From Dimorphilus gyrociliatus (lineage: Eukaryota; Animalia; Annelida), in the NCBI GenBank assembly GCA_904063045.1, contig CAJFCJ010000109.1, forward strand, positions 1-46,350: a stretch of 46,350 nucleotides of DNA, read 5' to 3'. Position numbers and translations under genes: made by a program. This document shows positions 1 to 46,350 of this stretch, piece by piece (within the stretch, counting starts at the first letter, position 1; each line of letters opens with the position of its first letter). The notes under the pieces were generated by a model. The model worked only from the letters and a program-made list of their open reading frames with translations, was not told the DNA's origin and searched no databases.

Positions 1-826
1 GATTCATATGGAATGATACAGCTTGATGTATAGATTATGCAGTGCTTTGCAGTGTTTGTTAAAAACTTTTGAGAAAAGTTATATGTGCAAATGTTTGGAT
101 GATCCTGAAACTTGTGTATTGTTCAATTGGATATGAGTAAAGGTCATTAGAAGGAAGCTTTTTTGAGTATAATTTGAAGTTTCTAGGTGTTTTAAGGTGA
201 CGGCATTTGGCCTAAAGTACATTTTAAACAATGTGACAATATTTCTTACTTTTTGCTTTGTTCTGGAAAGCTGTTATTCCATAATTTTAGTAAGTCAGAA
301 AATTGCATAAGATGTAACATTTTTTTGGTAAAAGTTGGATAGCTTCCAACACAAAAGAATAGACAAAGGTCAATATAATACAGTCTGGTTATTGAACAAT
401 TTACAGGAAATACCAATAATTTTATTGAGTGTGACATTACTCTCAAAAACAGCTGGAAAGTTTCCATATGTTTTTGAAGAGATCATTAGGGATTCTAAAT
501 CTGAATCTTTAGGTTCATGATAGAAATAGTAGTTTTCAAAAAATAATAGAGTATAATCTTGAATTTCTTCATCCCTACACCAAACACTATGTTCAACTCT
601 GCTGATACTTGTAACATTTAGTTAATATTTACTCAAAATTTTCATTCTCAACCCTTCTGAAGGTTTATTTGTTGAAATATTATGATGCTTTGTATAGCCA
701 GCATTTCTACAAAGTGAAGCCTTGGAATAGAATATAAAATTGGAAGATATAGATGAAAAATAGTTGGAGAGTTTGTACAGATGGATGAGTGGATGGATAG
801 GTAGATAGTTTTGGTTGGGCAAACCT
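1..826 (-). pseudogene. Probable degenerate ectodomain exons (SRCR-like) of a GRL101-like receptor paralogue running off the left edge
   Basis: Acceptor-like 'tattttag|' at ~826, then a frame containing LCRNAGY. A later frame contains IIGISCK. Both resemble the LC/ICxxxGY/F and terminal-Cys motifs in the ectodomain of the 17.4-25.3 kb gene. Several stops and frameshifts are present. Confidence 0.3.
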
Positions 827-955
827 AAAATATCAAAAATCTCACTCTTAACCTAACAATTGTTACAAAAAAGCAACAAATTGGTTTGTCATTTGTTGAA
901 ATATGAAGAGTTACAATTTCTATAGAAAAAAAAGTCTACATAAGTATATAAAAAA

Positions 956-1147
956 GGGTGTGATGGAAAAAGTCCACAAATCGATACTTTTACCCTAACC
1001 CTTGTGATTGCCTAACATTTTCCATCAGCCCTAACCCTTAAATGAGATGCCCGTGAGTATAAATCAGCATATGGTGTATGCTAACCATTTTTCGAACTAA
1101 AATTGAACCACCAAAAAATCACATTTGTGGATATTTTCCATGACCCC
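956..1147 (-). mobile_element. MITE (telomere-motif family), copy A
   Basis: Imperfect TIRs GGGTGTGATGGAAAAAGTCCACAAAT (956-981) and ATTTGTGGATATTTTCCATGACCCC (1123-1147). Internal ttttaccctaaccc is the reverse complement of the GGGTTAGGGTAAAA signature in other copies. Confidence 0.75.
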
Positions 1148-1239
1148 TTTAAAAAAAATATATTTGGCTTTAGCCATTTTCTAAAATATTCTATTTTTTA
1201 AATACAGTTATATATATATATATTTATATATCTCTCATG

Positions 1240-2040
1240 CTAAATAACTTTTGATGTCTCAGTAAAGATATTTCATCTCATATACTCTATTATTGTCAAT
1301 AAATATTGTCCTCTGGTGGGAATCATATTGATGACTTTAAAGTGTAGCCAGATCATTTTTTAGATTCATCATCATTATTCATCATATATGTTGCTCCAAA
1401 GATGGTTCTTCAACTTCCAGAACAGAAAAAAAGTCTGATGGAGCTAGATCTTGGCTGTTGGAGGCAAAAATTTCTATACATTTTTTTCCACTGACTGGTG
1501 GTAGAGAGTATATGGCATTATCATGTTGTAAAATCACTCCTCTATTATGTTCAGTAAATTAGTCGCCTCAGTCTCTTTAAAATATTCATTTAGACTTTAT
1601 GGTTTATAGTGAACAACTATTCCTCCACTTCCTCTTAATACTTTTCTAAGAGTTCTGTAAAAATTTCTCTACCCTTACATATTTCTGAACTCAATAATAA
1701 GCTGATAAGGAATCCACCTTGACAATATTCCTTTTCCCAAATTTTCAATAGCAGCAATAACTCAGTCTGACATATTCAACAATTTTCTTTGATTAGTGCC
1801 AAAACTCTCTTTACTTTCATCAGAACCAGTTGTTTTTGGGCGTCCTAGCCAGTCTTTAACAAGTTTTCTGTTCATATTTGCTCAAGTGCTCAATGTCACT
1901 TCCTTACTGAACTGTCATTGAAGGTTGAGTCCCCAAAAGCATCTTTCAATTCCTTATGAATATATTGTGGGCAAAATCATTAATAACTTTTTATTTAGAG
2001 ATCATAAAGTCATTGGAAATGTCAGTGATAGTTTATTATT
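1240..2040 (-). mobile_element. Decayed, internally deleted mariner (DD34D) transposase
   Basis: The minus strand reads IHKELKDAFGDS (~1929-1965), GRPKTT, RGVILQHDNA (HDNA at 1514-1525) and DLAPSDF (1431-1450). These are canonical mariner motifs, with many stops and frameshifts. Confidence 0.85.
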
Positions 2041-2097
2041 TAACATACACTTTTAACTTATAATAGTAAGATATAGGCCTACACTATCACTTTTAAA

Positions 2098-2343
2098 TTA
2101 TCCCCAACAGCAAGTACTTATGTAAATACCTCTTTTCAGAGCACAGATTTTGGCCATAAAATGGAAATCATCAAATCCCATATGAGAGCAAATTTTCTCA
2201 TAAAATGATCTTTTATAGTTGAAATATGCTAGGTAATGAGTTGATCTTTTGGGCATTATTTTGACATTTAAATATCCATATTTATGTGTTTGACATTCAG
2301 TAATCTTTTCTAAGATATAATGAACTGATTGAAAATTATACAT
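2098..2343 (-). pseudogene. Degenerate SRCR-like ectodomain exon of a GRL101-like paralogue (5' part of the locus at 1-826, separated from it by mariner and MITE insertions)
   Basis: YGYLNVKI...SFYEKICSHMGF parallels VLGLVTF...SFENILCEYFGY (24944-25330) and FGILYVK...NELCKLLGY (23667-23984). Confidence 0.4.
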
Positions 2344-3799
2344 ATATATATATATATATATATTATATAAAAATTTGAAATTTTGTCATAAAATTCATTT
2401 TTTTGATTCATCATTTTCTTTCTTTTGTTTAAGATTTTAAAATTATAAGACAAACATTTGTTTTATTAGTTTTTTTTATTATTTCCTTATATTAAAATCA
2501 ATTTATGTATTAATTTTCAACTTCATTCATGTTATTACTTTCTAATTTTCATAGTCTGTTTTATTAATAAATAAGAGCTGTAGCTCAATAATTTAACTTG
2601 ACCAAATAAAAAAATAAGCCTATCAGATTTAATAAAGTTGTGCACTTAGATGTCACTCAGAAGTAGTTTAAAGGACGAATTTGATTGTGATGACAATTAA
2701 ACCTCTAGAAAGACAGCAAAGAAGCATTGACTTAAAACAAATTTTCAAAAGCAACAGTAACTTTTTTTTATAGAGATTTTTTGAATTGAGAAACCCTAAA
2801 AAATTTTATTGAAGTTTGACCATATTTGAAACCCAATTTTTGGCACATAGACTGAGTTCTATCAAAAGTAAGAAAGCTAATGCATATTTAAAACCACCGT
2901 TTTTCAAGGAAAATTAATGAAGTTCATGTGAATTCTGAATATTTGTTTTTGTTGAGATGCTGACAGAGATGTGAGTGGAAAAATTTTCTTCGATTATATA
3001 AAGCAATATGGGCATCTGAATGAAATTATTTTGACAATTAAATTAGGATATTTACAATGAAAAATTCATGAATACTCTCTTTCTCATCTATAAAATTATA
3101 AATTTGATTGAATGATAAGAACCGTTAAATTTTTCATCTTCATGGCAAGCATAGGTTGTTACATAATATCTAGTTGTAGCTTCTTTTAGTGGGCACTTGT
3201 CAATAGAAATAAAAAATTTTCAGTTAGTCAACTATTCTTTCCTAAAAAAAGTATATACATTTAAAATTTAATTGTAACCATTTCGATTGAAAGAAGAAAG
3301 TGTAAGAATCGGCAGTGCTATATTTTGTTCATTGCAGAAGTTGATGCTTTCTTTTCATTGTCTTATTTGGAAAATGATGAACATTGGAGAAAAAGTAGTG
3401 GCAAAGAGTATTCAGTTCTAGGACTGACATGTTCAAATAGACTGATATGGATTATTTTTGCAATATTAGGTTGCGCTCAATACATAATCTTTTTGATAAA
3501 TTCATCATTTTTAACAAATAGGAACTTTATCTGTTTTCTCTCATATTCCATGGAATGATGATTATCTAAGTGTAATTATTTTAGTTGCAATGAGTCTGAG
3601 TGGAGTTTTGGATCCATTTTGGCTTTAAAACAGGTCACAAAGATAATAATTTTTCATCATTCAAAAAATGTATCAATGCATGGAAAATTTGCTTTCAATA
3701 ATTTATTTTATCAAGTTATAAGTAGGAACTTTGAGCTCATTACAATCAAATTTGTCCTTTCCAATCATTTACCAATGTGCCAAAGTACTTACACAAATA

Positions 3800-3822
3800 G
3801 GGTTAGGTTAGGGTTAGGGTTA
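3800..3822 (+). repeat. Interstitial TTAGGG-type repeat
   Basis: agggttaggttagggttagggtt. Confidence 0.8.
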
Positions 3823-3981
3823 TTAAATTAAATGATTAAGTAGTTTTGCAACTAAGTTATCACATTTCAAGAGACCCAAGTCAATAATTGGTTAGCAATA
3901 ATCAGAGAATGGTTGTTTTTTTTTTCAACTATTTTGAAAGAATCTTCAAAAAAAAATATTTTTTAATTTTTCCTACCACAT

Positions 3982-4040
3982 GACCTACCACAGTTTCGTC
4001 CTGCTCTCTTTTTTCAATACCAAGGACTCATCAGGGTCTA
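3982..4040 (-). ncRNA. Minimal type I hammerhead ribozyme (Penelope-like element/retrozyme type)
   Basis: Minus strand: GACC-CTGATGA(4034-4028)-GTCCT[20-nt loop]AGGAC-GAAA(3997-3994)-C[TGTG]G-TA^-GGTC. The catalytic core is complete. Stem II has 5 bp, stem III has 2 bp plus a tetraloop, the cleavage triplet is GUA (cut after 3986), and stem I is GACC/GGTC. Confidence 0.8.
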
Positions 4041-5326
4041 TTAATATTTATACTGCAGAGAGGTTGAAGACATCCATTAGGGATAATTCTTCTTCAGGTA
4101 TATAGTGTATTAGGAAAGAAGGTGTTGTTTAATCAAAAGCTGCCTTCCAAATGAGTGTTTACTATTAAGTTGGTTAACTTTTTCATGGGACTGTGAGAAC
4201 TTTAAGAATGTAGTTGATGAAATATGATAGTTTGAACAAGAATGTCTAGTTAACTTGGTGGATTTTTTATAACATCCTCAAAAGAATATTTTACAAAGTT
4301 TTGTAAAAGAAAGTTGAATTTGAATATAAACTGGCTTCAAGAGATTATTTGTTAGTTAGCTATTCTTTACATTCAAACCAGCTTTCAAATCTCTAGCATA
4401 TTTATGACCAACTTTTTTTACTTGTATAGAATATATAAGGGAAATAGGTAAAAAATTCAGTTAATGTATCTCAGTAACCAGTTGGGTGATTTTGATGGAA
4501 TTTGAAGCAAATTTAATGGCAGAGAGAGAGAGAGAGAGAGAAGATGTCTTATTACAAACTCTAAAAGATGTCAAATAGCTTTTGAAAACTATTAAATATT
4601 TATTTTCAAAACAAAAGCCCAATATTTATATGTATAAATTAAAGAAAGTTATGTGTGAATATGCTCAAACTGTGAAAGCTAACCCTTTGTAATGAACAGG
4701 GTTAGAAAAAAAATGGAAGTAAATTTAGAGAAAGCAAGAAATAAAACGTTTCTTGAAAATTGAATGGAAAACTAATATTGTATATTGTGTGTTTAGGATA
4801 AAGAAAGAAAATGAACTCAGATTGGAGAATACACAAAAGAAAAAGATAGTTAAAAACTTTTAAGTTATATCATGTAATAGAAAAAAGGAAAGATGAAATT
4901 ATTGAACATATATGGAAGATTGAAGAGAACAGCCTTTGAGTATAAACATTTCTGTAAAGACTGGCTGATGTAGATATCAAAAAAAAAGTTTCAATACAGT
5001 TTCTTAGTAACCTTGACCTTTAAATAAATCACTCTGTCTATTTGCTTCAATTGAAGCTTTAAACCAGAAATTTTTCTACAAGAATGGACAATAATTTGAA
5101 AGAGGATGAATCTTTTAAATATGATTTATATAAATAAAAACAATTGAAGCTTAGCATGCTTGATTATATTCTTCTTTGAATCTTGAACAATCTCCCAATC
5201 CATAATCCTATACTTTTAAGTAAAGTTCTCTATGGACGATCCCATGCTGCTCTCTGTGTTGTATTGTAAGTGTAGGAACTTGTAGCTAATCACAATTGAA
5301 TTTATCCTTTCCTAACAAATTTATCA

Positions 5327-5418
5327 ACAACAACAACAACAACAACAAGTATTTTGTCAAATAGAATATGTATTGATTAAATCTAACTGCTAAACTCTAA
5401 TAGTAGTAGTAGTAGTAG
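5327..5418. repeat. (CAA)n and (TAG)n microsatellites
   Basis: A caacaa run at ~5327-5348 and a tagtag run at ~5400-5418. Confidence 0.9.
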
Positions 5419-6648
5419 TTTCCATACAGAAGGAGGGTATGCTTGAACCCTCCACTTGTACATTTGTATCCCCCACCCTAATTAGGTGAGTCTAAACTAA
5501 GGGTTAGAGATAATAAAATAGTGAAAACATGATTTTATGTATGGGGTAAAAATTATCACATCCAATAATATCTATTTTTGCACAACAGTTTTCAATTGTA
5601 AGATTTTTCTTACTAATTCACCAAATGCTTTAATATTGTCTTTTTCTTTCTTGGGACTTTTTCTGGTAAAATTTTTGCAACATATCTTGTATGTTGAATC
5701 CGTGCGCTAAATGATAGGGACAAGATTTAAACTACCAAAACAACTATAGAATAGATATAGTGGACTAGAAGATGTCCTCTTTTAATAGAGATAATACAAG
5801 TTGAATAATGGAAAAATAATGGAATAGAAGATGAAACAGTAAAAAACTGGTGGACATTTTCTATTTCTATACCACTTTGCAGGAACCAGTTGAAAACGGC
5901 CATAAATGAATTATATTTGGGACAAGACAGCTGCTGATATACATTTAGGAGGATCCAATCTTACGCATAAACAAAGTTGGGGGTCAAATTATAGATTTAC
6001 GGCCATTTTCTATTGCATCCCACTTTGTTAACAACCTGATATTTTATATTTTTTAAGCCAATTTCTTGTTCAAATGTTATAGATTTCGAATGAGTGAAGT
6101 ATATTGCCTGACAAACATTCTTGATGCAATGAATATATTCATTATTTGAAAAAAAATTTTATATTTAAAAAAAGATGTTTTGTTCCTATGGTTACTTTTC
6201 TTTCTGTCTTTTCTTATCTTTAGTCTCCTTCAGGACCTTTGAAATATGGCTAAGAATTAAAAATAAGGGGTTGGATATTGAATTAAGTGGAATAAGCGGT
6301 ATAATTATTAGTTTTTAAGATTCATTCCCAATATTTATAGGATAAAACCCAGAAACCATGCCTGAAAAGAAGGATTATTTTTTTTTGAAAAAATCAATAG
6401 ATGGGTGGAAAATTTTTTTTTACATAATGATGAAATTGGTAACCAAGATAAAAGATTTAGTAATGCTATAAACAGAACAGATATTTTTACTCTTGAAAAT
6501 TTTTTTTGACTTACCTTGATCGTCTTTTTCATATTTTGCGCTGATTGGTTCACGTGTCTTATAATATTCATGTATAAAAGTGCCAATGAAATACTGATTG
6601 AATTGATCAATAGGCCATAGATAAAGAGTGATAAAATCCGGGGTCAGG

Positions 6649-6707
6649 ACGATTCGGTCTGTTTTGGAACAATTCAGTCTGTTTTTGGGACAATTCAGCC
6701 TGTATTT
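6649..6707 (+). repeat. Three ~20-bp subterminal tandem repeats
   Basis: acgattcggtctgttttgga / acaattcagtctgtttttggg / acaattcagcctgtattt. Confidence 0.85.
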
Positions 6708-6909
6708 AAATTAAGAATATTGCACTTTTTTTAAAACTCAAACAATATATAACACCAGTTTATTTCATTATGTAATGGAACTGTTACCAGTTTTTTGTGT
6801 ATATTTTATTTCTTTAACTCCAGTGAAAGCTTTTTTGATTTTAAAGAACTAAAAATTGATTATTAATTGATAATATAAAGTGTGAAAAAAGAAAATTCAA
6901 TTGTACATA

Positions 6910-7547
6910 ATGAATTTAAAAACATGCTGGTTGTGTACAAAGAAATTTTATTGGAATCAACAGAAAGTAAGATGCAAACTTTGCAAGCATTTTTATCATA
7001 GAAAGTGTTCCAAAAGTAAGTAAATATTTCTCTTTTCTTTCCTTTTTGTAAAACTTACATATCTTTAATCAGAAAATGATTATTGTGTTGATTGCTTCAA
7101 TGTTAGAAGACAAAAAGTTTTAATTAAGTTAAGAAAAATTGTTGAGAAAAAAAATGAAAGTCATTCAAATGAAAGTCAAAATGAACTGGGTGCTATGAAT
7201 ACTGAACAATTTCATAAAGAAAATCAACAAGTAAATAACTTGTAACTTTTCTCAGTTGAAAAATTGTTAAAATTTTGTTATTTCAGTTGAGACTATCCTT
7301 CAATTTTGAAAATTGTATTGAGGATATATCTGAAGAAGAAAATAATAATTCAAATAACTGTGATCAAGATCAAAGAGTTGACATTCAAGATGAAGTATCA
7401 TTTGATACAAGCAAGGAAATAAGTGTTTATGAAGCAAATGAAAATGATTTTGAAATTGTCAAGCTTGTCAGTTCACTTCAAACTAGTAAACTTAAGAAAA
7501 TATTGTCCAGTTTAGGGAATAGCAATTACCCAACCAGTTTACAATAG
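6910..7547 (+). CDS. Three-exon 174-aa protein: N-terminal PHD finger (C4HC3) plus acidic low-complexity tail
   Basis: Exons 6910-7015, 7073-7230 and 7287-7547, with GT-AG introns in compatible phases. Spliced sequence: MNLKTCWLCTKKFYWNQQKVRCKLCKHFYHRKCSKKNDYCVDC..., showing C-x2-C...C-x2-C-x4-H-x2-C...C-x2-C spacing. Confidence 0.7.
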
Positions 7548-7794
7548 GTTTTCCCCAAAAACTTTAAAATTCCCACCGAATTAACTTGAACCTCTTTTAC
7601 CTGAACTTGTACAAAGCTTCCAAGAAAAAACACTGATTGTAGAAAACTGTAAATGAATAAAAAAATATTTTATACTAGGCCTATTAAATATGAAAGTCAT
7701 TTTATGGAAATTTTGAATATTAAATGCTGTAATGATGAATACAATGGTGAATATTATTAATTTACAAAAAACAGTGATTGTTTACCAATTATTC

Positions 7795-10700
7795 TCTCTT
7801 TATTTTTACAGTTTGTCCTCAAAATGCTAGTTTGAAAATATATAATACTTGCTATTTTATATTTGATCAAAAAGAAAAGCATTCAATACAAAGGATTCAT
7901 GAAAAGTGCAAAGTGAAAGGTTTAGTAATGATTGAAGAACCATTGAATCATTCACAATATATTTATGAAATAATTCTATTTATGAGATTTTACTTGCACA
8001 ATTCTACAAAAGTTACTTTTGCTGACCTATATAATTCTCAAACTTCTGTTGGTAAAACTATGTTAGTCATTCCAACAGGTAAAAGGAATTATGGATAAAC
8101 CTTCCCCTAAACATTTTTCTCTAGCTTTACAACAGGTTCAAAATTTGAAATTTAATATAACTTTGTTTACACCAACCTTAATGCCATGGAATTTTTGGTC
8201 TGGCTACAATCTAATCACTAGAAAGGTAGGTGAACATTTCATATCTAATTTCCTTTTAAAGTATACTTTTTTTCCTTATTTATTAAACTTAAAATAGGAA
8301 ACTCTAGAACAAGTTGCACTTTTGCAAACTGTTCAAAATTATATATCTTTTCAACTTGCCAATGCAAATCTTCCAGATGGGAAATGTTTTCTTAATAAAA
8401 GACTGACTACTACTGTTGGTGCACTTAGCTTTCATGTATTTATGAAAGTTCCTGTATCATGTACACAGAGAATTGAAAGTTCACTATTCTGTCAACTTTA
8501 ACCAAGTATATTCCATGATTTTTTCAACAGTTCACAAACCTTAATTCATATTTTGTTTAGGAAATGCATCATTTCATCACCAAATAAGGAAGCTTAATAT
8601 AAATATCACATTTTTTAACTGTTCTTCATTCAATTTTCTTTGTTTAAAAGATCAAATTTGTATATCATTAATTCAAGTTTGTGATGGTGAAAAAGATTGT
8701 TTTTCTGGTGAAGATGAAAGAAATTGTCCTCAAAATACAAAATTTACTTGTAATACAAATAATCAGGAAATTTCTTTCCAATATCTTTGCGATTATATAC
8801 ACGACTGCGTTGATGAATCTGATGAAATTTTTTGTAGTTTTCACACTTGTTTCGATTTTCAATAGTAGGCCTATTCAAATTGTTTTTCTCTACTTGACAT
8901 ATGTTTTTTACTATTCAAATTAGTTCTTGTATAAATTACCAATGTATTCAGTACAAGCAGTCATGTGACAATGAACGAAATTGTTATGATTTTAGTGATG
9001 AAGACTGTCTACATTATAAATCGAAAAGTATTGCATCCAAAAGTAAAAATAGACTTTTTTTTCTCTCTCTCTCTCTCTCTCTTCCCTTTTCTTTTAAAAT
9101 GTCTCTTTTTTTCAAAATCCCCCCTCTCTCTCTCTCTCACAAAAATGAAGCAATTCAAGAATGCAATACTGAATTACAATACATATAAACCAAAGATATT
9201 TTTGCGTGATTATGTCTATGATTGTAAAGATGGTACTGATGAAGATGAAGAATTTTGCTCAATGCAAATACTTTACAACAACAACATGTTTGAAATAAAT
9301 TTTCATTTGCTTATAAAAATGTCCATAGATTTAACATCTAAGATTTGGGGTTAGGGTTAGGGTAAAAGCATAACTTTTTGTAGACATTTTTCCATATTAT
9401 ATCATACCGTATCATTCTTTTCATGTATTCTCTCTATCATAGCACCTGTAATCTTAAATACGATTCTATGGGGAATCTTAAAACAAACATTCGCGAACCT
9501 TTTTCTTTCTTGAAAAATTGCTCAAAGAAATCTTGCTCTGAAGGAGAATTTCTATGCAAATCATCAGGATATTGCATCTCCATTGAGCAAGTATGCGATG
9601 GTGTAAATCACTGTTGGTATAACGATGATGAAACTAATTGTGGTACCTGTCTGATTTAAGCCTAAAGCGAGAAAAAATAGATAAATTCATGAGGTTAATT
9701 TTTTTTCTAAGGTGATTATAAACCAAAAGGATTTTTCAAATGTCAACTTGAAAGTAAGTACATCAATTTGGATAAGATTTGTGATGGAATAATTAATTGT
9801 AAACATGGCAATGATGAATTGTATTGTCCTTCAACTACAAATGTATGCTCACCAAAGTGTTCATGCCAATATGGCTATATGATTGAATGTAAATCAAACT
9901 ATGCAAATAATCAAGAATTGAATATTGAAAATTTAAATGGATATTTAGCAAAAAGTTTAAAAGTGGAAAATATTCTAAACATTTATGGATTATTTTCATC
10001 AAATGATCTTGTAAAATTGACAATTATAAATTGTAAAATGAACAATTTACTTGAACATTTCAAACTACCAAATCTATTCTTTTTGAATTTGACAAATAAT
10101 CATTTCAAAGACTTAAAAGATATAATTGTTAATGCAGATAATCTTCTATCAATACTTGATTTATCATATAATCCTATTGCTTCTCTTAATGATATTGATA
10201 CAATGATGATTAATTTAAGAATACTGAATTTGTCCTATACAAAAGTTGCATCTTTGAAGAAAGAACACTTTAGAGCAGTGGGAAAATTGAATGTTTTGTC
10301 TATTAAAGGATGTTCTATAGGAACCATTGAAAGTGATATTTTTAAATTGAATAATCTACAAACTCTGGATTTGTCCTTGACTGACCTACCTAGAGGACAG
10401 TTGAAGAATCTTGTCAAGAATCTACAAAATATAATTGTAATAGAAAGCAAATACTTTCTGGCCTGTTGCTTTGCATTCAAATGTTCAAAATCAATTAAGA
10501 ATTGTACACCATCGTCTTCCGTTTTCAATACTTGTTCAGACTTCGTTGCATCCAATCTATTGAATTTTTTCCTGTGGATATTTGGGGTTATGGCTCTGAT
10601 TTTCAATTGTATATCAATCTTTTGTCATGTATTTGTTATTGAAAAATTGTCAAATTTATTTTATCTATCGATGTCAATTTCTGATTTATTGACAGCCGTT

Positions 10701-10825
10701 TATTTATTTTTAAAAAAAACAAAACAAATAGATAATGAATTTATGAAAAATAGTGAAAAGAATAATTTATTCTTCTGTTGTCATAAAAATCATTATTTTC
10801 CTATCAACATTTCTAGTAAAGTATT
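7795..10825 (+). pseudogene. GRL101-like LDLa-LRR GPCR paralogue 2: CTL-like exons, ~6 LDLa, LRRs, hinge, TM1-TM3; disrupted and truncated
   Basis: A CTL-like NTCYFIF...EKCK segment (7795-8090). LDLa motifs include CDGEKDCFSGEDE, CDYIHDCVDESDE, CDNERNCYDFSDE, CDGVNHCWYNDDE and CDGIINCKHGNDE. LRRs include LNLTNNHF, LDLSYNPI and LNLSYTKV. The hinge reads ACC..C...CSDFV, and TM2 reads MSISDLLTAVYL. Defects: frameshift near 9185, MITE inside an exon at 9311-9399, frameshift in the T/A run near 10705, and no recognisable TM4-7. Confidence 0.8.
9311..9399 (+). mobile_element. MITE (telomere-motif family), short copy B, inside GRL101-like coding sequence
   Basis: ataaaaatgtccatag ... ggggttagggttagggtaaaagca ... 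tttgtagacatttttccattata. Confidence 0.7.
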
Positions 10826-10965
10826 TTCTAATATGAATTTCCTTCTAAAATATTCCAAGTCATGTATAAATGCAATATACTATTGCCATCAATATGAAAT
10901 CTCTTTAAATGGATATTTTATTGGCAATATGATTTTCAGTCAGGTAAGAATGGTAATTAGAATAT

Positions 10966-11099
10966 GTGTGATGGAAAAACACCCAAAGATGAAGTATTTA
11001 TAGGCCAAATTTTTCAGTTGAGTTAGGGTTTAGTATGGTCAAGGGCTGGGTTAGGGTTAGGGTAAAGCAATATATTTGTGGACATTTTTCTCATCACAC
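10966..11099 (+). mobile_element. MITE (telomere-motif family), copy C
   Basis: TIRs GTGTGATGGAAAAA and TTTGTGGACATTTTTCTCATCACAC. Internal gggttagggttagggtaaagca. Confidence 0.8.
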
Positions 11100-11524
11100 T
11101 GTGATACATTTTGCTTTTAAATTACATTTGTATAAAATCACCTTTTGCAGGTGAGAGAAAGTAAACACCAGATATTGGTTTTTCTGAAACAATTAGTTCC
11201 GTTAAATACAAATAATGGAATGGAAGATATTCTCTCTTTTTTTAATCTAGTTAATAATATTTTAAAGAAAAGAATATTCATTGGTAGACAGTTGTGGGAT
11301 TGATGATCAATTGGATGTGGAAATTTAAATGCTGTATTTCTCAATCAACTATTAGTGTATAAATTATATATAAATATTTTTGCCATTATCAAGAATAAAG
11401 AGAATGTGAGAGCACTAATTGTTTATTTTGATTTGAAAACTGCTGTACTAAAACATGCCGATTCTGTATTAAATAAGAATGTGAATAAACTGTATATTGC
11501 TACAAAAAGAAAATGTAAGAAACC

Positions 11525-13504
11525 TTATGAAACAAAAAATAGGGCAAATGATGTTAAATGCCATTCTAAGCTAAAAATATTATGTCCCGTCTCAATTGAT
11601 ACAATGTCACCTTGTTGCAAATTCACTAATCCTCCTCTGCTCATAGTCTGATAACCCATTTGACTAATTAGCCTTTGCATTCCTAACTTTTGTTCATTAT
11701 TTACCATTACATAAATTACAGATTGAGAAAATTCCCAAGTTCCAACAGATACATCAATGTAGTATAAACCGGAAACTGAAACTTGATAAGACTTATCTAC
11801 AGATGTCCAACCGGAATTTGTATCAAGAACAACTTGCTGAAAATCAATTTTTACCCTTGAAGATGTAATTAAATTTGTTGTTCTATAGGCATAAAATGCT
11901 GGACTTTCTTCACTTGCATTCAATTTAAATCCTGTCATATATGTTCTCAAAGAGTTTGACCATGTAATGCCTTCATTCAATTTTAGTGATATTCTATCAT
12001 TTTCATCCAATTGAACAATTGCCCCTCTTGACGCTTGACTATTTCCATTAGCAGTATGACCCTTGGCTAAAGACCTATCAAAAGATGCTGTCTCATTATT
12101 TACTGTTAAGCTAATCACGCATTTATGTTGAGCAGAATAGCCAGTTCCAAATTTAAAAAAATACCATCCTTTTGTTGATACTGTCAATTCAGTTCTTTCA
12201 GTGTTCAAAGATGCTCCCCTTAATGATATAATCAGTGGAAGAGGGATTGGATTTCCAGGAGTAAAAAAACTTGCGTGCGTTCCTATGAAAAATATTGTGT
12301 TGGATTCATAATGGAAACCAGACCAAGATGTTTCAAAACCATTTTCACTACCTACAGCCATAGAGTCGAATGCTTGAGCTAGATGAGGTTGGAAGAGAGG
12401 AGTCAGTGAATATATTCCAGATCTACTAGAAGTATCACTTTGATGGCTGAAACTCTGATAGAGATCTATAGTTGTACCTACATTCCTGAATCTTGTTAAG
12501 AAGGTAGTTGTTGTCCTTAAAGAAGTGGTTGCAGTATAGGATAGGAAATAGAAACCACTCTTTCTTATATTTAAAGAATTTGTTTCGGCGTTGAACAGGT
12601 CACCATTGTCATGATTTACTTTATGCCATATAATTTTTCCGGTATTTAAAGATGTAGATCTTGTCAGAGATACCATGAATGCAGGATTATGATTTAAATT
12701 GCACGGACGATTTGAGCATAGCTCTACGTCAACTGAACTTCCTGGACATTCAGCTCCTCCATTCAATGGTGGAGGATTTGTACAACTTCTCGTACGAATC
12801 TTTAAGCCATCTCCACAGGCTGGTTCACATTCACCCCATTCTGACCATTCTGACCATCCTCCTGCTATAGGACAGTTAGATTCTTCCGCAGTAACACATA
12901 TTCTCCCTAAACAGTCACGAACGTTCAATGATGGACTAAAGAAGTAGCCCTGCGGACATTGTTGAGGCCAAGCAACGCCATTGTAACAATGATAATATTG
13001 TCTACAATCATTCTTATTTGGAAAAGTCCCATTATGACCACCTTCACAATCATCATTTTTCAGATAGCAAGATTCTTTCATTGAACTTCCACCGTCAAAA
13101 TCCATTGGACATTCCGTAGCATGATCCGATCTAATAATGATTGACGAAGCTCCTCCAGGACAATCAGCCTCTTGTGGTTCAACGCAGATGGAATATTTAC
13201 AATTGGTTAAGGAGATGGTAAAAAAAAGTCCAGGAGGACATTGTTGAGGATGGGCTGTACCATTGATACAATGGTAATAGATTCCACAATACTCCGGATC
13301 AGGAAAGGATCCGTCAATGGGTTTCAGTTCAGCGTTAATTGGACAAACAAAATTCGAAAGATTATGTTCGACAGACAATAATACTATTTAAAAAAAAAGC
13401 AGGATTCAGACAGAAAGTAAAGAATTATTAAAAACAATAACAAAAAAAAAAACTTGAAATTATATATAGTACTCACACAATAGGATAATATTTAAATATT
13501 TCAT
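11525..13504 (-). CDS. Secreted 628-aa protein: signal peptide, 2x chitin-binding peritrophin-A (CBM14-like), TSP1, 3x C1q-like domains
   Basis: Exon 1 is 13504-13477 (ATG...TTG T|gtgagt). A 93-nt GT-AG intron follows, then exon 2 at 13383-11525, giving MKYLNIILLLLLSVEH. The CBM14-like motifs are FPDPEYCGIYYHC...CPPGLFF and FPNKNDCRQYYHC...CPQGYFF. TSP1 reads GGWSEWSEWGEC...RTRSCTNPPP. Three C1q-like units start at PAFMVSL, TIFFIGT and PAFYAYR, with SGFYFL / KGWYFF / SGLYYI strands and a final LVNLQQGDIV. No disablements seen. Confidence 0.9.
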
Positions 13505-13960
13505 TCTAATCCTCTTATTCTAACTATTTTAATTGGATAGCTTTTATGATTTTTATATCATTTGATATCTTGTGTTTATCTGTTCAAAAAAACAAAAAAA
13601 AGAACACTTGTCTAAACAGTTTATTTCCCACAGATCTTTCAACAATCAGATAATAATTATGCTTTGTCATAGTGTGCTGTTTATCATTGACCTGAATATT
13701 AGTCAATTTACATGTAGGAACTGCAAGGATACCTTTTAGAAAGTCTATAATTAGAATTTAGCTCAATTCATTTATGTAAACTTAACTGTAATGTTATAGT
13801 TTTCATCTCTACTCCTATCTAAATAGAACTATATTGATTCATTTTGTTTATATAAGCCTATTTGTTACAGTTGTACTACTTCATCTAATCTAAGGTTCTT
13901 TTAATATAGATATTAGACTCTGAGGGATGTTAATGATCTATATTTTGGAATTTTAAGACC

Positions 13961-13975
13961 AGTGGCGCCATCTAT
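13961..13975 (-). promoter_or_regulatory. CTCF-like site (TAGATGGCGC core)
   Basis: Plus strand gcgccatcta at 13965-13974 gives minus strand AATAGATGGCGCCACT, which resembles the invertebrate CTCF consensus. Confidence 0.45.
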
Positions 13976-14039
13976 TGAAATATATTTCCTCCTTATCTTA
14001 ATGCAGGCTCGGGTGTTATGGTAAAAAATTGAATATTGT

Positions 14040-14230
14040 ACTAAAATTATAAATGAAAGACTTAGACGCTTTTCATCAGAATAGGACTAGTGAGTATTTA
14101 CTCAATATCACTTTAACAGTGAATGTGTTGTTGTAGCATGTTAGGCAAGTTCTGTCTTCTTGGGAAGACTCAATACTTTATAAGCTGCTCAAGTGGTTAC
14201 TATAGATACTACTGGACTGGTCAAATGACT
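14040..14230 (-). mobile_element. Possible non-LTR retrotransposon 3' remnant
   Basis: A minus frame reads QEDRTCLTCYNNTFTVKVILSKY, resembling the C-x2-C...TVxHIL motif at the C-terminus of I-group LINE ORF2. The sequence is degraded. Confidence 0.3.
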
Positions 14231-14286
14231 AAAAAACTTTAATAAAAGTTCATCTTCATTCATTTTGGTCAATGTCAAGGCCAAAC

Positions 14287-14380
14287 TGATGGTTAGGGAC
14301 AAAAATGCGGAAATTAATTTACCAACAGTTGGATTAGGGTTAGGGTTAAAATGCAAAATTGGGGACATTTCATCCGCATC
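14287..14380 (+). mobile_element. Diverged telomere-motif MITE copy
   Basis: ttagggttagggttaaaatgcaaaattggggacatttcatccgcatc mirrors the family right end. A related remnant lies at ~15483-15541. Confidence 0.5.
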
Positions 14381-14653
14381 ATTGAAAGAATCACCTTTAC
14401 AAATTTAAGAAAAGGGGTAACTTCTAAGTGTTTTTACTATAGCTGTTCTTAGAGTTGAGTCAGTTAGAATACTTCCATAAAAGCTGAATCTAGGGTAATG
14501 GTTAAATTGTCAATTGACTCTTTATTATGTCTTTTCCTTTTCATAGATGACTTGACTAGAGCTATATTTAGTTATTCCGTTTCCTAGGCAATCAATTGAT
14601 AAAGTGAATTTTTTTGAAAATTAATGAAAATTTGTCAGTTCCCTAGATATTGT

Positions 14654-14798
14654 AATTAGCCTTCCTAAATGTTGAACTTTTGTAAAATCCTGTTACTAAA
14701 GATAAATATAAACTAGACAGTTTGGCAGTTGCAAAGTGATGATTGAATATAAGAGGCAGACTTCAAAGTATATAAATTCTCACTGGTTTCATTCCAAT
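14654..14798. repeat. Dispersed repeat, copy 1 (paired with 34973-35115); probable LINE endonuclease relic
   Basis: About 80% identical by eye to 34973-35115 (aattagccttcctaaatgttgaac...aaactagacagttt...). The minus frame has an S/F-NHH-F-xxxKL segment resembling the APE SDH motif. Confidence 0.75.
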
Positions 14799-15101
14799 CA
14801 TCATCTCTCAATCTAATCATCTAAAAAGATCATTTGGAAACATCCTCCACTGGAAGAAGCCTTCCGTCTCTCAACTAACCCTAACCCTGACATTTTATTT
14901 TTAAATGAATGAGACAATCTACGCTAAATAAAAAAAAGTGATTTTTCTAATCCTGATTTAATATCAAAGAATTGAACTCTCATCTCTCTCTCTCTCTCTC
15001 TGTCTAGCACTATATCATCCATTATCTCATTATCCAAATAATCTTATTTACGCCAAAATTATCTATTCTGTAATTTCGTCTCTTAGGGTTAGGGTTAAAT
15101 A

Positions 15102-15290
15102 ATGGAAAAAATTGCCAAAGTTTTATTCATCATATTATTAAATTTGATAGAAAGTTACCAAAGAGATACGACAAATTTTTAAAACCTAATGGTACTCTCA
15201 ATGTTTCCGTTGGATTGGCTTTTGATTGATATTCTTGAAATTCGAGATGAATTGATCACTTTTAACGTTTGGGAGAGACTGGTATTCTTT
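15102..15290 (+). pseudogene. Cys-loop ligand-gated ion channel (nAChR-like) 5' relic
   Basis: Signal-like MEKIAKVLFIILLNLIES, then across frameshifts RYDKFLKPNGTLNVSVGLA / LIDILEIRDELITFNVWERL|gtatt. This matches the YD..P...V.V.L.L..I..DE...T.NVW.R pattern of the ligand-binding domain N-terminus. No downstream exons recognised. Confidence 0.6.
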
Positions 15291-16239
15291 CCTTCTAACA
15301 ACACTACTTTTAGAAGTTTTAGAAATTGATTGTTTTAAAACAGGAAAATCCATTGTTCATCAAAATGTCATTTCACAATTGACTTCCGCCCCTAATTTCT
15401 TGACAGTTTGTCATCTATAACTTTTTGCAAAATGACAGAAAAAAAGGGACTAAAAACTCATTTTTTAAATAAAAGATAGTCTAAGGTCAAGGTTAGATTA
15501 GGGTCAAACTGCAAATTCATAAACATTTTTCGTTGCATTCGTATATTCCATCTTTCTTTCTTTCTTAAAAGTAAAAAACGTTTTCATAGCCGAATTTTTA
15601 GGAGTATTTTAATAATCATTCTATTTTTGAATTTTTTCCCATCAGTTTCAGCTAACCCTTTTGCCATATATCACATACTTTAGTTTGGAAATTCTAATCT
15701 AATCATTTGAGTGGGTCACCTGGAAACCAATTGAGAAAGAAGAAGAATACCTTTCTAAAAAGTTGCATAGCTTGCCTATGGAGGGTGAGAACACCTTTTA
15801 TTGATTGGTGTCTTCTTATTTCTTATAACCATTAGAACCATGTATTATGAATATTGTTTAAAGTTAAAGCATATTTTATTTTGGCAGAGTATGCCTTTGA
15901 ATGAACATGGAAGAGAAATTTTAGCAAAAAAAAGGTAAAGAATGTTAATTAGCAATTTTTAAATTTAATTTAAAAAATTCAACTGAAAATATTCAACTGA
16001 TTAGATTCAATTTAACTTTTTTTTGTAAAATCTCCTAACCATATTAATCAATTTTTCAGTATTTTATTATTAATTATTAGCCCTAAAACCTATTTTTTTT
16101 CTTTTCATCAATACTAGCTATACTCTTAATTATAGAAATTGGATCACAATCTATTCCAGCAGACCCTGACTATAATCTAAATCCTACAGACAAGCCTTGC
16201 AGTAAACAGAATTCATCTCAATCTGATGAGTGAAATTGT

Positions 16240-16640
16240 AAAATACAGAAGCATTGTTTGGTAAAGATTCCTAATAGAATATATATGGTTAAACTGCTAA
16301 CTCCATACAATATGTAGAGCTTTTGAAGAGGTTCAGAAAGAATCTGCATAGGAATTAGATCATGACAATGCCTGACCTCATGCCAGTCCTGTACACAATA
16401 GATTTCATTAGAAATCAGGGATGGTCTATATATCCCCATCCACCATACAACCTTGATTTGGCCCCATCTGATCACTACCTGTTTGAACAACCAAAAGAGC
16501 ATGTCAAGGGTGTTGACAATGATAGTTTAGATGAACTAAAAAAACATTTCAGGGAATTTCTGAAGAGAAAGCCATCCTCCTTTTATTTAAATGCCATTGA
16601 CATACATCTGTTCAAAGGGTAGACATGATTGAGCAATAGA
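16240..16640 (+). mobile_element. Mariner transposase C-terminal relic
   Basis: ANSIQYVELLKRF, HDNA (16361-16372), HPPYNLDLAPSDHYLF and a terminal GDY-like motif. Confidence 0.9.
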
Positions 16641-16804
16641 TGGGACTATTATATCATTATATAATGATTGTTTCATAATAATAAAGTAACACCAGATTTT
16701 TGCCAATATATATTGAGTAAATATATATTTAAATGTATTGAGTAAAATCAGTTCCCAATCCAACAGTCAGTTTAACTCTGTAACTTTAGAGTGATATATA
16801 AAGG

Positions 16805-17190
16805 TAGAGAGTAATTATTCAATTTCTTGCATCACAGCAAGCTATGACAACTGAAAGCTTAGTGAAAGTTCAGTAAGGAGGCAGGTTAGAGAATTTAAAG
16901 AAGCAAGAACAAATATACTTGACAATGACAGGCAAGGACACTTAAGAACAATTCAGTAACAATGAAAATAATGAAAGAGTTATGGCACTCATCAGAGATA
17001 AAAGGAGAATAAGCTATCATGAGATATCCCAAACATTGAATATAGGTCATGGAGCTATTGAATGTTTGATTTCAAGTCATGGCATGAAAAAGATTGTGTG
17101 AAGATGGATTTCCCAACCAACATCTTTGGGGGTCAGAAAGATGGAAGGGTGAAGAATTGTACAGAACTCTTAGAAAAGTATGTAAAAGAA
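16805..17190 (+). mobile_element. Mariner transposase N-terminal (HTH) relic, same family as 1240-2040
   Basis: RVIIQFL, SESSVRRQVREFK, NENNERVMALIRDKRRISYHEISQTLNIGHG, RW.., QKDGRVKNCTELLEKY. Shares acagaactcttagaaaagtat with the minus copy at ~1637-1657. Confidence 0.85.
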
Positions 17191-17422
17191 ATTGCCATGT
17201 GGCTTAGTGCCTTGATAAAAATGGGGAATTTAAAGATAAAAAGACATAAGCATATTACATAATTATTTCTGTAGCTCTAAGAACACTAACCCTGATTAAA
17301 ACTTTCAGGGTGCCTCTAATAGCTTAGAATAGAAACAAAAGTTGTAGATTAGTCACCAAAAAACACAAAGAAATTTATTTTGCCTACTTTGGTACTAATA
17401 TTCTTTTTTAAATATTACAAAA

Positions 17423-20400
17423 TCAGTTTGAAGTCATAAATGTGTGTCGTTTTTGGAGAATTTTCCTTATTATTGATCCAAGAGTGTAAATATCGCTAAA
17501 TTCTCTTCCAGGTTCTTTGCGACTCAAATAATGCAAATATAAATAAAAGTTGGATGTTTCAATCTAAGAAAAGAGAAAAAAAAATAACCTAAACAGTTTA
17601 GAATAAAATATTGAATTAAAAAAAAGAACACAAAACTTCATAGAATATATTTTCTATTGAAAAATCACCATTCAATGCAAAGTTATGATTATGAATAGAA
17701 AATAGAGAATTTGTTAAATCTAGAATTAATTTTTGATATTGAAAATTTTGAAAAAAATCATTATCTATTGTAATTTTTTCAAATTGTATTTCATTATAAG
17801 AATCAAATAGAATCAATTTATTCTTTCTTCTATTTTTCATAAATTCAATACCTGGAACAAAATTTAGAATAAATCATAAATAAATGATTTATTTATATTT
17901 TTTGGTTAAATCTATTTATAAATTATTTAATGGTTATCCAAATTATTTTTAACTTAAAGTCTATTAGAGATAAAAGGATACTTTACAAGAATTATAAGTT
18001 TCTGTAAGAAGCTTTTCATTTGAGATAATTCTTTTGAAAAATAATAAGATGAATTTTTGAATTTGTAGCTAATATTTACTTTTCATTCTTTGTCTTCTGC
18101 TTTACAAAATCTAGATTTCTATTTATTGCATCTATTGTCAAAAGAATTGGATTCAAGATAGAATTGAATGGTAACATTAATGCAAATATTAAATCTTTAG
18201 TATTTAGTTTAATGAGGTTATTTGAATCTAAAATTCCTGTTAAAAAAATAGATTATTGTTCTAGCAAAATGGCATGCTCTTTTTTTAAGAAAAGCAAAAC
18301 CTGTTGTTGAAATTGGAATCCATAATAGAAAATTTGAAAAGCTATTGATTATAAATGTAGTTTTCACTTTCCTCATCACATTGAAATTGCCTTTTTCATC
18401 AGTTTTAAATCTCTCATAAGATTTCCTTATAATAAATATAATATGAAAATTTAATACGAAAATAATACAGCTCATCCCAATCATAAGAATTATAATAAAT
18501 ACGAAAGTAACCGCGTGAAGATGGTGATAATTCAATGAAAAAATTGCAAAACAAAATGATGTTTGACTGTGAAAATTCTAAAATAAAGTTACAAATAGAA
18601 ATTTGAAATATAGATGTTTATATATAAAAACAAAAAAAATAAACAACTTTGTCTAAAATAAATGGTATCATTGACAAAAGAAAACATGAAACTATTGCAA
18701 GAACAACCATAACTAATGCCTGACTTTTAACACCATCTGAACTCTTTAAAGGATCTAAAACTGCTATATGCCTTATTATTGTTGCAATGAATAGACTGGT
18801 TGTTGACATTAATAGTGAAAATGTCATAAAGAAACCTAATATTTTACAAAATGCTGTCCCTCTCCAATATGACTCATTTTCAAGAAATGTTTGATCAAAA
18901 TATGTGTCAACTATCACCAAGGTCAAAGTGTAAAGTGAAATTATTAAATCACTTAGATTGATTAACAAAGATAAATATTTTGAAATGTGTTTTATTGATA
19001 AATTAAATAATATTGAAATTATATTTCCAATACAACCAACAATTCCATAAAACCAACTCAACAATTTTTGAATTTTTGATTTTATTAAATTTGAACAAAT
19101 TGGATAAGTTTTTACAAATGGCTGACATTTTGAAAATTTATTATTATATTTCTGAAAAAGGCAACAGATTTTTTGATTGTCGCCTAGGATATTATCAATT
19201 GTTTGTAATTTTTGTATAGCAGACGACAATTCATCTAATGGAATACTGCTATTCATTAACATAAGTTTACTCAATTGATCAAAATGTGAGAAAGACATTT
19301 CTTCAATATTTTGTATATGACAATTCATAATAATTAATGTATGTAAATGGGTCAATGTTTGAAAATCTATATTTGAAATTATATATACTCTACTATAAGA
19401 AATATTTAAAATTTTTAAATGAGTAGATTGAAAATTATTTAAAAATGACAATGACAAAATTGGATTGTTTGCAATTGTAAAATTTTGTAGTAGATTATAT
19501 CTGTAAGTTAAAATTTTATCTTCACTATTTAATCTGTTATCAATCAATGATAAGGATACTAAATTTGGGAAATAATGAAATTTCCTTTTAAAGTATACAG
19601 AATTTTGGCTAATTGCCAAAATTAATAAATGTGTTGAATTTTCCAGTAAATTTAGCATATGTAAAAATTCACCACCAAAAATTGTTAATTTTTTAACATA
19701 TTCTATATTTTCATCAATTATCGCTCTCTCCCAATTTTCTTTAGTAATACTTGAAACTTTTTCCAAATTGCATATAAAAGAAAATTTTGATTCATTTACG
19801 CAATAGGGACGTTTTAAAATTGGAATTTTACATAAAAGTTCATCACTACCATCCAAACAATCAATAATATCGTCACAAATTCGATTTAAAATGAAAAATT
19901 GTTTACTACTTTGGCATTTAAAATAACCTTCAGCAGTGAAATTATCTTATAAAAGGACAAAAGTAAATTTCATTTGTTTTCAAGGTCAAATATTTGACTT
20001 TGTTGTTACCACAGCCAATTTCATCATCATGTTGAAAGCATTGATGAATGCCATCACAAATGAAATTTATAGAAATACAATACTGTTCCCTATGACAAAG
20101 ATAAAATCCAGGTGGACAAAATGTTTTATTACAGAAACCATCATTGCTAAAGAGATCAGTGATTGGATGTCCCATTGAAGATATATCATAGAAACAATAA
20201 TCATTTCTCTTTTTACTTTGATAAAATGATTCTCCAATCATTTTATCATAGCAGTTAAAGTGTAACCCATCTCCATAGGCCTTTGGCAAACACGAATTAT
20301 CACATAGAAACTGGTGTTTGTAATTGCAAGCTAAAGTAGAAAGAGGGAAATAACAACTTTCCATTTTTGGTAAATTCAATGCTTACTTTTAATATAAATT

Positions 20401-23400
20401 TTATTCAGGGCTTTGTTATTAAGGCAAATTTCATCACTAGAATCAAAGCAGTTTCTCTCATTGTTACAAATTTTATTCTGTTTTACACATTGCTTATTTG
20501 AGCATTTTCTATAAAGTAAACAACAAGGTTTTCAGCTTTTTACTTGGAATTTTGTTCAGCAGATACTAAAGTTTCAAGTTCACAGTTCACCTAAAAGTAG
20601 CCTGTCTGAAAAGGAGTTGTTTGAACAATCCCCATCAAACAATGGCCACTTTTAGGACAACTATTACTTAGTAGGTCAACTTGGCTTTTTTATTTAATAT
20701 GAAAATTTAAAATTATGCCTTTTCAGCCTAGTTGACCAATTGCAAAAGGAAAAATGACTTTATTACAGCTCATTAAATGAACAGCTTGGATAGGCTGAAA
20801 AGGTAAGAAGAAGAAAAAAAAAGCATTATATTTTCATTTTTAAAAGCAAAAAAACATGCCACAATGCAACTCATCAGAACCATCCAGACAATCATTATTA
20901 TAATTACAAACAAGGATATAATCTATTGTTTGTTGTCCTGAATGACATTGAAAAAAATGCCTTTTATCAATAGAACAATTGTTTTTCTCATTGCTTAAAG
21001 AACAATCAATATTGTTGTCACACTTGAATGCTTCATTGAGGAAGATTTTCCTCTTTTTGCATAAATAGATATTCTGCATTGACAGAGAAGAATTTACATT
21101 GAAAGATGTTTTAATTTTAACTCTTTCAACAGAAGCTAATTATAAGAAAAAGTTAAAATTATAAAGTTTGTATAGAAACATTGGAGGAAGGAGAAAAACT
21201 TCCATTAACTTGAAGTTTTACCCTAACCGCGGCCATTTTACTGGTTGGGCCACGGCATAGATTGAGAGCTATGTAAGGTAAAACTTTGAAATGGAAGTGA
21301 GTTTTTCCCATCTCCAACATTGTTTGTTATATACATAATATTTCCTGACAAACAATTAACTTTGAATAGAGATTTTTACAGGCAGTTGTATATATTCTAT
21401 CATTAATTTCGCCTTCTTTCCTGTGAATCTGTAATGTTGGAGAGATAAGATAATTGAAAAATTGTTAACAAAAAAATTGTTTACCATTTCAAAATTTCTA
21501 AAACATTGATTTTTTTTTTTTAAATCAAATTTTTCATTAAAATACAAATCTTCATTAAAATTAACATATTTATAGTAATCTGTCTTTGTAAAAATATTAA
21601 TATTTCTATAATGAAATCACCTATTTTGACAAACCAAATTTAATATTTGGTAGAGATAAATCAAATTCACTTCCGGTTACATAAATACTTTTATTTCTGA
21701 AGATATTAAAATTTTGTGAGTATACCTGAAAATTAACTCTGATCTCTTTGCTACCACAAAAACCATGACCTATGACCTAGGATTTCGAAAAGACTAACCA
21801 ACCTGTATCCTTTACTAGAGACTTTTAATTCTAAAAAAGTGTTATTGATTTGAGAAGATTAAAACAGAGATTTTCTCTTTTATACTTATATATTGAATAA
21901 GATTTTCAGTATTGTTTTCTTTAAGTAGAATGATATTTTTGAAATAATCAAAAACAAATTGACTTTTAAATGTTGGATAATCCAACAAAGTTAAATTTCT
22001 CTTTAAACAAAATTCTTCCATTTCCAGAACATTTTTCTTTTTTTTAATTGTATAAAATGAATAGCAAGTGTCATAAATCATAAACACGTGATCATTCTCT
22101 CCTCTGCATAATTTACTTGAACGATTTGAACATTCAACAGAATATGCAAACCATTGTTTTGAATTTCTTTATTGATTGATAGAAGTAAGATTTTGTTGCA
22201 GTCAATCACACTACTCACCCATATTTTATCTTACAATCTGTAAAACTGGATGCATTTTTTGAACAAATTAACGTTTCGTGAATATTTATTTTTATATTTT
22301 TTTCCACTTTAAAAAACATCTTATAATATTTAACAATTGTTCCATAATTAAATCCAAAAAATGAGCAAATTCTCATCATGGTATTATAGGATAAATACAT
22401 AAAATCATACCAGTTGTTTTTGTAATATAATTGAAAATTTCCAGAAAACTTGTCAAATTTACCCTGAGTTTGATATGAGTATAGTGAAATTGTGTTGGAT
22501 TTCAATCTAGAATCTAGTAGTTAGTTTTTAAATTGGACAATTAAGAATAAAAGAAAAATAAAAGAAAATAAAACACTTTATTACAAAAGCTCTTTGGAGT
22601 AATTACACATTTTGAAGAGAGAAGATAGATACTTCCATATGATATTTCCGGTCCATTAAGACAAAGATGATTCTGATATACCTCAAGAAATGGAACCTGC
22701 AATTAAATAATTATTTACAATCAAAAAAATCACAACAGCCTGTCTTCTTTCTTATTACATTTTTTAATAAAACTAGCTTGCTATGGCAATAATCTGAAAA
22801 AAGTCCTAATTTTTCACAAAATAATTTACATAAAATTGAATGTTCATAAACTGGTTGAGAAGTAAATGGAAAAATTGATCCATAACTTTTGGATTCAATA
22901 TAAAATTCACTATATAAATTGTCTTCCATTTCTAATTCACTTGATAGATTTCTATCTTTTTCTATTGTTTTTATTTCGTATTCTATGATAAATCAAAACT
23001 GATTCGTTAGGGTAAGTTTTTGGGTCATTTCTAGGGTTATAATATTTTTCAGTTAATGTAGAGTTGAACTGAGGGTTAGGAAGCAGAAAGTGGGGCATAA
23101 GTTAAGGGTAAAACACCAAAAACTGAACCATTTTCTTCCAGACCCTCCTGTCCCCCCCCCCCAACCCAAAAAAAGGGGTAAAATTTGTCAATTACGAACC
23201 GTTAAGATAGAAAAATTGACAAGATAAAGATTTAATATTCCAAAGTAAACCTTTTTTATCTTCTAACCAAATGAATGAATTGTTTTGCAGTAGAACTGCA
23301 AAACCAGTCAAATTTAACAAAATATGAGGAATAATAAATTCAGATTTTTCGCATATATCGTTGTCTTTTGGTAAAAGGGAATCCGTAAGAATTTGATAAG

Positions 23401-25330
23401 TTTTTTCCATATTTCTAACAAATAATCCATATTTGATTTTGTAAAATTGAATTGAAAAGTAATCTGACAAAAGGAAAAAAAAATGGCTGAAACTTTGAAT
23501 ATTTTCACTTGAATATATTTAGAAATTTTTGTTGTTAAAGGAGAAAGGAAATTGGGGTTAGGATCTTTTGTTTTTTTTTAACACAGAAAATGGACATGAT
23601 TTATTATCAACTAGCTTCTATTTACATAGATTATCAATTTTAAAGCATTTTATCATTGATCCGTGGCTAGAACTTGAATTTCTTGCTACTCTGCAAATGA
23701 AGATAAATGAGTAATGATTGCAAATTTTCAAATGGATGAAAAGATAATAAAATTATTAACATAATTTTAGAAATATCATAACTTTGAAAATTAGCAATAA
23801 AACTTGTATTTTCCACCAATTTCTTGTATTTAAAGACTGAATGAAGATGATCATAGCCAAGTAATTTACATAATTCATTAGTGAGAGTTAATGGTAATTT
23901 TCCATACTCTAGTAATCTATCAGTATTTTCATTTTTCATTTTTACATATAGAATTCCAAATATAGAATTATTATTATCATTCAAGATATTTAAATTAAAT
24001 TTGACTTCTTTAATTGAATTGGATTTTGTTACTTTAGTTAAAAAGAAAAAGTATGAATAATTTTGGCAGTTTTATTTCTTTTATTGTTTTACTATTTTTA
24101 AATTTTTCAAAGCATTTGACAGTAATTTTTTGAATGTCTGTAACATATGTTCTAGTATGCTGTTCATAGTAGCATCCTTCTACTCTTTTCTTCTTCCTAT
24201 AGCAACCTTTCATTTTGAAGGATGATCCCTAAATAATCAATATTTATTGCTAATTTAATAATGTCTAGAGACAAAGGAAAGAAAAGAAAACAAAAAAGAG
24301 ATTATACTTGAAATGTCACGTTTACACTTGAACAACTTTTCACATAGTGATTGTCAAGTATTTTCAGGCAAATGAAGATGCAGGCATCTTCCCTTGTAAC
24401 ACTGGAATCAAAATAGGGTGGAAATATTTTTAATGCTTTTGTTACAAAATAATATGTTTCCAATGGATTAAAATTATAGGTTGATAAATGGAAGAAAGGA
24501 TGAAGATTGTTCAATTCTTTTCCTTGAATTATTGAAAAATCTGAGGAAATGTATATAAATTTTAGTTGATTTTCTCTCTCTCTCCCTCTCTCTCTCTCTT
24601 GTACCATTCATCTCATCATTTGAGCACAGTTGGTGACTAATTCCATCCTGTTCAACATTAACCTTGCTTCTAATTGTTCCATTGTCATTATCCAATAATA
24701 AAATCATCTTTCTACTAAATGAAACTCTATTCAAATTGCTTTTGTTGCTCAATGTAAATAGAGATTTTTCGCAAAGATAACTCTTTAATCTCTCCGAATT
24801 TTGAATTTTGTAAGCAATTCCATTCAAAATTGAATAGAGCGTAAAGATATTCTTCTTCTTTACTAAACCAAAATAATCTGAAAAAGAAAGAGAAAGGGAT
24901 GGATGAGAATTACTTTTTACCTTTAAAAATAAAAATTCAACAGCTAACAATCAGTTTGAAATTTAAAGCATTTTAAGATAATTTTACTGCAAGTAATAGA
25001 TGAATTTTCAAATTTTGTATCATTATTTTCCATTATCCAATAAACGCAGACTTTTTCGCCAACCTTTCCAAAGGCAATTATCGAATAATACGGATTGTAT
25101 CCAAAATATTCGCATAGAATATTTTCAAATGAATTCTTGTATAGAAATTTTATTGGAAATTTTTCACTCGTTTCAGTTTTATTAAAAGTAACTAGGCCTA
25201 AAACATATTGCCGAGTTTCGTTTTTTATATCATAGAATACATTTCCCCGAGGACGTCTATTAAAATGAAAAGTCAAATTTAATGATGCCATTGACAATCC
25301 AAAGAGAAGATAGTTGGAAATTTTTCTCAT
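17423..25330 (-). CDS. Apparently intact multi-exon GRL101-like receptor (roughly 1,800 aa): signal peptide, degenerate SRCR-like/CTL-like modules, ~5-6 LDLa, LRRs, hinge, 7TM, kinase-homology-like tail
   Basis: ATG at 25330 (MRKISNYLLFGLSMASL). Repeated L/IC-x3-GY/F modules and a CTL-like CYSFY...EEFCLKRNLTL. LDLa motifs include CNYNNDCLDGSDE, CNNERNCFDSSDE, CDGIHQCFQHDDE and CDDIIDCLDGSDE. LRRs lie in 18900-19700, with hinge KICC...CSNLI. TM2 INLSDLIISLY, TM3 CKILGF...RHIAV, TM6 SNFLLWIPI, TM7 LPFNSILNPILLT. The introns I could phase in the 3' half join in frame; 5' exon junctions were only partly checked. Confidence 0.88.
23005..23146 (+). mobile_element. Diverged telomere-motif MITE copy in an intron
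   Basis: gttagggt...gagggttagg...gttaagggtaaaacacc...cattttcttccagaccc resembles the family right end. Confidence 0.5.
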
Positions 25331-25876
25331 TTTTCCAGAATGGAGTTTTTTGAGATAAAAAGAGAAAAGAAAAAAAATTCGACTAAACGCTTTATAGAAA
25401 TTAAAATTTTTATTACGCAGGAGAATGCAATTTAATCTTCCATCTTTTGTTCAATAAATCATTACTTTTCTCATTCACCTTAAACATATTTTATGTCCGA
25501 TACGTTTTTATTAGGTTAACTTTTTATTAATTTTTTAAACAACTAGTTTTCTTATACTATATTTAAATAAAACCGGAAGTTCATTCAGTTGAAATCTTGA
25601 AAATTTTTCTACCAATTTGCTATTCCGTTTATAGTAAAATCTTTTATTGAAAATGACTTAGGAAAGGTCAATGATATGGGTTAGGGTTAGGGTATTTTTT
25701 TTCAATTTCTGTTGTATCCCAACTATGGTGTTATTATAAAGATGTCAGCATCAATTTGAAAGTACAAATCAATTACTGTATTTCTCTGTTATGCAACAGA
25801 TCATTTAATCTAATTTCTCCTTTATCAGAAATGATTTTTCTTTTCTTACAATAGACCATTTTCAAAAGATTTGATA

Positions 25877-25891
25877 GTAGCGCCATCTATA
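25877..25891 (-). promoter_or_regulatory. CTCF-like site (TAGATGGCGC core)
   Basis: gcgccatcta at 25880-25889, the same 10-mer and orientation as 13965-13974. Confidence 0.45.
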
Positions 25892-26375
25892 GAGAAAATT
25901 CTAATTTTTTTATTCTAAAGTTTTCTTTCAATATCTGATTTCTAAATATGAATATATGATGAATACAGAGAATATATTTGAATTGATATTAAATACTTTT
26001 CTTTTGTTGTCCTGAGAATATCGTTTTCACATTTACAGGTTCTATTCTTTATAAAAAAGGTATATATATATATATATATAGGCTTATATAGTATTTAATT
26101 TTATTGATGTTTTATTTCTGTAAAAAGAAACAATTTTTAGATTTCTACAACATACAAAATAGAAAATGGATGTATAGCATATTTACAAGAGAGTTCACAA
26201 TGAATCTTATCAAGTCTTTACAAAAGATATAGAGAATTTTGATTGTATATGTTTAAATGTTTATATTGTAATTTCTACTGATTATTTTGGGTCTAAATCA
26301 ATCATTAACAATAATAAATATATTGCATTTTTAACAAAATCAAGAAATATTGAAATAAGAAAAAGAGAAAATTGG

Positions 26376-27730
26376 ATGAAATGTATAATAACTTGCTATA
26401 AGCCTAACTACACAAAATATTTATATAAATTATTGCCATTGTCTTATTTCTATTTCAACATTCTACAACAAAACAATAATGAAGAGATTCTATGCCATAA
26501 ATTTGGACAAATTTATTTACCATACACAATTTCATATTTAAACCAAAAGGCATTTTCTCTTGTAAATATTGAGAATATTTTTGCAATGGTATTTATGATT
26601 GTCCAAATGGAGTTGATGAAACATTTTGTACAAATTTTACATGTTCAACGAATTGCAATTGTACTCAGTCTTCTATTGTAATTTGTAAAAATTCAATTGG
26701 CTCTTTAAATGAAATTTTACAATTAAATATTTTTAAAATAGTTGAATTTTTCCAATTTAAACAATTTCTTACCATTAAATTAGAAAGAAAAATTTATTTA
26801 ATTACTAGTTTAACATTACAAAATGGCGGATTGGGTATTAATATTCAAAGGAATTTCTTTCATTCAATCATCAATCTTATCATATTGAGGTTGAATAATA
26901 TAAAACTGGAGTATGAAAATGGCAATTCTCTATTCTTAGCCTTACCAAAATACTTACAATAATTAAGCTTAAGAGAGAATTCATAAAAAAAATAGATAAA
27001 CTCCTTTTTGCAAATAATTTAAAGAATTTAAAATATTTGGATTTATCTGGAAATTTATTATCATTTCTAGATTTCAAACACTTTGCACATATATAAAATT
27101 TAAGTTCATTAAACATAAGTTTTAATAGAATCCATAGTATTGAAAATCCAAATTTTTCATTTAAATTGCTGTTGCAGGAAAACATTTAAAAGAGATTTAA
27201 ACATTCAAATTTTAAATATTATTTAAAATTTAAAATTAGACAAATTTTTTGTTGGTAGTAATATAATTTGTTGTCAATTGAAAAACTTTACAACATGTTT
27301 CAATACAAAACAAACATTGTATTCTTGTAAAATAAGTGAGATTTCTAAAAATATTCTGCTTGTCCTCTCATTACTTAATATATTATTATTAATATTTTTC
27401 CTTTGTATTGTATTTTACACAAAATTTCTACATAATTTTCAAATAATTTCTATATTCAAATACACATTTATAATGATAAATGGTGTACATCTATTGACCT
27501 ATTTATTAGGAATAATTTGTAATTTTAAACTTAGAGATTATAATAAATCAATTTTTCAAAATAATTCAATTGTCTTTTATACAATTTACTTTTATTCTTT
27601 TTAATTGGTTATAAACTAATCTATAGATTTTTTGCCATACTTTTCAAAGTTTTTGAAAAATTGAATATCAATATCTTATAACTGTTTTATTTTTTATTTC
27701 ATTCCTTAATTTACCTTTTCGAAAATATCC
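26376..27730 (+). pseudogene. GRL101-like paralogue 4 (LDLa-LRR-hinge-TM), decayed
   Basis: CNGIYDCPNGVDETFC after a frameshift at 26578-26582. LRRs: LQ*LSLRENS (stop 26960-26962), LKYLDLSGNLL and LNISFNRIHSI. Hinge: NIICCQLKNFTTC. Hydrophobic TM1-2 at 27330-27530. Confidence 0.75.
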
Positions 27731-27984
27731 ATCAATTTCTTCAATTATTTCAAAAAATTAAGGTACAGCTTTAGGGTCAAGGTTAACATAAAAAAAATTT
27801 ACCACCATTCCTATTTATTTTTAGGTTACTGATTGAAAAGAAATCTACTGAAGAGATTATTTTTCAAGGTTAAATTTTTCTATATTTTTTGTTGAATCAT
27901 TAAAAGAATACATATTTTTGAAATTTTTTCATACACTAATGTACTTTGTTGTATTGTAATTTTTTTTGTTGTAATCTAATTCTT

Positions 27985-28578
27985 CTAAATCTTTTGTATC
28001 AATATAAAAGCATTTAAGCATAGCTCTTTTTCAAATTTTCTTCTATATTGCTTAAGTTCATTGTCTCCTTCTTTCCTTTCATTATCAAAAAATATTTCTG
28101 CTCTCTTTGCCAATTTAATATATTGGTTAACTGAGTTAATCTTTCCATCTTTTTCCACATGGTTTACAATTTTTCCTTTTAGACCATTCCTGAATATACT
28201 TAAGAGTTGAAGCTCTCTAACTCTTTCAGTAACACAAGCCATTTCATTGGTAATGAATGGTAGGAATTTCTCCACAAGTTCTTTACTTCTTCTAACAAAA
28301 CTTTGAACAGTTTCATCATTAAACTGTTTCAATCTATCAATATCTTTCTTATAAGCCATAGGATCTGGATTAAATTCTTCATCCAATGCATCCCAAATTT
28401 CATTTTCATTTGCCATGGAAGGTAAACTTTCAATTACATCTCTGGCTCTTCCAGTTGTGTATTTTCTCAGCATTCGAATTCTCTTTTCATCTGTGTCCCA
28501 AAGGTTTAATTCACAAGCAGTTTGAAAGTTCCTCTTAAAGGCCCAAGTATCTTTGCTACCAGAATAGGGTCTCAGCAA
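27985..28578 (-). mobile_element. Ty3/Gypsy-type Gag (capsid-like) ORF without pol
   Basis: PYSG...W..F...C.LN.W, L.GRA, major-homology-like LKQFNDETVQSF, F.NGL and AKRAE. No protease, RT or integrase recognised nearby. Confidence 0.75.
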
Positions 28579-29329
28579 AGTAGTATTAGGTTTCTCATTA
28601 GCATCAATTAGAAGACTTGCAATTGTCTTTCATCTTCTAAATAATAGTTGCATTTCGAAGGTTGAAGAGTTGAATAAGATGTAACAATTTTAATAGGACA
28701 AGTCGAACAATGCAGAAAACATAGGGATTATATGTTTGACCGTTTTTTATATTCTACTTTTAAAAATAATAATGAATTGTTCTACTAAACAAGTTTAGCA
28801 TCAACATATAAGGAGGAAGCATATTGGATTATTATGCTATTAGCAATATTGTATATACAATACTGCATAATAGTATCTAAGACTTGAAATAAGTATAATT
28901 ATCAATTAAGTAAAGTCAATTTAGCTGCATTCAGAATTTGTAATATTCAAGTTAAGTTGTAAATTACAATATTTAGCTTCAAATAGTTTGCCACGCCTTG
29001 TACAGGCGCCGCCCTACACAAAAGTAAGTCAAGCCTGCTTATCTCTATCTACACTATCAGTACAGAGCAATACTAGTTTAATACCACTTGTCTATTGCAG
29101 AATAGAGCTGACGAATGTATTGTGCCTATGTGTACAATTGTTTTATATTTTTTAATTTTTCCAAATATTTAAGTTTTTTTATTTTTTAATAACAGCATTT
29201 TCTTTTGATTGTCGATGTACCTTGTATTGTAATTGTAGAAATTTCTGCTTCTTCACAACAGTATTCGTACTCTTGAATCATTTATCAACTCACCAAAGTA
29301 CTGTTCCTAATAGAACTTTTTAAGTTTGT

Positions 29330-29870
29330 CCACAATCTTATGTATATGATGGTAAGGTTGATTGTTATTCAGGCATTGATGAAAACCATGAATATGATTC
29401 AGATAGTTACATACATAATTCATGTAATAAATACAAATATTCTGATAAGAATTGCTCATTCAAAACTTCATCACTTGGATTTTCACTTACAAATATGTTT
29501 CTTCAAAAAGAATTGTCCTGATGGAAGTGATAAACTTTTGTATCCAACTCCAACAATTCAACACATCCATTGTCAGCTAATTCACATCTTTCAAATGGTT
29601 TGTGGCGACTCTTCAAAGACTTGCCAAAGTGTAGACCTAGGCAATGCAACTTTTGAAAATGTACAATATTTGAAATTAATAAAATTCATTGGTGAAGTAA
29701 TAAAAAATGTGACTATTCCCAAAATTCTCAATTATATATCAGCTTTGATTACAACTGCTGGATGTATCTTTTAATAAAAAGTTGGTGTCTTTAAAGAGAG
29801 ATGATTTTGAAAATGTTCCAAACTTACAGAGATTATTCATTGTCAAGTGTAAATTGAGAATATTGGAGGA
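29330..29870 (+). pseudogene. GRL101-like paralogue 5 relic (LDLa + LRR-like fragments)
   Basis: YDGKVDCYSGIDE and NCPDGSDK in different frames, followed by degenerate LRR-like sequence with stops. Confidence 0.5.
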
Positions 29871-30329
29871 AAACATCTTTGAGCCTCTTAGGGGTAAATA
29901 AAAAAAAATAAACAAAAAATATTTCTCATGATAATTTCTATATTTTGAATATTGAAAATCTTATTATTTATGTTATTTAGTGAATATCAAAAGTTTATAT
30001 AAATTGTTGAAGAATTAGTTATAATTTTCATATAGGTAGCCATGTTTAGTGTTTGGTTAACTTCTAAAAAATGATGTTGTACCACTTCTTACATTTTGCT
30101 TTATACAGTGAACAAAGGTATGGATTGAAATCCCTACGACAGCTGGACATATAGGAGTAATATTTTCGTGTCGTGACTGGAAAGAAAATATGTCATTATT
30201 CAAATATTTTTTTGAAATAGGTTACATTACCCTTTTTTGTTGTAAAAAAATTGACCCTGCTCTAAATGTCAACAAGTGTCCATTGTGCCTGCTGGTCTTG
30301 TTGGTAATCTAAAAAGGAATCTCATATTG

Positions 30330-30732
30330 GTGTCACTTCAAAAGTTACCATTAACTGATGGTGGACACCAATATGGAAATTGTAATTCATTGGAATAGAT
30401 CACTTCAACATTAACACTTTTAGGATAGCTCCTATATGTCTTTATCCTATGACCAAGAACATAGAGAAAACATGATACAGCTGTCAATGTAATTAGTGTC
30501 CAAAATACCCTTAGAAAGAGTTAAAGTAATGTAAAATTTTGAATTGTTTGTAAGGTTGTAGTCTATTTATATTTTCATACCTTCTTAACGAATTTTTTCC
30601 ACCTGTAATGTACTTTACACCATGGAATGCCGTGTCCGTATTGTTTGGGATTTTAAGAGAATATTTCTCTTCCACAATGTTTAAATCAATTGAAAAAAGG
30701 TTTTGAAAATATTCCAATTTTTTAACTAACAA
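30330..30732 (-). pseudogene. DEG/ENaC channel 5' fragment (HG motif, TM1, beta1)
   Basis: Exon DTAFHGVKYITGGKNSLR, 71-nt GT-AG intron (30580-30510), then RVFWTLITLTAVSCFLYVLGHRIKTYRSYPKSVNVEVIYSNELQFP. Homology stops after FP. Confidence 0.8.
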
Positions 30733-30779
30733 TCATTCAGATTCGCAATGTCAAGGACAATTTTCTTTTCTAATTAACA

Positions 30780-30990
30780 GTGTTTGTTTGTTACTCAATT
30801 TATTACGATATAGAAAATTGTCAAAGACAAACAATAAGAATTAGTAATTTTAAAATGTCGCGTTCTATGGAATATTTATAGCTCTCCACCTGCAAAAGCC
30901 TTTACGCCATGAAATCGAGCAGTTGAGGTAGAGTTGTTGATTCTGGAGAATGCTAATTTCACTTCATACAGTGCGTGTATAAATGCGAAT
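30780..30990 (-). pseudogene. Second, more decayed DEG/ENaC N-terminus
   Basis: STARFHGVKAFAGG (30885-30925) duplicates the HG motif, followed by a broken hydrophobic LLILIVCL. Confidence 0.5.
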
Positions 30991-31081
30991 CTTTTTCAAT
31001 TGGTATTGGTTGAAGAGCCTAGTGAAATCTATTCTCTAATGAATCAATATGTTTGTTATGCTTGATGAAATTATTAACACT

Positions 31082-31533
31082 TCAAACAATTTTCTCATTT
31101 CGACATAATAAATTTTCACCAGTGGTATTCATTTGGAAAGTTCTACTTTCTCTATTGGCAGTTGACCTAGGAAATCTTACTTTTAAAGATTGTCTTTTGC
31201 TAGCGTGACAAGTATCTGTTTGGTTATCAAACATAACATGAGATCGGTGAAAAGTTACGGAACCAGTTGACTCGTCATTAACCTTATTACCAATAATACA
31301 GATATTTTTCTTGTATTCTTTCGTCTTTTCCGCCAAATTGGCAAACTATTGAATTTGAAACAAACCTACTTGTTTACTTACTTTTAGTCTAATAATGCTA
31401 CCAATGTATATAAGACTTTTGCCATTGTCTAATGCTGCTGCAATGGCAATTTCTTTCTCATGTATGGCACGCGCAAGTGACTGTGTGTTGGGTATTCCTC
31501 CCAGAAAACACGTCAATCTGTTATCTACTAAAC

Positions 31534-31568
<35 letters not shown>

Positions 31569-31861
31569 TTAGTCTCTGTTGATATTTGTTTGCATTTGGA
31601 CTTAACGTAACATTGATTAGCCACATTAAATGCAACTGCAACACAGTTATTATGACTTGAACACAATTGCGTGCAATCAGTTGCCGATTTGTTGTTATAT
31701 ACATTAATATTGTTGTTTTCACAATTTTTGTCTACTCGAAGTCTATAGCCAGGTTGTTCCAAACGACTAAGGAAACATCCGTATTCAGGTTCGTAGCATA
31801 TATGTCCCTTAGAGCATGATGATAAACTTTCAGAAGCATCTTGAAAATAGTTTGAAAACAT
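31082..31861 (-). CDS. PAN/apple-like domain protein with an uncharacterised MFDNQxxTC...L.xRFP domain (paralogue A; 3' part truncated)
   Basis: CTQLCSSHNNCVAVAFNVANQCYVKSKC (PAN-like). Clear by-eye similarity to 37649-38919 (CYExxYGCFLS, DNRLTCFxGG, MFDNQxxTC). Confidence 0.6.
31535..31565. repeat. (TA)n microsatellite inside a coding exon
   Basis: A 31-nt TA run translating as YIYIYIYIYI. Confidence 0.95.
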
Positions 31862-31971
31862 TACAAGTTTTTAATGAATGATTAAGGGAAATCTTACCAC
31901 CAACTTTTAAACGATCATTTCTTGGTATATTCCAGATATTGTCAAGTAAGCAAAAGGAATTTTGCGTTAAA

Positions 31972-32415
31972 ATGGCGAAAATTGTTATTTTTATCATTGT
32001 TATTCTCTCTATTGCAGATCAATTATACTCTCCAAATGCACTGACTTTTTATATACTGAGAGAAAACCTGGAATATTTGAAAAATTTACCAATACTAGAC
32101 TTATTTTTCCATATTTAAACTATTTCAGCTAATAAATAATCTAGTGTTTTCGTAAATACTGCAAACTGCCATTTAAGCTGGTCATACTCAATTCACACCT
32201 TACAACTGTTAGTAATTTAGCAGACACTCAAATTTTAACATTGCTAACTGTAGAACTGTGCTGATGTAAGCCTAATATCAAATGAATGCGTGGAAAGGGA
32301 TGGATCTACTGTCTGTGTATGTACTGGAAATTTGTGTAATTCATCACCAAAGAATATGCCTAATTGGCTTATGTTTCAAATGTTGTTTTCAGTTCTACTG
32401 TACTTAATGAAGTGA
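31972..32415 (+). pseudogene. Ly6/uPAR three-finger (Quiver/Sleepless-like) GPI-anchored protein gene, middle disrupted
   Basis: Signal peptide MAKIVIFIIVILSIA at 31972. The last exon (32254-32415) reads NCADVSLISNECVERDGSTVCVCTGNLCNSSPKNMPNWLMFQMLFSVLLYLMK*, i.e. CxCxxNLCN plus a hydrophobic GPI-like tail. The middle cannot be read in one frame. Confidence 0.55.
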
Positions 32416-32561
32416 ATTAATACATTGAAACTTCCTTCTGAGAGAAAAAAAAAGACAGTTATCTATTGCGTAATGATTGAAATAGCAAATATTTAAAAGT
32501 TTGAGTAGAAGTAGTATTAGTTAAACTTTCTTTTGGCTTTCCTTCATAATCAAATCTCTAC

Positions 32562-34200
32562 TTAACAAGATAATATCCATTTTATTTCTACCAGTAGAAT
32601 ATGTATTAATACTCTAAATGAGCTCCAATCTAACAGTACTCTTGTAGTCAGGGTTAGAGAGGGGAGAAGTGTATCTCCTTTTATACACATACCAAAGCTT
32701 GGGTTCATTTTGTCAAAGCTTTGCAAAGTCATATCTTTCAAGTTAATATAGAATTGATTACAAGTTTCATTGAATTTTAATGCTGCTGAATTATTATTAT
32801 TATCAATATCTATTTCAAATAATCTCTCCAATTCCTTTAAATGGAATATCTGTAAACTCATTGAAATCTCCATATAACATATTTGCCATTTCAGTTACAT
32901 CAATCCAAAATTGATGGAAATTTTGATCAGGTTTCTTGTATACACTTAGGTGAAAATGTTCCATAAATTTAATGCAAACTGTTTTCATTTTATCCATTTC
33001 ACATATGCTTTTTAGACAATTGTCAAGATTTTGAAGGATAACACTCTTCTTCCTTTCACTTGGTCCAAATAATTTTTCCATAAAATAGTATGGAGAGAGG
33101 TCATTAACTATTTTCACTATTTGAACGATATTTGATGAATTTAGGGCATTTTTCATTCTAGAAAAGTTATATTCAACAGTATTAATGTCATTATTAAGTG
33201 TTTGAATATAATTTTCAAAATTTGAAATATTTGTATTAAAAGTTGAAAATAATTTGAAAATACTTTTAATATTTTGTAAAAGTAAAATAGTTTTTGTTGT
33301 AAAAGGAGAAATAAATTTTTTATTCAAATTGAAATTTTTATCTCATGATAATCATTTGTCAACTTTTCCATTCTCTTTAAATTTGTATATAACATTTTAT
33401 CAGCAGCAAATTCTGATATTGCTGAAAATGATAGATTAGGTTCATAAATAATTTGGTCACATGGTACAGGACATGAACAATCCATCATAATGTTATCATC
33501 AGTTTTTGCTTTCTCCAATAATTCTTTTACACATCCATAATTCTGTGACAAAGAACAAATAACCTTTTCTGTTGAATTTGAATATTCTTTTAATATAGTT
33601 TTAGCTTCGAATGTTGTGCAATTGCACATAGTTTGAACCATTTTCCAATAGCAATGATCTATACATTCGGCGTGTGATTTGTATTTTGATTTTATACATT
33701 CGCCATATGGTGCACTTAGTTTATGAGATATCAATTTGTTTGATTCCAATGAGTGTATGCATTCCGGCCACAACTGCAAATCCTAAATCCGACATACGTG
33801 GTTTTTTATAATCGTTGTGCAGGAATATCTTAATACCAGCGTCGTTTTCCGGTCCAGGCATATAATCGTATTGTTCAATGTTGAATAGTAATGACAAGGC
33901 TTTATTCACGCCAGGCTCGGTAACAGTTAAACTGGTTGGCGGATCCTGGGAAGAAGGTGAATTGAATGTATAGCATATTCCATATTCAGTGATTGTTCTT
34001 GAAATATATTCAGGTTTGCAAGGCTTATCCATCCAATAGCAGCTGAATATGAAATTTGTTTATTTACGTCCAGTATAGTGTACAACTTTCGTTCTATTTT
34101 ATTGTTATACTATTATCTATAACTTACTTAAAATGATTATACTTTCTTTAAAGCCCAGTCTGTAGCATTGAGTTACTTATTTTTGAAAAGAGTTTTGGAC
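32562..34200 (-). pseudogene. DEG/ENaC (ASIC/FaNaC-like) extracellular domain with long post-thumb insertion; frameshifted, TM2 not found
   Basis: CYWMDKPC, TEYGICYTFN, ALSLLFNIEQYDY, AGIKIFLH, GFAVVAGMHTLIGI, LSAPYGEC, C..HC......CNC and CSCPVPCDQIIY. Frameshifts at ~34130, ~33725, ~33325 and ~32870. Confidence 0.85.
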
Positions 34201-34825
34201 TGTGTACACAGAGTAACACATTGAGTATTGTAAAGACTTTCATTTTGTAGGAAAGGGAATAAATGATGGAACCAAAATTGAATTGACAAAGAACACTGAA
34301 AAGATGATTGTTTAAAGTGTTACACATCACAAGACATTGTTTGTCACGTGGCTCTTAACGCTTCAACTTTTACTGTAAAATTGACTTACACAACAGAGAT
34401 GTCTTTAATTTTTATACGTTAGCATATGTTTATAGTAAAGAATGTTAACTGGTGTAGAAAGTTTATACTCTTGCATTCTATATTGGAACTCTGGAAAAAC
34501 CTCTCTTTACTAATAACTATTGTCTACCTCTTCTTTATCTTTAAAATACAAAACAAACTGGAATTCGTATTCTTTCAACCATTAGATCTCTGAGCACAAA
34601 GATGCTTTTCTAAGATGGTTGTTGAAAACCTGTATTAAAACAGCCAAATGTCTTTGACAAGTCTTTTTGATATAAATACTCAAGTAAATTTAGATTGAGT
34701 AAATGTCTAAAATCAGGATAGAGAAGAAGGAATTCCAACTAGAACTAGAGAATGCAAAATCCTCCTCCAATAATAATGTACAACTTTTGTTCTATTTTAT
34801 TGTTATACTATTAGCTATAACTTAC
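34080..34825. repeat. 48-bp direct repeat pair (34080-34127 and 34778-34825), each beginning with a minus-strand GTAAGT splice donor
   Basis: gtacaactttcgttctattttattgttatactattatctataacttac vs gtacaacttttgttctattttattgttatactattagctataacttac (2 mismatches). Confidence 0.9.
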
Positions 34826-34972
34826 ATATAACCCACTTGAGGGAATACAATAACATATGGCCTAATACAGACCTTGGTTTATCATACTTAAGATTCATCC
34901 TTAAGTGCCATTTAAGCTTTGGCCAAGTTACAATTGAATTAGTTTAGCCAAGGCGTGGTCAAGTGTTAATTG

Positions 34973-35115
34973 AATTAGCCTTCCTAAATGTTGAACCTTG
35001 TAACATCCTCTTACTAAACATAAATGTAAACTAGACAGTTTGACAGTCATGAAGTGGTGATTGGACATAAGAGAATAGTCTTCAAGTATATAACTCCTCA
35101 CTGCTTCACTCCAAT
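34973..35115. repeat. Dispersed repeat, copy 2 (paired with 14654-14798)
   Basis: See copy 1. The minus ORF 34928-35191 contains SLMSNHHFMTVKL. Confidence 0.75.
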
Positions 35116-35689
35116 TGGCTAACCTCAACCTGGGAGGATGAACTGGAACCAACACCCACTGGGATCTTTCTACTTCCTCAACATTGAACACTAGTTTGAT
35201 AACTTGGCAACCTACTGTTACTCACTACTTACTCTGCTATTGAACTTTCATATTGTTACTTGCTTAAGTATTATTTTCAATAAACCACTTGAATTGAAAC
35301 ACTTTGTTTAAAGGTTCAAGTAGAACCAGTAATGTTATAAGTTGCAAACGCATAAATTGGCAAGACCAAAGCAGAACACCATTTTTCAACCCGAAGTCTA
35401 ACATAAAAAAATCAGGTTTATGAACGTTTTCCATGTAAACCTTGGATAGCTATTGGCTGATGAACTATTAGTTCAAACATCCATAGCATTATCACTTTAT
35501 TCTAAAATGTTTCTTTATTATCATTTTCTTAGAGTTATATATGATTTTCTTCAGTATTAATACATCTTTCTTTACTTTTCAACAATCTTTTTATTGTTTT
35601 TGCTTGAATTGTTATCATTTAATAATATAATATATGTACAATATTCAATATGAATTATGTTCATCTTCAATTAACTAATCAATGGATCA

Positions 35690-35930
35690 TATACATTTTG
35701 TACACTTTTTGTTTCATATAAAACCACAAATTTTCTATAGGGTTTAGATCTGGTGAGTATGGAGGCCAATCAAGGACTTGAATCTCGTTAACTGGAGGGA
35801 TATCTATAGTTACATTGGCAGTGTGTGGTGGCGCATTATCCTGCTGTCAGATAAAGTTCTTGTCAGTTTTCTCCTCAACATAGCAAATATTATTCCCTGG
35901 ATAAACTCAGAGTAGACTACTTGTTGGAGA
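35690..35930 (-). mobile_element. Tc1-like (DD34E) transposase catalytic relic
   Basis: QQDNAPPHTA (~35818-35848) ... LDWPPYSPDLNPIENLWFYMK (~35714-35775). Confidence 0.85.
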
Positions 35931-35957
35931 CAAATAGATTGTTTGAATCACTGCATT

Positions 35958-36553
35958 TTAAGGGTCTGTTTGAGGATTGCTTTTCTTAGTAGGACGGACT
36001 CTACGATTACTTTTGTGACGGTGATAGTAATGAAGAAAGTAGCAGAATAACACCCCAATTACCAAAAATATGGCGATTGGCCCAATAATAATAAGAATTT
36101 CTCTAATAGGTTTATTGGAATGATTTGTCAGATATTGAATAAAGTTTAATTTAAATCCTTTATATCCAGAATTCCATCCATCAGACTTAAATTCAATAAA
36201 AATCTGACTGCTATTAGATTTTATTCCTATAGTATTTTTCAACTGTCCGCAAAATTTCCATATTAAATGCTTTCCATCATTTTCATAATAATCATAGATA
36301 GCTCCAAAGTCTCTTGAACATTTCGCTGACAATTCAATATATCCTTCTAGGCTTTTAACTTGAATTTGAGATTGACTATCTGTAGTTATTAGCCAACATT
36401 CGTGTTGATTATTTCCGTAACCCCCGGAAAAGTAATGCTCAGTTGTTATTTCTCTTTCGATTTCAGTAGCAGTAAGCGATTTCAAGATACAAGCTCCATA
36501 ATATTTTGATGCATTTTGAATGAATGCTAGTATAATAAAAATTCTTTTACCAT
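35958..36553 (-). CDS. Single CUB domain + TM + short basic tail membrane protein
   Basis: GACILK...YGNNQHECWLI...CSRDF...KFCG...IFIEFKSDG...GFKLNF (CUB), then TM ILIIIGPIAIFLVIGVLFCYFL. Adding one base to the homopolymer at 36537-36541 links the ATG at 36553 into a signal peptide MVKEFFIILAFIQNA. Confidence 0.75.
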
Positions 36554-36922
36554 AGTTTTAGATTTCAACATAAATCAGACTACTTACTCAAAAAAAACAG
36601 AGATTTCGAGACTTCCATTATTTAATACTGTAGCAAGTCTATAGCATTAAAGGATCAATAACCAGTCTAAATTGATTAAAGACTGTAAAAATTGATTTTT
36701 GTAAATAGGGCTAGAGTTGTTTACGTGATTGAACAGAAACTGTTTTGATTAGATTAAAAATAGAGGAATTGGAAATCTTTGAAGATCAACCAGACTTTTG
36801 TTTATAGTAATCTAAACAAATAATTTTACACTAAAATAGTGAACCTGTTGAAAAACATAGCATTTTTTCGAATCTAAGATAAATTCATAACAAATCAATA
36901 AAGATGGTTGATCTGGTTAATC

Positions 36923-37047
36923 GGGGTCGATGGAAAATGTCCACAAACAAGATGGATAGGAGAAAAAGGATAGCCATTGATTTGTACTGAGAGGGATACC
37001 ATCTCAGGGTTAGGGTTAGGGTAAAAGCATAGTTTTGTGTGCCTTTT
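36923..37047 (+). mobile_element. MITE (telomere-motif family), copy D
   Basis: ggggtcgatggaaaatgtccacaaac ... agggttagggttagggtaaaagcatagttttgtgtgcctttt. Confidence 0.75.
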
Positions 37048-37648
37048 GAAAATTAGGCACAGTGCTGTTTCAAATGTCAGCTGAAAATTCTTTTCTCTTC
37101 TTGTTGTATTGAACTTTTGAATAAGACATATAGTTAGTTTTTTAACGTTTCATGATTTTAGAATACTACTCGAATTGGTGCAAAATATTTGGTATTTAAA
37201 TACTTGAATAAAATAGATCACATTTCACAGAGAAAAGTGGCTATTTAATATATTTGATTAGTATCTAAACAAACACAAAATGTCAAGAATCCTGTGGAAA
37301 TAAAGTACTGATAGAACTAAACTAACAAAATTATATTTCTACACACATATTAATCAATTTTGAATAATTAATTAATCTCTATGCAAAAATGATGAATAAC
37401 TGATCAGGAGAATACCATAAGGCTTAGACATTTAGAAGAAAATTGAACGGTTGTCAATTCATTTTATTCCATTTCCCCGGTGCTAAAATTTGTTTAGACT
37501 TCAACTTGAGTAAAATCCGAAGCAGTTCAAGATCTTTATAAATAAACATTTGTTTGACAGTTTGAGTTTGTAAATACACAACTTAACAAAGCAGAAGCAG
37601 TACAATATTGATTGCCTTTGAAATCAATATAATATATATCTTTGTATT

Positions 37649-38919
37649 TCAGTTGTTAATTACTTCACAAATTTTCATAATTTCATTTTCATCTTGTAGA
37701 TTTATGTAAACTGCTTGACACAACTCAAAATGACAGTTACATTGATAAAAACAATTTGTACTATTGCCATTATTTAGATTACAGCTATAAAAATCTCCTT
37801 CAAATTTTGCACTTGTTTGATGTTCTAACGGTACATAGACAAAAATACTCTTCGATTTTAGATTTGTTGTTAAGTTACATTGTAAATTTTCACCAATAAT
37901 CTGTACATGAAGTATTTGATTTTGTTGATTGAATATAGGCCAAGGAAATCTAATTTTTAGATTTGTTTTCGTAATAGTTGTACAAGTTGATATTTGATTA
38001 TCGAACATGTTGTGTTGTGTTGAAANAAAATACTCTTTGATTTTAGACTTGTTGTTATTGAGTTGCATTGTAAATTTTCACCAATAATCTGTACATTAAG
38101 TTTTTGATTTTGTTGATTGGAAATTGGCCAAGGAAATCTAATTTTTAGATTTGATTTTGTAATAATTGTACAAGTTGATATTTGATTATCAAACATGTTA
38201 TGTTGTGTTGAAAACGTCTTCAATTTATTCTCCTCACTCTTAATCATATTGCCAACAATACACGTTGTATGATCATATTGAGTATTCAAAGCATTTAAAT
38301 CCAAATCCTAATTGAAGACAAAACTACAATTACCTTTAGTATGGATTTTATAGAAAAGAGAATTAAAACTTACCTGAATCTTTATACCAGTTGTGAGAAA
38401 AACCAATGCTTTGTTCTCAGATTGTGCCTGAGATATTGCTGCTTCTTTTTGCTGATAAGTGTATGTACTGATTACTGAAGTATCCAATCCACCTATAAAA
38501 CATGTTAATCTGTTGTCAGTCAGCCTATGAAATACTAAACGATTGTTTTTTGTTACAAAGTTTGAACAATCTAATTTTAGCCAACACCTCGAGTAGGGAA
38601 GGACAACTGCTGCAACACAAGTGTCGATTTTTAAACAAGAATCTGTACATTCATTTAATGAAGATATTGATTTAGAGTTTATATCCTTGTTTGGACAATC
38701 TTGAGTTAATTTCCTTTTCTTATAACCAAGAATTTCATTTGAGCTTAAAAAACATCCATATCCACCTTCATAGCACAATTCACCAGTAGAACATATTGCC
38801 TCTGTATTTTCTGCATCTGTGTTTATGAATTGTTTAATTAACATAAGGTAATTTGATATCATATAAGTTTTTGATAAAAACCTCCAACTCTTATGCGAAG
38901 ATCTTGTGCTATATCGCAT
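37649..38919 (-). CDS. PAN/apple-like + uncharacterised Cys-rich domain protein (paralogue B)
   Basis: CTDSCLKIDTCVAAVVLPYSRCWLKLDC. The second domain reads MFDNQISTC...LKIRFPW...QIIGENLQC...VYVP...FEGDFYSC...CFYQCNC...CQAVYI...ICEV. The internal duplication is joined at an N. Confidence 0.7.
37841..38213. repeat. ~185-bp tandem duplication with an N at the junction (38026)
   Basis: 37841-38025 and 38027-38213 are ~90% identical by eye. Confidence 0.9.
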
Positions 38920-39305
38920 TCATTACAATTACAAACCAGACAATATGAAAGAAAAAATAAACTTAGAGTATTTTTTACATAAAAGCAAAACATTGCTATC
39001 AATTGACAACAAATACACAGCAAAGAAGAGATTCAGTTTGATTTTATTCAAACTATTCATAATTTATTTTGTAAGCAGATCAAACCAGTTTCTCGTTATT
39101 ATTGATTTTGTCACTTATTCAAAATTAAAATCTGATTATAAATTAATTGTCACGTGTGATTCTGTTAAAACTTAAAAAAGAACTAATCAATTACATCGTC
39201 CTTGACAAAGAGAAATTCTTGATAGGCTTACTTAATTGTCCTATTTCTTCTTTTATCAAGTGTTATCAAACAAAAAAAACCTATATATGAGTAATAGATG
39301 TAACA

Positions 39306-39519
39306 GGGAGCAATAGAAAACCGCCCTAAGAGGACATTTAAAGGCAGCATTTTGGGTTGAGAAATGGTTAAGAGGAAAAAAGCATTTATTGATTTGTAGT
39401 TAGGAGAGTACCATTAAGGGTTAGGGGTAATGAAAAAGGTTAGGGATACATAAGGGATGGTGTAGGTGTTAGGGTAAAACCATGCTTTTAGGTATGTATA
39501 GATGGTTTCTATTTCTCTT
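39306..39519 (+). mobile_element. Telomere-motif MITE, related subfamily
   Basis: Ends gggagcaatagaaaacc / ggtttctatttctctt. Several ttaggg units and gttagggtaaaaccatgc internally. Confidence 0.55.
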
Positions 39520-39793
39520 ATTACTATTTTGTTTGGAGGGATTATGAACAATTTTTAATTTCTTAAGATTAGACAAACAAGTGAGAAAATATTCCATATT
39601 CATGCCCTATATAATATTGAATAGATAGGTTACCTGTCTATAGATGAGACTGAATACTACATTTAATGTCAACTGGTGGAACTGACTGTTTTTTGATATT
39701 TTTTACTTCAAGCAGACAGATATTTTTGACTATAATACAAGGAAAGATTTATTATGAAACTTTACATTATAATTACTTGCGTTTTATTGGCAA

Positions 39794-41209
39794 GTGTATG
39801 CCAGTAAAAAAATGGTGAAAGGATTTAAATTGATTTGTGATGGCCTAAAATCGGCTTCCAATACTCTAACAGTAATCAAGATAAAATCGTGTACTTTAAC
39901 TGAATTTGAAGGAAGATATTTAGGAGAAATATTACAGTATTCTTCCTCAATAAATAATGTTGATTTATCATGTAATAAATTTACGATAGATGGATTTAGA
40001 GCAATTTGCACAGGACTCAAATTATCCTCTGACACTTTGCAACAAATTAATTTTAATTATTGTAATTTAAATACAGAACAAGCGAAATATCTTGGAGAAA
40101 CATTTCAACATTGTACCCAATTGGAAAGTGTTCATTTATCATATAATAAAAATATGGGATATGGATTTAAAATCATTTGTGAAGGACTTCAAAACTCTGC
40201 ACAAAGTTTGATAAATATCAATGTAAAATCTTGCAATATAAATGCAGAACAAGGTAAATATTTTGGTGAATTATGCGGATTTTGTAAGTCATTGGAAAAC
40301 ATTTGTCTATCTATGAACGAGAGCATAGAAAATGGATTTATAGTAATTTGTGAAGGACTTAAATCTTTAAGAACTTTAAAAGAAGTTGATGTAAAGGGAT
40401 GCTATTTAGATGAAGAGCAAGGAAAATATCTAGGAGAAACATTAAATAATTTTTCTTCATTAGAATATATTTATCTTTCTGACAATGATAAAATGAGCAA
40501 TGGATTTCAAATGATTTGTAAAGGACTGAGATCGTCCTCAAATACTTTAAAAGGAATCGATGTAGCATTTTGCGGATTAGACTATGAGAAAGGAAAACAT
40601 TTGGGAGAACTGTTTGAAAATTGTTCTTTTTTAGAATACATTAACTTGTCCTACAATGAAAAATTGACTGATGGATTTAAATTTATATATATAGGACTCA
40701 AAAGCCTTATCAACAGTTTAAAAACATTGCGTATCAGCTACTGTCAGTTAAGTGATGAAGTGGCTAACCATTTGGGAAAGCTGCTTCAGTATTGTTCTTT
40801 GTTGCAAACTATTGACATATCAGGCAATAAGCGTATGGGAACAGGATTTAAAACCATTTGCGAAGGACTCAAACCACTTTCTAATGTTTTAAGAGAAATT
40901 GATGTAAGTTCTTGTGATTTTGATGTTGAACAGGCAAAATATCTTGGAGAAGCATTTCAACATTGCTCTTCCTTGCAGAGTGTTAATTTAACTTCTAATC
41001 AAAGAATGGGAAATGGATTTAAAATTATTTGCAAAGGACTTAAATCCTCTTTAAGAAGTTTAAAAGACTTTGTAGGCTACTGGTGCAATTTAAGTGAAGA
41101 GAGTTTACAGTGTCTAAGAGAAACATTTCCACATAGTTATTCATTAGAAACTACTATGCTATGTGTGAATAATGAACATGTGACATATGGCTTTAAAATA
41201 AAGTGTTGA
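39794..41209 (+). CDS. Ribonuclease-inhibitor-like (NLR-type) LRR array without NACHT domain
   Basis: Intronless 471-aa ORF with eight GFxxICxGLK...LxxIxxxxCxL...GxxLG...LxxIxLSxN double repeats of ~56-58 aa. The first in-frame ATG is at ~39812. Confidence 0.85.
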   Translation: MYASKKMVKGFKLICDGLKSASNTLTVIKIKSCTLTEFEGRYLGEILQYSSSINNVDLSCNKFTIDGFRAICTGLKLSSDTLQQINFNYCNLNTEQAKYLGETFQHCTQLESVHLSYNKNMGYGFKIICEGLQNSAQSLININVKSCNINAEQGKYFGELCGFCKSLENICLSMNESIENGFIVICEGLKSLRTLKEVDVKGCYLDEEQGKYLGETLNNFSSLEYIYLSDNDKMSNGFQMICKGLRSSSNTLKGIDVAFCGLDYEKGKHLGELFENCSFLEYINLSYNEKLTDGFKFIYIGLKSLINSLKTLRISYCQLSDEVANHLGKLLQYCSLLQTIDISGNKRMGTGFKTICEGLKPLSNVLREIDVSSCDFDVEQAKYLGEAFQHCSSLQSVNLTSNQRMGNGFKIICKGLKSSLRSLKDFVGYWCNLSEESLQCLRETFPHSYSLETTMLCVNNEHVTYGFKIKC

Positions 41210-41279
41210 TAGTCCAAGGTATATAATATCTTCTTTCTTCCATTTATTCTTATATTCTCTTCTTGATATCATACATTTG

Positions 41280-41655
41280 AAAATATAAGAGATTTTACAT
41301 CAATACAGAAAATTGTTCTAAGCTTTGGTGAAGACATTGGAATAGGATTTGAAAATCTTTTTTTAGGTATATCATCATCATGCCATTCTCTTCAACAAAT
41401 TTCTGTTTTTGAATGTCAATGGAATGAAGAACAATGCATTTGTTTAGGTAATCTATTAAGAGTATGTAATTCATAAAATTGAATTTCATAAACAGGGAGA
41501 TAACATTAAAACTGATTTCACAAAAAATCATTGAAGGATTAAAGTGTTCACTACATTCCTTACAGCTTATAGATTTGAGTCAATATTTATTAAATGAAAA
41601 TAATTATAAAGATTTGGAAACAACTTTCAAAAATTCTTTATTAGAATTGTAAATA
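41280..41655 (+). pseudogene. Decayed continuation of the LRR array beyond the stop
   Basis: GIGFENLFLGISSSCHSLQQISVFECQWNEEQCICLGNLL and IIEGLKCSLHSLQLIDLS, with stops. Confidence 0.65.
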
Positions 41656-42368
41656 AAATGAAATTTTTCTAAGGTTTTTAACAAAAATGGATTATATTTG
41701 GAGTCTTTACTTCTAAGCAAATTATTAGTAAACTAAATCAACAACTATCCTACAAAATAAAAGTCTTTCTAAGGCTTCTTCATATATAATTTTTAAATAT
41801 CAATATGTCACTGCTTCTAAGAAGAAATATCAGCTAAAATGAGCAGGAAGTACACTTTCAAGCAAAATATTTTCGCAGCAATACTGCAAGAAGAAGTGAA
41901 AGAACCTTTAGGATGAATGGCATCTATCATGCTGAATTTACAACCAAGTTTTATAATGGAATAGGGAACAAAATAAATTATACTAATTCATTCTGACACA
42001 TAACAAACTTGTATATGAATTTATTCTAAAAGGACAAAATGGAATAAACAATGATCAACGTTAACCTTTAATCTATAATTGGATTTTTAAAGTTCTTATT
42101 AATAAGAAGGTGAACTCATTTAGTCGTTTTTAGTAAAAGATGCTTTTAACAATACAAGTAATGTAGTATTCTCACAGTCTAAACACAGAGAGAGAGAGGG
42201 AATGATCATATATATTATAATTTTCTTAAAATTGTCACTATCCTTTGTTCTCTCTTTGCACTCTACAGGGTGTTTACAGTTTTTAATTATCAAGGTAGAA
42301 AGATGATTGATAGGTTAGCAACCCTGTTTTAATTTATAATTTATACTTTACCAATTATACTATACAGG

Positions 42369-43200
42369 TATCGATGATGCTATATTGTCTAATTTTACTC
42401 TTCATCACCCGATTTTAAATCCGGAAAGGTCAATTTTAATTGGAATTCCAGTATTTATGGCAATTTTATCAACATTATTTGCAATAATTTTCCTTCCAAA
42501 CATCAAACAAATACCGCCAACATCAAAGATCCTTCTTATAAATATGTCAATAGTTGATTGTATATTTAATATTGCTTTTCTACCAACATCATTTGTAACA
42601 TCAATTATTGGTAAATTTCAATATGGACATTTATATTGTGGAATTTTTGGTGTGATATTCACTTCAAATGCTATGAGATCTTTATGGATAATAGCTCTAA
42701 CAACAGTTGGCCGTTACATTGCAGTAACAAATCCAAGCAGATAAATTGATTTAAGTATGCTATTTTCAAAATTCAATTTGCTTTATTGATTTACTGAACT
42801 TGTTAATTGTCTCAGATATAAAAATATTACAACTTACAATCGAGCTAAATTGGCAGTTGGTTTTTTCTGGTTGTTCTTTACACCTATAGCTCTTTACCTC
42901 TTATTAAAAGTTTTGGATTGGAACAGTATACTTTCCTTGCAAGTGAACTGATCTGTTGTCAGCCAATAGATTTACACCTGCATACAATTATCAATGTTGC
43001 AACTGGACCAGTTTTTACATTAGGAATAATATTTAAAACTTTTTGTTTTTTTAAAAAAAAATATTTTGAATTGTTTTTGAAAAATCTTATATTTCAAATG
43101 TCAATTTCTATTTCAACAAATATGTATTATTTATATTGGAACTACAACATATTTATACTATGCAAATTCACAGAAACACAACGACATAATAATATAAATT
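42369..43200 (+). pseudogene. Class A (rhodopsin-like) GPCR, TM1-TM5, disrupted
   Basis: TM2 LINMSIVDCIF, TM3 YCGIFG...ALTTVGRYIAVTNP, and TM4 RYKNITTYNRAKLAVGFFW after the 42741-42815 intron, whose donor reads AT. Frameshift near 42910. TM6-7 not found. Confidence 0.7.
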
Positions 43201-43456
43201 TGTTAAAAAGGTCAAGGTTAAATAATAAAAAGATAATTTTAAGTTAAATATTTGAAAAGAAAATTTGACAAGATAACTGCTGATTAAAGTCAATAAATTT
43301 GTCTGTTAAAATATACAAGACAATCTTATTCAATGTAAAATCTCCAATCCTTTTAAAATTCAATGTCAAGTATGTTTTTATACTGATTTCATCAAGTAAA
43401 CAATTTAATCCATTTTCTTGATTTTGTGTAAAATTTTTCTAAAAATTTAATTCATT

Positions 43457-45195
43457 TTAATTTAATTGTTTTTTAATAAAAGTTAATGGATTAATTATCT
43501 TAATCATTATTTCATCATCAGATTCAAACTGTAGCTGAAGGAATGAACTATTTGATTTTATTGGTAGAGTAACATACAAGTACTCATTGAAATTGTTGTA
43601 GACAATTGAAATTCTATTGTAAGTGTTTTTAATCATAGTAATTTTCCTTCCTCCTGAAAAGAAGCTAAAACATGATGTATAATTTGAAAACACTAGAAAA
43701 AAAACAAACCTTTGTAATTAACTTTTACATAATTAACAACATTTGGTAAATTATTTTTAAATGTTATATGAGTGATATTAACAGGAAGTGGTAAAGTTGA
43801 TTCAATTATACCCAATAAAATTCTATTGTTCTCTTCAATCAATCCAAATTTCACTTGTGTGTTTGTAAATTCAAGCCAGAAAAATTTCCATTCTGAACAG
43901 TTTAATAGTTTTTGTGACTGACTAAATTTAAAGTTTTTCATTTTCGGTTTTAGTAATGTCAAAGAGGATAGCCCTATTGTATCGTGAGTTATTGAGCAGA
44001 TAATTTCATTATTATATTTAAAACTGACTACAAGAGAATTGCACAAGTTAAATAAACTACCTTTCACCTGATATTTAAACTCCTTTAGATTATTTATATG
44101 CTTATTGGACAGATAATAAATGACATCATTAGTTGTTGGAATGTTAAATATACTACTGCCAACATCAGTAATTGTATAAATATCAATCATAGAAATAAAA
44201 AATTTTCAATATTGTAAACTTGTAAAATTTTCATATGAAACCAAAATTCCTTGAATATACTTGAATATTTTTGGCAATTTCTTTGCTTTCCTTGTACTAA
44301 ATCAAATTCTTGGCTAGTTGCAAAACTCCATTTTACCAAAATTATTTTTATGGTTAAGGCCTTGTTAAATCTTTTCAAGTTATTTTTTTTTCAATTGAAA
44401 ATTACAAGAAAAGTTCTTTAAAACATGAAATATTTTTGATACACAATATTGAATCAGTTTAGCTGGATAGGCAAAAGTAATATTTATATCTTCTCCAATA
44501 CAACCATTAATACATTCTGGATTCCAAAAACTATGGAAATTTGGTTAAGAGCATTATCACAATTACCACTGGATGCAGAACATAATGCCCCTATATCACC
44601 TTTTGAAATTCTTGTATAAATTACATCATCATCTCCATCATCATCTAGAAAAAATATTTAAAAGTTTACATTGCTTCATAGAGAAAAAACAAAATTTTAT
44701 TTTTAAATGTTTACCTGTATAAGAAAATACCATAATTGAATAAAATCCTATGTGTCTCATACCACTGTGTCCTTCAAATGGTTGTAGATGAATGTACTCT
44801 CCTTGGCCATCTTCTAATAGATAACACATTTTGTAACTATCCAATTTATAAATAAAAGTTGGCCCTTTGCCAAAAAAGTGACATTTAATAGTTTAATTTT
44901 ATAAATTTCTACTATAATTCTTTATAGTAATATTGTATCTTTTGAAAAAATTGACTTTAATCCATTGATTAACACAATCAGAAGGTGAACAAAGAGATGC
45001 CCAACCACCCATAAGCAACAGCTTATGTACAAGAGCATTTTCACATTTATAAGTAAAATTACCAGTAGCATCATGATGTGATGATTCTTCACAAGTAGCT
45101 AAATTATGTCTATTGATAACATTGACTAGTTTTGCCAAAGCAGTTATATAGAATGATAAGAAAATAATAAAAGAAGTTATAAAGTAACTGTTCAT
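43457..45195 (-). CDS. Secreted multi-exon protein: 2x F5/8 type C-like (discoidin-like) modules + farnesoic acid O-methyltransferase (FAMeT)-like domain
   Basis: Signal MNSYFITSFIIFLSFYITALA. Then CEESSH...CENAL...WAS...QWIKVNF and CSASSGNCDNAL/FWNPEC..CIGEDINITF (one-base frameshift at 44540-44542). FAMeT-like motif LLNCSEWKFFWLEF....VKFG. Confidence 0.65.
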
Positions 45196-45639
45196 TGCAA
45201 AGTTGTTTTTCCAAATGTAATATTCTAAAAATGTTAATCCTTAAAAAATAAATTAAATATTCATATTCCAAACACTTTATCAATTTGACAATTAATAATC
45301 TCTTTAAACTTTCCAATAGTAATTTCAACTTGGCTCTTCTATACAGAAATGTCTATTTTTTCTCATAATTTAATATGTGCAATTATACAATTTATAAATT
45401 ATTAATATATTCTTCTATTCATTGTAAATCGAATGACACTTTATGCTTTTTAGAGAAGTTGTCAAATGATAGCAAAAATATTGATTTTGCTCTAAGAAGG
45501 CCTAAGACAAAAAACAAATATATTTTTTATGTATTTTCTTAAATTTATGATATTTAACATATTCAATTTTAACTTGTTTTTTATTAAATTCTATTCATTT
45601 TACAATCAATATTTTCTGACAAACTTTTATTCACAATCT

Positions 45640-45900
45640 CCTTCCCAAGATTGCAATCAACTCCTTATCCTCTGATCTAGGTTTTTGGAAATTAGATTCT
45701 ATTGGAGGAGTTGACACTGGTTTCAATATTATTGTACTATATTTTCCTACCTTTAAATGGTATGTTCCCTTCGGATGCAACAGAAAACTCTAAAATCAGC
45801 CCGTTTCTCTTCCTATCCTTTTGATTACTGCTAACCTTTAAATGGAACCCCCTAACTATAAAATCAATAGCTAATTTACTCCTAGCCATTTTCCAATCCG
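45640..45900 (-). mobile_element. Possible RLE-type non-LTR retrotransposon endonuclease relic
   Basis: A minus frame reads LILEFSVASEGNIPFKGRKI*YNNI, resembling the IEFSV..E.N...K..KY motif. Heavily degraded. Confidence 0.3.
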
Positions 45901-46350
45901 AAATATTGCTTTCAAATATCTCATTTGGTGATATTTTCTGTTGGCCCCGTTCCCTTCACCCTCTTTTATGGTAGTTATCTGTTTGTCAGTTTAAATCCTA
46001 CCAGATTTCCCTTTTAAAGATGGGTAAGGGTTGATTTTTTGTGTGATTTTCAAATATCATTAAATTCTAATTTCACTCTTTCTATAAACTTTTTACTGGT
46101 TGAGAAAGAAACTAAAAGTAGGTTTTCCCGGAAACTATTAAGATAAGTTATCTCTTTTTTGAACTTATTACAGCTGATAAAATAAAATTATGTCTAAAAT
46201 TGGGTTTAGACATTATTTCTGCTCATAATATTATGTCTTTTATCAGAAGTTATATAGAATTAGCATGGTTATAATTCGAAATAAAAGCTAAGTTAGCTCA
46301 CTAGTAAACTTTAGTCGTTGTACCATAATTCAACAGACTATTCAAAATGG

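Follow-up and report, generated by a model that had tools for sequence, protein, structure and literature searches.

Hammerhead ribozymes of Penelope-like elements (PLEs) were reportedly treated by Lunse et al. in 2017. In these ribozymes helix I measures 4 to 5 bp, a G10.1-C11.1 pair is present, and helix III is small, with positions 15.2-16.2 and the loop palindromic, which permits an active form made of two copies; they act as dimers (PMC4209133). They cut poorly in vitro, and most of the motifs found in genomes are solo and lie in truncated elements (PMC4209133; PMC7761336). Minimal PLE variants have an unpaired base between A9 and G10.1 (PMC4209133). In the Athena and Coprina PLEs, which are endonuclease-less, the hammerhead stands next to reverse-complement telomeric repeats (PMC8557442). 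The genome paper of the annelid Dimorphilus gyrociliatus makes no mention of Penelope elements or telomeres (PMC7854359).

Here we analyzed a stretch of 46,350 nt from the D. gyrociliatus genome, called the window throughout, in which an initial annotation had proposed a minimal type I hammerhead ribozyme. We conclude that the region from about 4250 to 3798 on the minus strand is very probably an old isolated copy of a protein-less, PLE-related retroelement of about 450 to 490 nt, which bears a hammerhead and a telomere-complementary tail. This retroelement was probably mobilised by Penelope-like elements. The features of the copy are collected in Table 1.

Table 1. Features of the hammerhead-bearing element and its surroundings, in positions of the window
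Feature	Position	Strand	Basis or remark
Whole retroelement copy, ORF-less, older subfamily	3798..4250	-	5' limit approximate; about 450 nt
Conserved 5' segment CCUCUCU	4057..4063	-	Complement of the loop 2 3' part; possible strand of a pseudoknot or of an alternative fold
Stem I, 5' strand GACC	4035..4038	-	Window sequence; paired with 3982-3985 in 98% of family cells
Catalytic core C3-A9, CUGAUGA	4028..4034	-	Only N7 differs between subfamilies (U or A)
Stem II, GUCCU (4027-4023) with AGGAC (4002-3998), and 20-nt loop 2	3998..4027	-	Includes the G10.1-C11.1 pair
Loop 2, 3' part AGAGAGC	4003-4009	-	Window sequence
Core G12 A13 A14 A15.1 (GAAA)	3994..3997	-	Window sequence
Stem III and loop, ACUGUGGU	3987..3994	-	Weaker variant of the palindromes ACCAUGGU and ACCGUGGU seen in the family; dimerisation helix
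Predicted cleavage site, after A17 (3986) and before G1.1 (3985)	3985..3986	-	Hammerhead numbering applied to the window sequence
Stem I, 3' strand GGUC, and conserved post-cut block	3965..3985	-	GGUC itself is 3985-3982
3' tail, reverse-complement telomere repeats AA CCCTAA CCCTAA CCTAA CCCTA	3798..3821	-	Begins 164 nt past the cut site
Fragment of unrelated high-copy element X, 76 nt	3722..3800	+	Abuts the tail; junction TAG fits both sequences

Results

The hammerhead motif in the window

The motif extends from 4038 to 3982 on the minus strand and reads GACC / CUGAUGA / GUCCU, 20-nt loop, AGGAC / GAAA / C-UGUG-G / UA (cut) / GGUC. All the core positions of a type I hammerhead are present (C3 U4 G5 A6 N7 G8 A9, G12 A13 A14, A15.1-U16.1 and H17), with the core positions U3987 and A3986 in place and the GUA cleavage triplet ending at A3986. 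The topology is likewise that of type I: stem I is open, there are three helices of 4, 5 and 2 bp, and stem II carries the G10.1-C11.1 pair. Stem III consists of A15.1-U16.1 and a C-G pair around UGUG, which amounts to 2 bp, or to 8 bp as a dimer. Our minus-strand reading agrees with the initial annotation in the core, the GUA triplet, stem II, the 2-bp stem III with its UGUG loop and the GACC/GGUC stem I. Beyond the cut, the family consensus is GGUCRAGUAGGUAGGAAA, a block that is 91% conserved across subfamilies and in which the window copy has a one-base deletion.

The ribozyme resembles the PLE hammerheads described by Cervera & de la Pena 2014 (PMC4209133) in being type I, with a 4-bp helix I, the G10.1-C11.1 pair and a palindromic, very short helix III. 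It differs from the minimal PLE variants in that A9 is directly followed by G10.1 in all copies (PMC4209133).

A search of the window against Rfam at gathering score matched no family. In E-value mode, the sole match was Hammerhead_3 at 3988-4058 (28.4 bits, local E 3.6e-4, gathering cut-off 48.5). Across the whole genome, the best Hammerhead_1 match reached 23.8 bits against a cut-off of 34 bits, and the matches were relatives within the same superfamily. The Rfam models penalise the long loop 2 and the minimal stem III. A family covariance model, R1, was built from 39 aligned copies and scored the window copy at 91.6 bits (E 5e-22), the window copy itself being in the training set.

The Hammerhead_3 match suggests a type III hammerhead. 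In a candidate fold of this kind, the upstream CUGCAGUA and CUGUGG form a stem III of 7 bp, and the cut is predicted after A4051. Such a stem can be drawn for the window copy, and the local E value of the match speaks for it. However, the score is under the gathering cut-off, the 16 nt needed for stem I are incapable of forming a hairpin, and the upstream strand is peculiar to the window copy; at this place the family carries CUGUAGGUGUAGG, a sequence that makes no pairs with the 3' strand. We rejected the type III fold because its stem III strand is unconserved in the family and its stem I cannot form, and we consider it highly improbable.

The isolated window sequence folds no better than shuffled sequence (z +0.94), and its monomer hammerhead fold has a calculated energy of -6.2 kcal/mol, versus -9.1 kcal/mol for the minimum-energy fold, which is a different one. 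By itself the motif is weak proof, because the core is expected 0.05 times per window and many windows were scanned. A chance match to a small hammerhead consensus in AT-rich DNA, with no ribozyme ancestry, would accordingly be expected many times over a very large scan, the bare core being short, and both the fold score and the lack of an above-threshold Rfam match are in keeping with it. The evidence against a chance match comes from the relatives of the window copy.

A family of hammerhead-bearing copies

The initial annotation had proposed a genome-wide similarity search for related copies. A search of the genome (78 Mb, 349 contigs) with window 3850-4250 found at least 38 further homologous places, most of which belong to a main family that is 77 to 81% identical to window 3932-4099. 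The aligned copies retain the hammerhead core and both strands of stem II, and the genome contains 22 exact matches to the core-plus-stem II pattern, versus 0 for a reversed control. Model R1 identified at least 144 hammerheads in the 78-Mb genome, a lower bound for which 150 of about 22,000 candidates were scored. In the window, the sole strong R1 match is the copy at 3982-4038, and the window copy is thus solo. As with the PLE hammerheads, there are many copies per genome in consensus families, mostly solo in truncated elements (PMC4209133).

A weak R1 match (18.7 bits, E 0.006) was also seen in the window at 30569-30646 on the minus strand. Its core is destroyed, and it is probably a very old copy.

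Several subfamilies can be distinguished; their 5' flanks cannot be aligned, and the ribozyme is common to all of them. The core heptamer is CUGAUGA or CUGAAGA among subfamilies, so that N7 is the sole variable core position. N7 is the one free core position in hammerheads. The core is intact in 32 of the 39 aligned copies, a figure that is inflated because copies were partly picked by their core. In stem II, 21 copies have U-A at pair 10.5/11.5 and 17 have C-G, and a single copy shows C-G in place of U-A at 10.2/11.2. Over the 39-copy alignment, 94.1% of cells are paired in the type I structure, versus 18 to 53% when the 3' partners are slid by 1 to 3 columns. RNAalifold, run on the family, did not recover the hammerhead de novo. 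The covariation comprises few independent events because the family is young. A second superfamily has the stem II GUCUUU/GAAGAC.

These family data confirm that the hammerhead motif in the window is real. The motif lies within a repeat that has hammerhead-bearing relatives in the number given above; conservation falls on the catalytic positions while the free N7 varies; stem II shows compensatory changes; and the exact pattern is absent from the reversed control. On these sequence comparisons, a chance match is already refuted, and we give it next to no credence.

The stem III palindrome

Across the family, stem III and its loop are ACCAUGGU, ACCGUGGU or a near variant, each a palindrome or near-palindrome. 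Since stem III and loop are palindromic, two copies can form an intermolecular helix III of 8 bp. The calculated self-duplex energies are -13.2 kcal/mol for ACCAUGGU, -9.4 kcal/mol for ACCGUGGU and -3.6 kcal/mol for the ACUGUGGU of the window, whose dimerisation helix is wobble-rich and weak. A short helix I combined with a very short helix III and a palindromic loop, which is a PLE-type trait, is found both in the family and in the window copy. The proposal of a minimal type I hammerhead whose cleavage would take place in the dimer is upheld by the palindromic stem III, which agrees with the PLE hammerheads (PMC4209133).

A conserved 5' segment complementary to loop 2

Within the variable 5' flank, conservation is confined to one block, AACCUCUC(U), which lies at window 4063-4057. 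Its complement is the conserved 3' half of loop 2, AGAGAGG, of which the window copy has the last base as C (4009-4003). In the main superfamily, the pairs between the 5' segment and loop 2 are held in 87.5% of cells. The second superfamily has CCCCUU and AAGGGG at the equivalent positions; if the two superfamilies are homologous, this gives two compensated positions in the helix. This pattern in the sequences suggests that, in the active fold, the 5' segment/loop 2 helix would be a pseudoknot joining the stem I side to loop 2. About 40% of hammerheads are known to have a tertiary contact of this kind (PMC3088659). The PLE hammerheads are described without tertiary contacts (PMC4209133), and in this they differ from those of the present family, which have a loop 2 of 16 to 24 nt with its 3' half complementary to the 5' segment. 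Alternatively, the helix could be inhibitory, because the minimum-energy fold of the unit RNA nests the same helix in a non-hammerhead fold. The complementarity offers a testable idea of why cleavage by these minimal ribozymes might be more efficient in vivo than in vitro.

Extent, tail and insertion site of the element

The initial annotation overlooked the telomere-repeat tail, the true extent of the element and the 5' segment complementary to loop 2. Decayed copies on contigs C274 and C60, whose cores are mutated at A6 and G12, are homologous to the window up to about 4248, and the 3' part of the window copy aligns with the tail region of the family as far as the telomere-like repeats. The window thus contains an almost complete unit that belongs to an older subfamily, from about 4250 to 3798. 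Family units, read on the sense strand, are about 490 nt long and end in ...GCAAA followed by CCCTAACCC(TAA), and 5'-truncated family copies stand immediately after CCCTAA-type tails. The carrier of the hammerhead differs here from that of the PLE hammerheads: it is an ORF-less unit of about 450 to 490 nt, not a demonstrated pseudo-LTR of a full PLE.

We sought an empty-site allele or a target duplication for the window element and found neither. The adjoining fragment of element X is not a clean split target, because overlapping X pieces occur elsewhere in the window.

Element X itself has at least 375 candidate copies, starts with TGTACTTTGTTGTATTGTAATTGTAGGAA and may be an LTR. Its other fragments in the window lie at 239-373, 5247-5327 and 29222-29335. 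Antisense X pieces come after the tail of the window element and also after the tail of the EN+ PLE on contig C80.

Tandem arrays and neighboring Penelope-like elements

Tandem copies and PLE ORFs with RT and GIY-YIG domains, which the initial annotation had proposed to look for, were both found elsewhere in the genome; the window contains no PLE ORF. The canonical PLEs of this genome have a single ORF of 650 to 880 aa with RVT_1 and GIY-YIG domains and are often in tandem. At three loci (contigs C80, C59 and C206), the immediate 5' neighbor of a 5'-truncated PLE ORF of the RT and GIY-YIG type is a hammerhead unit. On C80, a 488-nt unit ends in CCCTAA-type repeats 25 nt ahead of the PLE ORF; on C59, at least 10 copies of a 675-bp hammerhead unit form an array that finishes with (CCCTAA)3 shortly ahead of the ORF; and on C206, a hammerhead unit is followed by a frameshifted PLE ORF. 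This physical adjacency to RT and GIY-YIG ORFs may be a further likeness to the PLE hammerheads (PMC4209133). No hammerhead units were found 3' of a PLE ORF, and neither R1 nor a relaxed descriptor found a hammerhead within the 5.5-kb EN+ PLE unit of C59 and C80.

Several features of these loci were observed in passing. In the C59 array (123238-141762), each 675-bp unit has a compact hammerhead with the stem II GUCUUU/GAAGAC and the stem III ACCAUGGU. The (CCCTAA)3 is followed by a 5'-truncated copy and then by tandem 5,530-bp PLE copies with RT and GIY-YIG domains that are 99.9% identical. The EN+ PLEs have a 3' module of 1.84 kb, which is 98.5% identical between C59 and C80 and 95.9% identical between C80 and C206, and which ends in a degenerate telomere-like tail, CCCTAACCCCAAGACCTAA (about 133770-133790 on C59 and about 15675-15695 on C80). 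Despite this common 3' module, the PLE ORFs of C80 and C59 cannot be aligned at the DNA level.

Arrays of hammerhead units with periods of 606 to 850 bp were found on contigs C3, C59, C195, C70 and C51, mostly near contig ends, and on C207 two units lie head-to-tail, 457 to 490 bp apart. Such ORF-less head-to-tail units, together with a type I hammerhead that has a weak helix III, would fit a non-LTR retrozyme, in which tandem units are cut, ligated to circular RNAs and copied by a borrowed RT; the window copy would then be a dead single unit. According to PMC7761336, the metazoan non-LTR retrozymes (Cervera & de la Pena 2020) are likewise non-coding and tandem, with type I hammerheads, a weak helix III and low G+C. 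However, the units here exceed the 150 to 300 bp that the same source gives as usual in animal retrozymes, and their RNA is not strongly self-paired by prediction (z -1.49). They also differ from the retrozymes in having a defined linear 3' telomere-repeat tail and 5'-truncated copies, the truncations being variable. A linear tail with 5' truncations fits a linear RNA copied from its 3' end rather than circles. We regard the retrozyme explanation as unlikely, though worth keeping in view, and it overlaps with our preferred one, a PLE-related retroelement with a telomere-complementary tail.

Two further arrays were noted. At the start of the 3.2-Mb contig C3, long hammerhead tandem arrays with periods of about 626 and about 698 bp occupy 5249-48673; this looks like a subtelomeric ribozyme satellite. 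On C105 (42060-43131), a 171-bp tandem satellite, with about 94% identity between units, adjoins a hammerhead unit.

Status of the window copy

Copies that start at the cut site were sought as a footprint of cleavage in vivo, and none was found among 35 exact matches to the post-cut block. Nearly all of these matches are parts of complete hammerheads; the start of a single truncated copy lies 7 nt upstream of the cut. As no copy starts at the cut site, the DNA bears no footprint of in vivo cleavage. The window copy is solo, shares 78 to 81% identity with the main family and has a dimerisation helix that is weak. For these reasons it most likely represents a relic that, judged from its sequence, would cleave itself barely or not at all and would serve no host function. 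The suggestion of a solo relic of a PLE- or retrozyme-type element is thereby borne out: the repeat is multi-copy and ORF-less, it is alone in the window, and sister units lie 5' of PLE ORFs.

As an alternative, the initial annotation had suggested a self-cleaving element that acts on transcripts between receptor loci. A ribozyme adopted by the host to process or regulate transcripts between neighboring receptor genes would accord with the intact core, with a GPCR-like exon about 2.3 kb away (7tm_1, 16 bits) and with the conservation of intronic hammerheads in vertebrates (PMC3088659). In contrast, the copy is solo and diverged, its dimer helix is weakened, and it is embedded among transposon fragments, with no coding signal detected within 2 kb and no recognisable exon within about 2.3 kb. 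These observations leave a host role unsupported, and we consider it very improbable.

A Pfam scan of the ten open frames in 249-6598 found nothing except the weak GPCR exon. The latter is an open frame on the minus strand at 6338-6598 with a weak match to the rhodopsin family, and it is the closest recognisable coding signal to the element.

Telomere-repeat tracts in the window

The window contains 12 short (TTAGGG)2 tracts in 46 kb, versus 0.07 expected by chance, and 10 of them are on the plus strand. Six of the tracts (1029-1040 on the minus strand; 9345-9362, 11051-11062, 14334-14345, 37004-37021 and 39415-39426 on the plus strand) are each preceded, when read on the C-strand, by a common motif of about 45 nt, which has a conserved, ATGTCCACAAA-like centre and ends near GCTTTTA before CCCTAACCCTAA. 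Homology between these six sites stops beyond the motif, and no hammerhead core was found within 420 nt of them. The six tracts might represent what severe truncation has left of the tails of another telomere-tailed retroelement, or else a short functional motif.

Discussion

We propose that the RNA of the element would bear a hammerhead of type I, in which stem I has 4 bp, stem II has 5 to 6 bp and a long loop, and stem III is palindromic and very short. Where transcripts are multimeric or abundant, two such ribozymes would pair through the palindrome, creating an extended helix III and thus a double hammerhead. This would cut after GUA and so process the element RNA, as proposed for PLE hammerheads and metazoan retrozymes. 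The telomere-complementary tail could enable priming by a PLE-type reverse transcriptase on DNA ends that are G-rich or broken.

The hammerhead is of the known Penelope type, and a tertiary contact of the pseudoknot kind is not described for PLE hammerheads (PMC4209133). We tentatively suggest, as a possibility that is far from certain, that protein-less elements with a hammerhead and a CCCTAA tail are copied in this genome by the reverse transcriptases of GIY-YIG PLEs both onto chromosome ends and into internal gene-rich DNA, that the 12 tracts in the window record this activity, and that the hammerhead uses a Watson-Crick pseudoknot between the 5' segment and loop 2.

With Athena, Coprina and the Terminons (Gladyshev & Arkhipova 2007; Arkhipova et al. 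2017), as presented in PMC8557442, the elements studied here share a hammerhead near the 3' end together with reverse-complement telomeric repeats, and head-to-tail stacks of 5'-truncated copies joined via telomere repeats. They differ from what that source describes in that the hammerhead is 164 to 255 nt from the tail and not adjacent to it, the PLE ORFs beside the units keep the GIY-YIG domain, and the host is an animal with TTAGGG telomere repeats. The window copy differs further in lying in a gene-bearing 46-kb contig, 3.8 kb from its end and without a terminal telomere array; many other copies of the family are near contig ends.

The locus itself is of little importance, as it is a single decayed insertion that shows no sign of being used by the host. 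The wider meaning is that Penelope-type hammerheads with telomere-complementary tails are present in an animal lineage other than the rotifers, that one of their sites is no obvious chromosome end, and that elsewhere in the genome they stand beside PLEs that keep their endonuclease. If confirmed, this would blur the split between endonuclease-bearing internal PLEs and endonuclease-less PLEs that attach to telomeres.
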